Source: Candidatus Latescibacterota bacterium (GTDB lineage Bacteria > Latescibacterota > CBDEFO01). Taken from it: a stretch of DNA of 64,000 bases. This document shows, one piece after another, positions 1-64,000 of this stretch (the first letter of the stretch is position 1; each line of letters starts with the position of its first letter). A model generated the notes under the pieces. It searched no databases. It was not told where the DNA came from and saw only the letters and a program-made list of their open reading frames with translations. The stretch covers positions 1,696,001 to 1,760,000 of the forward strand of contig OZ252149.1 of the NCBI GenBank assembly GCA_965248755.1. The letters run 5' to 3'. A program made the position numbers and the translations under genes.

Positions 1-11
1 TCGCTATTTTT

Positions 12-835
12 TTATGCGTTCTTTTTCAACTCCTCCAAAAGGTCTATCGCAGACAGGATATCCTTTATCTGCTGTTCTCCTGTGATTTCCCTTTCGATAG
101 TTATAGGACCTTCATATCCTATCTCCTTGAGTTTTGCGATAAACCTGTCCATCCCGACGTCGCCCTCGCCTATGGGATACTCCGTCCCCAATTCGCCCTC
201 CTTTTGAGGCCACTTTCCGTCCTTGGCGTGCACGCTTACCACGTAATCCTTCACCATATCCAGAGCCTCAAGCGGGTCTCCCGATCCGTATAGGACCATA
301 TTCCCAGGATCGAAGTTCACCTTCAGATTATGTCTGTCCACATCCTTTATGAACCTTAGGAGCACAAGAGCCGCCTCCTGGCCCGTCTCGAGGCAGAAAT
401 CCTGCCCGTTAGCCGCGCAGTGATCCGCAAGTTTTCTTACTGCCTCGACCATAGGCATATAGTTGGAATCGTTCTTATCTTCTGGTATGAAGCCAATATG
501 GGCCGCTATCTTATCTATGCCCAATTCCTTCGCTAGATCCGAAACCCTGAATGATATTTGGAGGCGCTCATCCCTGAACTTGGGATTTAGAAAACCGACC
601 ATCTCTCTGATTGTCAGAATATCAGAGTAACTTTCCCCTTTAAAATGCAGAAACATAGTCGTGATCGTAACTCCCGAATCATTTATAGTCCGGATAAGTT
701 CCTCTTTCTTCTCCCCTCTATAGAACTCGTCAGGCGGACACAAAACCTGCACATTCGTAAGACCCATCCTCTCTTTGACTCTGTTCAGATTTCCGCAGGA
801 TCGTCTCCTAAACTTATAATTGTGCCGATTGCCAT
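12..835 (-). CDS. Sugar phosphate isomerase/epimerase (xylose-isomerase-like TIM barrel), apparently frameshifted near the N-terminus
   Basis: ORF 12..767 has ETGQE, NFDPGN, HAKD and TIEREI metal-binding motifs. An upstream ATG at 835 (MAIGTIISLGDDPAEI*) is in a different frame and would join via a 1-nt shift near 788-793. Confidence 0.8.
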
Positions 836-913
836 CTTTTCCACAGATCGCTTCCTTTTCTACTGAAGCTCTGATGAAGCTCTGAACTAATCATGCTGTC
901 TGTAATGGTCCTC

Positions 914-1393
914 CTAAACTCTTTCCGAGGAGAAGAACATCCTTCCAAAGTATCGAGGAACGTGAAAATTGGGCCCAGCCGTGTCCCCTGGAGACCACAT
1001 GCTGTATTGCTGATTTTCAACTCCGCCGCATCTGTTCAATCCTACTCTCCATTCGTCCCCATCTTCAGGGGGAATATGAGGAGCATCCCTCTTATAGTTG
1101 AACAGAGGGACCGCAAGCTCAATAGTCCAGAAGCGGTCGTCGGGAGATTCATCTTTGGTTGGGCCTTCCACAGAGTGACCTAACAGGACACCCTGGGGAT
1201 TCTACCATAACTGCTCCCCAAAGAGCCAGTCCACGACGATCTGATTCAATCTCGTTCCTACGCAGTTTATCTCAAAAGTATAATAATTCTCCACGTTCCC
1301 GGAATCGGGACTTATAAAGATCTCGACGCAATCGTCCCTATATACAGGGCCATTTCTCTCTGTCGCGTAAGCCGATATATGTCTGTCATAGCA
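914..1393 (-). pseudogene. CBM9-like sugar-binding domain gene, 3' part (split by IS1380 unit; in-frame TAG at 1202-1204)
   Basis: Reads CYDRHISAYATERNGPVYRDDCVEIFISPD...YYTFEINCVG...LW*NPQGV...WTIELAVP...WRVGLNRC...FHVPRYFG. It continues in frame from the 5' part at 3346-3543. Confidence 0.85.
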
Positions 1394-1398
1394 ATAAT

Positions 1399-1719
1399 CC
1401 CGGATGACATCGAGTATCTGTGCTGCAAGTGTCTCGGGACTGACGCCAGCTTATCTTTGATGGGCATAGATCCCGACAATGCCCATGAGATTCCGGCGTT
1501 ATCCAGGCTGGCCAACATCATAAAAGATTATGAAACCCTGCGCCTCTCGAACTATTTTCCAGAATCGGTTAAGGCCAAGCTGAGGGCACCGGGCGAGGAG
1601 TTTACGCTGATGCGGAGTCCACGCGGAAAATACCAGTTCCAGCGCGTTCAGTACGCCAAGCACAAAGTGGAGTGTATGGACATGTGGAGCAACGCCTGGA
1701 AGACCTATAATAGATTCGA
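1399..1719 (+). pseudogene. Passenger fragment of an unrelated gene, truncated at both ends, carried with IS1380
   Basis: Open frame PDDIEYLCCKCLGTD...YNRFD. It begins right after ATAAT (1394-1398) and ends at the IS inverted repeat (1720). Confidence 0.75.
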
Positions 1720-3345
1720 CCGACATTCCCCATATCACATTCATGAGGGATTATATTTCGATACATTCTTGTTTCTGAATTAATATTACCACTTTTACAT
1801 TTTTCAACAAGTACTTTTTTCAATTAAAATAGTATTTTCCTCTGAATTATCACTTTCTTTGTGTTTAAATCCTCCAATTAGAGACACCTCTCCATCGACT
1901 CACAAAAAAATGTGGCAGTTTAAACAGAATAACATCGCAATCGTTCAATCCGGGATAATATTTCGGCAAATAACCTCTTGTCTATCCCAACCTCAGCCAT
2001 TTGAAACGTAATATATCCGCTGTGTCTGACAATCTTCGCTCCGATTTTGATAAATTTCACGAGGAGGCTGCGTAGTGACCAGTGTTTGATTTTCTTCGGA
2101 AGAACAAAACGTCGCAGGAAGTTGCCCAAGTTGTAAGCCAGAACAAACAGCCAGAGCCTCACCTGATTGGAGACGAAACGCTTGCATGAGAGTCGGGTCC
2201 AGTTCAGAGCATACTTGCCCTCCTTAATCCACTGCTCAGCTCTGCCACGGCCATTGTAGAAGTGTACCACGCCTTCTGGCTTGGCGCTCATGTTGGTCAC
2301 GATAAATCCCACTCTTGGGAATAACTCCCCTTGGTGCCATTCAACCTTGGCGACCACTCGCCTCGATTGATCCCAACTGGCCGCTTTATATTGAAATTCA
2401 TATAACGATACAATCGGTTTCCTCGGCGGTCGTCCAACTGGCCGAGTCAGCAGGTATCGTATCTTTTCATAGAGTATCTCATTTGCGGGAAACCGAATGG
2501 CATACAAATAGCCGTTTCCCTCCAGATAATCATAAATCTCAGGCTTTGCGAATGCAGCATCGCCTCGAAAGTATTTCCTATTCTTCTTGCTCTCGTATCT
2601 CTTGACGATCGGTTCCAGAACTTCCTTCCAACGATCAGCACTGTGAACATTACCAGAGCGAAGTAGGACTCCTTCACAATCCCCGAACTGATTGAAGCAG
2701 AACACTGGATGAAAACAGGTACATCCGAAATGACCGTTGTAAGCTGATCCTTCCTGCTGGCCATGTACCGGACTCTCCGAACTGTCCATGTCCAGAATGA
2801 TTCGTTGATGCTGTGTTTTACTCATCGCTTTTTGAACCCACTTGCCATTGATATCTGACAAGTTTCTGAGATTGTCATGCTGAGTCAGTATATCAGTTTC
2901 AAAACGTCCTATCGTGTTGGAGCTGGCAGCTTGCCTGCCTTTGTCCTTCTTTCCGGTAATCGCTCGCATGACGGGATCAACGGATAATCGCTCGGCGTCA
3001 TTTACATCTTCATATCCTGCAAGACGGCTGTATATCGATTGACGCAGGAGAGTAGATATATCATGTTGGATATTACGGCCTGTGCGTTTATCGGTAAAAA
3101 CCGCTGATACCGAATCAAATAATCCCAGTGCGTAATCAAGGTCACGATACGCAAGAAGTCCACCGTTTGATGTCACCTTTGCACCATGAAATTCAAGCTT
3201 TATTCCTCCATCAAAACCTACTTTCATTCTTTCACCCTCTGGATGATCAATATTTATCCGCCATTTATGAGTCTTATTTATTGTAATATAACATGTTCTG
3301 GCGACTTTGACAACCATTTTTCGGGTCTAATATGGCGAATGGGGG
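1720..3345 (-). mobile_element. IS1380-family insertion sequence, copy 1 (1626 bp)
   Basis: Imperfect terminal IRs: CCGACATTCCCCATAT (1720) vs CCCCCATTCGCCATAT (reverse complement, from 3345). Matches 60820-62445 with one visible substitution. Confidence 0.93.
1920..3317 (-). CDS. IS1380-family DDE transposase (likely true start ATG 3227)
   Basis: KLEFHG..TSNGGLL, GYEDVND, LDMDSS, FRGDAAF and YNGRGRAEQWIKEGK motifs. Confidence 0.95.
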   Translation of the reverse strand: MVVKVARTCYITINKTHKWRINIDHPEGERMKVGFDGGIKLEFHGAKVTSNGGLLAYRDLDYALGLFDSVSAVFTDKRTGRNIQHDISTLLRQSIYSRLAGYEDVNDAERLSVDPVMRAITGKKDKGRQAASSNTIGRFETDILTQHDNLRNLSDINGKWVQKAMSKTQHQRIILDMDSSESPVHGQQEGSAYNGHFGCTCFHPVFCFNQFGDCEGVLLRSGNVHSADRWKEVLEPIVKRYESKKNRKYFRGDAAFAKPEIYDYLEGNGYLYAIRFPANEILYEKIRYLLTRPVGRPPRKPIVSLYEFQYKAASWDQSRRVVAKVEWHQGELFPRVGFIVTNMSAKPEGVVHFYNGRGRAEQWIKEGKYALNWTRLSCKRFVSNQVRLWLFVLAYNLGNFLRRFVLPKKIKHWSLRSLLVKFIKIGAKIVRHSGYITFQMAEVGIDKRLFAEILSRIERLRCYSV

Positions 3346-3543
3346 ATAATAACTCACGTATAGATACTCATCGTCCCATAAGAGCTTTGTTACGGTCTGT
3401 TCCTTTTCACCTTGCTTATGCCAGGGAAACTTAAAGTCCCCCACGCTCTTGCAAGCCTTCCAATCCTCTTCATCCAGGACGCCGTCTATTCTTATTGGGG
3501 CGTTCGCTCTTTTTATCACATATTTGGTAAGATCGTTACCCAT
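3346..3543 (-). pseudogene. CBM9-like gene, 5' part (66 codons)
   Basis: PIRIDGVLDEEDWK...TVTKLLWDDEYLYVSYY, then runs into the IS end. Confidence 0.85.
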
Positions 3544-3605
3544 AGTTGTCTTTGCTTTTCCCTATCTAGCATTGTGCTTTGGACTGTTGATGTCCGCTAC
3601 GCTCC

Positions 3606-4031
3606 TTAAACATCCACAACGCAACCTATTTTGTACTCTCCATCGTTTTTTTCAAACACGAACCCGCAGTGCGTGGCAGCTTTTACTTCGCTTCTGAACT
3701 CGCCTTTTTCCCTGTTCATCTTCCCACTGTAAGACGTGCCCCCCAACCTCCAACCGTCCTCTACCTCCTCAATCACCCACACGTCTACACTCGCCAAGAA
3801 TACTCCTTCTATATCCCTCCAGGCTAAAAGATCATTTATCATATCCACAAAGAGTGCTTCTAAATCGACGCTTCTGCACTCGAAATCCATCTCCCTGTCC
3901 ACATCTATACCTTCAACATCAGCCATCAACTCCAGCACACCTTTAGCCCCTTCCTCATACGCCTCCTCTAATGTCTTTCCTGTTCCTATTACTCCCACAT
4001 CTGCTTCGTGGTCAAAATATTCAAATGTCAT
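3606..4031 (-). CDS. Archease (RtcB RNA-ligase cofactor)
   Basis: N-terminal FEYFDHEADVG and C-terminal EVKAATH...VVDV motifs. Confidence 0.9.
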   Translation of the reverse strand: MTFEYFDHEADVGVIGTGKTLEEAYEEGAKGVLELMADVEGIDVDREMDFECRSVDLEALFVDMINDLLAWRDIEGVFLASVDVWVIEEVEDGWRLGGTSYSGKMNREKGEFRSEVKAATHCGFVFEKNDGEYKIGCVVDV

Positions 4032-4167
4032 AAAAGACCCCTACATCCCCGATAGATTCAATCGAGGACTATTTCAAATCTCGGAGAGCCTGTCTTTTCA
4101 CCTTATAGATGCATAATTTAACACCTACGACTTCCTTATCTTCGGCCCTTTTTCCCTCCATCTTGCT

Positions 4168-4528
4168 TTAGCTCTCTGCTACGACCGGCGTTCCTACGCA
4201 GTCTCCCCACACGTTAATGAAGTCCTGCACTTATGCATACGCGATCTACAGCTAATATGATGCCTATCCCTTCCAGCGGGAGTCCCACGGATTTAAGCAC
4301 GATAGCCATAGTCTCTAGATTCCTGATATCCCCTAAGCTGGAACCTCCCGTGATCATAGACGCCAGGATCACAGACATAATGATCATCTTCAAAAGCCTT
4401 ATGAAGACAGTTCCCGTAATAGCTAAAACCCCCTCTACAGGCCCTTTCTAAAAGTCACCCAAAAAGAGGATCAAACCCCACGGATCCCCGAGAATATGCC
4501 GATAAGAATTTTGTTTGAAAGGCTCAAA
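4168..4528 (-). pseudogene. Internally deleted dicarboxylate/amino acid:cation symporter (DAACS/GltP) remnant
   Basis: Hand translation: LSNKILIGI..., GTVFIRLLKMIIMSVILASMITGGSSLGD, fused directly to TMAIVLKSVGLPLEGIGIILAVDR and NVWGD. Confidence 0.75.
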
Positions 4529-4617
4529 ACAACATAATGAAAAATACTCATCCTGATGGATGAGCATGGACAGATGAATTGATCAAGCTACAAAACTATA
4601 TCTTTACTTGTTTTAGT

Positions 4618-5478
4618 TTAGCTCTCCACATAAGGTCTGAGGTTTTTAGACCTGACCGGATGTCGCAGTCTATTTAACGCTCGCTCCTTTATCTGCCTTA
4701 CCCTTTCTCTTGTCAACCCATAAAGTTCGCCTATTTGATCCAAAGTCAGTGGCTCTATGTCGCCCAGACCGAAATAGAGCCTTATGATCTCCGCCTCTCG
4801 CTCCTCTAAGGTGTCTAGAACTTCCGCTAAATCCTGAGCCAGACAGTTCCCCATCAAAAGAGCATCTGGAAGTTCCTGTGTCTCGTCCTCTAACACATCC
4901 ATCAAGATCCTCTCGTCGTCACCTCCGAACGATGCATCTAAGGAGTAAGCCCTCAGAGCACTTGTCAGGACATCCTCTATCTGCTTTTCCGGGATATTCA
5001 ACTCCTGAGCTATCTCCCCTATGTCCACCTTCCCATTCATCTCCTGCTGAAGTAGACTGGAGGTGTTGAAGATCTTAGACAACAGGCCTACCTTATTCAA
5101 AGGCATCCTGACTATCCTGGTCTGCTCTGCCAAGGCACCCAATATTGCCTGACGTACCCACCATACAGCGTAAGAGATGAACTTAAAGCCCTTATTACCA
5201 TCGAACCTTTCCGCTGCCGTAATCAGCCCTACATTTCCCTCATTGATAAGGTCTGCCAGAGATATCCCTTGATTCTGATAATGCATGGCAACATTCACCA
5301 CGAATCTCAAGTTTGCCTGTACGAGCCTGTTTCTTGCCTTCGTATCCCCATTTCTTATACTTGTCGCTATATCCCGCTCTTCACCCGAAGATAGAGGTTC
5401 ACAATTTCTGATCTCCTCAAGATACTTCTCGAGCGATCTATCCCCGTCGGACACCAAAATGCTAAACGTGGAGCTCAA
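4618..5478 (-). CDS. RpoD/SigA-family sigma-70 factor (short form lacking region 1.1)
   Basis: LVQANLRFVV, DLINEGNVGL, FISYAVWWVRQ and LTRERVRQIKE. Confidence 0.93.
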   Translation of the reverse strand: MSSTFSILVSDGDRSLEKYLEEIRNCEPLSSGEERDIATSIRNGDTKARNRLVQANLRFVVNVAMHYQNQGISLADLINEGNVGLITAAERFDGNKGFKFISYAVWWVRQAILGALAEQTRIVRMPLNKVGLLSKIFNTSSLLQQEMNGKVDIGEIAQELNIPEKQIEDVLTSALRAYSLDASFGGDDERILMDVLEDETQELPDALLMGNCLAQDLAEVLDTLEEREAEIIRLYFGLGDIEPLTLDQIGELYGLTRERVRQIKERALNRLRHPVRSKNLRPYVES

Positions 5479-5611
5479 GGATTCTGCCCTCTCTTCGGTT
5501 AGCCCCCGATAGATTCAATCGTGGGTAGGCAGGGAACACTTCCTATTTTTCCCAAGAAGTTCCTTCGATACTCCGTAGGATACCCTTTCGCGGCCTTTGA
5601 TAGAGCCTCAT

Positions 5612-7759
5612 CTATTTGACGTTCACAATCGCCCTGCCTGCACCTATATTACCCAGTGAATCGCTCACTTTCACCACTATCGTATGCTCACCTGCTGACG
5701 ATTCACCTATGGTGAAGGAGAAGGCCTCCACCTTTGAATCAAATATACGATCTTGGGGAAAGAACACTACCCATTGGCCAGAATCTATAGAATATTCTCC
5801 CTTTACCACCGGACTGGTCGCATCCACTACCTGGCCCTTCACAGAGATCGTCCCATCTTCCAAGCTCTGAGCCTTCAAATGCTCCACCCAAGGGGGTGTG
5901 TTGTCTATTTCAAAAGGATCACTTATACCCTCAGACAAAAGGGCCATATCCTCAGGATTACTCGGTCTATCCGAAGCCAGGACCTTAATTAAGGTCGTCC
6001 CATCCGGCACCGATTCTGTATCCCAGATATAGAAAGGTGGTTTCAGATCCTCCTTTAGAACCTTCCAATCCTTTTCTTCTGCGCCCTTGAAGAAAAGGTC
6101 ATACACCAAGGCATCATCGTTGGGGTCGTGGGCCTGCCACTTTATCATCCATAAGCTATTCTTCATAGTCAGGGGTTTTGGCGAACCCGGAGGACCCTGT
6201 CTCAGGGCCTCAGGGGCACCTGGCTGACTTTGTCCCATTTTGGCGTTGCCCGGCCGTCCGCCCCCCTTACCCCTGTAGGGATACAGTTGCACACTCTGCA
6301 GTTGGGGCACTAAGTTCTCTTGAAGTCCTGCTAACGAGACCTCTCCCAAAAGGGGGGTTTTAGATTTATCCGAAGTGGTCAGCGTAGCTCTATACTGGAG
6401 AAATCTCCCGGGGGGACTCGAAATCTGATCTCCGTTCTTCTTGATATTCGACCAATCGCTCCACGTATCGTCCACCTCTTTCACATTCCCCGACCTTGTT
6501 TGAAACTGGGCCTTTGTACCTTTGGGGAATACCCCCCTCCAGGTCATTCTCCCCCACGATGAATTGATCGAGAAGTCGTGAACATCCGATTCAAACGTCC
6601 CTTCTTTTGAATAGCCAGGACTCAGCTTGTAGACCGATCCCGAACCGCTCGTCCCCACAAAGACTTCGCCCTCAATTCCCCGAAAGAGCACAGACGGCTT
6701 GGCATCCTTCAACCTGGTCACTGTACTCCACCTGCCGTCGGGCATCACCCGGTATATGTACCCTTCGTCCCCCGTGCTTACTAAAATTCCACCCTCGTCC
6801 TCATCGCGGAGCATAGACAAGAGCAGTGGCTGATCGCTCTTCCACAACCTTGCTGACGCCCCTGAAGGATATATCTTATAGAGGGAACATCCCTCCATGC
6901 CAGATCGTCTGGCTGATGCTTGAGGCACTTGAAGAGGCACATTTGGATGCGCTTCTCTTGGATTTCCCTTTCCGGGAATGGCCCCGGCGTATAGAATTCC
7001 GCCATCACCTAGGGCCAGTGAGTGAATCTCCTTCTCATCCGCGTCAAAGAGCACCCTTACGTCGCCGTCCTCCGAGATTCTATACACCACACCGTCGCCT
7101 TCAGTCCCTGCGTAGAGCCATCCGTTGCCATCACTTATAAGGCACATAACGTGCCCGTCCGGCGGATCATAGACATCCTCAACCTTCCCATCTGTTGAAA
7201 TCCTGATCACCTTCCCCCCACCGCCTGTTCCTGCAAAGAGTTGGCCCTTTGAACCCAGGACCAAAGCCCAGATGTAGGTTTCCCCTGTAGAGCACAGCGT
7301 GGAAGTCTCCCCATCAGGTCCGATCCTATATACAATTCCGTCCGGCGAAGACCCCGCATAGATGTTCCCCTCGCTATCCACAGCTAAACTGTGAATCCCC
7401 ACCTCAGGCGAATCAAACACCAGGACAGCCTCCCCACCTGGTGAAACCTTAAACACCTTGCCTTCGTTTCCTGTCCCCACATATAGCATACCATCCTTCC
7501 CATAAGCCAAGCACCAGACGTGCTCCTGTCCCATATCTGCCACCTCATCAAAATCCGGAGCTATCTTCAATTTCCCGTCGCTTGTGATCGTCACATTCTC
7601 CGGTTTTCCCTTCTGGAATGTCCCCTGCGTATTATCCTTCCATATAATCGGGGTCACAGCTTCCGCCCGATACACATGCCCTGCTGTAATGAAGGTCAAA
7701 AGCGACATTACCGAAAGATAAACAATGTCATTTCGAGCAAAGTGAAGCAACCTCAACAT
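5612..7759 (-). CDS. Secreted beta-propeller repeat protein with C-terminal Ig/FN3-like domains
   Basis: Signal-like N-terminus, repeated lyaGtg.eG.vyri units, GGAGGT RBS. Confidence 0.75.
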   Translation of the reverse strand: MLRLLHFARNDIVYLSVMSLLTFITAGHVYRAEAVTPIIWKDNTQGTFQKGKPENVTITSDGKLKIAPDFDEVADMGQEHVWCLAYGKDGMLYVGTGNEGKVFKVSPGGEAVLVFDSPEVGIHSLAVDSEGNIYAGSSPDGIVYRIGPDGETSTLCSTGETYIWALVLGSKGQLFAGTGGGGKVIRISTDGKVEDVYDPPDGHVMCLISDGNGWLYAGTEGDGVVYRISEDGDVRVLFDADEKEIHSLALGDGGILYAGAIPGKGNPREAHPNVPLQVPQASARRSGMEGCSLYKIYPSGASARLWKSDQPLLLSMLRDEDEGGILVSTGDEGYIYRVMPDGRWSTVTRLKDAKPSVLFRGIEGEVFVGTSGSGSVYKLSPGYSKEGTFESDVHDFSINSSWGRMTWRGVFPKGTKAQFQTRSGNVKEVDDTWSDWSNIKKNGDQISSPPGRFLQYRATLTTSDKSKTPLLGEVSLAGLQENLVPQLQSVQLYPYRGKGGGRPGNAKMGQSQPGAPEALRQGPPGSPKPLTMKNSLWMIKWQAHDPNDDALVYDLFFKGAEEKDWKVLKEDLKPPFYIWDTESVPDGTTLIKVLASDRPSNPEDMALLSEGISDPFEIDNTPPWVEHLKAQSLEDGTISVKGQVVDATSPVVKGEYSIDSGQWVVFFPQDRIFDSKVEAFSFTIGESSAGEHTIVVKVSDSLGNIGAGRAIVNVK

Positions 7760-7773
7760 ATATAACCTCCAGA

Positions 7774-9573
7774 CTACCTTGCATTCCTATCCACAGTCAA
7801 AGATAATCTCTGACTCCCCACCACCACGAAATTTGTCTTTATCTTCTGCTTATCTAAAATTGTCCCTTTTACCGTTTTCGTCTCTCCGGAGTTTTTACCC
7901 GACTCAAAAAGGGAAAGGAAGGATCCCGGCAGGTCAGGCAGTTCCCTGCCATCTACGGTCACCCCGCGGTCTTGTGAAAGGAGCACAAGCACTATCTCGT
8001 CGTTTCGTCCTTTTTCCGAGATCAATCTCAGCAAGTCGTCCAGGTCTCTTGGAACGTACCTGTCCGGCGCCCTTTTGATCTCAGCGCTTTGGCTTGAACC
8101 AGCATCCCCCGCAAATAGAGTCAATCTCCCATCCAAGACCCGTTCAGGTATCTTCAAAGACCCTTTGACCTCAAACCTTTTGCCCAGATTCGGCTTCAAG
8201 ATCACAGATACGTCCACCTCATCTCCCGGTTTGAAGATCTCCTTATCCGCGCTGATCTTTTCGATCTTCGCTGACTGGATCTTCTCCTCCACCTCTACCT
8301 CAAACTCCACCCCCTTTAGATTCACCCTCTCAAAATCATTTTTAACCACCGAAAAGAGCGGCTGGGAAATATCAGAGATAGCCTCAAACAGAGACCCAGA
8401 CCCTGAATAGACGTTCTCAAGCTCCAGGTCTGGATGTCCCTCCAATCGCACTTTTGATTTAACCTTCACCGTCGCATCACCGAATAACTTTTCAGCGGAG
8501 ATAACAGAACTTAAGAGAGAATACCGCACAAAAAACGGTCCGAAATCCCTGTGCCTTATCACCTCAAAGCTGTACTTCTCCGCGTTATCTGAACCTATCA
8601 CGACCGTTACAGGGACCATATCGGGTATCTCTCCAATTATTCCTCCTATCCCTGGACTGCGATCCTGCCTAATCGCCCCGAGCAATCCCGCGGCACCTCC
8701 GATCTTGAAAGAGTGCCTCTGACTTGAAATAACATCGTGTATGTAGGCTCCCGTCATAGGGATATCGGTAATTCCCGTCAAGAAAGCAGGATGTCCAAAG
8801 CCTAACACTTTATCCCCGTCTCTGTAAGTTAAAGTCCCTACGCCCGTCGCGCTCAGGTCACCTCGCACAAACTGAATTCCCAGTGCCGCCCCTGGTTCAA
8901 AAACTATGTCTCCATACTCCTCTGCAGATCCGCCTCCTCCCTGGATGGGCATAAAACTAAACTCAGCCAGCTGGCTTTCCATAGCCTCAATCGCCCTCGC
9001 ATCAAATCCAGAGAGCACCAGAGGTGTCCCGACAGGCTCCAGTCTAATTCCCCTCAATCCAGTATGCCTCCACACCATATCTTCAGATATACTCAACTGG
9101 CTATCTCCCTCACCCGGCTTCCCCATCAATCCTATTCCTGAAGCTTCAGATCCCCCATCCAGGCCCCTTTCCAGCACGTCTATCATCTCAGTGATAGGAG
9201 TGATTCCAGCTATGGGTTCTTTAGCAAAGCTCCATCCGTAAGCTACCGCTCCGATCAATTTGTCATCAATATATATGGGGCTCCCGCTCATCCCAGCTAT
9301 CACCCCTGTCTTCTCCAGAGGCAGAGGTCCTCCCGAAAGTCTCGCCAGTATTAAATCTCCCTTGGCTCTCCAATTCTTCATCACCCCCAATATCTCCATA
9401 TCGAACTCCTCTATCTTCGTCCCCTGAAAGACCGTCTTTCCTTTTCCCTTCATCCCCCTTCTTATCTCATCCACTGACATAAAGTTGTCGTCGCCCCCCG
9501 CCCAGCCAATGGACATGTGGAAAAGCAGGGTACATACACAGACGCCGAATATTAAGCGACAAAAAAGAGTCAC
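7774..9573 (-). CDS. SpoIVB peptidase S55 domain protein, secreted
   Basis: GVIAGMSGSPIYIDDKLIGAVAYG catalytic Ser motif, GFGHP, signal peptide. Confidence 0.9.
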   Translation of the reverse strand: MTLFCRLIFGVCVCTLLFHMSIGWAGGDDNFMSVDEIRRGMKGKGKTVFQGTKIEEFDMEILGVMKNWRAKGDLILARLSGGPLPLEKTGVIAGMSGSPIYIDDKLIGAVAYGWSFAKEPIAGITPITEMIDVLERGLDGGSEASGIGLMGKPGEGDSQLSISEDMVWRHTGLRGIRLEPVGTPLVLSGFDARAIEAMESQLAEFSFMPIQGGGGSAEEYGDIVFEPGAALGIQFVRGDLSATGVGTLTYRDGDKVLGFGHPAFLTGITDIPMTGAYIHDVISSQRHSFKIGGAAGLLGAIRQDRSPGIGGIIGEIPDMVPVTVVIGSDNAEKYSFEVIRHRDFGPFFVRYSLLSSVISAEKLFGDATVKVKSKVRLEGHPDLELENVYSGSGSLFEAISDISQPLFSVVKNDFERVNLKGVEFEVEVEEKIQSAKIEKISADKEIFKPGDEVDVSVILKPNLGKRFEVKGSLKIPERVLDGRLTLFAGDAGSSQSAEIKRAPDRYVPRDLDDLLRLISEKGRNDEIVLVLLSQDRGVTVDGRELPDLPGSFLSLFESGKNSGETKTVKGTILDKQKIKTNFVVVGSQRLSLTVDRNAR

Positions 9574-9799
9574 TTTAGTTTAATCCTCCGGAAAGTTTTC
9601 AGGCGATGAAATGGTTCTTTACAACTTATTGAAAAAAGCTCTAACTCACTAATAATACAAAACAGAACAAGCAATTAGCCCGCTTTTGCAGATTTTCTAA
9701 CAGCGGAATTCGGGAAAAAAGCAAAGAAAAACTCGCATCAGATCAAGACAGGAGTGACACGTACTGATACAACAGATAAAATCTTACTATAACAGGTGT

Positions 9800-9828
9800 A
9801 ATCTAATTACGGGCATAGCAAATGTCAA
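9800..9828 (-). promoter_or_regulatory. Sigma-70 promoter for the S55 operon
   Basis: TTGACA-17-TAGATT on the minus strand. Confidence 0.55.
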
Positions 9829-9950
9829 GAATAAACCTTAAATTAATTTTGTTATCAGCAGACAAAAAGATGGTACAGATAACATCCCTCACTCCGAGGG
9901 AAGAGTTTCAAGCTATGTTCTATATCGTTATCGGCTCCTTGAGAAATAAC

Positions 9951-12437
9951 CTAAAAGGACGATCTAAATCTCCTCAGCCTTAAAGAATTAGTTACCACAG
10001 AAACCGAACTTAAAGCCATAGCCGCCGATGCAAATATCGGATTTAGCAATATCCCTAAGAACGGGTACAAGACTCCCGCCGCTATCGGAATTCCCACGGA
10101 ATTGTAAAAGAACGCCCAGAACAGATTCTGCTTTATCGTCCTCATCGTCGTTCTGGACAGCTCAATAGACGTAATTACGCCTCTCAAATCCCCCGTAATA
10201 AGGGTAATATCCGAAGCCTCCATCGCCACATCCGTGCCTGTACCTATGGCTATGCCTATGTCCGCCTGAGCCAGAGCCGGAGCGTCGTTTATCCCATCCC
10301 CTACCATCGCCACGACCTTCCCCTCGCTCTGGAGTTTTCTGACCGCATCAGACTTATCCTGTGGAAGTACTTCTGCCATCACCCGATCTATGTTCACCTC
10401 CTCAGCGATAACCGCTGCTGTCTTTTTGTTATCTCCCGTAATCATCACTACCTCAAGCCCCAAACTGTGAAGCTTTGAAACCGCCTCTTTGGAGCCGTCC
10501 TTGAGGCCGTCCGCAATCCCTATTACGCCTGCGATCTTGTCATCTACCGACAAGAATACCACAGTCCTGCCCAGATTCCTCAGAGAATCCGCCTCCGATT
10601 CGATCCCGTCTGTATGAACGCCGAATCTTTCCATCATCCTCTTATCCCCCAAAACGATCCTATTGCCCCCTGCCCTGGCCGATACGCCTCCTCCCGGAAT
10701 CGCCTCAAAACCCTCTACATCGGAAAGTTCCAGATTTAGCTCCTGCGCCTTTCTTCTTATCGCCTCGCCTAAAGGATGCTCCGAGTTCTTCTCCACCGAT
10801 CCCGCCAGACGTAGGACTTCATCCTCATCGAAGTCGTTTAAGAGCACCACATCTGTGACCTTTGGCTTACCCTCAGTCAGAGTTCCCGTCTTATCCAGAG
10901 CCACGACTGAAAGTCCCTGCACTGCCTCCAGACTCTCGCCTCCCTTGATTAATATTCCATTTTCCGCTCCCACTCCTGTCCCCACCATAATAGCTGTCGG
11001 AGTCGCCAGCCCCATGGCGCACGGACACGCTATGATAAGTACAGCCACGAAATTCAACAGTGCAAAGTTCAGGGCAGGATGGGGTCCTACAAAATACCAT
11101 ATCAAAAACGTCGCCGCGGCTACGCACATAACCAGCGGCACAAATACCCCCGCTATCTTATCCGCAAGCCGCTGAATGGGAGCCTTGGACCCCTGAGCCT
11201 CCTCTACTAACTTTACTATCTGAGATAGAACCGCATCCTTTCCGACCTTTAAGGCCTTGAACCTGAAGCTTCCCGTCTTATTCACAGTAGCCCCTATGAC
11301 CTCAATTCCCCTCGTCTTTTCCACAGGGATGCTCTCACCTGTGATCATAGACTCGTCCACGCTCGAATAGCCGTCCACTACCGCACCGTCCACAGGTATC
11401 TTCTCCCCGGGGCGCACCACGACTATATCACCTACAACCACCTCATCAGCAGGCACATCCAACTCCTGGCCGTCCCTTACGACCCTTGCGGTCTTCGGCC
11501 TTAAGCCCATCAGCCTCTTTATGACATCAGATGTTCTCGCCTTGGCCCTTGCCTCAAGGAGCCTCCCCAGAAGGATCAGCGTAATTATCATCGCTGAAGT
11601 ATCGTAGTAGACTTCAGGTTCCTGTCCTGCGCCCGCGAAGAGCCCAGGTGCGAACGTAGCCGCAGCGCTGTAGATAAAAGCGGCCGAAGTACCCACAGCT
11701 ATCAGTGTATTCATGTCCGCCGACCAGTGCTTCAAAGCCTTCCAGAAGCCGACGTAGAAGCGCCACCCCGCCCAGAACTGGATCGGGACGGTCAAGATTA
11801 ACAACACCACAAATATCATTTGGCGCGGCACGTCCTCCAGAAACGGAAACCATCCCTGATGAGTCCCCGCCATAACCAGCACAGATAAGGACGACGCTAA
11901 GACAAATCTCCTCAGAAGCCCCCTGTATTCCCTCTCTTTTTCCTCTTCCTTCCCGTCCACAGCCTCATCGGATACCTCCTCGGCGCTATATCCCGCCTCC
12001 TGAACTGCCCTCTTCAACTCGTCTATCCCAGCCGAAATATACTCCACGGTCGCCTGCTCGGTCCCGAAGTTGACATTCGCATCCGTTACGCCCTCCACAC
12101 CCTTCAAGGCCTCCTCCACTCTCTGCACACAGGCGGCGCACGACATCCCACCGATGTTCAGAACTACAGATTCTGTACCGACCTCATATCCTAACTCCTC
12201 AACCAGACTTTTTATCCTATCCGTCCCTGCAACCTCCCCCTCTAACTCCAGAGTCGCCCTCTCCGTCCCAAAATTCACATCAGCCGAAAGAACGCCCTGC
12301 AGGGCTTCGAGACCCTTTTGGATCCTGCTTGCACAAGCCGCGCAGCTCATCCCGCGTATGGGGATGTCGAGTTTCAGAGGTGACTCTTTGCCTATTTGGG
12401 AGTTTACATTATCGGAAGCCATAGCAACATCACTCAT
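9951..12437 (-). CDS. copA: Cu(I)-translocating P1B-type ATPase with two HMA domains
   Basis: Two [31 protein letters not shown] and MALSS motifs. Confidence 0.95.
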
Positions 12438-12445
12438 AATTATCT

Positions 12446-12718
12446 AATGTATCGGGTCAAAATAGTCTGCAGGTGATTATAGAGATCCAAAATAGTAAAT
12501 AGCAAACAGTGGACGAGGCAGTCTAAGTGAGATTGCTTCGGCCACTTCGTGGCTTGCTGCCACCCCAGCAAAGCGGCCACGCCGCCTCGCAATCACGGTT
12601 TAGGAGGCTTTTTCTTAGTCATTGCGAGGGGCTTTCGCCCCGAAGCAATCCCCGATTGAATCTATCGGGGACAAGGGAGGAGAGGCGGTGCCCCTGTCTA
12701 CTGACTACTGTCTACTTA
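12446..12718. repeat. Composite REP-like/palindromic repeat cluster
   Basis: GAGATTGCTTCG...CTCGCAATCAC, GTCATTGCGAG...GAAGCAATC, CCCCGATTGAATCTATCGGGG and CTACTG units. The first ~95 bp resembles 26735-26825. Confidence 0.75.
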
Positions 12719-12720
12719 AC

Positions 12721-13553
12721 TTAGGACGGGTACTCCCCTATTATCTCCTTTATCTTTAGGAAGTCATCTCAAGCGCATCTTTGTAATTACTCTGCCACAT
12801 ATTCCTTCCGAATATCAGTCCTGTCGCCCCAGCGCTCATAGCGATCCTTACCTTATCCAGCAGCTCCTCATCTCTTATCATACCGCCCCCCGATACCAGC
12901 ACAAGCGTCTTTCCCGCTGAGGTTACCACCTTTCTTCATCGCATCCTCAGTGTTTAAATGGAGCGTATTGTAAGGTTCAGGGAGTCCTTATGAGCCTGCG
13001 CATCGTACACTTGGATATTCAATTCACAACGCCCGCTCCCAACTCACACGCTACACGAGCCGAGTAATCTATCGCCTCTCCTCTGGGGTATCCCCAGAGG
13101 ATTAAGGGCATGCCGAACCTTTCGCAGTCTTCCCTGATCCCCATAATTTGGATGGAATCTCTTTCCTGAGCGGGAGAACCAACGTACATAGTATACCCAC
13201 CCAACGGCATCCGCTCCGAATCTCACGGCGTCCTGCACAGATGTCGTCTGCGGTGAGAACGCCTCTTTTTCAGACGGGATATTCGTCCTGCTGTTCAACT
13301 TCAACACTAAAGGCACATTGCCGGCGTACTGCCTTATATACTTCTGCACTTCTGCGCCAGACCTATATGAAATGCTATCCCCCAATAGCCTCCGTCCATC
13401 GCTAAACGGAGTTGAAATTCAGGGTCTATGGCTTATAGGTATCGCGAAGAAATCGACTGGACCGTGCTCAAAGAGCAACCTATGGAGTCTCGTCATCTTT
13501 CCCAAGCTCAGGTCCAGGTCGTCTAATTTCGGTCTTGTAACCTTGTCAGCCAT
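12721..13553 (-). pseudogene. Class I (DhnA-type) fructose-bisphosphate aldolase, multiply frameshifted/deleted
   Basis: Fragments [41 protein letters not shown] and GLIFGRNMWQ lie in different frames. Confidence 0.85.
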
Positions 13554-13605
13554 CGTCGCCTCCCGATTTCAGGAGTATAAGGTGATACAAGAGATGAATC
13601 AATGT

Positions 13606-15552
13606 CTATCCCTTAGTAGTGGTCGCCCCAACTCTCAAGGTACGTTTATCCCCACTTCTCTGGGTTACGGCCTTATCGTCGAAGTACTTCAATAGGGGCA
13701 GAGCGTACCTACGCGTAGTACCTACAAGGCCCCTGAAGGAAGATACTGTTATCTCTTTGTTCTCCCCCAGATACTCCACTAAATCCTTTTTTGCCTTTTC
13801 GATCATATCCCTGTGAAGTACTATAGATTCATCTATTCTCACGACGATTCCTAGGTTTTCCATCGCCTCCAGGATTTCCTCTATTTCATCCTCTTTCGTG
13901 CCCAGTTCCTGTGCCCATGTTCTAACACCCGAAGTTGAGTAGCCCTCCCCTAAGATCATCCGTTCGAGTTGATCTCTCAACATTTTCTGAAAAGGCGTCA
14001 GTACGATGGTATGAGACGAAAGGCTCACCAGGGCGCCCGATGTCTTAACTTTTTGCTGATCAATTAGGCCGCCAAGGATGGATTCGAAGAGCGCTCTGTC
14101 TATACCGCCGACCATTTTTCTTAGACTGTTCCTGTCTATGCCCACCTTAACGGGATTTTCTCTATGAAAATCCGTCAGAGCCGTGAGTATGCGCCCCCCC
14201 AGATTCTCCCAATTTCCAGTGTGAAATAGACCCAATGAGAAGTCATCGTCCAAGATCACTATTTCGCCATTTGGGGCGGACGTTTCGCTATACCTTAACC
14301 TCATAATCTCCGCTTTTAAGCTCTCGGGCGACATCACCATTTCCCCAGCCAGGGACTTCAACGGCTTAGAAGCTGCGGAGGACATCTTTACCCTCTCTAT
14401 TAAGACCCTCTTTGGATCTTTGTCCTGAAGCCTTGAAAGGCAATCCAGAACACCCTTGTCGAACCGCTTATGCTTTTCTGGATTTGCATCTATCACCACA
14501 CCCCCGCCTATGGTCAAAGCCGGAGAGTACCGCCTGATCACAAATCGGTCCTTAGCGGCCGCAGTGGTCGCGTCTTCCATCCTCAACTGAACGAGTGACG
14601 ACTCTCCGGGAGCAAGCTCGTCCTTATCCAGCAAGAAAACCCTGCCCATAATTTCCCCCGTCCCTATGTGGACCCTCACCCTTGTCCTGTTCTTAAACTT
14701 TATGTGCTTCTGTTTAGGAAAATCCTGAAGGAGCTTCAATCGGCAATCGAACATAAATGCAGGAGTAAAGTAACCGGGCTCTGCTACCACATCTCCCCTT
14801 TGGATTTGAGCCTTTTCTACCCCTGAAAAGTTCAGCGCTGCTCTGTCACCCGCAGACGCATGTTCGACATCCTTTCCGTGCGCCTGTATCCCCCTTACCC
14901 TGAATACCTCAGCCAGAGGAAGGAGTTCCAGGTTATTTCCCACAGACGCCCTCCCCGATATGACTGTCCCCGTTACGACCGTTCCGAACCCCCTCATAGA
15001 AAATGACCTATCTACAGGCATCCTGAAGATGCCCTTCTCGTTCCTTTCCTCCACATCGGATATATACATCTCTAACAGCCCCTTGAGTTCATCCACTCCG
15101 TCGCCTCTTATGGACGATAGGGGAACCATCGGAGCGTCCTCCAAAAAAGTCCCCTTTACCAACGCCCTTATATCTTCCTTTACAAGCTCAATCCACTCCT
15201 CGTCCACAAGATCGGCTTTAGTTATTACGACGATCCCCCTTTTTACGCCTAAGAGTTCTAAAATATCCAGATGCTCCCTTGTCTGAGGCATCACGCCGTC
15301 GTCTGCGGCAACTACAAAGAGCGCTAAGTCAACAGCGCTGACTCCTGCAACCATGTTTTTAATAAATCTTTCGTGTCCCGGAACGTCTATGATAGCAGAG
15401 TTATCACCCATAAATGCAAAACCCAGATCTATCGTCATCCCCCTTATCTTCTCCTCCTTCAGCCTATCGGCATCCGTCCCGGTCAAAGCCTTAACTAAAG
15501 CTGTCTTTCCGTGATCTATATGCCCGGCAGTGCCTATAATAACGTGCTTCAT
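13606..15552 (-). CDS. selB: Selenocysteine-specific elongation factor
   Basis: [17 protein letters not shown] and winged-helix C-terminus [13 protein letters not shown]. Start taken at MKHVIIG. Confidence 0.95.
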
Positions 15553-16439
15553 TTTTTTCTGCCGCCCGATAATTCTGGCGAAGCGCACAGGCTTCTCAGA
15601 TATTCTTTGAGCTCTTTCCCTATATCTTCTCTATCTAAGGCGAACCGAATAATAGTCTTCAGATAAGATATTCGGTCCCCCACGCTGAACCACTCGCCCT
15701 GAATCTTATGCGCGTATACCTCTTTATTCTCTGCCAGGGTCCGAATAGCGTCCGTAAGCTGTAGTTCCCCATCGTCCGCATGAGGAGTACTTTCCAAAAT
15801 CTCAAATATGTCAGGTTCAAAGACATACCGCCCCAGGATCGCCAGATTAGAAGGGGCCTCCTGGGGTTCGGGTTTTTCCACCAGTCCCTCAACCATATAT
15901 ACCCCGCCTATATTTTTTGCCTTTATAACCCCATAACTGCTGATCGTATCCAGTGGTACTTCCTGCACAGCTAAAATAGAAGCGTTGTATCTATCGTAAA
16001 GATCCATAAGCTGTTTTATACATGGAACCTTCGACTTGACCAAGTCGTCCCCGAACAGAACCGCAAAGGGTTCGTTAGAGATATGATCCTTCGCCTTCAG
16101 TACGGCATGTCCCGTTCCCAAAGTCTCCTTCTGTCTTATATAGTAGATGTCCGCCAGCCTTTCTATCTGTTCCAGCGTCTCCACCATTGCAAATTCTTCC
16201 TTCTCTTTCAGAAAGTAATTCAACTCGAACGACTTGTCGAAGTGATCCTCTATCGCCCTTTTGTCCGATCCCGTAATGACCAGAATATCCTCTATTCCCG
16301 AACTTACTATCTCCTCTACGATATACTGCATAACGGGTTTATCTACTATCGGAATCATCTCCTTGGCCATCGCCTTCGTAGCTGGCAGGAACCTTGTACC
16401 CCTGCCAGCTGCGGGAATCACAGCCTTACGCACTTTCAT
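15549..16439 (-). CDS. galU: UTP-glucose-1-phosphate uridylyltransferase
   Basis: KAVIPAAGRGTRFLPATKA and ELQLTDAI. Confidence 0.95.
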   Translation of the reverse strand: MKVRKAVIPAAGRGTRFLPATKAMAKEMIPIVDKPVMQYIVEEIVSSGIEDILVITGSDKRAIEDHFDKSFELNYFLKEKEEFAMVETLEQIERLADIYYIRQKETLGTGHAVLKAKDHISNEPFAVLFGDDLVKSKVPCIKQLMDLYDRYNASILAVQEVPLDTISSYGVIKAKNIGGVYMVEGLVEKPEPQEAPSNLAILGRYVFEPDIFEILESTPHADDGELQLTDAIRTLAENKEVYAHKIQGEWFSVGDRISYLKTIIRFALDREDIGKELKEYLRSLCASPELSGGRKK

Positions 16440-16697
16440 CGCTGTCGTCCTCTTGGTACCTAACCTTAATAGTTATCAGTAGATTAAGTAGCGGATCTAA
16501 ATTGCTATGGAAAACATTCATAAAGAAGCCAGATTTGGAAAGAATGAGGTAACCCTGTCAATTGATTACGATATTGCTTCGCTTTCTCTCGAAGTGACGA
16601 TTTAGAGAGTGCTGTCCTGTCTACCTTAAAATGCTCTCTTTACTGGCAAACACACAGGGAAAGCCCCAACTACCTTTACCTTGCCCTGTCAACTGAT

Positions 16698-17495
16698 TTA
16701 TATTCCCTCAGTCCTTTTCGACTTTTCCCTCTCCTCCTGTGTGAACTCCTTTAAGAGGACCTTCTGCCTTTGTGTCATATTCGAAGGGATCATCACTTTG
16801 ATCGCCACAAGCTGGTCTCCGCGGCCCCTGTAGTTTTTCAATCCCAACCCCTTCAGTCTGAACACGGTCCCGGAATGAGTCCCTGGAGGAATTTCCATTC
16901 CCACTCTGCTGTTATCTATCGTCCTTATCTTTATTTTGCATCCAAGCGCAGCCTGAACAAAACCTATCTCTGCCTCGCACTTTATGTCCGTGCCACTCCT
17001 CGAGAAGAAATCATCGTCAAATGACGCTTTGTCTTCGCGCCGAACGCTACATTCTCTTACCGCAAATAGTATAATATCTTTAAAACTTCTTGCGCCAGTG
17101 CGAACTTTTGATTCGATAGCAAATAGAAATCTGTCTAAGCTTTTGAAAAGACTGAATAGCCCTTTGCCGAGCTGATTCAAGAACGCGTGGGAGAGATCTG
17201 AATATGTATAGTTCACACTCTTTCCTGCTTTTTTATATCCGTTCGTATTTTTATCATCATCGGTTTTTGTGTGAGAGTAGCCCGTCGTTCCTCTCTTTCT
17301 ATCGTACTCCTGCCTCTTTTTCGGGTCGCTCAACAGCCTGTAGGCCTCGTAAATATCCTTGAACTTTTCCTCCGCTATGCTATTTCCCGGATTGGTATCA
17401 GGGTGATACTCTTTAGAAAGCCTCCTGTATGCCCTCCTTAAATCTTTCTGGGAAGCACCCCTGTTCAATTCTAAAATTGCGTAGTAATCCTTCAT
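16698..17495 (-). CDS. DnaJ-class co-chaperone (J domain plus C-terminal domain, no zinc finger)
   Basis: KDYYAIL...YHPD; IPPGTHSGTVFRLKGLG...GDQLV. Confidence 0.88.
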   Translation of the reverse strand: MKDYYAILELNRGASQKDLRRAYRRLSKEYHPDTNPGNSIAEEKFKDIYEAYRLLSDPKKRQEYDRKRGTTGYSHTKTDDDKNTNGYKKAGKSVNYTYSDLSHAFLNQLGKGLFSLFKSLDRFLFAIESKVRTGARSFKDIILFAVRECSVRREDKASFDDDFFSRSGTDIKCEAEIGFVQAALGCKIKIRTIDNSRVGMEIPPGTHSGTVFRLKGLGLKNYRGRGDQLVAIKVMIPSNMTQRQKVLLKEFTQEEREKSKRTEGI

Positions 17496-17635
17496 AGCGT
17501 TGACTACTTCTTAAGCTGGACCAATTCAAAGAGTTCGACACGCCAGTCTAGATGACACCGTCTGGTCGTCGCGTCCAGCTTATAACCCAAAAATTTGGTA
17601 TTTGTCTTCAACATTTTGAAGTTTCTTATATATCT

Positions 17636-17707
17636 GCATAACGCTCGGCATCACCGACGGGTAAGAAGCGTAGCGTAACCTACGTCCGTTCCAAGCAGTT
17701 GTTAGAA
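17636..17707 (-). mobile_element. Integron attC site
   Basis: Minus strand TTCTAAC-AACTGCTTGGAACGGAC...CGTCGGTGATGCCGAGC-GTTATGC, a 72-bp imperfect hairpin starting 6 nt after the stop codon. Confidence 0.8.
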
Positions 17708-17713
17708 AGCTCT

Positions 17714-18508
17714 CTACTCCTTCATTGCTACAATAGCGAAATACTGCTGGACGTAAGTCAGCATATGAAACCAGCTTCCCGGGCGAGCTTGGGCGTTGTG
17801 CTGCAGATGGATCGGAGCTGCATAAACACCACGGATGGACAGCCCTGCGGCGAGGATCCCATTGAAGATGTCACTAAGCAGATGTCGGAACTCGACAGCA
17901 CCATGAGCATCATTCTCAATCCGTCCCCCGGCATACGGGACGCCGATCTGATACCCCTCCCCATTCCAGGAATCATTCTCCACAACCTGCGTAGCTGGGT
18001 TGCAGTGACCCACTCGGTAGAGCCCGCCGGTTCTCAACACCCTGGCAACCTCTGCATAGACCTCTCCAACATGGGGTACATACCCCAAGGAGAGCGCTTG
18101 GTACACCAAGTCAAAGGAATCATCGCCTAGAAAAGAGAGGTTCCGCATGTCCGCTCGAATAGTAGCTACCTCATATCCGTAGTGTGCCGCTGCTTCCCTA
18201 TCTCCATCTAGCTGCCCCTCGGTCAGATCCACCCCTGTCACCCGCGCACCAAGAAGGCCAAACACGGCTGACTGCTGGCCACCGCCGGATGCCAGACAAA
18301 GCACGTCTTTGCCGTCTACCCCTGCCAGAACAGAAGTCGGGTATATAAAAAGAAGCGGATCGGGATCGGGACTCAAAGAGCCGTCGGCATACTGCAGAAG
18401 CAGTCCGCCGTCCAAGTCGAGCCACGGCTGGGTGAACCCACATCCCTCCTTCACCATCTTCTCCCAGTGCTGCTCATTTGCAGCTGCAGTCTCGTCTTGT
18501 TTGCTCAC
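17714..18508 (-). CDS. Class I SAM-dependent methyltransferase (gene cassette)
   Basis: VLCLASGGGQQ motif I, GVDL, ADMRNL, SFDLV, RVLRTGG. Confidence 0.9.
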   Translation of the reverse strand: MSKQDETAAANEQHWEKMVKEGCGFTQPWLDLDGGLLLQYADGSLSPDPDPLLFIYPTSVLAGVDGKDVLCLASGGGQQSAVFGLLGARVTGVDLTEGQLDGDREAAAHYGYEVATIRADMRNLSFLGDDSFDLVYQALSLGYVPHVGEVYAEVARVLRTGGLYRVGHCNPATQVVENDSWNGEGYQIGVPYAGGRIENDAHGAVEFRHLLSDIFNGILAAGLSIRGVYAAPIHLQHNAQARPGSWFHMLTYVQQYFAIVAMKE

Positions 18509-18756
18509 GTTTCATCAGCTTTCTAACTATAATTATGCCATATAGTGGGTACCCTTATTACATAAAGAGGAATCTTCATTCGTGGCAGTGCCTCTCTAAT
18601 TTTGGGGATTGTTTTTGTAATTATGCAACGTAGCTATAATCTAATTCAATCTCTCAATTGATGCACTGGCTTTTATTCGGGTTAAGGACGTCTACAGAAG
18701 TGCCGTTAGGGTAATGCGTGATCTATCCTTCATAAGTAGACGATAACGCAGATATT

Positions 18757-19671
18757 TCATTCCAAAGGCTCCACTACAGCCCCGTCAATGTCAGGATCCA
18801 AAATTAGTATCTTCGATTTCACGTCGGCATCTGCCCACGCCTCTTGCATGCTCTTCCCGACCCTTTCCCAATTATCCTTTACGAGGGCAAAAAGCGATGG
18901 GCCAGCACCGCTTATAGCTACTCCCAGAGCACCGCACTCAAAAGCCGCATCGAATACAGCCCGCATGCCCGGTATTAGACTTTCTCTGTAAGGCTGATGG
19001 AGAAAATCCTCCATAGCCGACTTCAAACGTCCATAATCTCCCGATACAAACGACGCCACTAAGAGAGCTGTCCTGCTTAGATTGCGTACTGCATTCTCCA
19101 GACTCACGTTCTCTGGCAGCACGCGCCTGGCTTTTTCCGTGGCAAGCTCAAAATTCGGCACAGCGACCACGAATTTCAGATCCTGGGGAGACTCCAACCT
19201 GATGTACTCGATTCCTCCATCCCCTCTGGACGAAACCACAAATCCTCCAACAAGAGATGCAACGGCGTTATCAGGATGACCCTCCAGTTCTGAAGCTATA
19301 TCTATTATCCTGCTATCTGAATACTTACCTTTGCTGAGATGTCTTGCCGCTGTCAAGCCTGCAATCCTGGCCGCAGCGCTGCTCCCCAGACCTCTTGATA
19401 TCGGTATTTTATTCTCCAGAAATATACTTAAACCCGGAATTTGGACGCCCGCCTCGTCAAAGCCTCTTACCATCGCCCGATAGACTATATTATCTTTGTC
19501 GAGAGATATAACCTCTTCCCCTTCCCCCTCTATTTCAATTTCCAAATCTTCCCTATTGAGGACCTGGACGACGACTCTGTTGTAGAGCTTCAAGGCCATC
19601 CCCAAAGAATCAAATCCCGGACCTAAGTTTGCTGCGCTTGCCGGAACTTTGACCTGAACACCCCTCACCAC
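18757..19671 (-). CDS. thrB: Homoserine kinase
   Basis: VPASAANLGPGFD, PISRGLGSSAA, EGHPDN, SGAGPS. Start set at the GTG after a GGAGG RBS. Confidence 0.95.
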   Translation of the reverse strand: MVRGVQVKVPASAANLGPGFDSLGMALKLYNRVVVQVLNREDLEIEIEGEGEEVISLDKDNIVYRAMVRGFDEAGVQIPGLSIFLENKIPISRGLGSSAAARIAGLTAARHLSKGKYSDSRIIDIASELEGHPDNAVASLVGGFVVSSRGDGGIEYIRLESPQDLKFVVAVPNFELATEKARRVLPENVSLENAVRNLSRTALLVASFVSGDYGRLKSAMEDFLHQPYRESLIPGMRAVFDAAFECGALGVAISGAGPSLFALVKDNWERVGKSMQEAWADADVKSKILILDPDIDGAVVEPLE

Positions 19672-20819
19672 CTTTCCTCCACAGCCGCCGCCAACTCCTC
19701 TATAACTGAGTCTGCGACCATAAAGCCGCTCTGAGTCAGCCTTATGTTCCCGCCGGAATCCTCTATCAGTCTCTTCTCGATTAGGGGTCCCAGACACTTT
19801 CTTGCCTTTTCCCTGTAATCAAAGCTATGTCTCTCGTAAAAACCCTTCAAATCGATCCCCTCACCCGTTCTGAGCCCGAGAAAAATTGATTCACATATGC
19901 GCTCGTCTTCTGACAGCACCTCCTCATCTTCGAGGACATCCATGCCCTTTTCCAGCCTATCCACGTAATCTCTGGTCTTAAATACGTTCCAGAACCTCCT
20001 GCCATCCAAGAAAGAATGAGCCGACGTTCCCACGCCCATATACTCTGAACCGTCCCAGTAGCTTTGGTTGTGCCTCGATTGAAAGCCTGTCTTTGAAAAG
20101 TTGGAGATCTCATAATGCTCGTAGCCCCGATCCTCCAAACGCTCCATGGCTATCTTGTACATCCGCCCCTGAGTCCCCTCGGTCGGAAGGTTCAATCTCC
20201 CGCGCTTATACATCCTGTCGAACGGTGTCCCCGGCTCAATAGTAAGACCGTAAATGGAAATATGCTCAGGAGAAAGGTCCAAAGCCACGTCTAAGTCCTC
20301 CTCCCAGGATCTCAAGTCCCCACCTGGAGCGCCGAAGATTAAGTCTATATTTATATTTTCAAATCCCGCTTTTCTGGCCAAATTAAACGCCTCAACTGCT
20401 TCAGTTGAACTATGGTCCCTGTATAGGGAATTCAACACCCTATCGTTAAACGACTGGACGCCCAGGTTGATCCGATTTATTCCCAAATCCCTTATATCCC
20501 GCAATTTATCTATATCCAGAGTCCCCGGATTTGCCTCAAGCGTAATCTCCGCGTTATCCACCCATCGCCAATATTTATATACAGACCTCAGTACTCCCTT
20601 AAGCTGCTCTACAGAAAGGACCGTAGGCGTTCCTCCACCGATGTACACAGTATCAAACGCCCTATCCACACACACCCTTTCGGACTTAATCTTCATCTCC
20701 ATTTCAAGGGCATCCAGATACCTATCTATAAACTCCGACCTTCCCGTCGTCACGGAAAAGGAACAGTAGGGGCATATTCTGCGACAGAAAGGGATGTGTA
20801 TGTAAAGCCCTATAGACAT
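19665..20819 (-). CDS. hemW: Radical SAM heme chaperone (HemN-like)
   Basis: YIHIPFCRRICPYCSF, GGGTP, HYEISNF and HNQSYW. Confidence 0.9.
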   Translation of the reverse strand: MSIGLYIHIPFCRRICPYCSFSVTTGRSEFIDRYLDALEMEMKIKSERVCVDRAFDTVYIGGGTPTVLSVEQLKGVLRSVYKYWRWVDNAEITLEANPGTLDIDKLRDIRDLGINRINLGVQSFNDRVLNSLYRDHSSTEAVEAFNLARKAGFENINIDLIFGAPGGDLRSWEEDLDVALDLSPEHISIYGLTIEPGTPFDRMYKRGRLNLPTEGTQGRMYKIAMERLEDRGYEHYEISNFSKTGFQSRHNQSYWDGSEYMGVGTSAHSFLDGRRFWNVFKTRDYVDRLEKGMDVLEDEEVLSEDERICESIFLGLRTGEGIDLKGFYERHSFDYREKARKCLGPLIEKRLIEDSGGNIRLTQSGFMVADSVIEELAAAVEERW

Positions 20820-20854
20820 ATTGTTGAGAAGATAGTGTGAGAATGTTTCACTCT

Positions 20855-21985
20855 TTAACGCTCATCCACAGGCACATAAGGAACGTCCCTCGGGCCGATA
20901 TATTGTGATTTTGGCCTTATAATACGGTTGTCCTCAAGCTGTTCTATGATATGTCCCGTCCATCCCACGATTCTGCTGACCGCAAAGATCGGCGTAAACA
21001 GATCTAGCGGAATGCCCATAGCATAATAGACCGAAGCCGAGTAGAAATCCACGTTTGTCCATATCCCCTTTTCGCCCATCCCTGCGTCCATCATAGTATC
21101 CTCGATCTTCCTTGAAATCTCGTACCACTTACTGTTTCCGGACTTTTCTCCTAATTTCTTGGACAGCCGCCTTAAGTGAGGAACCCTCGGGTCCTCTGTC
21201 TTATAGACCGCATGCCCGAATCCCATAATCCTTTCTTGACGGGCCAGAGCGTCCTTTACATATCCCTCCGCCTTATCCACATCCCCTATCTTCAAGACCA
21301 ACCGAATCACCTGTTCATTAGCCCCCCCGTGAAGCGGTCCTTTAAGAGTCCCCAGAGCCGAGACGACGGCAGAATACATATCTGAAAGTGTAGCTATTGT
21401 CACCCTTGAGGAGAACGTCGAAGCGTTGAAACCGTGATCTGCATGCAGGATAAGGCTTAGATCGAACCCTTCGGCTGTGTCCTCATCCGGCCTTTCTCCG
21501 TTTAGCATGTACAGAAAATTCGCCGCATGGCCTAGGTTCGGATCAGGTTGGATCGGTTCGTTCCCGTTTCTTATTCTATCGTAAGCCGCCACGAAGGTGG
21601 ACATCTTCGCTGTGAGCCTTATTGCTTTTTTGAGGTTTACCTCTCTGGAATAATCGTCATCAGGATCGGGATCGTAAAGACCGAGCTGAGACACCGCCGT
21701 CCTGAGCGCCCCCATAGGAGGAGCATCCTTGGGAAACAATTTAATTAAATCTATAATTTCGCTGTCTAACTCCCTATTCTTCAGAAGCTCTTTAGATAGT
21801 TCATCCAACTGTTCCCTTGTCGGAAGCCTTCCGAACCATAGGAGATAAGCGGTCTCTTCAAACGTAGAGTTCTGGGCCAGATCGTGAATGTCAATCCCTT
21901 GATATATCAACTCCCCCTTAGTGCCGTCAATGGTGCTCAGCGCCGTGTTTCCAGCTATGACTCCCCTTAATCCTTTTTCTCCCAT
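20855..21985 (-). CDS. gltA: Citrate synthase
   Basis: HADHGFNAST, GPLHGGA, MGFGH and NVDFYS. Confidence 0.92.
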   Translation of the reverse strand: MGEKGLRGVIAGNTALSTIDGTKGELIYQGIDIHDLAQNSTFEETAYLLWFGRLPTREQLDELSKELLKNRELDSEIIDLIKLFPKDAPPMGALRTAVSQLGLYDPDPDDDYSREVNLKKAIRLTAKMSTFVAAYDRIRNGNEPIQPDPNLGHAANFLYMLNGERPDEDTAEGFDLSLILHADHGFNASTFSSRVTIATLSDMYSAVVSALGTLKGPLHGGANEQVIRLVLKIGDVDKAEGYVKDALARQERIMGFGHAVYKTEDPRVPHLRRLSKKLGEKSGNSKWYEISRKIEDTMMDAGMGEKGIWTNVDFYSASVYYAMGIPLDLFTPIFAVSRIVGWTGHIIEQLEDNRIIRPKSQYIGPRDVPYVPVDER

Positions 21986-22216
21986 TTGGATCTCCCTTTA
22001 GAATTTAAGGGTTTCGATTTGAGTTTGCTTCAGGGTTTTCACACTCTCAGATGATGTTGCCTTTTCTTGCCTTCAGTAATCTAAAGAACAGACAAGAATG
22101 TCTGTTCTACTGCCTGCCGAACCTGGTGGGTCAGACATTCTTGTCTGACAGAGCAATCTCAATATGTCCTTTATTGTCCTCCACTATCTCAGAACGTTAT
22201 ACGCCCTATCTTAAGA

Positions 22217-23053
22217 TTACCTTATAATATCCCCGATCCTGCCCCATCTTACCTCCCAGGGGAAATGGGTAATATGATAAAATAGCCAGGCTGGCAAAGA
22301 CCCCGGACCTCTTATTTTCGGCGCCCTCCAATCTCCGTTCCACGACCAATAGATAATCAGCGCCTTTGCCTTCACATTCTCCACTGGAAGCGGTCCCCAA
22401 AACCTGCTGTCCTGACTGTTATCTCTGTTGTCACCCATCATAAAAAGTTCCCCCTCCTGCAATTCTTCCGGACCCCAGTTATCTCTTTTGAGTTCCTCCC
22501 TGTTACTTAATATCCTGCCCCTTGACATCCTGCTGCTTTCGTACTTAACATTAGGAGGATCGGGGAACCTTTTTCCATCCACATATAACTTTTTATCCCT
22601 TATCTCTACCGTCTGTCCCTCCACAGCAACACATCGCTTTATGAAGTCCCTTGAGGGATCTTCAGGATACTTAAATATTATTATATCCCCCGGCTCGGGA
22701 TCCTTTAAACCTGGAAGCCTTACGTCGAAAAACGGGATATTCGGACCGTAAGTTATCTTCTCCGCAAGCAGGAAATCCCCCACAAGCAGAGTGTCCTCCA
22801 TAGAACCTGACGGGATGCGAAATGCCTGGATCACAAAGGTCCTGATCACCAAAGCCAACAACACAGCCACTACTATGGCTTCTGAGTACTCCCTTATGAC
22901 CGATTTTCCCCTCTGGCTCTTTTTTTTGCCTATCAACAGCCTCCGTATATAACCCCAAATATCAGGCCTTTGCGCCGTGCTCTCCCCTTTAAGGACATCC
23001 TTATCTTTAATCCTTTTATCTTTACTTTTCTTATTCTTAGTCTTTCCGCTCAC
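22217..23053 (-). CDS. lepB: Signal peptidase I
   Basis: IPSGSMEDTL, FIKRCV and GDNRDNSQDSRFWG. Confidence 0.95.
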   Translation of the reverse strand: MSGKTKNKKSKDKRIKDKDVLKGESTAQRPDIWGYIRRLLIGKKKSQRGKSVIREYSEAIVVAVLLALVIRTFVIQAFRIPSGSMEDTLLVGDFLLAEKITYGPNIPFFDVRLPGLKDPEPGDIIIFKYPEDPSRDFIKRCVAVEGQTVEIRDKKLYVDGKRFPDPPNVKYESSRMSRGRILSNREELKRDNWGPEELQEGELFMMGDNRDNSQDSRFWGPLPVENVKAKALIIYWSWNGDWRAPKIRGPGSLPAWLFYHITHFPWEVRWGRIGDIIR

Positions 23054-23080
23054 CCTTTCAAAGCTCCATTATGTTAAGTC

Positions 23081-24880
23081 CTACTCGCCCACATTCAAAA
23101 TTGCCAGGAACGCCTCTTGAGGGATCTCCACGTTCCCCACCTGCTTCATCCTCTTTTTCCCTTCCTTCTGTCGTTCCAGAAGTTTCCTTTTCCTTGTTAT
23201 ATCTCCACCGTAACACTTGGCAGTAACGTTCTTCTTAAAGGGACGGATTACCTCCCTAGATATGACCTTCTTCCCTACAGCTCCCTGTATAACCACCCCG
23301 AACAACTGTTTTGGAATAAGCTCCTTGAGCCTTTTGCAGAGCTGTCTGCCCCAGTTATAAGCCTTATCCCTGTGAATTATGGCCGAGAGAGCGTCAACAG
23401 AATTGCTGTTGATCAGAATATCTAACTTCACAAGATTGGCGGGACTGTGCTCTTTGTACTCATAATCGAAGGAAGCATAACCCCTGCTGACAGATTTCAA
23501 CCTGTCATAAAAATCAAAGACGACCTCCGCTAAGGGAATCTCGTATTTAAGTACTACCCTTGTGGGTTCTAAATATTCCGTATTTACATAGACCCCACGC
23601 CTGTCTAGAACCAACTTCATTATATTTCCCATATAATCTACTGGCGTTAGAATCTGAGCCTCCAGAATCGGTTCTTCTACAACATCTATCTCTCCTTGAG
23701 CGGGCATATCCGCTGGGTTATCCACCAGAAGTTTGGTCCCATCCTTTAAGATCACCCTGTACTCCACATTGGGAACGGTAGTTATGATCTTCAGCCCATA
23801 TTCTCTTTCCAGCCTCTCACCAACTATCTCCATGTGCAAGAGTCCCAAAAAGCCGCATCTGAAGCCGAAACCCAGTGCGTTCGAAGTCTCAGGTACATAA
23901 GATAAAGAAGAATCGTTCAATTTCAGACGCTCCAAGAAATCCCTGAGTTCCTCGTAATCGTCCGGGTCTTGGGGATAGAGTCCTGAAAAGACCATAGGCT
24001 TTACGTCCTTATAGCCCGGAAGGGGATCAGAATCTAAATCCACAGCCTCCAAGATAGTGTCCCCCACCTTAGCGTCTGCCAGGTCCTTTATCCCGCAGAT
24101 GAGATAACCCACTTCTCCTGCTGAAAGAGATCCCGTTTTGATCTTCTTCAATCTCAGGACCCCGGCCTCTTCGACCTGATATACCTTCCCGTTCGAGAAC
24201 AACCTAACATGATCTCCTTGATTTACCGATCCATCGAACATCCTAACATAAGCCACAGCTCCTCTGTAACGGTCAAACACGGAGTCGAATATTAAAGCCT
24301 TCAGGCGATTTTTAGCTGAACCTTCAGGTGGAGAAATCCTTTCCACTATTGCCTCTAATATTTCCGCAATCCCCCATCCTAACTTTGCACTTACACACAA
24401 AACCTCATCCTGGCTTACTCCCAAAAGATCTGCTAACTGGCCTTTGACCCTATCTGTACGGGCGTTTTGAAGATCTATCTTATTTACTATCGGAATGATG
24501 ATAAGATCGTTTTCCAAAGCCAAATACAGGTTACTTAAGGTCTGAGCCTCCATTCCCTGGACAGCGTCCACCACTATCAAGGCGCCCTCGCACGCTGCGA
24601 GGCTTCTGGATACCTCATACGAAAAATCCACGTGCCCGGGAGTATCTATCATGTTCAATACATAGGCCTTGCCGTCTTTGGCACTGTATTCCATCCGTAC
24701 AGCGTGCGCCTTTATGGTTATACCCCTTTCCCTTTCCAGCTCCATATCGTCCAGCACCTGCTCACGCATCTCTTTTCCCGACAGAGTCCCCGTCATCTCC
24801 AGAAGTCTATCGGCAAGTGTGGACTTGCCGTGATCTATATGGGCTATTATGGAAAAGTTCCTTATAAGCTCGGTCGTCAA
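23081..24880 (-). CDS. lepA: Elongation factor 4
   Basis: [21 protein letters not shown] and [15 protein letters not shown]. Confidence 0.97.
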
Positions 24881-25011
24881 TATAGTTTTTCCTTCAAAGA
24901 TCCCTCAAACTGTCATAGTCAGAAATCGCACTCTCCAATCTGCTAACTCTATCTTGAATCCACGGTACGTCTTAAGAAGAATATACTTGCTGCATCCCAA
25001 TCCGTCAATAG

Positions 25012-25791
25012 CTATTTACCCTTAAAATCGGGACTTCGCTTTTCTAAGAACGCCGATATGCCCTCTTTTTTATCCTCGGTCTCGAAAAGCCTGCCGAAGT
25101 ACTTAGACTCAACATCCACAGCTGCCGATGAACTGGCTATAGAGCCCTCATCCACCGATCGCAGAATAGCCTCAACAGAAAGATGCCCAAAAGAGGCTAT
25201 CTTTCGGGCGAGTTCCTTGGACTCCTTCATTACGTCCTCTGCAGGGACAACCATGTTCACGAGCCCCCAGGACTCGGCATCCCCAGCGGTGATACGCTCT
25301 CCCGTAAGTAGAAGTTCCAGGGCCCTCCCTCTGCCCACAAAACGGGGCAGTCTATATGTCCCAGCGTAGCCCGGCATGACCCCTAAATTAATCTCCGGCT
25401 GACCTAATTGAGCATCCACACTTGCCACTCTTATGTGACACGCCATAGCCAGCTCCAATCCCCCCCCATAGCATCCTCCGTTGATAGCCGCTATGATCGG
25501 CTTTCTTAAGTTTTCGATCCTCCGTAAAATCGAATGCCCCGATCTTGAAAAATTTTCTGCCTCCTTTGCCGAGTTAATTTCTGCTAACTCCACTATGTCC
25601 GCGCCTGCCGAAAAGAATTTTCCCGCTCCTGTGATTATCGCAGCCCTTATAGCATCGTTTGACTCTATTTCATCCACAGCCTTCTTTATATCGGACAGTA
25701 CCTTTGATCCTAAAGCGTTCACTGGAGGATTATCTACAACCGCACAAGCGATTCCATTTTCAACTTCTAACCTTAAATAATCTAAGTCCAT
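25012..25791 (-). CDS. Enoyl-CoA hydratase/crotonase
   Basis: FSAGADI, GGGLELA and GQPEINLG. Confidence 0.92.
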   Translation of the reverse strand: MDLDYLRLEVENGIACAVVDNPPVNALGSKVLSDIKKAVDEIESNDAIRAAIITGAGKFFSAGADIVELAEINSAKEAENFSRSGHSILRRIENLRKPIIAAINGGCYGGGLELAMACHIRVASVDAQLGQPEINLGVMPGYAGTYRLPRFVGRGRALELLLTGERITAGDAESWGLVNMVVPAEDVMKESKELARKIASFGHLSVEAILRSVDEGSIASSSAAVDVESKYFGRLFETEDKKEGISAFLEKRSPDFKGK

Positions 25792-25809
25792 AAATTAAAC
25801 TCCTTTTTC

Positions 25810-26712
25810 CTACCTTTCCCTCACAAAGTCTGACACTACAGGCTCATCTTCCCCGTAATCGTAAAAACCCCCTCCCGACTTTCTGCCTAAATATCCCGCA
25901 AGGACCATCTGCTTCAAAATAGAAGGAGCGGAAAACCTCTTTTCCTTATACTCGTCGAACATAATGTCCGAGATCCTCAAGATCGTATCCAATCCTATAA
26001 AATCGATCAGGGCAAGAGGGCCTATAGGGAGGCCACATCCTAACTTCATCCCTCTGTCTATGTCCTCCACAGAACCTACCCCCTCCTCAAAAACCCTCAC
26101 AGCGTCTAAAAGATAAGGGACCAGGAGCCTATTTACGATAAACCCGGCGTTATCCTTTGCAACGATAGGAGTCTTGCCTAGGGACTTGGCAAAAGACACC
26201 ACACTATCAAACGTCTCATCCGAGGTGAGAATGGTCCTTACTATCTCAACCAACTCCATGATGTGCGCCGGATTGAAAAAATGGAGACCCATAAACTTGT
26301 CGGGTCTCCTGGTTGTCGTAGCCAAGTTCGTTATGCTCAAAGAGGACGTATTGCTCACAAAGATCGTCTTATCTGAGCACACCTTATCTAATTTTGCGAA
26401 TATCTCGGTCTTTATTCCTATATGCTCGGTCACAGCTTCTATTATTATGTCTCTATCCTCTAAATCCTTAATATCCTCCGATCCTTTAAGTCTTTCCAAA
26501 ACCGAACCCATTTCGGATCGATCTATCGTGCTCTTCTGGACATCTCTATTCAAAAACCCTTCGATAAGACCTAATCCCTTATCTACCAATTCCCCTTTTA
26601 CGTCATTTACGAGGACATCGTAGCCGCTTTGAGCCACAACCTGAGCTATCCTCGACCCCATAATCCCGCAGCCTACGAGGCCGATTTTTTGAATGTCCAT
26701 AGTTACCTCCAC
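25810..26712 (-). CDS. hbd: 3-hydroxybutyryl-CoA dehydrogenase
   Basis: GCGIMG, SNTSSL, HFFNP and GFIVNRLL. Confidence 0.92.
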   Translation of the reverse strand: MEVTMDIQKIGLVGCGIMGSRIAQVVAQSGYDVLVNDVKGELVDKGLGLIEGFLNRDVQKSTIDRSEMGSVLERLKGSEDIKDLEDRDIIIEAVTEHIGIKTEIFAKLDKVCSDKTIFVSNTSSLSITNLATTTRRPDKFMGLHFFNPAHIMELVEIVRTILTSDETFDSVVSFAKSLGKTPIVAKDNAGFIVNRLLVPYLLDAVRVFEEGVGSVEDIDRGMKLGCGLPIGPLALIDFIGLDTILRISDIMFDEYKEKRFSAPSILKQMVLAGYLGRKSGGGFYDYGEDEPVVSDFVRER

Positions 26713-26734
26713 ATAGTCAGCTTACTTTCTAATC

Positions 26735-26940
26735 AGGTATCGGATCAAAATAGTCAGGGCAAGATTGTCGAGGTCTAAAATAGCAGACAGCGTAGAACCA
26801 GAGGCAGTCTAACGGAGATTGCTTCGCTTGGCTCGAAATGACTGAAGGCCTAAGTCAAGCGACGTCATTCGAAGGTGTCAAACCCCGACCCCGTCAGGAG
26901 TTGTAACGCCAAAGGAGACGCGAAGCGGAACCGATCTCAG
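26735..26940. repeat. Composite intergenic repeat (REP-like)
   Basis: Similar to 12446-12540. The segment 26875-26938 has an inverted relative at ~36680-36745. Confidence 0.65.
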
Positions 26941-26970
26941 GGGATAGGAGGATGGATCCAGTCTGCTTGC

Positions 26971-28155
26971 TTAGAACGCCTCAACGACCAAAGCCACGCC
27001 CTGTCCTCCTCCAACGCACGCAGACGCCAATCCGTACTTAGCCCCCGTTCGCCTCAATTGATAAAGTAAAGTAATTATCAGCCGCGTGCCGCTTGCGCCC
27101 AGGGGATGTCCCAATGCTATCGCGCCGCCGTTTACGTTTACCTTCTTTCTGTCCAACTCTAATTCCTTTTCCACAGCTAAATACTGACACGCAAACGCCT
27201 CGTTTATCTCTATGAGGTCTATCTCTTCCAACGATAGTCCCGCCCTTTCAAGAGCTATCTTCGATGCGGGAACGGGTCCTATTCCCATAATCTCGGGCTC
27301 GCATCCAGCTATACCCCATGAAATTAGACGCCCTATAGGCTCTAATTTCTCTTTTTTGGCAATTTCTCCCGACCCCATGACCAACGCGGCCGCGCCATCG
27401 CAGATGCCGCTTGCATTTCCCGCCGTGACAACTCCATCCTCCTTGAAGACAGACTTCAGCTTAGACAGTCCCTCCAAGGTGGTATCGGACCTCGGATGTT
27501 CATCCTTATCAAGGAGGGATGTTTCTCCTCTCTTGCCCTTAATCTCAACAGGAACAATCTCATCGCTTAATCTGCAATCCTGGACCGCTGATTTCAGGGA
27601 CATCTGGCTCCTGTATGCAAACTCGTCCGCCTCCTGTCTTTTTATGCCATATCTATTTGCCAGATTCTCCGCCGTGCTACCCATTTTGCATTCGCAATTG
27701 CTGTCCTCCAAAGCCTGACAAAGAGCGTCGTCAAGCGTCCCATCCCCGAAGTGTACTCCCCATCTTGCCCCTTTTACAAGGTACGGAGCCCTGCTCATGC
27801 TCTCAACACCGCCTGCTAATACAAACTTTGACTCATCCAGCAGGATCTGATGCGCTCCACTGATAATAGACTGAAACCCCGACGCGCAGAGTCTGTTCAC
27901 CATCAGGGCTGGAGTCTGGAGGGGGACACCTGCGTTCAAGCCTATATGTCTGGCAAGGTAAATATCGTGCCCGTCTGTCTGAAGAGCGTTACCGAAGATT
28001 GTGTGATCTATCCTCAGAGGTAAGACGCCCGAGCGTTCAAGAGCAGCCTTGGCCGCCAGAACTCCCAAATCTTTCGGGCTGTGATCCCTCAGACTTCCTC
28101 CGAAGCTCCCAAAAGGCGTTCGTGCTCCTGGGAATAGGGCTATTTCTTTATGCAT
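26971..28155 (-). CDS. Acetyl-CoA C-acyltransferase (thiolase)
   Basis: NRLCASG, NEAFA, GHPLGASG and CVGGGQG. Confidence 0.95.
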   Translation of the reverse strand: MHKEIALFPGARTPFGSFGGSLRDHSPKDLGVLAAKAALERSGVLPLRIDHTIFGNALQTDGHDIYLARHIGLNAGVPLQTPALMVNRLCASGFQSIISGAHQILLDESKFVLAGGVESMSRAPYLVKGARWGVHFGDGTLDDALCQALEDSNCECKMGSTAENLANRYGIKRQEADEFAYRSQMSLKSAVQDCRLSDEIVPVEIKGKRGETSLLDKDEHPRSDTTLEGLSKLKSVFKEDGVVTAGNASGICDGAAALVMGSGEIAKKEKLEPIGRLISWGIAGCEPEIMGIGPVPASKIALERAGLSLEEIDLIEINEAFACQYLAVEKELELDRKKVNVNGGAIALGHPLGASGTRLIITLLYQLRRTGAKYGLASACVGGGQGVALVVEAF

Positions 28156-28172
28156 ATGCTTCTCCTGTTACA

Positions 28173-28408
28173 TAACCCAATTAATTCATAAACTTGGTGG
28201 AGTCATTGCGAGGAGCAAAGCGACGAAGCAATCTCAAGGTTTTATAGTGATCTCCTATGAGAGCCGGAGAGTATTACATCTACCACAGAATCGAGATTGC
28301 TTCGCCTTCGGCTCGCAATGACACCGAAGGTGGTTAAACGGCATAACTATAATACAGTACAATCCCTTAATTAATACACGGCCTTTTTGTGTGAATTATT
28401 CGGGCTAA
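28173..28408. mobile_element. MITE-like element, copy 1 (with internal REP doublet)
   Basis: Terminal IRs TAACCC(A/G)ATTAATTCATA / TGTGAATTATT(C/T)GGGCTA. Second copy at 60554-60808. Confidence 0.75.
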
Positions 28409-28453
28409 CAAAGATAGATCGCATCTTAAGGGCCGATTTTTTTATTAAAACAT

Positions 28454-28482
28454 ATAGTATAGAACGGCATAAGATAAGTCAA
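28454..28482 (-). promoter_or_regulatory. Sigma-70 promoter for the thiolase operon
   Basis: TTGACT-17-TACTAT. Confidence 0.6.
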
Positions 28483-28493
28483 GCTAAAAAACA

Positions 28494-28527
28494 AAAAAAG
28501 CCCACACTATATAAAGTGCGGGCTTTT
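28494..28527 (-). terminator. Intrinsic terminator of the rRNA operon
   Basis: AGCCC(A)CACT / AGTG(C)GGGCT hairpin with a T-run on the minus strand. Confidence 0.75.
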
Positions 28528-28536
28528 AACTAAAGA

Positions 28537-28655
28537 TCTCGGCAGCTACCTACTCTCCCACAAGGTGACCCAAGCAGTACCATCGGCGCCAGAGGGCTTA
28601 ACTACTCTGTTCGGAATGGGAAGAGGTGTTTCCCCTCCGCTATCACTACCGGGAA
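28537..28655 (-). rRNA. rrf: 5S rRNA
   Basis: Reverse complement contains CCCATTCCGAACAGAGTAGTTAAG, GCCGATGGTACT and GAGAGTAGG. Confidence 0.95.
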
Positions 28656-28743
28656 ATTTGGCAGTTCACTTTAGCTCTTTGCAATTGAACATGGAAAGAA
28701 CGGGCACCATCAGGAGGCTGAATCTTGGACATTTATTAAAGTG

Positions 28744-31891
<3,148 letters not shown>

Positions 31892-32055
31892 AACATTAAT
31901 ATCCAAGATTAAGCCCTAAGATATCTCAGCTACATCAAGTTACCCGTTCTATCCATATTCAATTGTCAAAGAACAATATCAGCGCTTACTGAATAAGCGC
32001 TTACTCACATATGTCTTTAGATTCTTTTATAGACTTGCGCAGTTTAATTGGCTTT

Positions 32056-32131
32056 TGGTGGAGATAACCGGGATCGAACCGGTAACCTCAGGCTTGCAAA
32101 GCCTGCGCTCTCCCAATTGAGCTATATCCCC
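32056..32131 (-). tRNA. tRNA-Ala(UGC)
   Basis: GGGGATATAGCTCAATTGGGAGAGC...TTGCAA...GTTCGATCC...CCA. Confidence 0.97.
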
Positions 32132-32141
32132 CGCTTTTATA

Positions 32142-32218
<77 letters not shown>

Positions 32219-32365
32219 TAAGCGGGTCTTTTAGCTTGTGGGCTAAGCTCCACACCGATGTTCTCGGCTCTATGTCCAGCTCAAAAAAATCAAATAACGT
32301 GCACAGCCTTTGTCCGCTGACAGGTTGATCGTAGAAATTGCAGCCCCATGAGGGCATTTGCAACT

Positions 32366-33935
<1,570 letters not shown>

Positions 33936-34083
33936 TAAACTAATCCTGTTGATGTCCTTGAAAGGACATGTCATCAAAGCTTAATGATCTCTTTAAGAAG
34001 AGATCTCTACCAGAAGACTCCAAACCATGCACGTTATTAGATTTTCAAAGAACGATTACCACTTATAGTATCGGTAACACAGA

Positions 34084-34112
34084 AATATACTTTAAACCTT
34101 TCGATTTGTCAA
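34084..34112 (-). promoter_or_regulatory. rRNA operon promoter (boxA-like GTTCTTTGAAAA downstream at ~34042-34053)
   Basis: TTGACA-17-TATATT. Confidence 0.8.
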
Positions 34113-34323
34113 GTGTTTTTTTTGTGATTTCAAAATAAGAATAACACTATGCTCTTATGAATCCTTCTATGCTTTAAATTTCCACATACACGTAAGACCC
34201 CCATAGTTCGGAAAAGTTCCATTTAACGTCTTTCTATCGTCGTCTTTCCGTTCGAATCGGAAGGCACACCTCCATAGAAGACTTGGACTCTCAGTCTATT
34301 TGCCGGTCTTGACTTTGGACTCT

Positions 34324-35355
34324 TTAAACTTCCCTTTGGCAAAAAAGGATTTCTGCAATCTGAATTGCGTTGAGCGCAGCCCCCTTGCGCAGATTGTCGG
34401 AGACTATCCACATATCGAGTGCATTTTCAGAGGATATATCTTCGCGTATCCTCCCCACAAATACGTCATCTTTCCCTTCAGCATCCACGGCTAAAGGATA
34501 AATTCCCCTTCCAGGATCGTCCAGCACAGCGATACCGGGGGCCCTCTTTAGTATCTGTCTTGCTTGGTCTCGGGTAAGTTTCCCTATAGTCTCAACATTA
34601 ACAGATTCAGAATGAGCCATCAAGACAGGGACTCTGACGGTAGTAGCAGTGACCTTTATGGAGTCGTCGCCCATAATCTTTTGGGTCTCGTTGACCATCT
34701 TCATCTCTTCTGTAGTATATCCGTTTTCCAGAAAAGCGTTATCACTGCTGTGTGGTATCTGCGGAATAACGTTGAAAGCCATCTGATGTGGAAATCTGGG
34801 ACTATCATAAGATTTGCCCTCCAGAATGGCTTTGGTCTGTTCCTTCAAATCTAACATCGCACCTAAGCTGTCGCCTGAGACAGATTGATAGGTGGAAACC
34901 ACAACCCTTTTGATTCTGGCCGCATCGTGAATTGGCTTCAGAGCCACCACCATCTGGATTGTGGAACAGTTTGGATTAGCTACAATTCCACTGTGATCCA
35001 AGGCGGCATCTGGGTTCACCTCGGGGACCACCAGAGGAACATCGGGCTCCATCCTGAAAGCGGATGTATTGTCTATAACTACCGCTCCTGATTGGACAGC
35101 TACAGGCGCAAACCACTTACTTATGGAACTCCCCGCAGATGATAACACAATATCTATATCTTTTGAGGAAAACGAATGGTCTTTCAGTTCTTCTACAGTT
35201 ATATCTTCCCCCTTGAAGTCCAGCTTCTTTCCTGCTGATCTTTTTGATGAAAAGAGTCTCAAAGTTTTTACTGGAAACTTTCTCTCTTCTAAGATCTTTC
35301 TCATCACCCCACCCACTGCGCCCGTGGCGCCTACTATAGCCACGTTGTAAGACAT
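34324..35355 (-). CDS. asd: Aspartate-semialdehyde dehydrogenase
   Basis: VAIVGATGAVG, NPNCSTIQ and DNLRKGAALNA. Confidence 0.96.
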   Translation of the reverse strand: MSYNVAIVGATGAVGGVMRKILEERKFPVKTLRLFSSKRSAGKKLDFKGEDITVEELKDHSFSSKDIDIVLSSAGSSISKWFAPVAVQSGAVVIDNTSAFRMEPDVPLVVPEVNPDAALDHSGIVANPNCSTIQMVVALKPIHDAARIKRVVVSTYQSVSGDSLGAMLDLKEQTKAILEGKSYDSPRFPHQMAFNVIPQIPHSSDNAFLENGYTTEEMKMVNETQKIMGDDSIKVTATTVRVPVLMAHSESVNVETIGKLTRDQARQILKRAPGIAVLDDPGRGIYPLAVDAEGKDDVFVGRIREDISSENALDMWIVSDNLRKGAALNAIQIAEILFCQREV

Positions 35356-35371
35356 TCTGGGTTCCTTTCCT

Positions 35372-36592
35372 TCAAGATTCGCCCAGTTCAAATTCTCTGT
35401 GCAGGGCCCTTACTGCGTCCTCGATGCAAGCCTTTCTGATCACACAGGAAATCTTGATCTCTGATGTGCTTATCATTTCGATATTGATGTCTGCATCAGA
35501 CAAGGCCTTAAACGTCTTGGACGCGACTCCCGTATGGCTCCTCATCCCAACTCCGACTACGGAGACTTTGGCTATGTCTTCGTCTGCGGAGACATTCCTC
35601 GCGTCGATCTCGGGTTTTATGACGTTCTTGCCTAGTTCGAGAGCTCTTTCAAGGTCAGCCCTTGGAACCGTGAAGGACATATCCGTCACTCCGCTCTCGC
35701 TGACGTTCTGGACGATCATATCGACGTTGATATTAGCTTGGGCAAGGGGCTGGAATATTGCAGCCGCTATACCTGGCCTGTCTGGAACTCCGTGGATTGT
35801 GATCTTAGCTTCATCTATGTCGTGTGCGATGCCCCGCACCAGGACATCCTCCATCATTTCCTCTTCCTCCTTGACAAGAGTACCAGAATTTTCGTTAAAG
35901 CTGGACCTCACATGCAAAATAACACCGTATTTGTTGGCAAACTCGACCGATCTGGCGTAAAGGACCTTTGCGCCCGCGCTGGCAAGCTCCAGCATCTCAT
36001 CGCTGGAGAGGACCTCCAACTTCCTGGCCTCGGGAACTATGCTCGGATCGGCGGTATAGACACCATCTACGTCTGTCAATATCTCACATTGATGTGCATC
36101 CAGGGCGTAGGCTAAAGCTACAGCAGTCATATCAGAGCCGCCTCGTCCCAGGGTTGTGACCTCCTGATCTACGCTTACTCCCTGAAATCCAGCAACGATT
36201 ACTATTCTGCCCTTTTTTAGCTCTTCTCTTATCCTATCGGCTCTTATGTCCAGAATCCTAGCTTTGGTGTGGATGGCATCTGTGATGATTCCGCTTTGCA
36301 GCCCTGTGAAGGATATAGCCTCTGCCCCCATAGAATTAATAGCCATAGACAAAAGGGCAATAGACACCAGTTCTCCTGTGGAAAGGAGCATGTCCATTTC
36401 TCTTGCTCTGGGTCGGTCAGTTATCTTCCTGACAAGATCGACCAACTGGTCGGTGCTGTCTCCCATCGCAGAGACGACGACGACTATGTCGTTCCCTTCC
36501 TTTTTTTTAGCTATGATCCTTCCCGCCACGCGCTTTATCAGTTCAGGCGTGGTGACAGAAGTTCCACCATATTTTTGAACGATAAGACTCAA
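35372..36592 (-). CDS. lysC: Aspartate kinase
   Basis: [16 protein letters not shown] and two ACT domains. Confidence 0.95.
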
Positions 36593-36640
36593 ATTTCTAG
36601 CTCATCTTTCAGCAGACTGGGCACTATCTCTCATCACTTG

Positions 36641-36745
36641 CCCCCGACCCCCAATTGAATCTATTGGGGGTTCAATCGGGGATCGGTTCCGCTTCGCGTC
36701 TCCTTCGGCGCAGCACCTCATGACAAGGTCGCGGTCTGGCACCCT
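36641..36745. repeat. Nested 21-bp palindromes plus inverted copy of the 26875-26938 module
   Basis: CCCCGA[CCCCCAATTGAATCTATTGGGGG]TTCAATCGGGG. Confidence 0.7.
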
Positions 36746-36877
36746 GCTTATGACTAAGGTCCAAGCCAACCAACGTCAGCACCAGGTGGGGTGGCAGAAA
36801 GCCGCGCTAGTGGACAAAGCATTCTTACTTAGCTTGTCGCTCCCTGTATGATGTCTATTGTTTCTTGTATACTTATT

Positions 36878-37936
36878 TCAAAATCCTATCTCTCTTACTA
36901 CAGCCTCAACGGTCGCATCGATAACTTGCGGTTTTTGGGCCACAGCCACAGCCCTGTCAGGATCTTTAAGTCCCAGACCCGTAAGCACGCAAACCACTAC
37001 ATCTCCTTTTCGGAATGTTCCTTGCTGGTAAAGCTTTAGTACCCCTGCTACCGAGGCAGCGGACGCAGGCTCGGCAAAGATGCCTTCCAGGTTTGCCAGC
37101 ATCTTGTAAGCCTGTAGGATCTCTTCATCGGTAACAGAGTCTATTATTCCCCCCGATTCCTCTCTGGCCTCTTCTGCGCCGCTCCAGCTTGCTGGGTTTC
37201 CGATCCTTATGGCTGTTGCTATAGTCTCAGGTTCAGCTACAGGCTCTCCTCGAACGATCGGGGCGGCTCCTTCTGCTTGATACCCCATCATCTTGGGGAG
37301 ACTCTCTATCATTCCAGCTTCGTAGTACTCTTTATAGCCTTTCCAGTAGGCGGTAATATTCCCGGCGTTGCCGACAGGCAGAACGTTATAATCGGGGGCC
37401 CTTCTCCCCAGATGATCGCAGATCTCAAATGCACCCGTCTTTTGGCCTTCTATTCTATAGGGATTTACGGAGTTGACTAAAGCAATCGGATATTTGTCTG
37501 CGATCTCTTTGACCAAAGGCAAGGCCCCGTCGAAGTTAGCCTTTACGGAGATGACAAAGGCTCCCTGGATCATAGCCTGCGCAAGCTTACCGAAGGCGAT
37601 ATATCCTTCAGGTATAAGGACCACGCACTTCATACCGGCTCTTGCCGCATAGGCGGACGCTGATGCGGCCGTGTTGCCTGTAGATGCACAGATAACCGCT
37701 TCCGCTCCTGCCTGGGCAGCTTTGGAGACTGCCATCGTCATACCCCTATCTTTGAAGGAACCGGTGGGATTCAAGCCTTCGTATTTAAAGTAAAGTTTAA
37801 ATTCAGCTCCCACCTCCCTCAGAAGGTTCTTAGCCGGGATCAGAGGAGTATTTCCCTCAAACAAGCTTATGACAGGAGTCTTTTCTGTCACGGGAAGGTA
37901 ACGTCTATATTTTTCTACCACACCTGTCCAGAGCAT
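36878..37936 (-). CDS. thrC: Threonine synthase
   Basis: [13 protein letters not shown] and PVGNAGN. Confidence 0.95.
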
Positions 37937-37974
37937 TTCGACATCTCCATCAAATCCGCTCTTTGTCCTTTTGT

Positions 37975-39273
37975 TTAAAGATCCTCCACCCTTATAATCT
38001 GTATTTGATCTTTGATAATATCCAAGGTATTCAATCTCTCAACAGCCCGGCATACAAATTTTTCTTTAGCTTCGTGGGTCATAATAACCAGCGGCACGTT
38101 TCCCTGGGACTCAGCTCTGCCTTTCTGTATAACTGAAGCTATACTTATCTTTTCATCGGAAAAGACGGCAGCTATTTGCGCCAGAACTCCTGGCCTATCG
38201 ACAACCAAGAATCTGAAATAATAGGGGATTTCTACTTCGTCTATGGGGATCACAGAGGGTCCATCGCACACCGTCATCTCCCGGACTTTGGGATCTGCTC
38301 TATCTATAAGTCTTTGGGAAAGCTCCACGATATCTGAGATAACTGCGCTGGCTGTGGGCATGCGGCCTGCTCCGCTCCCGTAGAAGACCTGCGTTCCGAC
38401 GGCATCTCCCACGACTTCTACCGCGTTGAAGACCCCTTTGATCTGCGCCATGATACTACCTGATGGGACCATAGCAGGATGAACTCTAACTTCTATTGTG
38501 TCCTTCGATCCTTTGGCGATTGCCAGAAGCTTTACCGTGTAACCCAGCTCCCTTGCATATTCGATGTCCTGTATCTTTATCTTCTGTATGCCTTCTTTGA
38601 ACACATCCCTAGTCTTGAGAGCCGATCCGAAGGCGATTCTGGAGAGAACAGCAAGCTTCTGGGCGGCATCTGTTCCGTCCACATCCATCGTAGGATCAGA
38701 TTCGGCGTAGCCCAACTTCTGGGCCTCGGCAAGCACATCCTCAAAGTCACCTCCCTCATCTGTCATCTTTGTAAGGATGTAGTTAGTGGTCCCATTAAGT
38801 ATCCCATACATAGAGCTTACATTGTTAGCTACAAGCCCATTTTTCAAAGAGCGGATGATAGGGATACCGCCGCCTACGCTGGCTTCGAAGAGGAGGTCAA
38901 CACCGTTTTTTAGAGCTGCTTCAAAGAGTTCGTCTCCACAGTCCGCAAGCAGAGCTTTATTAGCTGTAACGACGTTCTTGCCATTCCTTATCGCCTTGAG
39001 AATAAAGCTCCGCGCAGGCTCTATTCCCCCTATAAGCTCAGCGACGATGTCTATAGTGGGATCATTCACAACCTGGGAAACATCCTCTGTCAAAAGATCC
39101 TCTGGAACTTGTATATCTCTTTTTTTGGATAGGCTTTTGACAGCGACCTTAACAAGTTCTAAGCTCAGGCGTTTTCTTTCAAGAAGAGACGATGGTCCCT
39201 TTACAAGGAGTTCAACTACACCCCCACCTACGTTTCCCATTCCGATTACGCCTATCTTGATATTTCTACTCAT
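37975..39273 (-). CDS. hom: Homoserine dehydrogenase with ACT domain
   Basis: [24 protein letters not shown] and NGTTNYIL. Confidence 0.95.
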
Positions 39274-39800
39274 AACTAGAAAAGAACAAAATTGAAGAAT
39301 TCCTCTCTATACTGAGAGATGATAAACAAACGCCCAATATAAGTATAAGTAAATATATTAAATATATGCCGACGGCGCAACTTAAAATCTAAAGATTATA
39401 GGATATACAAAAAAAATTCCCATATGGTGATATTCATCACATCTATCGTCTATACGATTGGTTAAATTATACACAAAAATGTGCGCCGGTAGACTCGGGA
39501 CATATTGCCCAAGACCTGCAAGCATTGGTTCAAAAAACGACAACTATTGTTGAAAAATTAGTACTACTTTTTGGCGGCCCTGTCACGCGATCTGTTTTCT
39601 AACGTCTGCTGAGAGAGCAACTTCGCGACAAAAAGGTGGCGAAAGATGCACAAAATGATGCGGAAATGCATAAAATTCTAATTTTTTCACCTATAATTTA
39701 AATTTCCTATTGACTTTTTCAGATAATATATTACATTTAGCAGTGTTTCTCGTAAACAGACTATCCATAGCAGGAGTTACCCTTTTAAGCTTGGGGGGGT

Positions 39801-40799
39801 ATGATGGTAAAATTGTTAGCATGTGTGGCAGTTGCCGTGTTACTGATGTTTTGTGTGGATGCATATGCAGTGAATCCGTCTCCGTCTCCGTCTCCGTCCC
39901 CTGAGCCAGGGCCTCTTTTCGGTGATGTGAGCAAGAACGGTGTTATAACAGCTTTCGATGCGGCTTTGGTTTTACAGCATGTAGTTGGAATTATCCAGTT
40001 GACAGGTGAGGAGTTGATCTCTGCTGATGTGTCGGGTGACGGCACAGTATCTGCATTTGACGCAACCCTCATCCTTCAGTTTGTGGTTGAGATAAGGTCC
40101 AGATTCCCTGTGGAGGGCGGTCCTGTGCCCAAGCTACTCGGCAGCCAGGAGCGCACTATAACTGTTGGGAGAGCCGAATACATAACCCAAAATATGTTAT
40201 CGCTCCCGATCTTAATAGACGAGATGAGCGGAGTTTTGGCGGGGTACATGGAGTTGTTGCTTAAGGGGCAGATGGACAATATACAGGTCTCCACGGCGAA
40301 TATGACTGAGGAATATCTGATAGTCAGCAACGTTTCAGACGATGTGATCCAAATAGCGTTTGCGGGAACAGTCGCTCCTGAGGGTAAGGGAGAGGTGCTC
40401 CGCATCCAGTTCAGGGCACAAGATTTATTTGATTTAGGATTGGAGGTGCTTGAGGCACAGTTGAACGAGGGGATGTACCGCTTGAGTATAGTGGAGCAAG
40501 AGGACATATCCCCACCGCCTCAAGAATACAGCCTGGCTCAGAGCTATCCGAATCCGTTTAACCCTTATACAACTATAAGATACGAAATACGGGAAGCAGG
40601 AAGAGCAAGGCTAGATGTATTTAACACTTTAGGGCAGAAGATCAGGACACTGGTGAATGAGAATCAGAAAGCAGGAAGGTATTCTGTAGTCTGGGACAGC
40701 AAAGACGATCAGGGGAAGGACATGGCAAGCGGACTTTACCTCTATCGCATCAAGGCAGGGGACTTTGTTAAGACCAGAAAGATGATCCTGATGAGATAA
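39801..40799 (+). CDS. Secreted protein: PS linker, dockerin, cohesin-like domain and FlgD-Ig/T9SS-like C-terminal domain
   Basis: GDVSKNGVITAFDAALVLQ...ADVSGDGTVSAFDATLILQ; YSLAQSYPNPFNP...SGLYLYRI...KMILMR. Confidence 0.85.
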   Translation: MMVKLLACVAVAVLLMFCVDAYAVNPSPSPSPSPEPGPLFGDVSKNGVITAFDAALVLQHVVGIIQLTGEELISADVSGDGTVSAFDATLILQFVVEIRSRFPVEGGPVPKLLGSQERTITVGRAEYITQNMLSLPILIDEMSGVLAGYMELLLKGQMDNIQVSTANMTEEYLIVSNVSDDVIQIAFAGTVAPEGKGEVLRIQFRAQDLFDLGLEVLEAQLNEGMYRLSIVEQEDISPPPQEYSLAQSYPNPFNPYTTIRYEIREAGRARLDVFNTLGQKIRTLVNENQKAGRYSVVWDSKDDQGKDMASGLYLYRIKAGDFVKTRKMILMR

Positions 40800-40834
40800 C
40801 CGTTGAGGACAGTCAATAGCAAGGACGACAGTAT

Positions 40835-40872
40835 AAGGCCTCATAACCCAAAGGGTTGGTGGGGCTTTTTTA
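40835..40872 (+). terminator. Intrinsic terminator
   Basis: GGCCTCA/AACCC...GGGTT/TGGGGC hairpin followed by T7. Confidence 0.65.
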
Positions 40873-41059
40873 TGATTGAGAAATAGCAGGCGTTTACGCC
40901 AGCCCCTTAACAAAGCTACAGATCTTTTTCAGGTTAGGGTCTGAGCAAGGCAAGTTAAACAGATGTCAAGCCCCGGAATGAAAAATAGTTAGCGTTGGGC
41001 AGCCAGTCATAAGGTATAGGTCAAGTTAGGTTCTTGAGAAAAGCGAATCTATCGCAAAT

Positions 41060-41614
41060 ATGTAGCCAGAATGGTAGCAGCCCATTGCAGATGTGTGCTT
41101 TGGTGTGATAGTACTACACAAGTGGGACAGGAGCATGTGAAGTCTGGACGTGGTCGCAAGCCTGCAGATGAGCGAGAGGTTAGTGCCCGATAGAATCAAT
41201 CGGGAATACGCTTCCACAGAAGCAGTACCTCAAGCTCTGACTTTTCGTTCTGATAAGGGTTCGACCTTTTTGGCTGAACCCTATTTGGCAAGCAACCAAG
41301 TTTGGGGATTCGTCCGGAATACATTCCAGTCGGAAATCCTCCGATAGAGGCAGCCGGTGGTAAAAACGGTTTTGAAGAACGTTTTTTCAGGACCCTCAAG
41401 AAAGAGTGTCCCCGATTGAATTCATCGGGGATTGGCTTCACAATTCTCATTCCTTCTAACAGGTCGAACAGATCATATCCCAATGGATTGAGTACCATAA
41501 CAAGAAACGTCTGCATTCATCCCAGAGATGCAAGACCCCACAAGAGTAGCCAGATAGATTTTATCTACTATCCCACGGTTGCCTAATTATTGTCAATATT
41601 GTGGGGAGCACTAC
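41060..41614 (+). pseudogene. Degenerate IS3-like (rve integrase core) transposase remnant
   Basis: LTFRSDKGSTF, NGFEERFFRTLKKEC and WIEYHNKKRLHSS in shifted frames; IS3-like end GGGGAGCACTAC. Confidence 0.75.
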
Positions 41615-41738
41615 CCATTTTGACAAGGAGCAAGCGATTTGTACTTGACTTAGAGATAGAAGTTTACTAAATTTTTGTCAAGGACACAGTTGTACAATAG
41701 GTTTCTTTTAGGTTTTTATATGGAGGCGCTCCGTTCAT

Positions 41739-41942
41739 ATGAAGAGGAGAGGGAAGAGGCACGGAAACAGGTCTAGCAACTCTAAAGCCAAAAACAGGGA
41801 AAGACAAAAAACCGATCAGGGGATAACTGCAATGGAAGAGGCCTTAGCCAGAACCCGTCAAGGACGCGCCTTGATAGATGAGGTGCGAAGGTACAAAAAG
41901 GAAGTCAGTTCCTACGTTTCACCGCAACCCAAGGGACAGTAA
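41739..41942 (+). CDS. Small basic hypothetical protein
   Basis: GGAGG upstream of ATG; 67 aa; no recognised motif. Confidence 0.35.
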   Translation: MKRRGKRHGNRSSNSKAKNRERQKTDQGITAMEEALARTRQGRALIDEVRRYKKEVSSYVSPQPKGQ

Positions 41943-42030
41943 GCTCTCCAAAATAAGCAGATAGAAGAGGCGTTGTCCCTGTCTTTTCTTGTTAGATAGT
42001 CGCGCTGCTAGCTTTGGGAAAGGGCTATCT

Positions 42031-42719
42031 ATGTTGATAAGGACTCAAAAGGAACTCAAGGAGCTGTACGGAGAACACTATGACAAGGTGCTGGGCTACT
42101 GGATGTCGGGAATGACGAAGGAGAAGTTAGATATTCTCGTTGCGAGACTATCACAACGAGATGAATCTGATGAGAATGTAAGGGTTTCAGGTCACCCCAA
42201 GCTGCAGAAGAAGAGCCCGAAGAGCAAGCTTTGGGAAATACGCCAGCAGGACGAGGGCCCGGCTCTGTCATATTTTCTCAGAGCCGAGAAGAAAAGCATC
42301 CCCATGGTCTTTGAGCTGTACGAGAGATCAGCAATGGGCATAATTACAGAGATAGGGATTCCTTAATGAATTTGGAATAGATGTATCTGGGGAAAAATCT
42401 ATGATCCAAAGAGCAAGATATAAAGTACTGCTACAGGGCAAGGGACAGGAATCAAGTCAAGCAGGCAACTTTGATAGATCACTTGGTGAAAGCTCAGAAC
42501 TTGGGTCCCCTGGAGGAAACAGAAAAGATGTACTCCATCAACGAAAGCGACCTTGATCATCATAAGAGATCAGGATTGCCTGTACGTCTAATACTCAGGG
42601 GAGGAGAAGTGATAAGAGGGAGAATGGAATGGATCTGGAGGTATAATATCAAACTCGAGCTCGAGACAAGGAGCTCTCTTGTAGTCTTCAGGAACACTAT
42701 CTATCTGCTGTTCACTTAA
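42031..42719 (+). pseudogene. Probably one frameshifted gene with Sm/Hfq-like domain(s)
   Basis: Coding-like sequence bridges the two ORFs (QDIKYCYRARDRNQVKQ). The C-terminus VRLILRGGEVIRGRMEW..RYNIKL...LVVFRNTI follows the Sm1/Sm2 pattern. Confidence 0.5.
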
Positions 42720-42737
42720 TAAGGAGATGGGATCTAT

Positions 42738-42980
42738 ATGGGTAAGACTGTCCGGGAGGACTCCAAGAATTCTGCTGAGAAGATCAGGGTGTCGATTGTG
42801 GAGTTCAGAGGGAAAACCTATGGAGATATTCGCGTTTATTACCAGGATGACGATGGAGAATTCAAACCCACAAAGAAAGGAGTAACCTTCGCGCCAGATA
42901 TCCTTCCGCAGATCAAGGAAGGCGTATCCCAACTCGAACAGGAGCTTCTTTCTATGGGCTTGATGGAGACAACCGATTAA
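42738..42980 (+). CDS. PC4/YdbC-family ssDNA-binding protein
   Basis: IRVSIVEFRGKTYGDIRVYY...KPTKKGVT. Confidence 0.9.
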   Translation: MGKTVREDSKNSAEKIRVSIVEFRGKTYGDIRVYYQDDDGEFKPTKKGVTFAPDILPQIKEGVSQLEQELLSMGLMETTD

Positions 42981-43025
42981 GGAAGTCATAATGCGTAATG
43001 CGTCTTCAACAACAACGGGCAATAG

Positions 43026-43787
43026 ATGAGCAAGGATATAACTCCCATAATGCAAGGATGGGAATTTGATCCCCAAAAGCTGTGCGTCAGGAAGATAATA
43101 GACTTCGACGGTCGGGAGAAAATTCAGCGCAGGGTGGACATGGGGATCTGGCAGATGCAGATAGACGGAAGACCGGACGGCAGGCGGCCACATGGCAAAG
43201 AGTCCTTCTTCGATTACTATCTATATTTGCTTGAGGAACATAAAAAAGAGCAAGGAACTGACGAGGGATTTAAATTAGATGAGGAGGCCTTCGTGCACCT
43301 GGAGACAGAAGCTTTGCAGTACTACATAAGGAGGATCAGTTTCTTTGAGCTAAAGGAATACAACAATGCAAAAAGAGACGCCGAGCGAAATTTGAGGGTC
43401 TTCGATTTTGTGAGAGACTACGCCGAAAGCGACGAGTACAGACTTATCCTTGAAAACTACAGACCTTTTGTCACAAGCCACAGGATAAGAGCAGACGTAC
43501 TGATATGCCTTAAGAAGGGATATTTCGACAGAGCAATAGAGCATATTGAAGATGGAATCAAAGAGATAGAAAATTTCTTCAAAAGCTACGGCAGAGACAA
43601 CCAAATAGACGACAGTCAGGAGATAAAGTTCCTGGAAAGCTGGCGGGAGGACATCCTGTCCAACAAGCCTGTCAGTGCAAGGAAACAACTTGAGAGGGAA
43701 CTGCAGCAAGCCGTACAAGAGGAAGAGTTTGAGAAAGCCGCCCTCATCAGAGACCAGATAAAGCGCATAGAGCGACAGCAAAAGTAA
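43026..43787 (+). CDS. UvrB/UvrC-motif-containing protein
   Basis: C-terminal LQQAVQEEEFEKAALIRDQI; N-terminal DGRPDGRRPHG. Confidence 0.85.
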   Translation: MSKDITPIMQGWEFDPQKLCVRKIIDFDGREKIQRRVDMGIWQMQIDGRPDGRRPHGKESFFDYYLYLLEEHKKEQGTDEGFKLDEEAFVHLETEALQYYIRRISFFELKEYNNAKRDAERNLRVFDFVRDYAESDEYRLILENYRPFVTSHRIRADVLICLKKGYFDRAIEHIEDGIKEIENFFKSYGRDNQIDDSQEIKFLESWREDILSNKPVSARKQLERELQQAVQEEEFEKAALIRDQIKRIERQQK

Positions 43788-43831
43788 CGCTTCAAATCAT
43801 AAGCCCAAAAAGTAACAAGAAACTTTTTGGG

Positions 43832-43869
43832 GAAAGAAGAAAGCCCCGGAACTTGAGCGGTCCGGGGCT
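43832..43869 (-). terminator. GC hairpin with T-rich tail on the minus strand
   Basis: AGCCCCGGA / TCCGGGGCT 9-bp stem, followed by TTCTTCTTT on the minus strand. Confidence 0.55.
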
Positions 43870-44007
43870 GAATTGTTTCTACCGACATAACTGTTGACCG
43901 CCGCTGTATTTCTTATTATCTTTAGCCAAGACCTATGCAACTGCCGGGGTCGCCCCTCACCTACGAGCTTATGCTTTCGATTCCCTGATCTTTAAGAGGA
44001 GTCAAAC

Positions 44008-44781
44008 TTGAAGAATACCGCTGAATCTTTGTTCAACCTGTCGGAAAAAGTCGCCCTTGTAACAGGAGCAAGCAGAGGGATAGGCAGAGCCATAGCTACC
44101 TCTCTTGCTGAGGCGGGAGCTGACGTAGCTGTTCTAAGCAGGACATCGCAAATTGCAGAGACCGCAAGAATGATAGCAAAAAAAGGGCGTAGGACATTGC
44201 CGCTTATGTGTGACGTAAGTTCCGCCAAAGATCTCGAGGACGCTGTAGGAAAAACGCTCCACTCCCTCGGGAAGATAGACATCCTTGTGAACAACGCCGG
44301 AATAAGTCCGATATACACAAGGACAGAAAATGTAGAAGAGGAGGAATGGGATCACATATTGTCTGTCAATCTCAAGGGCGTCTTTTTATGCAGTCGGATT
44401 GTGGGAAAGCAGATGATCGAACAAGAGTTTGGTTCTATCATCAATATCACCTCAGTCGGGGCGCACGTTGCGCTGCCCAGACTTGCGGCTTACTGTTCCA
44501 GCAAGGCAGGCATATCTCAGCTTACCAAAGTCCTGGCTGTAGAATGGGCAAAACACAATATCAGGGTAAATGCAATAGCTCCGGGTTATGTCGAAACGGA
44601 TATGACAGAAGGGTTTAGGAAAAATCCTGGGCTGTACAAGGAACTGATAGACAAGACACCGCTGGGGCGTTTGGCAAAGCCAGAGGAGATAGCAGGAGCC
44701 GCGGTCTTTTTATCCTCGAATGCAGCGAGCTTCATAACGGGTCAAACTCTCTTTATAGATGGCGGCTGGTCTGCCCTCTAA
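44008..44781 (+). CDS. SDR-family oxidoreductase
   Basis: TGASRGIG, NNAG, YCSSK and IDGG. Confidence 0.93.
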   Translation: MKNTAESLFNLSEKVALVTGASRGIGRAIATSLAEAGADVAVLSRTSQIAETARMIAKKGRRTLPLMCDVSSAKDLEDAVGKTLHSLGKIDILVNNAGISPIYTRTENVEEEEWDHILSVNLKGVFLCSRIVGKQMIEQEFGSIINITSVGAHVALPRLAAYCSSKAGISQLTKVLAVEWAKHNIRVNAIAPGYVETDMTEGFRKNPGLYKELIDKTPLGRLAKPEEIAGAAVFLSSNAASFITGQTLFIDGGWSAL

Positions 44782-44953
44782 GAAGGAGATTTAGATCATA
44801 GGTGAACCCCAAGTAGTTGAAGTCGAAAGATGGACCCATGAGTCTATTAGGTTAGGAACGACCACTAAGACAAAAAGGTCTAAAGATAGAAGGTGGTACA
44901 TCGTCTCTGATCGAGCGCTTTGAGTTTGCAACGACTAATAAAATAAGCGACCC

Positions 44954-47881
44954 ATGACAAAAAAACGCTCACATATCATCTCACTGCTTATAAAATGGGG
45001 ACGGACAGGGCTGCCCTGTCTAATGTCTACTGTCTGCTGTCTACTTTTTTACGTCCAAGCATCTTTTGCCCAGTTCTACTATTTCGGCAAGAACAAAGTT
45101 CAATACTCCACGTTCGACTGGAGGCTCATGAGGACAGAGCATTTCAATATCTACTTCTATCCTGAGGAGGTGGAAGTCGCAGAGATAGGCGCTCTGATGG
45201 CGGAGGAAAGCTATATTTTTCTTGAGCGAAAATTTTCTCACACCGTACAAAGGAGAATACCTCTGATCTTCTACAGTTCCCCCATACACTTTCAGATGAC
45301 CAACACTATTCCTGGTCTCCTCCCTGAGGGAGTAGCCGGCTTTACAGAGTTCATAAAAGGCAGAGTGGTCCTCCCGCACAACGGTTCGTTTGCTTACTTC
45401 AGGAGAGTCATCCGACACGAACTGGTTCACGTCTTTACTATGGATAAGATCAGAACGGTTCTAAAGAACCACAGAGCATCCAGATTTCACGGTCCGCCTC
45501 TATGGTTCTCTGAAGGACTAGCTGAGCACTGGTCGGGGGATGTTGATTCCCAGGCTGACATGATTATAAAGGACGCCGTCTTCTCAGAGAATCTGGTCCC
45601 CATAAACCGTATGTATGAGATAAACGGGACTTTCAAGATGTATAAGGAGGGTGAATCTATACTGGATTTTGTAGCGAGGGAGTACGGAGACGATAAGATC
45701 AGCCTCATATTTGAAAATTGGTGGAAAAGCGAGTATTTCCCCCACATATTTCAGTCCGCTTTAGGAGTTCCATTGAGCAAGGTGGACAGCGATTGGCAAT
45801 ATAAAACAAAAAAGAAGTATCTGCCTCAAATTAAAGACAGCGATCCTGTAAGCAGAGTCGGGAAGAAGCTGACATCAGGTGGTGTAAGTGTCAAGCCCGC
45901 TGTAGCTCCCAGGGCAGAAGGAGATTCGAGCGGAACATACTTCGTCTTCATATCGAATCGGACAGGCTATCCCAACATCTATAAGAAGGACTTTGGACAA
46001 AATCAGGCACAAAGGATTGTGAAAGGCGGACGCACCGCTGAGTTTGAGTCATTTCACCCTTTAAGCAGTAAAATATCCGTTTCCAAAGAGGGGCTGCTCG
46101 CATTTGTGTCTCAAAGCAAGGACAGAGATGTACTCTACATCTGGGACATAAATAGAGCGAGAATCTTTAAAGAACTCTCGTTTCGTTCTATTGTGTCACT
46201 GGCGTCTCCGTGCTGGTCCTCCGATGGCAGGAGGATCGTTTTCTCAGGCGCGAACAGAGGTGGGATCTTCGATCTTTACATCGTCGATACCAAGGACACC
46301 ACGTTGACTCAGCTCACCGACGATATTTATAACGACAGGGACCCCGACTGGAGCCCTGACGGGGGAAAGATCGCGTTCGTCTCCGACAGAGGTCAGCACG
46401 GAAAGGGTGGATTTACTAATCTTTCTATTTACGATTTAAGAACAGCAAAAATTGAACCTCTTACCTCGGGTAAATACAAAGATTACTCCCCATCGTGGTC
46501 ACCCAACGGAGAGCACATAGCGTTTTCCTCAGACCGCCACGGGGCTTTCGACCTCTATACGCTGACAGTCCAGCCTTATCCCGAACAGTTAGCTTCCAAT
46601 TCAGATACCGAGGGATCATCCGTGCTCTACGATGTTCAGTCGAGAGGCAAGAACAAAACGAGAGAAGTTAAGAGGATGACAAATATCCTAACAGGGGCTA
46701 TGGATCCGGACTGGCTGCCAGATGGAAAAACCCTCGTCTTTACAGGCTATGAAAACAACAGTTTTCAAATATACAGCGTAGATATCCACGAGGATATAGA
46801 GCCGGAAATAGAGACTGTCCTGGATGATTATGGCAACTCCTGGAGGCTCGGAAGGATAAAGGAGGAAAACGTCAAAGGCAGAGCCAGGTACAATAGGAAG
46901 CTTTCATTGGACTTTGCTCAGAGCCAGATCGTTCAGGATCCCGAATTTGGACCTACAGGAGGCGTGCAGATAGCCCTTACAGACATGCTCGGGGACCATC
47001 AGTATTATATCTCGGTCTTCAATACAGCAGACAGAGCCGCCGACATCTTTGAAAGCTTCAGCTTTGCGTTCACACGTCTGGACTTAGCAAGACGGACAAA
47101 TGTTGCGTGGGGGATCTTCCGTCTGGATCAGGGCCTTTTCAACCCGTTTGACAGGAGGTTCAGCGAGAGGCGCACGGGGGGCTTCCTAACGTTCAGCTAT
47201 CCGTTTTCAAAGTTCGAAAGGTTGGAGACAAGCTTCATATTGAGGAGATCAGAAAGGAAGCGCCTCTTCAAGGATAAAAGCGATGATAATCTTTTAATGA
47301 CAAACTATGTGGGCTTTACAAAGGACAACAGTCTGTGGGGCCCGACAGGTCCGATGGACGGAGAGAGGTACAACTTCGGCATCACTCACACTATCGATCT
47401 TAAAGGTTCGGATCTCTATCACACCATGCTGCTTGCAGATTATCGGAAGTATCAAAGGCTCTCTAAAAGGACCGCCTTTGCGTTTCGGACTATAACAAGA
47501 TACAGGTTCGGAGACGATCCTAATCGATTCACGATGGGTGGAAGTTGGACATTTAGGGGCTATGATAGGGGTTCTATCAGGGGACGGAACATCTTTCTTA
47601 TAAATAACGAACTCCGTTTTCCGTTGGTGGACAATCTGCTTATAGGTCTTCCCATCGGCGGTATGGGCTTTCAGGCGATAAGAGGTGCCATGTTCTTGGA
47701 CCTGGGGAGCGCGTGGGATAGGGGTCTTGACTTCGACGACATGCTGGGCAGCTTCGGCGCAGGCATAAGGTTCAATATAGGCGGATTCTTCGTGCTGCGT
47801 CTGGACGGCTCAAGGAGGACGGACTTCAAGAGCATAGACAATAATACAGAATGGGACTTCTTCTTCGGATGGGATTTTTAA
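44954..47881 (+). CDS. Omp85/BamA-TamA-family protein with N-terminal zincin-like domain and PD40/TolB propeller
   Basis: YFGKNKVQY, HELVH...WFSEGLAE, PDWSPDG repeats, FRGY and C-terminal FFFGWDF. Confidence 0.88.
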   Translation: MTKKRSHIISLLIKWGRTGLPCLMSTVCCLLFYVQASFAQFYYFGKNKVQYSTFDWRLMRTEHFNIYFYPEEVEVAEIGALMAEESYIFLERKFSHTVQRRIPLIFYSSPIHFQMTNTIPGLLPEGVAGFTEFIKGRVVLPHNGSFAYFRRVIRHELVHVFTMDKIRTVLKNHRASRFHGPPLWFSEGLAEHWSGDVDSQADMIIKDAVFSENLVPINRMYEINGTFKMYKEGESILDFVAREYGDDKISLIFENWWKSEYFPHIFQSALGVPLSKVDSDWQYKTKKKYLPQIKDSDPVSRVGKKLTSGGVSVKPAVAPRAEGDSSGTYFVFISNRTGYPNIYKKDFGQNQAQRIVKGGRTAEFESFHPLSSKISVSKEGLLAFVSQSKDRDVLYIWDINRARIFKELSFRSIVSLASPCWSSDGRRIVFSGANRGGIFDLYIVDTKDTTLTQLTDDIYNDRDPDWSPDGGKIAFVSDRGQHGKGGFTNLSIYDLRTAKIEPLTSGKYKDYSPSWSPNGEHIAFSSDRHGAFDLYTLTVQPYPEQLASNSDTEGSSVLYDVQSRGKNKTREVKRMTNILTGAMDPDWLPDGKTLVFTGYENNSFQIYSVDIHEDIEPEIETVLDDYGNSWRLGRIKEENVKGRARYNRKLSLDFAQSQIVQDPEFGPTGGVQIALTDMLGDHQYYISVFNTADRAADIFESFSFAFTRLDLARRTNVAWGIFRLDQGLFNPFDRRFSERRTGGFLTFSYPFSKFERLETSFILRRSERKRLFKDKSDDNLLMTNYVGFTKDNSLWGPTGPMDGERYNFGITHTIDLKGSDLYHTMLLADYRKYQRLSKRTAFAFRTITRYRFGDDPNRFTMGGSWTFRGYDRGSIRGRNIFLINNELRFPLVDNLLIGLPIGGMGFQAIRGAMFLDLGSAWDRGLDFDDMLGSFGAGIRFNIGGFFVLRLDGSRRTDFKSIDNNTEWDFFFGWDF

Positions 47882-47911
47882 GGTAATTCACTCCAAAACG
47901 AGGTAGATAAG

Positions 47912-48541
47912 ATGAAGATAGACCCTATAGAAAGAGTTAGAAAGCTTCGCAGGGCAAACCCTAAAAGGAAGCCTGACAAGATACAGGATCGGATTCCGCC
48001 AGGACAGTATCTGACGGATAAATTCCCTGTCCTTACCTACGGCACTACGCCTGATGTGTACCCCAAGGACTGGCGCTTTCGGGTCTTCGGGCTGGTGGAT
48101 GAGGAACTCGAGTTTAACTACGACGAGTTTATGAGCATGCCCCAGATTAGGCTCACAGCGGACTTTCACTGTGTTACGCGCTGGAGCCAGTTGGATAACG
48201 AATGGGAGGGTACAAGTTTTCCGGAACTGATGAAACAGCTCAGTGTAAAGCCTCAGGCAAAATTCGTAATGCTCCACTCCTACGGTGGATACACCACAAA
48301 TGTACCAGTGGAGGCACTTTTGGACGACGACGTATTATTTGCCCACAGCAGAAACGGTCAGCCACTTTCCAGAGAGCACGGCTGGCCGCTTCGCCTCATC
48401 GTGCCCAAGCTCTACGGCTGGAAGAGCGCAAAATGGGTCAACGGCTTGGAGTTTATGGAAAAAGACAAACCTGGTTTTTGGGAGATGTACGGGTACCACA
48501 ACAACGGCGATCCGTGGGAAGAGGAGCGATTCTCCGGTTGA
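47912..48541 (+). CDS. Sulfite-oxidase-like molybdopterin oxidoreductase (YuiH-like)
   Basis: RIPPGQ, DFHCVTRWS and HGWPLRLIVPKLYGWKSAKW. Confidence 0.92.
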   Translation: MKIDPIERVRKLRRANPKRKPDKIQDRIPPGQYLTDKFPVLTYGTTPDVYPKDWRFRVFGLVDEELEFNYDEFMSMPQIRLTADFHCVTRWSQLDNEWEGTSFPELMKQLSVKPQAKFVMLHSYGGYTTNVPVEALLDDDVLFAHSRNGQPLSREHGWPLRLIVPKLYGWKSAKWVNGLEFMEKDKPGFWEMYGYHNNGDPWEEERFSG

Positions 48542-49749
48542 ATAGTAGACGGCAAACAGCATTCATCATACCACCGTACCTCTCCCATCCCTGTCTCCCC
48601 CGATTGACCCTATCGGGGGCTACTGTCTACTGTCTACTTATCGTGATAGCCTGTTCCAGCCCCATTGTAATACGAGCCGTTGGACATTCTCCCCACGAGT
48701 GGGGACAGCGAAGAGGCAACGCCTGGGGTTCGGGACACGTTCCATGGGGGACGGACCCACCGCTGGGTCTCTTATGGAGACATAGACTCAACGGAGCCAT
48801 CACAGCATCCCCTCTGTTTGTAGGACACAAAGTACTGACGGCTACTTTGACAGGTAGGATATACCTACGAGATGGAAGAACCGGGACGTCAATAAGGACC
48901 TACAAAGTAGATGGAGCCATCCACGGAACTCCGGCTCTATTTGACAGCCTGCTATTTATCCCTCTTTCAGGAGGGGAAGCGTCCTTAATAGCCCTGAATC
49001 TGACCGATGGAAAGGCACGCTGGAGCGCAAATTTCGGAGATATATCCGCGTCACTTTGTCTTTTGGAGGGCCTACTGCTTGTGGGATCAGAGGGCGGGGA
49101 AGTAGTAGCGCTCAGAGCCCAAACAGGTGAGGTGCTATGGAGGTTCAAAGCAGAGGATCAAATTCACTCTTCGCCCTGTTCGAAAGATAGTTTAGTCTAT
49201 TTTGGATCGGACGACGATCATCTGTACGCTGTCTCCTCAAAGACGGGAGAGTTGAAGTGGAAGTACAAGGCAGATTCCAGCATCTATGCGTCTCCGACTG
49301 CGGATTCCAGTGGGATATACTTTGGAACCGCGATGGGAACTTTCTACAAGATGGATCCACATTCCGGGGAGGTAGTCTGGACCTTCAAGTCAGAGGCAGG
49401 AATATACGCGGGATCAGCATGCGATCTTACAACCGTATATTTCGGTTCCAATGACCGTAACCTCTACGCCCTGGACAAGCTCTCGGGCAGACCGATCTGG
49501 AGATTTACAACAAAAGGCGTCCTGAAGTCCGCCCCCATCCTTACAGACGATACAGTCTATTTCGGATCAGCAGACAGACACTTCTATGCCCTGGACCGCG
49601 CATCAGGAGAGTTGAAGTGGAAATACGAGACCAAAGGCCCTATAGACTCTCCTCCCGCCTTCGGAGATAACTTTATCTATGTAGCTTCAGCAGGATCAGA
49701 GAGCGGCTATATATACGCCTTCGGGAAACAAGTAGACAGTAGTCAGTAG
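48538..49749 (+). CDS. PQQ-like (BamB-type) beta-propeller repeat protein; start uncertain
   Basis: Repeated vyfGs.D..lyAld..tGe.kW. A TTG at 48538 overlapping the upstream stop is preferred over 48202. Confidence 0.8.
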   Translation: MNSRRQTAFIIPPYLSHPCLPRLTLSGATVYCLLIVIACSSPIVIRAVGHSPHEWGQRRGNAWGSGHVPWGTDPPLGLLWRHRLNGAITASPLFVGHKVLTATLTGRIYLRDGRTGTSIRTYKVDGAIHGTPALFDSLLFIPLSGGEASLIALNLTDGKARWSANFGDISASLCLLEGLLLVGSEGGEVVALRAQTGEVLWRFKAEDQIHSSPCSKDSLVYFGSDDDHLYAVSSKTGELKWKYKADSSIYASPTADSSGIYFGTAMGTFYKMDPHSGEVVWTFKSEAGIYAGSACDLTTVYFGSNDRNLYALDKLSGRPIWRFTTKGVLKSAPILTDDTVYFGSADRHFYALDRASGELKWKYETKGPIDSPPAFGDNFIYVASAGSESGYIYAFGKQVDSSQ

Positions 49750-49784
49750 ATAGGGCACCTCCTCCCATCCCTCCAGAAAAGCAG

Positions 49785-50357
49785 ATGACAATGCCCAAAA
49801 ACCCACTATTTTTCATATTTATTCTTTTCATTATATCTTTTTGTCCGTCAATTGCACAGTCTCAAAGGGGCCCTCAAAAATTATGGGTGGATCAGAGATC
49901 CCTGTCTCACGTGCAGAGTGAACAGGCAAGGATGTCTGTGCTTCCAATGTTGGGGAAAGAGAAGATAATATTAGATCTAAGAAGGCAAGAATTCTTGCGC
50001 GCTATTGGCTTTGTACAAAGTCTTACAGAGCGCGATTCCACAGCAGAGCAGGCACAGCACAAAAGCAGGATATTCCTTACCAAGAAGGACTACGCAGGTT
50101 CCGTGTCTCCGAGGAAAAACGACAAGAACAGATGGCCCACTTACGCCTTCTTAGGTGTATCGGTGGCGTCAGGAATAGCGGCATCAATAGTTAAGAAATC
50201 CGCTGATGACACCTTCGATAAATATCTACACTCTGCGAATCCCAGAAGAATTGAGGACAACGTTAAGAGTGCAGAAAGAAGAGACAAAGGAGCAGGCTTT
50301 CTGTGGGGAGTATCAGGAATAAGCTTTACGGCCGCCTGTTATTTTGTACTATTCTGA
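49785..50357 (+). CDS. Hypothetical exported/membrane protein
   Basis: Signal-like N-terminus and two C-terminal hydrophobic segments. Confidence 0.7.
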   Translation: MTMPKNPLFFIFILFIISFCPSIAQSQRGPQKLWVDQRSLSHVQSEQARMSVLPMLGKEKIILDLRRQEFLRAIGFVQSLTERDSTAEQAQHKSRIFLTKKDYAGSVSPRKNDKNRWPTYAFLGVSVASGIAASIVKKSADDTFDKYLHSANPRRIEDNVKSAERRDKGAGFLWGVSGISFTAACYFVLF

Positions 50358-50451
50358 TTACAGAAAGAAAATATCAAACAATCACGGATCAGAGGCTTGA
50401 GGCTACGGACTTGGACTTCGCCACATTCGCCTATTATGTAAAGTTCACCTC

Positions 50452-50480
50452 TTGACAATCGATGACCTATCTATTATTAT
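50452..50480 (+). promoter_or_regulatory. Sigma-70 promoter for the AOR pair
   Basis: TTGACA-17-TATTAT. Confidence 0.7.
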
Positions 50481-50538
50481 TTAACATAAGGTAACTGATC
50501 GAAGCAAAGATAGACTCGAAATTTCAGGGAGAAAAGAT

Positions 50539-52371
50539 ATGATAAGTCCAGACGGCGACGGTAAGAAATATATAAGGGATTTCAAATTCAGAAGGGCCAC
50601 ATTACAATTGGACAGCGGGAAAATCGATGTCGAAGATAAAGATTGCGAGGATATAGAGGATTTCTTAGGCGGAATTGCGAGGTCTTTCAAATTCCTTGAG
50701 GACTTCGACGTGACGGAAGCTTACGATCCTGGAAACCCTCTTGTGGTTAATACAGGGGTCTTAAGCGGCACAGATGTGATGACGGGTCTGAGGGCATATT
50801 TCACCGCGTACAGTCCGTTGAAGGTCTCCAACAGCGGCATGCCTGCTGCGATGTGGTCCGCGGCGAGCGGGAAGTTCGGGACCGAGATGAGGTGGGCAGG
50901 CGCCGACGAACTGATCTTCTTTGGAAGGTCAGACGAGCCCGTCTACTTAGTAGTCAAGGGCGACATAAAAGAATCAAAACTCTCGCTTGAGCCCGCACAG
51001 GAGCTGGTAGGGAAGACGACCCACGAAAAGATTATGTGTCTAAGAGACAAATATCCCGACGCACACTTTGCAGCCATAGGCCCTGCCGGAGAGAACTATA
51101 ACACAAACAGATTCGCTGCGGTGGCGATTTCAACGGAGAATCAGATAAAGTCGGGCGACCCGAAGCCTCGATTCGCAGGACGCGGCGGCATGGGAGGCCT
51201 AATGGGGTCGAAAAACCTCCTTGCCATAGTCTGCGACGGGACCGAGCCCCGGCATAAGAAGTTGACCAAGACTCTTGTGGACGTCAACAGAGAGATAGCC
51301 AGGGGCGACGGCTCGAAGAAGTTCAGGGAAAAGGACAAAGGAGGAGGGATGGGAGGCACCTGGTCGAACTACCTTCCCCTTTACGATGCAGGGGCGCTGC
51401 CCGAATACAATTTCAGACCCAGGGGGACCGACGAGGCGGTGCATCTGTTCAGGGAGAACGTGGAGGAGGAATATCACATCAAGGACGAGTCGTGCTACAG
51501 GTGCGGGATAGCCTGCCACAAGAACATATATGTCAAGGAGAACGGAAAAGGCGGGGATTTTTTGGCCAAGTCTGACTACGAACCGCTGAACCTATTGAGC
51601 TCCAACCTCGGAATCACCGACAGGGCGCAGGCGTGGGAGATAATTGCCCTTGTGGACGAAATGGGCTTCGACTCTATAAGCGCAGGTGTGACACTTGGCT
51701 ACATAATGGACTACAACAGCCGCAAGGATGGAGAGTCTAAGATCGCAGACGGCCTGGAGTTCGGAGATTTCGAAGGAGCACAAAGTCTCCTGAAGAAGAT
51801 GGCCTACGGAGAGGACCCTCTCTTCGGACACGGGGTAAAGAGAGTCTCGGAAAAGCTGGGAGAGACATCCTTTGCCATGCAGTGCAAGGGAGTGGAACTT
51901 CCGGCATATCTCGCCGAGACGAATCCCGGCTATCCCTTCGCGCTCGCCGGAGGGCACATGTCCATGAAGACTTTCCTCTTACTCATATTCGAGGGAAAAA
52001 CATCTCTCGACTACTGGGAGGAGGCGATAGTAGAAAGAGGCCTCTACCAGATCAGGGACGACTTAATCGGCCTTTGCAAGTTCGCCGGATTAGACGACGA
52101 TTACACCCTGCAAGCCCTAAACGAGGAGATGAACGTCTCCATAAGTGAAGCAGAACTCAAAAGGAGCGTGCTCAAGACATTTATGAGGGGTTATGCTCTG
52201 GAGAGAAAGCAGGGCTTCAGAGCGGACGACTACGTCCTGCCCGACCAGACCTACGAGGGCAATCAGAACATTAAACTTCCCCACTTTATAACACGGGAGT
52301 TCTACTCACAGTTGAGAGATAGGGTCTTAAACAGATTCGACAGTTTAGTGGAAGAGCTAGGAATAGCATAG
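50539..52371 (+). CDS. Aldehyde:ferredoxin oxidoreductase (W/Mo) family protein, divergent
   Basis: IGPAGEN, AGRGGMGGLMGSKNL, CYRCGIAC and DEMGFDSIS. Confidence 0.9.
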   Translation: MISPDGDGKKYIRDFKFRRATLQLDSGKIDVEDKDCEDIEDFLGGIARSFKFLEDFDVTEAYDPGNPLVVNTGVLSGTDVMTGLRAYFTAYSPLKVSNSGMPAAMWSAASGKFGTEMRWAGADELIFFGRSDEPVYLVVKGDIKESKLSLEPAQELVGKTTHEKIMCLRDKYPDAHFAAIGPAGENYNTNRFAAVAISTENQIKSGDPKPRFAGRGGMGGLMGSKNLLAIVCDGTEPRHKKLTKTLVDVNREIARGDGSKKFREKDKGGGMGGTWSNYLPLYDAGALPEYNFRPRGTDEAVHLFRENVEEEYHIKDESCYRCGIACHKNIYVKENGKGGDFLAKSDYEPLNLLSSNLGITDRAQAWEIIALVDEMGFDSISAGVTLGYIMDYNSRKDGESKIADGLEFGDFEGAQSLLKKMAYGEDPLFGHGVKRVSEKLGETSFAMQCKGVELPAYLAETNPGYPFALAGGHMSMKTFLLLIFEGKTSLDYWEEAIVERGLYQIRDDLIGLCKFAGLDDDYTLQALNEEMNVSISEAELKRSVLKTFMRGYALERKQGFRADDYVLPDQTYEGNQNIKLPHFITREFYSQLRDRVLNRFDSLVEELGIA

Positions 52372-52386
52372 ATAAGGAGCATAGAT

Positions 52387-54261
52387 ATGCCGGCCTATCA
52401 CCGTAAGATTCTGCATGCGAACCTGTCCTCTGGCACTACGTGGATCGAAGAGCCCAAAGAGGAGATATATCGGCGCTACTTGGGCGGAAGCGCCATGTGC
52501 GGATACTTCCTTTTGAGGGACTTGAAGCCGGGCGTCGATCCGCTGGGTCCGGACAACATTTTAGTGTTCTGCACGAGCATTATAAACGGGACAAGCATAT
52601 CAGGGGCTAACAGATTCAGCGCGGCCGCCAAGTCCCCATTGACGGGAGGATACGGCGAAGCTGAGGCCGGCGGCTGGTGGGGACCCGAGCTTAAAGCCGC
52701 AGGGTTCGACGGCATAATCGTAGAAGGCAAGTCCGATACACCCGTCTATATATGGGTGCACGACGGCCAAGTGGAGATAAGGGACGCGAACAAATACTGG
52801 GGAAAGATCTCGGGAGAAGTCCAGGACGCCCTCGAAGAAGAACTTGAGGACAAAAGAATCAGGGTCCTTCAGACCGGAATAGCGGGGGAGAATCTGGTCC
52901 GCTTTGCCGCTATTGTGAATCAGCTCAAGCACTTCAACGGGAGATCAGGACTGGGTGCTGTGATGGGATCAAAGAAGCTGAAAGCTATCGTGGTGCGGGG
53001 CAAGGACAGGATGGAGGCTGTGGATAAGGATCAGGCAAAGGGAGTGTTCACCTGGTTCAAGGAGAACTACGACAGAGACGGCGACATGTTACATGTGCTG
53101 GGTACAGCCAGAGGTGTGCGGGTGCTCGATGCGGAAGGCATTTTGCCGACTCGCAATTTCCATGACGGTTCCTTCGAACTAGCAGCTGAGATAAGCGGAC
53201 AGAAGATGAAAGAGACCATACTCACCAAGACTGGAACCTGCTACGCCTGCGCTGTCGCCTGTAAGAGGGAGGTAGATGTCCCCGAACTCGGCGTGACATC
53301 CAAGTATGGGGGCCCCGAATACGAGACCATATCTGCTACCGGTTCTCTGTGCGGCGTGGGTGATCTGAAGTCCATAGCCCTGGGCAACCAGATGCTTGCT
53401 CAGTACGTCCTCGACTCCATTTCAACTGGAGCGACGATAGCCTTCGCCATGGAATGCTACGAAAAAGGGCTGATCGGCATGGAGGATACAGGTGGGGTTG
53501 AGCTCACGTTCGGCAATAAGGACGCAGTGATAAAGATGATCGAGATGATCGCAAAAAGACAGAAGATAGGCGATACTTTGGCAGAGGGCGTGGCGCGAGC
53601 CGCCGAGATAATCGGAAAGGGAGCATCCGAATTTGCGCTTCACGTCAAGGGTCAGGAACTCCCCATGCACGAGCCGAGAGGTAAAAGGAGTCTGGCGCTT
53701 GCCTATTCGACCTCTCCGACAGGTGCCGACCACATGGAGGCTCCACACGATCCGTTCTACGAATCCTTCGATCCCTCCGGTATTAATCCTATGTCTCCTC
53801 TGGGTTTGATAGAGCCTGTGGATCGCATGGACCTGGGACCCAAGAAGGTCAAAGCGTTCTACTACACTCAGCAGGTGTGGAGCCTGTACAATTCAGTGGG
53901 CATGTGCGATTTTGTCGGCGCTCCGATAAATTCTTTGGAACTGGATCAGTTGAAGAAATACATAGATGCAGTGACAGGATGGAACACGAGCCTCTGGGAA
54001 CTTTTAAAGGTGGGTGAGCGCGCAGGGACATTAGCTCGCATCTTCAACTACTGCGAGGGTTTCACAGCAGAGGACGACACCCTTCCCGATCGGCTTTTCG
54101 AGCCTCTTGAGAACGGAACGTTGAAAGGAGAAAAGATAGACAGAGAGGAGTTTGAAAAGGCAAAGAGGACGTACTATCAGATGGCGGGATGGGATTCCGA
54201 TACAGGCTTCCCGGTGCCGGCGAAGTTAGCCGAATTGGATCTGGAGTGGGCTGTATCGTAG
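52387..54261 (+). CDS. Aldehyde:ferredoxin oxidoreductase family protein
   Basis: KSPLTGG, GRSGLGAVMGSKKLKA, CYACAVAC, GPEYET and DDTLPDR. Confidence 0.93.
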   Translation: MPAYHRKILHANLSSGTTWIEEPKEEIYRRYLGGSAMCGYFLLRDLKPGVDPLGPDNILVFCTSIINGTSISGANRFSAAAKSPLTGGYGEAEAGGWWGPELKAAGFDGIIVEGKSDTPVYIWVHDGQVEIRDANKYWGKISGEVQDALEEELEDKRIRVLQTGIAGENLVRFAAIVNQLKHFNGRSGLGAVMGSKKLKAIVVRGKDRMEAVDKDQAKGVFTWFKENYDRDGDMLHVLGTARGVRVLDAEGILPTRNFHDGSFELAAEISGQKMKETILTKTGTCYACAVACKREVDVPELGVTSKYGGPEYETISATGSLCGVGDLKSIALGNQMLAQYVLDSISTGATIAFAMECYEKGLIGMEDTGGVELTFGNKDAVIKMIEMIAKRQKIGDTLAEGVARAAEIIGKGASEFALHVKGQELPMHEPRGKRSLALAYSTSPTGADHMEAPHDPFYESFDPSGINPMSPLGLIEPVDRMDLGPKKVKAFYYTQQVWSLYNSVGMCDFVGAPINSLELDQLKKYIDAVTGWNTSLWELLKVGERAGTLARIFNYCEGFTAEDDTLPDRLFEPLENGTLKGEKIDREEFEKAKRTYYQMAGWDSDTGFPVPAKLAELDLEWAVS

Positions 54262-54467
54262 AGGAACTGTCAGAGATAGATAATACTCAGAGTGCTGATG
54301 TGGAAGCTCCAACTAATGGTGAGATTCCCCCAAAATACACAAGGGAGCAATAGGAGTCAATGACAGAGACTCAAAGGACGCTACGAATGTACAAGTGGAA
54401 GAATGAAGGTCAGCAAAAGGTTGTATAAATCAGCATAGACGCCTCAACATCGATCCTTGAATACTCA

Positions 54468-54496
54468 GCCCGTCAGCAATGGCGGGCTTTCTTTTT
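54468..54496 (+). terminator. Intrinsic terminator
   Basis: AGCCCGTCA-GCAA-TGGCGGGCT followed by TTCTTTT. Confidence 0.75.
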
Positions 54497-54654
54497 ATCC
54501 ATTCTCGCACAGGATCGCTTTATCAGCCTCCTCAAAAGATAGATTGGTGAATTTATATCTTGAAACTTTCATCCCCCCCAAGTGGTCGGCTCGGTCAAAG
54601 TAGTCCCTCCGTTATATTCCCAGCAGTAATCAAGTCTCTGCTGGTAGATGTCCA

Positions 54655-54837
54655 CTACTGGAAATCAGTAAAGACCAGTATATTCTCCTCATTTCTCTCC
54701 TCCGTACTCTTTGACCAGTTGAAGGATCCAGTTATCAAGACCTTCCTGCCAATGATACAAATCTTATTGTGCATAAGCCCAGCGTGCTGGTCTAATATCA
54801 CGCTTAAACCTTTCTCTATCAGATACTCATCTTCAGA
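54655..54837 (-). pseudogene. C-terminal fragment of a PLD-family (Nuc-like) nuclease
   Basis: Hand translation GLMHNKICIIGRKVLITGSFNWSKSTEERNEENIL: degenerate HKD plus GSxN. Confidence 0.7.
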
Positions 54838-55762
54838 ACAATTCCTTCTCTATCAATTTTAGGTATCTGTTGCCGTAAATCATATCCGGTTCATGTTTGG
54901 TTGGTCGTACTCTGATTTCAAATTGAGGGTTCTCTACATTACTATTGTCGAATAGGACTAATCCTATACCGAAAATCAGACATAGAGAGTCCAGTCTTGA
55001 GATGTCATCCTGAGATGAGTTCTTGGGGATTACTATATGACATTTATGACTGAACAACCTATATGAGCAAGTCTGCCCAAACGCTGTAATCAAATCTCTA
55101 GCATCCGCTTTTATCTCCGCTGAAATAACTTCAGTGGGGACCGTGATAATATCACTTTTGCGTGGCTCTCGTATTCCTATAACATCAGGAGTTCCCCATT
55201 TGCCCTTGAATTTGTTACCTCCCAAAGCTATTGCCTTAGTACATTCCTCCAATTCGTCAACAAGCCAACCTGCAAAAGGCTTGTAAAAATCTTCTTCTTT
55301 TATTCTTTCAGAATTTCCCTTACCATTCTCAACTTCTAACACCAGTATATCTCCCTGATATACAAATTGTTCAAGTAATATCCGGGCATTGTCAATAGCT
55401 TTTGTTCTACTTGTGTTGGCTTCGATATATAACCCATTAGATAGTTTCCTAGGACTTGTGAAACCTCTATGAGCGTGTTCAGGACCTGTATTTATTAAAT
55501 ATCTCTTTCCTCTTCCAACACGGATTGGACAGTCGCTTTCCTTAAGTTTCCTCTCCTTAATGAGCCATTCTGCAGTGCTCACAAGAATCTCATATGCATA
55601 TTTGATTTCATAATTGTCGTTGCCAATTTTTATCTTTTCCAAGTGAATGCCCTTCCTTTCATCTGCCTCAGGTAGCGCCTGATTATCTCTTAGCTGATTT
55701 TAACAAGCACGGCAGATCTTTGCTGTATCCTCATTCTCTTGCCCGCATTTCGGACAGTACAT
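54833..55762 (-). pseudogene. Zinc-ribbon plus putative PD-(D/E)xK nuclease-like protein; 5' end damaged, intact ORF 54833-55642
   Basis: ATG 55762 gives MYCPKCG/(frameshift)[13 protein letters not shown], in frame with the 269-aa ORF, which has TPDVIG...SAEIK...GQTCSY. Confidence 0.6.
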
Positions 55763-56031
55763 ATTTACCTCACGCATTAGCAGACTGGATGGAATATACA
55801 ACTAATTAAGACAGCATCTGTCACAGTCTCAACAACGCTACGTTATTTACCTGCTAAGTATTTCTACAGGGAATCTGATGGATTAGGTACTTACGTAAAT
55901 TGTAGGGTAATCAGAGGGAAGATACAAAAGAAAAGGGTGGATGTCAATTACTTTGTGGGATAATTATTACTGGTGACTATATAGTGTCCATAGCCAGTCG
56001 AAGGCTAAATTAAGCCATATAACACTATAAT

Positions 56032-57172
56032 CGTCTATTACACTCGCGGCAATTTCTTTTCGCGAGTATCCGAATTCCGCGTGTCTGGCGATACTAATGT
56101 CGCTGATGTAGAAAGCGAACGCGTCCTGTGGGAGGTGTCACAGCCGGCGACGAATCACAACGGAGGTCAGCTCGCCTTCGGGCCGGATGGAATGCTCTAT
56201 GTCGGTCTTGGAGACGGAGGAGGAGGAGGGGACACATTCCGGAACGGTCAGGATCCCACTACCTGGTTGGCGGCGATTCTGCGCATCGACGTTGATGCTC
56301 GCACGGCAGGCCTCGAGTACGGTATCCCGCCTGACAATCCGTTTGTCGGCAACAGTCAAGATTGGCGTGAAGAGATCTGGGCATACGGCCTGCGCAACCC
56401 CTGGCGCTTCAGCTTCGACAGGAAAGGCGGTCAGCTGTGGACGGGAGACGTCGGGCAGAATAGGTGGGAAGAGATCGATCTCATCGAAAAGGGAGCCAAC
56501 TACGGCTGGAATAGGATGGAGGGATTTCACTGCTTCTCTCCTCAAACCAACTGCGACACCGTCGGCCTTGCCCTGCCTTTGTTCGAGTACGATCACAGCG
56601 TGGGAGCCTCCCTCACCGGCGGCTACGTCTACCGCGCCGCCCGTCTCGGCGGGCTATATGGTGTGTACATCTACGGCGATTTCATAACCAAGAAAATCTG
56701 GGGTCTGCGCTACGAAGAGGGTGAGGTGCGCTCCAACAACCTGATCGCCACCTGTCCGTCGAACATCACTAGCTTCGGCGAAGACGAGAGCGGGGAGGTT
56801 TACATCGTGGGATTCGATGGGCCGATCTACCTCTTGGAACTCCTGCCGGGTGAGATGCCGACCGCCGTTCTATCGGTAGAGAGCGAGCTGCCCCAGGCCG
56901 ACGCGCTATACCAGAACTACCCCAATCCGTTCAATCCCTCGACCACGATTTCATTCACGGTGGCAGCGCGCGGTTCGGTCGAACTCAGCGTCTTCGACCT
57001 TCTCGGCCGTCGGGTACGGATACTCACCGAAGGACCAAGATCAGCAGGGCAACACACAGTCGTCTGGGATGGCACCGACGAGAATGAACGAACGGTCGGG
57101 TCCGGCATTTACGTCTACCGGATTCGCATCGCTGACTTCGTGCAGACGCGCAAAATGGTGCTGGTCAAGTAG
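56032..57172 (+). pseudogene. 5'-truncated PQQ-dependent sugar dehydrogenase (sGDH/GSDH family) with FlgD-Ig C-terminal domain
   Basis: Begins mid-protein at VYYTRGNFFSRVSEF; has NHNGGQLAFGPDG, YGLRNPWR and NYPNPFNP. No signal peptide or first blades. Confidence 0.85.
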
Positions 57173-57183
57173 GGGGGACCATC

Positions 57184-59163
57184 ATGACTAAGGCATGGAA
57201 TTTTCTGTCGTATATGATCTCGACTCTTTGCATGGTGGGTATGATTGTCTCTGCAGTGAAGGCCGACGAGATTGGAGAATGGAGGTCGTACGGTTCGGAC
57301 AAAGCCAGTTCCAAATACATCCCGCTCGATCAAATCAAGGTGGACAGTGCGGTGAATCTCCGCATTGCGTGGCGTTGGAGCTCCGTTGACAATGAAATCC
57401 TCCGAGCCAACCCTGAACTATGGACTATGGTAAACGAAGCGACCCCGCTTATGATCGATGGGGTCATTTACACGAGCACCTCGCTAGGTCTGGTAGCCGC
57501 CATTGACGCTGTTACAGGGCGGACGATCTGGGTTTATGATCCGCAAACCTACGTGGACGGATCCCCAGCCAACGTGGGTTTCGTGCATCGCGGGGTCTCC
57601 TACTGGGAGGATGGTGATGATCAGCGAATCATCTACGGCACGGGTGATGCGTATTTGATCGCCCTCAACGCAAAGACGGGGAAGCCAATACCAGAATTTG
57701 GTGAGGATGGCAGAATCGATCTGACCCAGGGTTTGCGCCGGCCGGTCGAAAGGGCGCTCTACGCTGTCACTTCACCGCCTGCTATCTGTCGCGATGTGGT
57801 CGTCGTCGGTTCTACCGTGCTGGATGCCTTTGCAGTCGGGAAAATGCCGCAAAAGGTGATGCCGCCGGGCGATGTGAGAGGATTTGATGCGCGCACCGGC
57901 CAGAAGCGCTGGCTATTCCAGTCTATCCCCCAAGAGGGAGAGTTTGGAAACGAAACGTGGGAGAATGGATCCTGGAAAACTACGGGCAATACGAATGTAT
58001 GGACGATGATGAGCTCTGACGAGGAGTTGGGTTACGTATATCTGCCCTTCAGTACTCCTACCAATGACTTTTATGGCGGGAATCGTCATGGAGATAACCT
58101 CTTTGCCGAAAGCCTGGTATGCCTGAATGCGGAAACCGGCGAGAGGGTCTGGCACTTCCAGATACTACATCACGGAATCTGGGATTACGATCTTCCGGCT
58201 GCCCCGAATCTAATCGACATCACAGTTGATGGCGAAAGAATCAAGGCGGTTGCCCAGGTGACCAAACAGGGGTTCTGTTACGTGTTCGACCGCGTTACAG
58301 GAGAACCCGTCTGGCCCATTGAGGAGCGCCCGGTGCCGCAATCGGACGTACCCGGGGAGCAAACATCGCCCACCCAACCCTTTCCAACCAGGCCGTTGCC
58401 CTTCGAACGGCAGGGGTTGACCCACGACGACCTGATCGACTTCACTCCTGAATTACGTCAGCGGGCTATCAATATCATTGAAAGGTACGAGTATGGGCCT
58501 CTCTTTACGCCTCCCTCGGAAAAGGGTACGATAGCCCTGCCCGGCATAATAGGCGGGTCCAGCTGGGCCGGAGCAGCCGTCGATCCCGAAAGGGGTATTA
58601 TCTATATTCCATCCTATACATATCCGGCAATTGTGACCCTGAGCAAATCAGAAGACTCGGCCTCTGACTATTCCTATACTGGAACTGTAGAATTCGGACC
58701 GGAAGGCCCGCAGGGACTTCCCCTAATTAAACCCCCGTACGGGCGTATTACAGCCATAGATTTGAATACGGGTGAGCATCTTTGGGTACGTCCGGTCGGC
58801 GATGGGCCAAAAGATCATCCCGCACTGCAACACCTGAACCTCCCGCCGCTTGGAAGGGCGTATCGCAGTTTTCCTCTTCTGACGAAATCGCTGCTCTTCG
58901 CCGCCCTGCAGGCAGAATGGAGCGTACGAGGCAATTCACCTCGAGGGAACGCGATTGAAGTTGAATTCGAAAACAGAGAGGCTTTCCTGTGGGCGTTTGA
59001 CCCTGAAGACGGAACCCCGATCGCCAAAACGGCGCTTCCTGGGAATGCGTCAGGGGCTCCGATCACCTATATGGCGGATGGCAGGCAGTTCATCGTCATT
59101 CCGCTAGGAGGAGCCTCTCAGCCAGCAGAACTTATCGCGCTGAGCTTGCCGTTCCCCGATTGA
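57184..59163 (+). CDS. PQQ-dependent glucose/quinate-type dehydrogenase, secreted
   Basis: EATPL, HRGVSYW, GDVRGFDARTG, HHGIWDYD and KPPYGRI. Confidence 0.92.
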   Translation: MTKAWNFLSYMISTLCMVGMIVSAVKADEIGEWRSYGSDKASSKYIPLDQIKVDSAVNLRIAWRWSSVDNEILRANPELWTMVNEATPLMIDGVIYTSTSLGLVAAIDAVTGRTIWVYDPQTYVDGSPANVGFVHRGVSYWEDGDDQRIIYGTGDAYLIALNAKTGKPIPEFGEDGRIDLTQGLRRPVERALYAVTSPPAICRDVVVVGSTVLDAFAVGKMPQKVMPPGDVRGFDARTGQKRWLFQSIPQEGEFGNETWENGSWKTTGNTNVWTMMSSDEELGYVYLPFSTPTNDFYGGNRHGDNLFAESLVCLNAETGERVWHFQILHHGIWDYDLPAAPNLIDITVDGERIKAVAQVTKQGFCYVFDRVTGEPVWPIEERPVPQSDVPGEQTSPTQPFPTRPLPFERQGLTHDDLIDFTPELRQRAINIIERYEYGPLFTPPSEKGTIALPGIIGGSSWAGAAVDPERGIIYIPSYTYPAIVTLSKSEDSASDYSYTGTVEFGPEGPQGLPLIKPPYGRITAIDLNTGEHLWVRPVGDGPKDHPALQHLNLPPLGRAYRSFPLLTKSLLFAALQAEWSVRGNSPRGNAIEVEFENREAFLWAFDPEDGTPIAKTALPGNASGAPITYMADGRQFIVIPLGGASQPAELIALSLPFPD

Positions 59164-59379
59164 ATCTATCGGGGGTCAACCTGACAATCAGCTTCGCGCT
59201 TGCCGTTGATCTTTCTCGTTGCCATTAGTCTGAGTCAGAACAGACACCAGGCAAGAGGGAATCCAGATGTCAGGACAGTTAAGGAAGGAGACGGAGGCGC
59301 CTCTCACCCTCTGTATGCAGGATAGTATTATTGAACTCTCTGATCTTGTCCAGACCATTTTGACCCTATACTTGTAATA

Positions 59380-59470
59380 CCAAGTCGCTCTGGTGACGGG
59401 CGGAAGCTGAGGAATTGGCCGAGCATCTACACTTGCATTAGCCACGGAAAGATCGAAAGCCATATCTGGA
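59380..59470 (+). pseudogene. Tiny SDR N-terminal remnant
   Basis: QVALVTGGS*GIGRAST. Confidence 0.5.
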
Positions 59471-59531
59471 GATTTTTGGTCGAAAGGTGGAAGCTTGAAC
59501 CTACATTAGGTTCCTGGAGATTCCTGGCAGC

Positions 59532-60503
59532 TTAACAGCACCCTCCACCTGGATAGTGATATGTAGAACCTGTCACATTAATCTCCTGTTTATCCAAGGT
59601 TTCAAACCACCTTGCCGTCTTGTCACATACCTGGAAGGGAATATCTCTCATCACTATGTGACCCTTGCCGTCGTCAAAGCACTCATCATCCCCTGTATAT
59701 ATCACGGTCCTCCCCGTAAATACACACGCTCCGTCTGGCGGTATGGGATCGTTGTACGCCGCCAACTCCACTGTCTCCAAGAGAATATCCTCGTCCAGAT
59801 CGTATCTGCGACTGTCCAACATTCTGTAAGGACGCCTCCCTCTTATCTCCAGCGTCCCGAATCCAGTCTGGACAATGCGCTCAATATACTCATCGAACAA
59901 CAGGGCACCCGAAAGACACATAGCCCTTAATCGCTCATCCATCTTAAGGTGATCAGGTATCGGCTTTTGCGACACAGGATCGGATATAATGAGCTTTCCG
60001 CCCATCTTCAAGGCGCGCCTTATCTCCACCAGAGCTGTCATCAGGTCGCTTTCGGTAAATATATTAAATAAACAGTTTTGCGCAGCTATGTCCACAGATC
60101 TGTCCGGTAGGGGCAGACTCAGAGCGTCCCCCTCCATCAGAGTCACAAACGATGGATCGAACCAATCGTTTTCGAGGGCGGCTATGTGGAGGTTCCGCTC
60201 CGCTACCTCCAACATCTCAGGCACACTGTCTACCGCTATGACCGATCCCGGACGCCTCGTAAAATACGCAAACTGTAGCGCTTCCATTCCTCCCCCGACA
60301 CCGACATAGAGAATATCCATATCAGAACTCAAGTCCTGAATATGCACAGTCGTCCCGCACCCGTAGTTCATCTCAATCATCTCTTTGGGAATAGAAAGCC
60401 CCGGAAGCTCATAGCCAGAGCCGGTCGAACAGCAAAGCCCCGGTTGTGGTTCTAACGCCGCATCTTTGTAGAGTTCCCTCGTCGTCTCCAAGTAACTCAT
60501 CAT
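59532..60503 (-). CDS. arsM: Arsenite methyltransferase, arsenosugar-biosynthesis type
   Basis: GLCC, MNYGCG, YVGVGGGME, AQNCLFN, CLSGAL, VCDKTA and terminal GGGCC. Confidence 0.85.
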   Translation of the reverse strand: MMSYLETTRELYKDAALEPQPGLCCSTGSGYELPGLSIPKEMIEMNYGCGTTVHIQDLSSDMDILYVGVGGGMEALQFAYFTRRPGSVIAVDSVPEMLEVAERNLHIAALENDWFDPSFVTLMEGDALSLPLPDRSVDIAAQNCLFNIFTESDLMTALVEIRRALKMGGKLIISDPVSQKPIPDHLKMDERLRAMCLSGALLFDEYIERIVQTGFGTLEIRGRRPYRMLDSRRYDLDEDILLETVELAAYNDPIPPDGACVFTGRTVIYTGDDECFDDGKGHIVMRDIPFQVCDKTARWFETLDKQEINVTGSTYHYPGGGCC

Positions 60504-60553
60504 ATGTCTCCTTTGGGTTTTCTTAACTTAAAAAACCTGCGTTAGACTACTAC

Positions 60554-60808
60554 TAACCCGATTAATTCATAAGCTTGGTGGAGTCATTGCGAGGAGCAAA
60601 GCGGTCCCCGATTGAGTCTACCGGGGAAGCAATCTCAAGGTTTTATAGTGGTCTCCTATGAGAGCCGGAGAGTATTACATCTACCACAGAATCGAGATTT
60701 CTTCGCCTTCGGCTCGCAATGACACCGAAGGCCTTAAACAGCATAACTATAATATAATACAATCCCTTAATTAATACACGTCCTTTTTGTGTGAATTATT
60801 TGGGCTAA
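60554..60808. mobile_element. MITE-like element, copy 2 (with extra 21-bp palindrome)
   Basis: Close copy of 28173-28408 with the same terminal IRs. Confidence 0.75.
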
Positions 60809-60819
60809 AATACATTCAT

Positions 60820-62445
60820 CCGACATTCCCCATATCACATTCATGAGGGATTATATTTCGATACATTCTTGTTTCTGAATTAATATTACCACTTTTACAT
60901 TTTTCAACAAGTACTTTTTTCAATTAAAATAGTATTTTCCTCTGAATTATCACTTTCTTTGTGTTTAAATCCTCCAATTAGAGACACCTCTCCATCGACT
61001 CACAAAAAAATGTGGCAGTTTAAACAGAATAACATCGCAATCGTTCAATCCGGGATAATATTTCGGCAAATAACCTCTTGTCTATCCCAACCTCAGCCAT
61101 TTGAAACGTAATATATCCGCTGTGTCTGACAATCTTCGCTCCGATTTTGATAAATTTCACGAGGAGGCTGCGTAGTGACCAGTGTTTGATTTTCTTCGGA
61201 AGAACAAAACGTCGCAGGAAGTTGCCCAAGTTGTAAGCCAGAACAAACAGCCAGAGCCTCACCTGATTGGAGACGAAACGCTTGCATGAGAGTCGGGTCC
61301 AGTTCAGAGCATACTTGCCCTCCTTAATCCACTGCTCAGCTCTGCCACGGCCATTGTAGAAGTGTACCACGCCTTCTGGCTTGGCGCTCATGTTGGTCAC
61401 GATAAATCCCACTCTTGGGAATAACTCCCCTTGGTGCCATTCAACCTTGGCGACCACTCGCCTCGATTGATCCCAACTGGCCGCTTTATATTGAAATTCA
61501 TATAACGATACAATCGGTTTCCTCGGCGGTCGTCCAACTGGCCGAGTCAGCAGGTATCGTATCTTTTCATAGAGTATCTCATTTGCGGGAAGCCGAATGG
61601 CATACAAATAGCCGTTTCCCTCCAGATAATCATAAATCTCAGGCTTTGCGAATGCAGCATCGCCTCGAAAGTATTTCCTATTCTTCTTGCTCTCGTATCT
61701 CTTGACGATCGGTTCCAGAACTTCCTTCCAACGATCAGCACTGTGAACATTACCAGAGCGAAGTAGGACTCCTTCACAATCCCCGAACTGATTGAAGCAG
61801 AACACTGGATGAAAACAGGTACATCCGAAATGACCGTTGTAAGCTGATCCTTCCTGCTGGCCATGTACCGGACTCTCCGAACTGTCCATGTCCAGAATGA
61901 TTCGTTGATGCTGTGTTTTACTCATCGCTTTTTGAACCCACTTGCCATTGATATCTGACAAGTTTCTGAGATTGTCATGCTGAGTCAGTATATCAGTTTC
62001 AAAACGTCCTATCGTGTTGGAGCTGGCAGCTTGCCTGCCTTTGTCCTTCTTTCCGGTAATCGCTCGCATGACGGGATCAACGGATAATCGCTCGGCGTCA
62101 TTTACATCTTCATATCCTGCAAGACGGCTGTATATCGATTGACGCAGGAGAGTAGATATATCATGTTGGATATTACGGCCTGTGCGTTTATCGGTAAAAA
62201 CCGCTGATACCGAATCAAATAATCCCAGTGCGTAATCAAGGTCACGATACGCAAGAAGTCCACCGTTTGATGTCACCTTTGCACCATGAAATTCAAGCTT
62301 TATTCCTCCATCAAAACCTACTTTCATTCTTTCACCCTCTGGATGATCAATATTTATCCGCCATTTATGAGTCTTATTTATTGTAATATAACATGTTCTG
62401 GCGACTTTGACAACCATTTTTCGGGTCTAATATGGCGAATGGGGG
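60820..62445 (-). mobile_element. IS1380-family insertion sequence, copy 2
   Basis: Near-identical to 1720-3345 (offset 59100). Confidence 0.93.
61020..62417 (-). CDS. IS1380-family transposase
   Basis: Identical to copy 1 except IRLPANE vs IRFPANE. Confidence 0.95.
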   Translation of the reverse strand: MVVKVARTCYITINKTHKWRINIDHPEGERMKVGFDGGIKLEFHGAKVTSNGGLLAYRDLDYALGLFDSVSAVFTDKRTGRNIQHDISTLLRQSIYSRLAGYEDVNDAERLSVDPVMRAITGKKDKGRQAASSNTIGRFETDILTQHDNLRNLSDINGKWVQKAMSKTQHQRIILDMDSSESPVHGQQEGSAYNGHFGCTCFHPVFCFNQFGDCEGVLLRSGNVHSADRWKEVLEPIVKRYESKKNRKYFRGDAAFAKPEIYDYLEGNGYLYAIRLPANEILYEKIRYLLTRPVGRPPRKPIVSLYEFQYKAASWDQSRRVVAKVEWHQGELFPRVGFIVTNMSAKPEGVVHFYNGRGRAEQWIKEGKYALNWTRLSCKRFVSNQVRLWLFVLAYNLGNFLRRFVLPKKIKHWSLRSLLVKFIKIGAKIVRHSGYITFQMAEVGIDKRLFAEILSRIERLRCYSV

Positions 62446-62531
62446 ATAATAATACGTAGATGTGATAAAGTTAAGTAAATATTGGGTCTTATCGTGTATA
62501 TAGTTGTTTAATAGTGCTTTCGGAGTAATGG

Positions 62532-63461
62532 TCAATCTGCATAAGTAGTGCTGAGATACCTTTCCCCCCTGTCCGGGAGGATGACCGCTACGACCTTTCC
62601 TGGGCCCATATCTTCTGCGACTTGCAAGGCCGCCCAAACCGCTCCACCCGCTGACGTTCCTGCTAATATCCCCTCTTCTCTGGCAAGTCTCCTTGCCATA
62701 AGGGAGGCGTCTTCGGTGGAGACCGTTATTATTTCGTCTATTGCGTCCCTGTTCAGGACAGCGGGGATAAATCCTGCGCCCCATCCTTCGATGCCAGTAA
62801 TGCCAGGAACTCCGCCCGACAGGACTGCAGATTCTTGAGGCTCAGCAGCCACTATCTTTACGTTCGGGAGCTCCTTTTTTAGGACTTCTCCCACACCTGT
62901 GACCGTGCCGCCGGTTCCGACGCCGGCGACAAAGGCATCGAGTTTTCCATCCATCTGGCTTAGAATCTCGAGGGCAGTGGTCCTCCTGTGAATCTCGGGA
63001 TTGGCAGGATTTTCGAACTGTTGAGGGATAAAATATTCCTCAGGGTTTCCAGACTGGAGTTCCACGGCTTTGTCTATTGCTCCCTGCATACCGTCCCAGG
63101 CTGGTGTCAAAATCAGCTCGGTTCCATAGGCCTTGAAGATGCTCCTCCTTTCGACCACGCTGGGAGTATCCGGCATTGTAACGATCATTCTGTAACCTTT
63201 GACGGCAGCAACCAGTGCCAGGCCGATCCCGGTGTTGCCGCTTGTCGGTTCGATGATCGTCATGCCGGGCTTCAAGCGTCCGTCCCGTTCTGCGGTTTCG
63301 ATCATAGAGAGGGCTATCCTGTCCTTAACGCTTCCGCCAGGGTTGAAGGATTCTAACTTGCCCCAGATTTCAGCACAATCTTGGTCGACTACTCTGTTGA
63401 GTCTAACAATCGGGGTGCTAAAGATCAACCCCAGCATATTCTCCACTTTAACAGTACTCAA
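62532..63461 (-). CDS. cysK: Cysteine synthase A
   Basis: [31 protein letters not shown] and DRGERYLST. Start likely the TTG at 63461. Confidence 0.93.
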
Positions 63462-63754
63462 GGATAATCTCCCATCATAAGAACAGTAGGCAGAAGTAAG
63501 GTCAAAGCCACTCACGTCGTAAGTTGTTATCACATCTTCACTCAGCTTGGGGAGCAGCAGAGCACGGAGTGCCCACGGCGCCTCTCCCAGGGACTGGTTA
63601 ACCCGCCCTCTACAGGAGAAGGATCACATTTTCGATTTTAGAAGATAGTTTACGTACCTTCCTCAACAGTTTAGAGACTTTGCCGCCTCTTTACCTCCGT
63701 CCGGTCTACCGTGTTTACCTAAGTTTCCCCTTTAGTCCCACTTGTCCAATTGTT

Positions 63755-64000
63755 TTAGATGTGAAATGTGAGGCTTTTGTCCCTTTGTCTCTTTCGTTCG
63801 CACAGATCACCAAAGTTGATGGAATACAGCATCTTGATAATAGCCTCTCTCAGGTCGTTCCAGACCTCCTGAAGGACGTAATTATCTCCATTTTGAGGAT
63901 CTAAGGGTACTTCTACAGGGTCTATGGGACCTTCCAGAAGCTCCACGATCTGCCCCACAGTAATCGTAGATGGTTCTTTGGCTATGGTATGTCCCCCCTT
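63755..64000 (-). CDS. Rrf2-family regulator (CymR-like), partial at the window edge
   Basis: GGHTIAKEPSTITVGQIVELLEGPI...VWNDLREAI...INFGDL; lies upstream of cysK. Confidence 0.85.
   Translation of the reverse strand, partial: KGGHTIAKEPSTITVGQIVELLEGPIDPVEVPLDPQNGDNYVLQEVWNDLREAIIKMLYSINFGDLCERKRQRDKSLTFHI

Follow-up and report, generated by a model that had tools for sequence, protein, structure and literature searches.

Introduction

Elements of the IS1380 family can mobilise DNA lying beside a single copy of the insertion sequence (IS), and clinically important resistance genes have spread by this one-ended route. Such capture is described, in the sections of the literature cited here, for ISEcp1, ISPme1 and IS1247a (PMC9330008, PMC3281130, PMC12116815, PMC12589106, PMC13423793). 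Non-clinical examples are likewise in print, with excerpts reporting ISPme1 and IS1247a in Paracoccus (PMC9330008, PMC3281130). As for the pathway, the portions of a 2022 review used here cite hybridisation data for ISPme1 that point to a replicative route, and describe the IS1380 pathway as not known and donor fate as unstudied for ISEcp1 (PMC9330008); ISEcp1 is termed 'copy-in' in an excerpt of another paper (PMC12589106).

The locus considered here lies in a 64,000-nucleotide stretch of DNA (the window) from the genome of a Candidatus Latescibacterota bacterium (G000), where an IS copy together with 321 bp from beyond its right end interrupts a CBM9-family gene. This unit is almost certainly the product of one-ended transposition. 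Gene capture is known for the IS1380 family; what is added here is a genome-wide census of the element and a positional rule for the ends that it uses. A literature search with most subscription journals outside its scope returned no genome-wide census, position-wise end rule or IS1380 transposase structure. The end rule may already be in print, as the primary ISPme1 and ISEcp1 papers were outside the scope of that search.

Results

Architecture of the unit

The features of the locus are collected in Table 1. An earlier note, made from the letters of the window, had proposed that a pair of ATAAT repeats encloses an IS plus 321 bp of an unrelated gene, and each part of that description was borne out. 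The repeats are located at 1394-1398 and 3346-3350, and the bounds of the IS proper (1720-3345; 1,626 bp) are set by 47 near-identical copies in G000. The IS terminal repeats (IRL CCCCCATTCGCCATAT, IRR CCGACATTCCCCATAT) are short and imperfect. The passenger is an internal piece of a donor gene found elsewhere in G000, and contains the donor's own repeat TCGAA, adjoining the IRR. Translation of the interrupted gene gives halves of 66 and 159 codons (...LYVSYY / CYDRH...) that rejoin in frame over 225 codons with one TAG at 1202-1204, again as proposed. The probability of a given 5-mer at one fixed position is about 0.001, and the same coincidence is seen at 25 breakpoints in the genome.

Table 1. 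Features of the one-ended unit, its surroundings and a second unit, in window coordinates
Feature	Position	Strand	Remark
3' part of interrupted CBM9-family gene	914..1393	-	nonsense codon at 1202-1204
Target-site duplication ATAAT, distal copy	1394..1398	.	present once at the empty site of G001 and run X12
321-bp passenger	1399..1719	+	internal piece of an uncharacterised gene (roughly 950 codons), derived from DNA adjoining the donor IS copy
Surrogate right end, ATCCGGG outward	1399..1405	-	fits A/T-T at -7/-6
IS1380-family insertion sequence, 1,626 bp	1720..3345	-	47 full copies in G000
Native right inverted repeat (IRR) CCGACATTCCCCATATCACA	1720..1739	+	bypassed in the window's 321-bp event
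Putative outward sigma-70-type promoter near IRR, weak	1750..1779	-	consensus match
DDE transposase, 435 aa from ATG at 3227	1920..3227	-	465 aa if the upstream ATG at 3317 is used
Left inverted repeat (IRL) CCCCCATTCGCCATATTAGA	3326..3345	-	abuts the target repeat in 42/42 resolved copies
Target-site duplication ATAAT, IRL side	3346..3350	.	direct repeat
5' part of interrupted CBM9-family gene, 66 codons	3346..3543	-	translation, G001 homologue
Second one-ended unit in window	56027..62450	-	ATAAT at 56027-56031 and 62446-62450

The outer tip of the passenger reads CCCGGAT, compared with CCCCCAT at the IRL and CCGACAT at the IRR. The loose resemblance to an inverted repeat that had been noted earlier does not extend past the last 7 bp, and this unit matches the IRR at 5/14 letters. 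One 10/12 consensus site directed toward the passenger could act as an outward promoter, with 2 such sites found compared to 1.1 expected.

The second unit in the window pairs an IS copy (60820-62445) with a 4,788-bp passenger (56032-60819) derived from the donor copy at 3291403. Within this passenger lie two complete reading frames, one for a PQQ dehydrogenase (57184-59163) and one for a methyltransferase (59532-60503).

A composite transposon was considered for the 321-bp unit and rejected, as positions 1399-1719 are donor-gene DNA right up to the repeat, with no second IS copy at the far end.

Empty site and donor copy

The uninterrupted site is present in G001, the sole congener compared. 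The left flank (776/799 letters alike) and the right flank (722/755) align there to one continuous site, the two alignments overlapping by exactly 5 bp, which are the letters of the target repeat. The product of the G001 gene is an intact CBM9 protein of 225 aa, in which the codon corresponding to the window's TAG specifies Trp; it runs without a break through LYVSYYCYDRH, so that the rejoined junction passes the check for an indel. A contig from X12, a run belonging to a different sample and study, connects 1393 directly to 3346 and skips 1,952 bp, with five letters fitting either side. At the TAG codon, X9 and X10 show no alternative letter, while a Trp codon is found in X12 and G001.

The passenger recurs at three other places in G000, each adjoining an IS copy. 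The donor is the copy at 921841-920216, located 777 kb away and flanked by the intact direct repeat TCGAA. As had been predicted, it splits the passenger's gene after ...YNRF, a point at which G001 reads through as ...YNRFERQPVG. Searches with the donor gene gave no NCBIfam match and no Pfam match on its 5' part, and its Atlas neighbours are unnamed; the 3' part has a weak Pfam match to CBM_11. The same donor also gave rise to a 98-bp and a 397-bp unit from the same flank.

It could be argued that the assembler collapsed repeats or joined them wrongly where IS copies lie, so that the wrong flank became attached. The assembly does retain an untrimmed circular overlap, two recurrent single-base variants of the IS do not follow lineages, and the X9 and X10 contigs that cross 1398/1399 do so with 29-30 passenger-side letters, 1-2 letters under the 31-letter bar. 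A mis-join, however, cannot produce a target repeat inside unique DNA. Furthermore, at the donor's three breakpoints the X9, X10 and X11 contigs (a single sample, which may be the source of the assembly) have loose ends that continue into the three daughter sites. The X9 depth across the donor gene rises in steps of about 7, 15, 26 and 34, and depth over the 321-bp passenger is about three times single copy. With the empty site matching to the base in both G001 and X12, we regard misassembly as extremely improbable, and one-ended transposition remains the reading adopted for the unit.

Of the two recurrent IS variants, the one that occurs in this window (2492) is contradicted by X9, X10 and X11, all of which have the alternative letter at full depth, and both variants are probably assembly errors. 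Tracing lineage from IS point variants (positions 121 and 854) was dropped, as these did not follow the donor-daughter groups.

Census of the element in G000

G000 contains 47 full IS copies; a 48th, partial copy belongs to the untrimmed circular overlap. Counted as surviving copies rather than events, the 47 comprise 17 plain insertions with the direct repeat at the IS ends, 25 passenger units with the target repeat at a breakpoint 58-5,734 bp beyond the right end, and five unassigned copies that lack matched repeats (834366, 2982012, 1274927, 3959959 and 3782900). All 25 units display a single IS copy, a fixed left end and a variable passenger past the right end. Their passengers fall into 18 distinct lengths: 58, 98, 186, 274, 321, 397, 612, 966, 1177, 1243, 1428, 2301, 2632, 2780, 4662, 4788, 5520 and 5734 bp. 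The 186-bp passenger is present in 8 copies, and finishes on the same ATCCGGG as the 321-bp passenger of the window. A uniform distribution of the 18 lengths is rejected (p 0.009), while the data fit both a log-uniform distribution, which would correspond to looping (p 0.19), and an exponential one, which would correspond to scanning (p 0.76).

In 24/25 units the repeat begins exactly where identity to the donor ends; the 612-bp unit, whose presumed donor flank has diverged, had its break positioned from G001. In each of the 42 resolved copies the left end directly adjoins the repeat, and none has a left-side passenger. The target repeat measures 5 bp in 39 of these, one has 4 bp and two have 6 bp. 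Ambiguous ends, at which the donor's next base is also the repeat's first base, were placed on the premise of a 5-bp repeat; in the 397-bp unit all bases are explained by a repeat of 6 bp. The repeats are AT-rich, T occupying position 2 in 33 of the 39 5-bp repeats.

For 22/25 units the donor copy itself has matched repeats. Four units (274, 966, 1177 and 2632 bp) derive from a copy that was already a unit, hence passengers grow in rounds. Because the IS variants are unreliable, the descent of the eight 186-bp units one from another is not separable from repeated use of a favoured site. Taken together, the units have duplicated 36.5 kb of chromosome, whole genes included.

Single-repeat empty sites were found in G001 for 5/5 units checked, i.e. 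the window unit, the 612-bp unit (judged by match coordinates) and three more (3/3 by alignment). An open frame across the rejoined flanks was tried on the 25 units, proved noisy and was dropped as evidence. In three units a shift of 1-2 bp lengthened the frame; G001 has a single repeat for all three, with a 1-bp difference nearby in one.

Surrogate ends resemble the inverted repeat at the tip alone

The 18 distinct surrogate ends have T at -6 in every case, preceded at -7 by A in 15 and by T in 3. The background frequency of an A/T-T pair at -7/-6 is 0.14, corresponding to p 7e-16 for the 18 ends. Since A-T at -7/-6 is common to the IRL and the IRR, this pair was not freely picked; the motif beyond it is derived from the same 18 ends, with positions -3 to -1 mostly G/C, including G/C at -2 in 17/18 and G at -1 in 10/18. 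Likeness to the IRR is restricted to the last 7 letters (z 7.3), the stretch from -26 to -8 lying at background (z -0.16). Donor bases beyond the surrogate ends display no constant spacer and no base preference.

At about 28 occurrences per kb, the full degenerate motif cannot by itself determine which site gets used. The ends used in the window's donor match the IRR at 3-5/14 letters, including the 5/14 of the window unit. Both the 321-bp and the 397-bp units bypassed a 12/14 match at passenger position 247. The 397-bp unit also bypassed an 11/14 match, located at 329 and thus 8 bp past the end of the window unit.

We examined the rule out of sample on related elements in six other genomes, using 1.5-kb flanks. 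Direct repeats were present in 16/20, 1/5, 9/15, 4/15, 3/23 and 0/4 of the copies examined, which are subsets of at least 40 matches in four of the six genomes. Four units (312 bp in G042, 754 bp in G044, and 637 and 64 bp in G045) have a repeat at the point where they part from a sibling, and all four have A at -7 and T at -6; three further G045 pairs with a common right flank lacked a repeat at that point and were left out of the count. Two ISEcp1 surrogate ends given in excerpted reports (PMC12116815, 10.1101/616961) do not have T at -6, hence the A/T-T rule is not family-wide.

These joints bear on a different order of events, in which the IS alone entered the CBM9 gene and an exchange with the donor (ectopic recombination or gene conversion) subsequently supplied the passenger. 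The 47 near-identical copies offer ample homology for such exchange, and five of them do lack matched repeats, one with a 505-bp adjacent deletion relative to G001. Conversion nonetheless requires homology at both ends, and the distal joint has none. It would also have had to restore a 5-bp repeat to the base in 25 units, and the joints carry the transposon-end motif in 18/18. We therefore consider later conversion highly improbable, in favour of transposition of IS and passenger together.

Transposase classification and predicted fold

The transposase is recovered by IS1380 family models (Pfam PF13701, E 7.6e-128; NCBIfam NF033539, 385 bits with a cut-off of 180). A single-frame DDE transposase, a length near the family's approximately 1.65 kb, the terminal repeats and an AT-rich duplication of 4-5 bp all agree with IS1380 membership. 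The nearest named transposase is that of IS1247 (55% identity over 431 aa), that of ISEcp1 being only 25.5% identical. The catalytic D, D and E are conserved in 37/37 aligned sequences, and so is a YREK-type motif (Y-2-R-3-E-6-K), the invariant residues being D146/D148, D223, E331 and Y324-R327-E331-K338. In the cited part of one study, Y-2-R-3-E-6-K is the mark of the cut-and-paste IS4 family (PMC2266710).

Several other assignments were rejected. The element is not an isoform of ISEcp1 or IS1247, given 25.5% and 55% identity compared with the >95% rule (PMC3281130, in excerpt). A rolling-circle IS91/ISCR element would have a tyrosine (HUH) transposase and no target duplication (PMC9330008, in excerpt), as opposed to the DDE enzyme and 5-bp duplications seen here. 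The IS4 family proper has a duplication of about 8-13 bp, compared with 5 bp here, and the element may thus work like Tn5 without being filed under IS4.

A sequence search of the Protein Data Bank found no solved structure matching the transposase. An AlphaFold model was generated from 37 sequences (pLDDT 78, pTM 0.82), and its best structural match is the Tn5 transposase (Foldseek E 1.6e-8). A second aligner superposed the model on Tn5 (1MM8) over almost the whole chain (Z 20.7, rmsd 4.8, 329 aligned). Lower scores were obtained for piggyBac (Z 13.1), IstA (Z 9.7) and the copy-out transposase of ISCth4 (Z 8.6, rmsd 6.3, 234 aligned).

The predicted fold is relevant to a copy-out-paste-in route, in which the left end attacks a loose downstream site, a circle of IS plus passenger is copied out and inserts, and the donor is never excised. 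This route accounts at once for intact donors (22/25), for a left end that is fixed and for a right end that is loose, and lies nearer to the published reading, the excerpted account of ISPme1 pointing to a replicative pattern (PMC9330008). Conversely, the predicted fold is far closer to Tn5 and piggyBac than to ISCth4 and IstA, and the transposase has the YREK-type motif. The lack of a constant spacer or base preference past the surrogate ends also counts against copy-out, as does the lack of an IRR-IRL junction in the assembly. Circle or end-to-end junctions were likewise missing from the assembly and among the contigs listed, to which we attach little weight since contigs drop rare forms. 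Copy-out is hence a possible account, but one that we doubt.

Discussion

We propose that capture began when an IS copy entered the donor gene, as the repeat TCGAA around it attests. Its left end and a site 321 bp past its right end would then have entered the CBM9 gene with a 5-bp duplication, to give the product seen in the window. The pattern of the surrogate ends, which have the tip alone in common (A/T at -7, T at -6, mostly G/C from -3 to -1), would be explained if the transposase binds the left repeat fully while, at the second site, its partner subunit recognises no more than the tip. Tip-only reading would lead to the true right end often being skipped, with no preference for better look-alikes. 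Hairpin formation accompanies the YREK motif and a Tn5-like fold, and on the grounds of fold and motif double-strand excision could proceed through hairpins as in Tn5. The donor would be kept if the unit leaves one sister chromosome, with the donor repaired from, or surviving on, the other. A cointegrate route within one chromosome appears less compatible with 42/47 copies being simple insertions with matched repeats.

The whole chain, including Tn5-like cut-and-paste chemistry, is favoured with moderate confidence. A shared fold does not fix the pathway, and Tn5 chemistry is here a prediction. The donors kept intact for 22/25 units count against this chain, and copy-out explains them with no extra steps. 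Tn5 itself appears replicative in vivo in the cited part of one report (PMC2723962), hence intact donors do not decide the pathway.

Taken singly, the event in the window is nothing unusual for the family, and its cargo was a functionless piece of a gene. The census provides 25 unselected units with their donors: the end rule held in three other genomes, and donors persist. One IS copy suffices to shuffle and amplify host genes, and tools for finding IS boundaries that rely on inverted repeats would miss most such events. The Tn5-like structural prediction, if correct, runs counter to the published replicative reading, and this clean natural data set makes the published open question of pathway and donor fate testable.

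We tentatively extend the model to the IS1247-like clade, in which one-ended transposition may be the main mode and not an occasional error, the second end may be read by its tip only with better repeat matches passed over, and captured ends may become the new boundary of the element. If so, the 186-bp extension in 8 copies would represent a longer IS variant in formation, one that has already seeded third-generation units.

Among characterised transposases, that of Tn5/IS50 (IS4 family; PDB 1MM8, 3ECP) is closest to ours in predicted structure and has the YREK-type motif, despite about 12% sequence identity and a duplication of 8-9 bp, compared with 5 bp here. Tn5 carries its cargo between two IS copies, not with one, and is regarded as requiring both full ends. 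End use limited to the tip is thus unlike Tn5, and this is a point against the cut-and-paste chain.

The suggestion that the unit reflects ISEcp1-like one-ended capture is upheld as regards the process, by the donor, the empty site and 24 more units; as regards the relative, the nearest element is IS1247 (55%) and not ISEcp1 (25.5%). ISEcp1 (ISEc9) of Enterobacterales resembles our element, in the excerpts cited, in its fixed left end, degenerate right end, 5-bp duplication and serial gain of flanking DNA (PMC12116815, PMC12589106), and positions 6-7 of its left repeat are likewise A-T. For ISEcp1 a final G is described as important, whereas G finishes 10/18 ends here.

The ISPme1 transposable modules (TMos) of Paracoccus methylutens, as described in part of PMC9330008, are similar in that one IS1380 element carries along variable lengths of DNA lying past its 3' end, using loose ends, in a non-clinical host. 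They differ in having a proven strong outward promoter, compared with the weak consensus match observed here.

The closest counterpart is IS1247/IS1247a of Xanthobacter and Paracoccus. According to the cited portions of PMC3281130, this element has a length of 1,672 bp and a 5-bp repeat (Table 2 of that paper), and a single copy mobilises adjoining DNA; its left end also starts alike (CCCACATTTCC in L136). Unlike IS1247, the element described here is present as 47 chromosomal copies, with donors and daughters together in one genome and no selected cargo in the window unit.

One-ended units and their passengers

The window contains a second one-ended unit, formed by the same IS1380-family element that is responsible for the first. 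Its passenger holds whole frames for a PQQ-dehydrogenase and a methyltransferase, and the DNA encoding these is a duplicate of a region at 3.29 Mb of the source genome (G000). The target repeat, ATAAT, is identical to that of the first unit in the window.

Features described in this section (G000, source genome; C1, its contig; G001, congener genome)
Feature	Position	Remarks
Second one-ended unit, same element as at window 1720-3345	window 56027-62450	6.4 kb
186-bp passenger	G000:C1 753519-753704	11 further places
Units with 186-bp and 4,662-bp passengers (L054, L055)	G000:C1 2701225-2718159	both at CTGAC
2,780-bp unit holding a plain copy	G000:C1 3746991-3753026
IS copy (L051)	G000:C1 3959959-3961584	no matched repeats
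Donor gene in congener (L024)	G001:C8 119609-122935
Start of contig repeated at its end	G000:C1 4533530-4540735
21-nt direct repeat, CCCCGATAGATTCAATCG...	window 4047-4067 and 5504-5524	near gene starts

One short passenger of 186 bp, which to judge by a motif may be a fragment of a sigma-54 activator gene, is used repeatedly. The tip in which it terminates agrees at 9/9 letters with the left end that related elements have in two other genomes (G043 and G044), and this likeness may be the reason for its reuse.

The two identical CTGAC sites occupied in L054 and L055 lie inside two inverted copies of a different insertion sequence, 7.9 kb apart, and 52 empty occurrences of this site were found. 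The double occupancy may reflect either a hot spot or recombination at a later time. Elsewhere, a plain copy (i.e. the IS without passenger) was later inserted within the passenger of a 2,780-bp unit formed by the same element, and is accompanied by a 4-bp repeat. With G001 as reference, a deletion of ~505 bp is seen beside the L051 copy.

Donor gene and assembly features

The donor gene of the first unit's passenger is uninterrupted at the IS site in G001. It carries a frameshift further upstream than that site, and a run of another sample (X12) has a missing base at the same position.

The repeated contig start, 6 kb or more in length, represents a circular overlap that was left untrimmed. 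Two single-base variants recur among the IS copies, at window 2492 and at IS position 121, and the former is absent from the contigs of three runs of one sample (X9, X10 and X11); both look like systematic assembly errors. Many loose contig ends occur at the 21-nt repeat, which is therefore probably a small dispersed repeat.

Related elements in other genomes

IS1380 relatives gave at least 40 matches in each of four genomes sampled (G041, G043, G044 and G045), which belong to Dehalococcoidia and Acidobacteriota. The proportion of these relatives with a direct repeat ranges from 16/20 down to 3/23 copies examined.

Follow-up and report, generated by a model that had tools for sequence, protein, structure and literature searches.

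One-ended transposition of an IS1247-like element as the highly probable origin of a duplicated arsM and dehydrogenase segment in a Latescibacterota chromosome

The window, i.e., the whole 64,000-nt stretch of DNA that was analysed, is contained in the single contig of the host genome (G000) and carries, at 56032-62445, a 6414-bp unit that consists of an IS1380-family element and 4788 bp of DNA on its right side. One-ended transposition by this IS1247-like IS1380 element almost certainly explains the unit. Every base of 56032-62445 (6414/6414) is identical to G000 3297816-3291403, a locus 1.53 Mb away on the same chromosome, where the dehydrogenase gene that is truncated in the window forms an intact 490-aa ORF. 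At the donor, the IS copy is bracketed by a 5-bp duplication of its own, ATGAA; the right-hand repeat was carried along into the window copy (60815-60819, reading TTCAT in the window and ATGAA in IS orientation), which sets the direction of copying as donor to window. The original prediction, made from the letters of the window, had proposed a search for an intact dehydrogenase gene with the same cargo next to another IS copy; this arrangement was found in G000 itself.

Junctions, donor and empty sites

As had been read from the sequence, the IS copy of the window has no duplication at its own ends, its flanks being unlike (TTCAT at 60815-60819 vs. ATAAT at 62446-62450). The target duplication instead flanks the IS left end (ATAAT, 62446-62450) and the distal end of the cargo (ATAAT, 56027-56031). 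The base after the latter copy starts in the middle of a gene (donor frame ...LFYVYYTR; window frame stop-IKPYNTIIVYYTR), and GC content rises from 0.40 in 55001-56000 to 0.57 in 56001-57000, so that both reading frame and base composition agree with the original prediction, which had placed the switch from AT-rich DNA into a dehydrogenase gene at exactly this point. Its caution that a 5-bp match is weak was justified: within the 10 kb to the left of the right end there are 13 occurrences of ATAAT, and the pentamer by itself proves nothing. The match is more than chance because identity with the donor ends exactly at 56032 (4788 bp, then ATAAT) and because a single ATAAT joins the flanks in a congener. 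The target ATAAT lies in AT-rich intergenic DNA on the downstream side of a cysK-like gene. Cargo lies on the right-end (3′) side only, as had been claimed, and is accompanied by one IS copy; a composite transposon was rejected, since the distal end of the cargo has no IS copy. At that end, the substitute (secondary) right end of the unit (56032-56038, inward CGTCTAT) has an A6-T7 core and resembles the inverted repeat weakly, with 6/16 matches to the true right end, a score that ~2% of random sites reach.

Both sites are found unoccupied in G001, the one congener genome used for comparison (~96% identical in shared genes). At the target, the sequences on either side of 56027-62450 adjoin each other across a single ATAAT, which is the empty site that the original prediction had called for, and nothing of 56032-60819 is present there; at the donor locus, the cargo is present with no IS1380 copy and with a single ATGAA. 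Two other studies likewise yield an empty target with contiguous flanks: contigs of 16.5 and 13 kb, from runs X5 and X6, join 55995 to 62446 with 31 diverged letters between them, the length of 55996-56026. The identical donor and the empty sites together bear out the earlier proposal that a one-ended event had moved the truncated dehydrogenase gene, the PQQ dehydrogenase gene, arsM and a MITE. Since G001 has the cargo without the IS at the orthologous site, at 96% identity, the cargo duplicates genes native to the chromosome and is not foreign DNA, and horizontal acquisition was rejected.

Two other differences between these genomes concern neighbouring DNA. Window 52498-55790 contains a second aldehyde:ferredoxin oxidoreductase gene and ORFs (54560-55642) without counterpart at the matching G001 site, where ~1.35 kb of different sequence is found instead; for part of 54833-55303, G000 730800 holds an 83% paralogue. 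Between the PQQ gene and arsM, G001 carries a different IS-like element of 1.5 kb (L013 47-1447); this extra segment was considered as a candidate arsS and rejected, as it encodes a 466-aa transposase-like ORF.

Contigs from 4 of 11 listed runs were compared with the window. Run X1 showed no differences from the window in long pieces, and its contig depth, which is not a copy number, was 7.9-11.1 over the cargo vs. 7.7-8.8 over the flanks (i.e., not doubled) and ~295 over the IS, roughly 35 times the flanks vs. 47 genome copies. The window duplication may be absent from some cells, i.e., not fixed in the population. That donor-only and donor-plus-copy chromosomes coexist, with the assembly having taken the filled allele of a real event, is suggested by the undoubled cargo depth and by the IS depth below 47-fold, but we consider it rather unlikely: an X1 contig (55106-56061) crosses the target site into the cargo at flank depth, with no break at 56031 (30 letters lie inside the cargo, one short of the bridging rule), and none of the joints listed for X1 corresponds to an empty site. 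Rare variants are lost from contigs, and depth is a poor guide. A mixed population leaves the mechanism of one-ended transposition unchanged.

Cargo genes and the insertion sequence

The cargo begins with a 5′-truncated gene of the glucose/sorbosone dehydrogenase family (56032-57172, plus strand; PF07995 with a FlgD-Ig tail), which, compared with the 490-aa donor gene, is missing the first 332 nt (~111 codons) and with them the hydrophobic N-terminus. No ATG, GTG or TTG occurs from the upstream stop to the junction, and this copy is probably a pseudogene. It is followed by an intact PQQ-dependent dehydrogenase gene (57184-59163, plus strand, 659 aa; PF01011, 657 bits), the second gene of the donor operon, whose window copy is cut off from the upstream operon start. 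Truncated and PQQ-dependent dehydrogenases had both been recognized in the original prediction; its labels "sGDH" and "PQQ-GDH" hold at the family level only, and the names are kept at that level here, because the matches are to PF07995 and PF01011 and fall below the TIGR03606 and TIGR03074 cut-offs. At the donor locus (L001 12677-16596), a tandem pair of sorbosone-dehydrogenase paralogues (490 and 738 aa), both with FlgD/T9SS-like tails, shows 93% identity over 818 bp, and a third family member lies upstream.

An intact arsenite methyltransferase gene encoding an arsenosugar-type ArsM follows on the minus strand (59532-60503; NF038099, 512 bits vs. a cut-off of 400), and a second copy of arsM sits at the donor site. 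A partner arsS gene is absent from the genome as judged by a whole-genome search with TIGR04167, which we take to be the model for ArsS-linked radical-SAM proteins: the best match reached 57 bits vs. a cut-off of 300. The MITE-like repeat next to it (60554-60809, ~256 bp; 41 genomic matches of at least 200 bp) is a passive passenger, since it was already at the donor locus in G001. A 21-nt palindromic REP-like repeat occurs between genes and inside the MITE (window 4047, 5504, 12650, 36649, 41185, 41410, 48598, 59154 and 60606). The event duplicated native genes and shows no sign of selection.

The IS itself (60820-62445, minus strand, 1626 bp; right end 60820-60835, left end 62430-62445) has boundaries set by 48 full-length copies in G000, and its termini, CCCCCATT.. 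and CCGACATT.., are short imperfect inverted repeats beginning with CC. Its 465-aa DDE transposase (61020-62417, minus strand; NF033539, 385.5 bits vs. a cut-off of 180; PF13701, E 2e-128) is ~55% identical to the transposases of IS1247 and ISKpn23, the closest named relatives in the plasmid collection, where the best matches are below 60%. Transposase type, length, terminal repeats and AT-rich target duplication all fit the IS1380 family, to which the element is assigned on sequence grounds as a member distinct from IS1247. Within the IS right end, a promoter-like site (TTCAGA-18-TATAAT; 60879-60850, minus strand) that matches the consensus would point outward to arsM; it is one of six sites found vs. 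2.2 expected by chance, and is present in both copies. An internal CCCGGATT at window 61040-61056, in left-end orientation and ~235 bp from the right end, could give short non-autonomous derivatives. Several right-end-only IS fragments occur in the genome.

Capture across the chromosome and the choice of ends

The course of events proposed for the window unit has two steps. In the first, documented at the donor locus, the IS inserted upstream of arsM at genome position 3291403, with duplication of ATGAA. In the second, for which the enzymology is conjectural, the transposase would have brought the true left end into synapsis with a mimic of the right end, a degenerate look-alike 4788 bp past the true right end and inside the dehydrogenase gene, and the 6414-bp unit would have been inserted, presumably via a staggered 5-bp cut, at the intergenic ATAAT, duplicating it. 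The donor stayed intact, with arsM and the PQQ dehydrogenase gene duplicated and the sorbosone-dehydrogenase copy truncated. The products of the event, its direction and polarity, and the persistence of its source are directly observed. Flanks and synteny are kept at both sites, which makes an intramolecular cointegrate unlikely, as its outcome would be an inversion or deletion of the intervening DNA. DDE pathways that fit the data are copy-out/paste-in and cut-and-paste from a replicated sister chromatid.

A genome-wide census covered 47 copies of the IS that are at least 99.9% identical, with one 93% copy and one partial copy in a 7.2-kb terminal overlap left out, and yielded 17 simple insertions, 25 copies with right-side cargo and five assigned to neither class. 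Among the simple copies the duplication is 5 bp in 15, 6 bp in one and 4 bp in one, and targets of the 47 copies are 80% A+T. In the 25 units the left-side target sequence recurs at the distal limit of the cargo, at precisely the point where identity with the source copy stops (24 units) or where synteny with G001 resumes (one unit). Cargo spans 58-5734 bp and ~36 kb in all (including 612 bp). One-ended transposition made at least 25 of the 47 copies, more than half. Source sites persist for 24/25 units, and six donors keep their own target duplication. Polarity is strict, with 16/16 donor-daughter pairs tested sharing at most 4 bases on the left side. Five cargo-bearing or unclassified copies acted as sources again, giving nested captures (e.g., 186 -> 274 and 186 -> 1177 bp). 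Together with 186 bp from a neighbouring gene, the IS behaves as a new 1812-bp element with 8 insertions and 8 different target duplications; the source of the extension is G000 755330, and its eight daughters include 167860, 890965 and 4062898. Because repeated use of the donor and spread of the extended element are both possible, these eight copies were counted as one end.

A sister unit lies in the same window (1394-3350, minus strand), with an IS at 1720-3345, 321 bp of cargo (1399-1719), ATAAT at 1394-1398 and 3346-3350, and its donor at G000 921841; at this donor, 11 bases that match the true right end exactly are found 8 bp past the used end, and yet the CCCGGAT end was chosen. Elsewhere in G000, a second IS copy (4-bp duplication) is nested in the 2780-bp cargo of a unit (3746991-3753000), and two units 7.9 kb apart in opposite orientation (2703516 and 2711395) have the same left flank and the duplication CTGAC, their common position in another repeated element being a possible hot spot. 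Synteny with G001 assigned one of six open copies (3849774); 1274927, 2982012, 3782900, 834366 and 3959959 stayed outside both classes after this comparison. Copy 3959959 has native flanks that lack ~500 bp compared with G001, which suggests a possible IS-adjacent deletion, and 834366 has 189 bp exactly, then at 93%, in common with three others. For 3782900, the top-scoring candidate end, 14540 bp away, was not accepted because it falls inside another IS copy. A SNP at IS position 121, at which three donors differ from most of their daughters, is a probable polishing artefact and was unused in the analysis. The untrimmed terminal overlap of the contig (7.2 kb) is 99.9% identical, and at window 39000-40000 the GC skew changes sign and gene orientation flips, so that this segment could lie near the replication origin or terminus.

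Eighteen distinct substitute ends were available for comparison. Read inward, position 6 is A in 18/18 and position 7 is T in 15/18 and A in 3/18; position 2 is C or G in 17/18, position 3 C or T in 16/18 and position 4 A or G in 15/18, and position 1 is C (i.e., a terminal G) in only 10/18. The binomial p for A6 is 8e-11 for the first 17 ends, with the position picked post hoc from 20; the 18th end was placed on separate grounds, namely, G001 synteny, and is the best-scoring of 23 target-duplication candidates within 20 kb. A matrix built from 17 substitute ends gives 5.0 for the true right end, 6.0 for the left end and 8.6 for the 186-bp end, which is itself in the training set and begins with CCCGGATTT, a start shared by left ends of related elements from two other genomes. 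The right end thus seems to require just a ~7-bp core, C-S-Y-R-G-A-W, with A6 invariant, and with so short a core substitute ends would be common. For the window unit, the end that was used is weak, its score being equalled or exceeded by 95 sites in the cargo, so that sequence alone leaves its choice unexplained and the choice of end appears loose and partly stochastic. A weaker right end may go with more read-through, a lead drawn from few, non-independent loci. No genome-wide census or substitute-end logo was found in the open-access papers searched.

In the host phylum, 10 of 151 genomes searched match the IS at E 1e-100. Among 78 related loci found, the 35 examined came from genomes with several copies; the right end was recognizable in 27, and 13 of these 27 have their own target duplication, the absence of which at related loci can have other causes. 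Clear substitute-end or capture events occur at three loci: L077 (~310 bp of cargo, duplication CTAGA, end with A6-T7), L053 (end inside the IS, duplication TTTAT, A6-T7) and L101 (>5.7 kb of the flank of L102 inherited). These events indicate that capture behaviour is common to the subgroup and not peculiar to G000.

It is possible, although we lean towards doubting it, that capture is the main mode of transposition in this IS1247-like lineage, and not an error, with the element serving as a genome-wide engine of segmental duplication. Its own right end, CCGACAT, would on such a reading be a mediocre fit to the preference of the transposase (C-S-Y-R-G-A-W with an obligatory A6; best CCCGGAT, as in related elements), and would therefore lead to read-through in ~60% of resolved events, with donors kept and cargo snowballing over generations; a fortuitous near-perfect end 186 bp outside a donor would have generated the 1812-bp element and its 8 insertions.

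The census also bears on the origin of the window unit. Selection of the duplication for higher arsenic methylation, through arsM dosage and an outward promoter of the IS, is improbable. The gene is intact, its upstream region is kept and it lies downstream of the promoter-like site in the IS right end, an arrangement analogous to resistance genes behind ISEcp1 as described in PMC9330008; however, the 24 other units hold arbitrary fragments (58-5734 bp, often broken genes), this donor has one daughter only, no sequence change has accumulated, the genome has no TIGR04167 (arsS-type) gene above the cut-off, and neutral accumulation in an IS burst explains the unit. Hardly any credence can be given to a repeat-induced misjoin that duplicated the donor segment beside an IS copy in the assembly: 47 near-identical repeats, the terminal overlap in the contig and the undoubled depth might favour it, but it would yield neither a pentamer duplication matching the single empty-site pentamer of the congener nor a break at an A6-T7 end motif, let alone 25 times, and the left junction, at which non-repetitive DNA is joined to mid-gene DNA, is seen in the independently assembled X1 contig. 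Just as implausible is a history in which, after a simple IS insertion, the right flank of the donor was imported by homologous recombination or gene conversion between IS copies. Many identical copies offer substrates for this, and 834366 may be an instance, but recombination needs distal homology (there is none at 56032), would be symmetric (left flanks are never carried) and would not place a target pentamer at the distal limit of the cargo; the distal duplication and the empty site contradict it.

Relation to known transposable modules

The mechanism is one-ended transposition of the ISEcp1/IS1247 type ("transposable module"), already known from antibiotic-resistance elements. Transposable modules of ISPme1 and IS1247a have been described (PMC9330008, PMC3281130), IS1247 being 1672 bp long with a 16/13 IR (PMC3281130). 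Like these modules, the units described here combine a single IS with DNA of variable length at its 3′ end, 16-bp imperfect inverted repeats and 5-bp direct repeats, and they share non-resistance cargo and an apparently retained donor; the promoter-like site of the right end would correspond to the outward promoter of the modules (PMC9330008, PMC3281130). Unlike those trap-plasmid captures, the present set is a natural chromosomal census of 25 units and 18 ends. In PMC9330008, transposition pathway and donor fate are stated as unknown for transposable modules.

For ISEcp1, too, one-ended transposition is described that involves imperfect right ends and 5-bp repeats (PMC12589106), including a 36-kb unit and, for ISEcp1B, substitute ends with 3-12 identical bases and a terminal G suggested to be crucial (PMC12116815). 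The blaCTX-M units of ISEcp1 (ISEc9) likewise pair a left end with an imperfect substitute right end, have a 5-bp target duplication and gain downstream genes stepwise (PMC12589106, PMC12116815), and the ISEcp1 left end also has A-T at inward positions 6-7 (PMC12116815). In contrast to ISEcp1B as presented there, a terminal G is not general among the ends found here and A6 is invariant; the one ISEc9 substitute end printed in PMC12116815 has no A at position 6, and the A6 rule may therefore be subgroup-specific. Unlike ISEcp1 units, those in G000 show no evident resistance selection. ISKpn23, which captures genes such as aac(3)-IIId in TnCF1, resembles the present element in transposase sequence (~55% identity), and in single-copy mobilization of adjacent chromosomal DNA from environmental bacteria, and its IS-borne promoter may have a counterpart in the promoter-like site described here; for ISKpn23 the donor intermediate was not found, whereas here donor, daughter and both empty sites are at hand (PMC13423793).

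Taken alone, the unit exemplifies a known gene-capture mechanism in an ordinary, very clean form, and adds just a second copy of native genes. Its value lies in the setting, namely, one closed chromosome with 25 datable units, their sources and no evident drug selection. The census provides a natural read-out of the substitute ends that the transposase accepts (A6 in every one) and shows sources persisting; it adds a testable end rule and data on donor persistence. With no intramolecular cointegrate outcome in this chromosome, it narrows the question of pathway and donor fate, yet cannot settle it. If capture is indeed the main mode of transposition in this lineage, the element would be a good system for studying how ends are recognized in the IS1380 family and what becomes of the donor.
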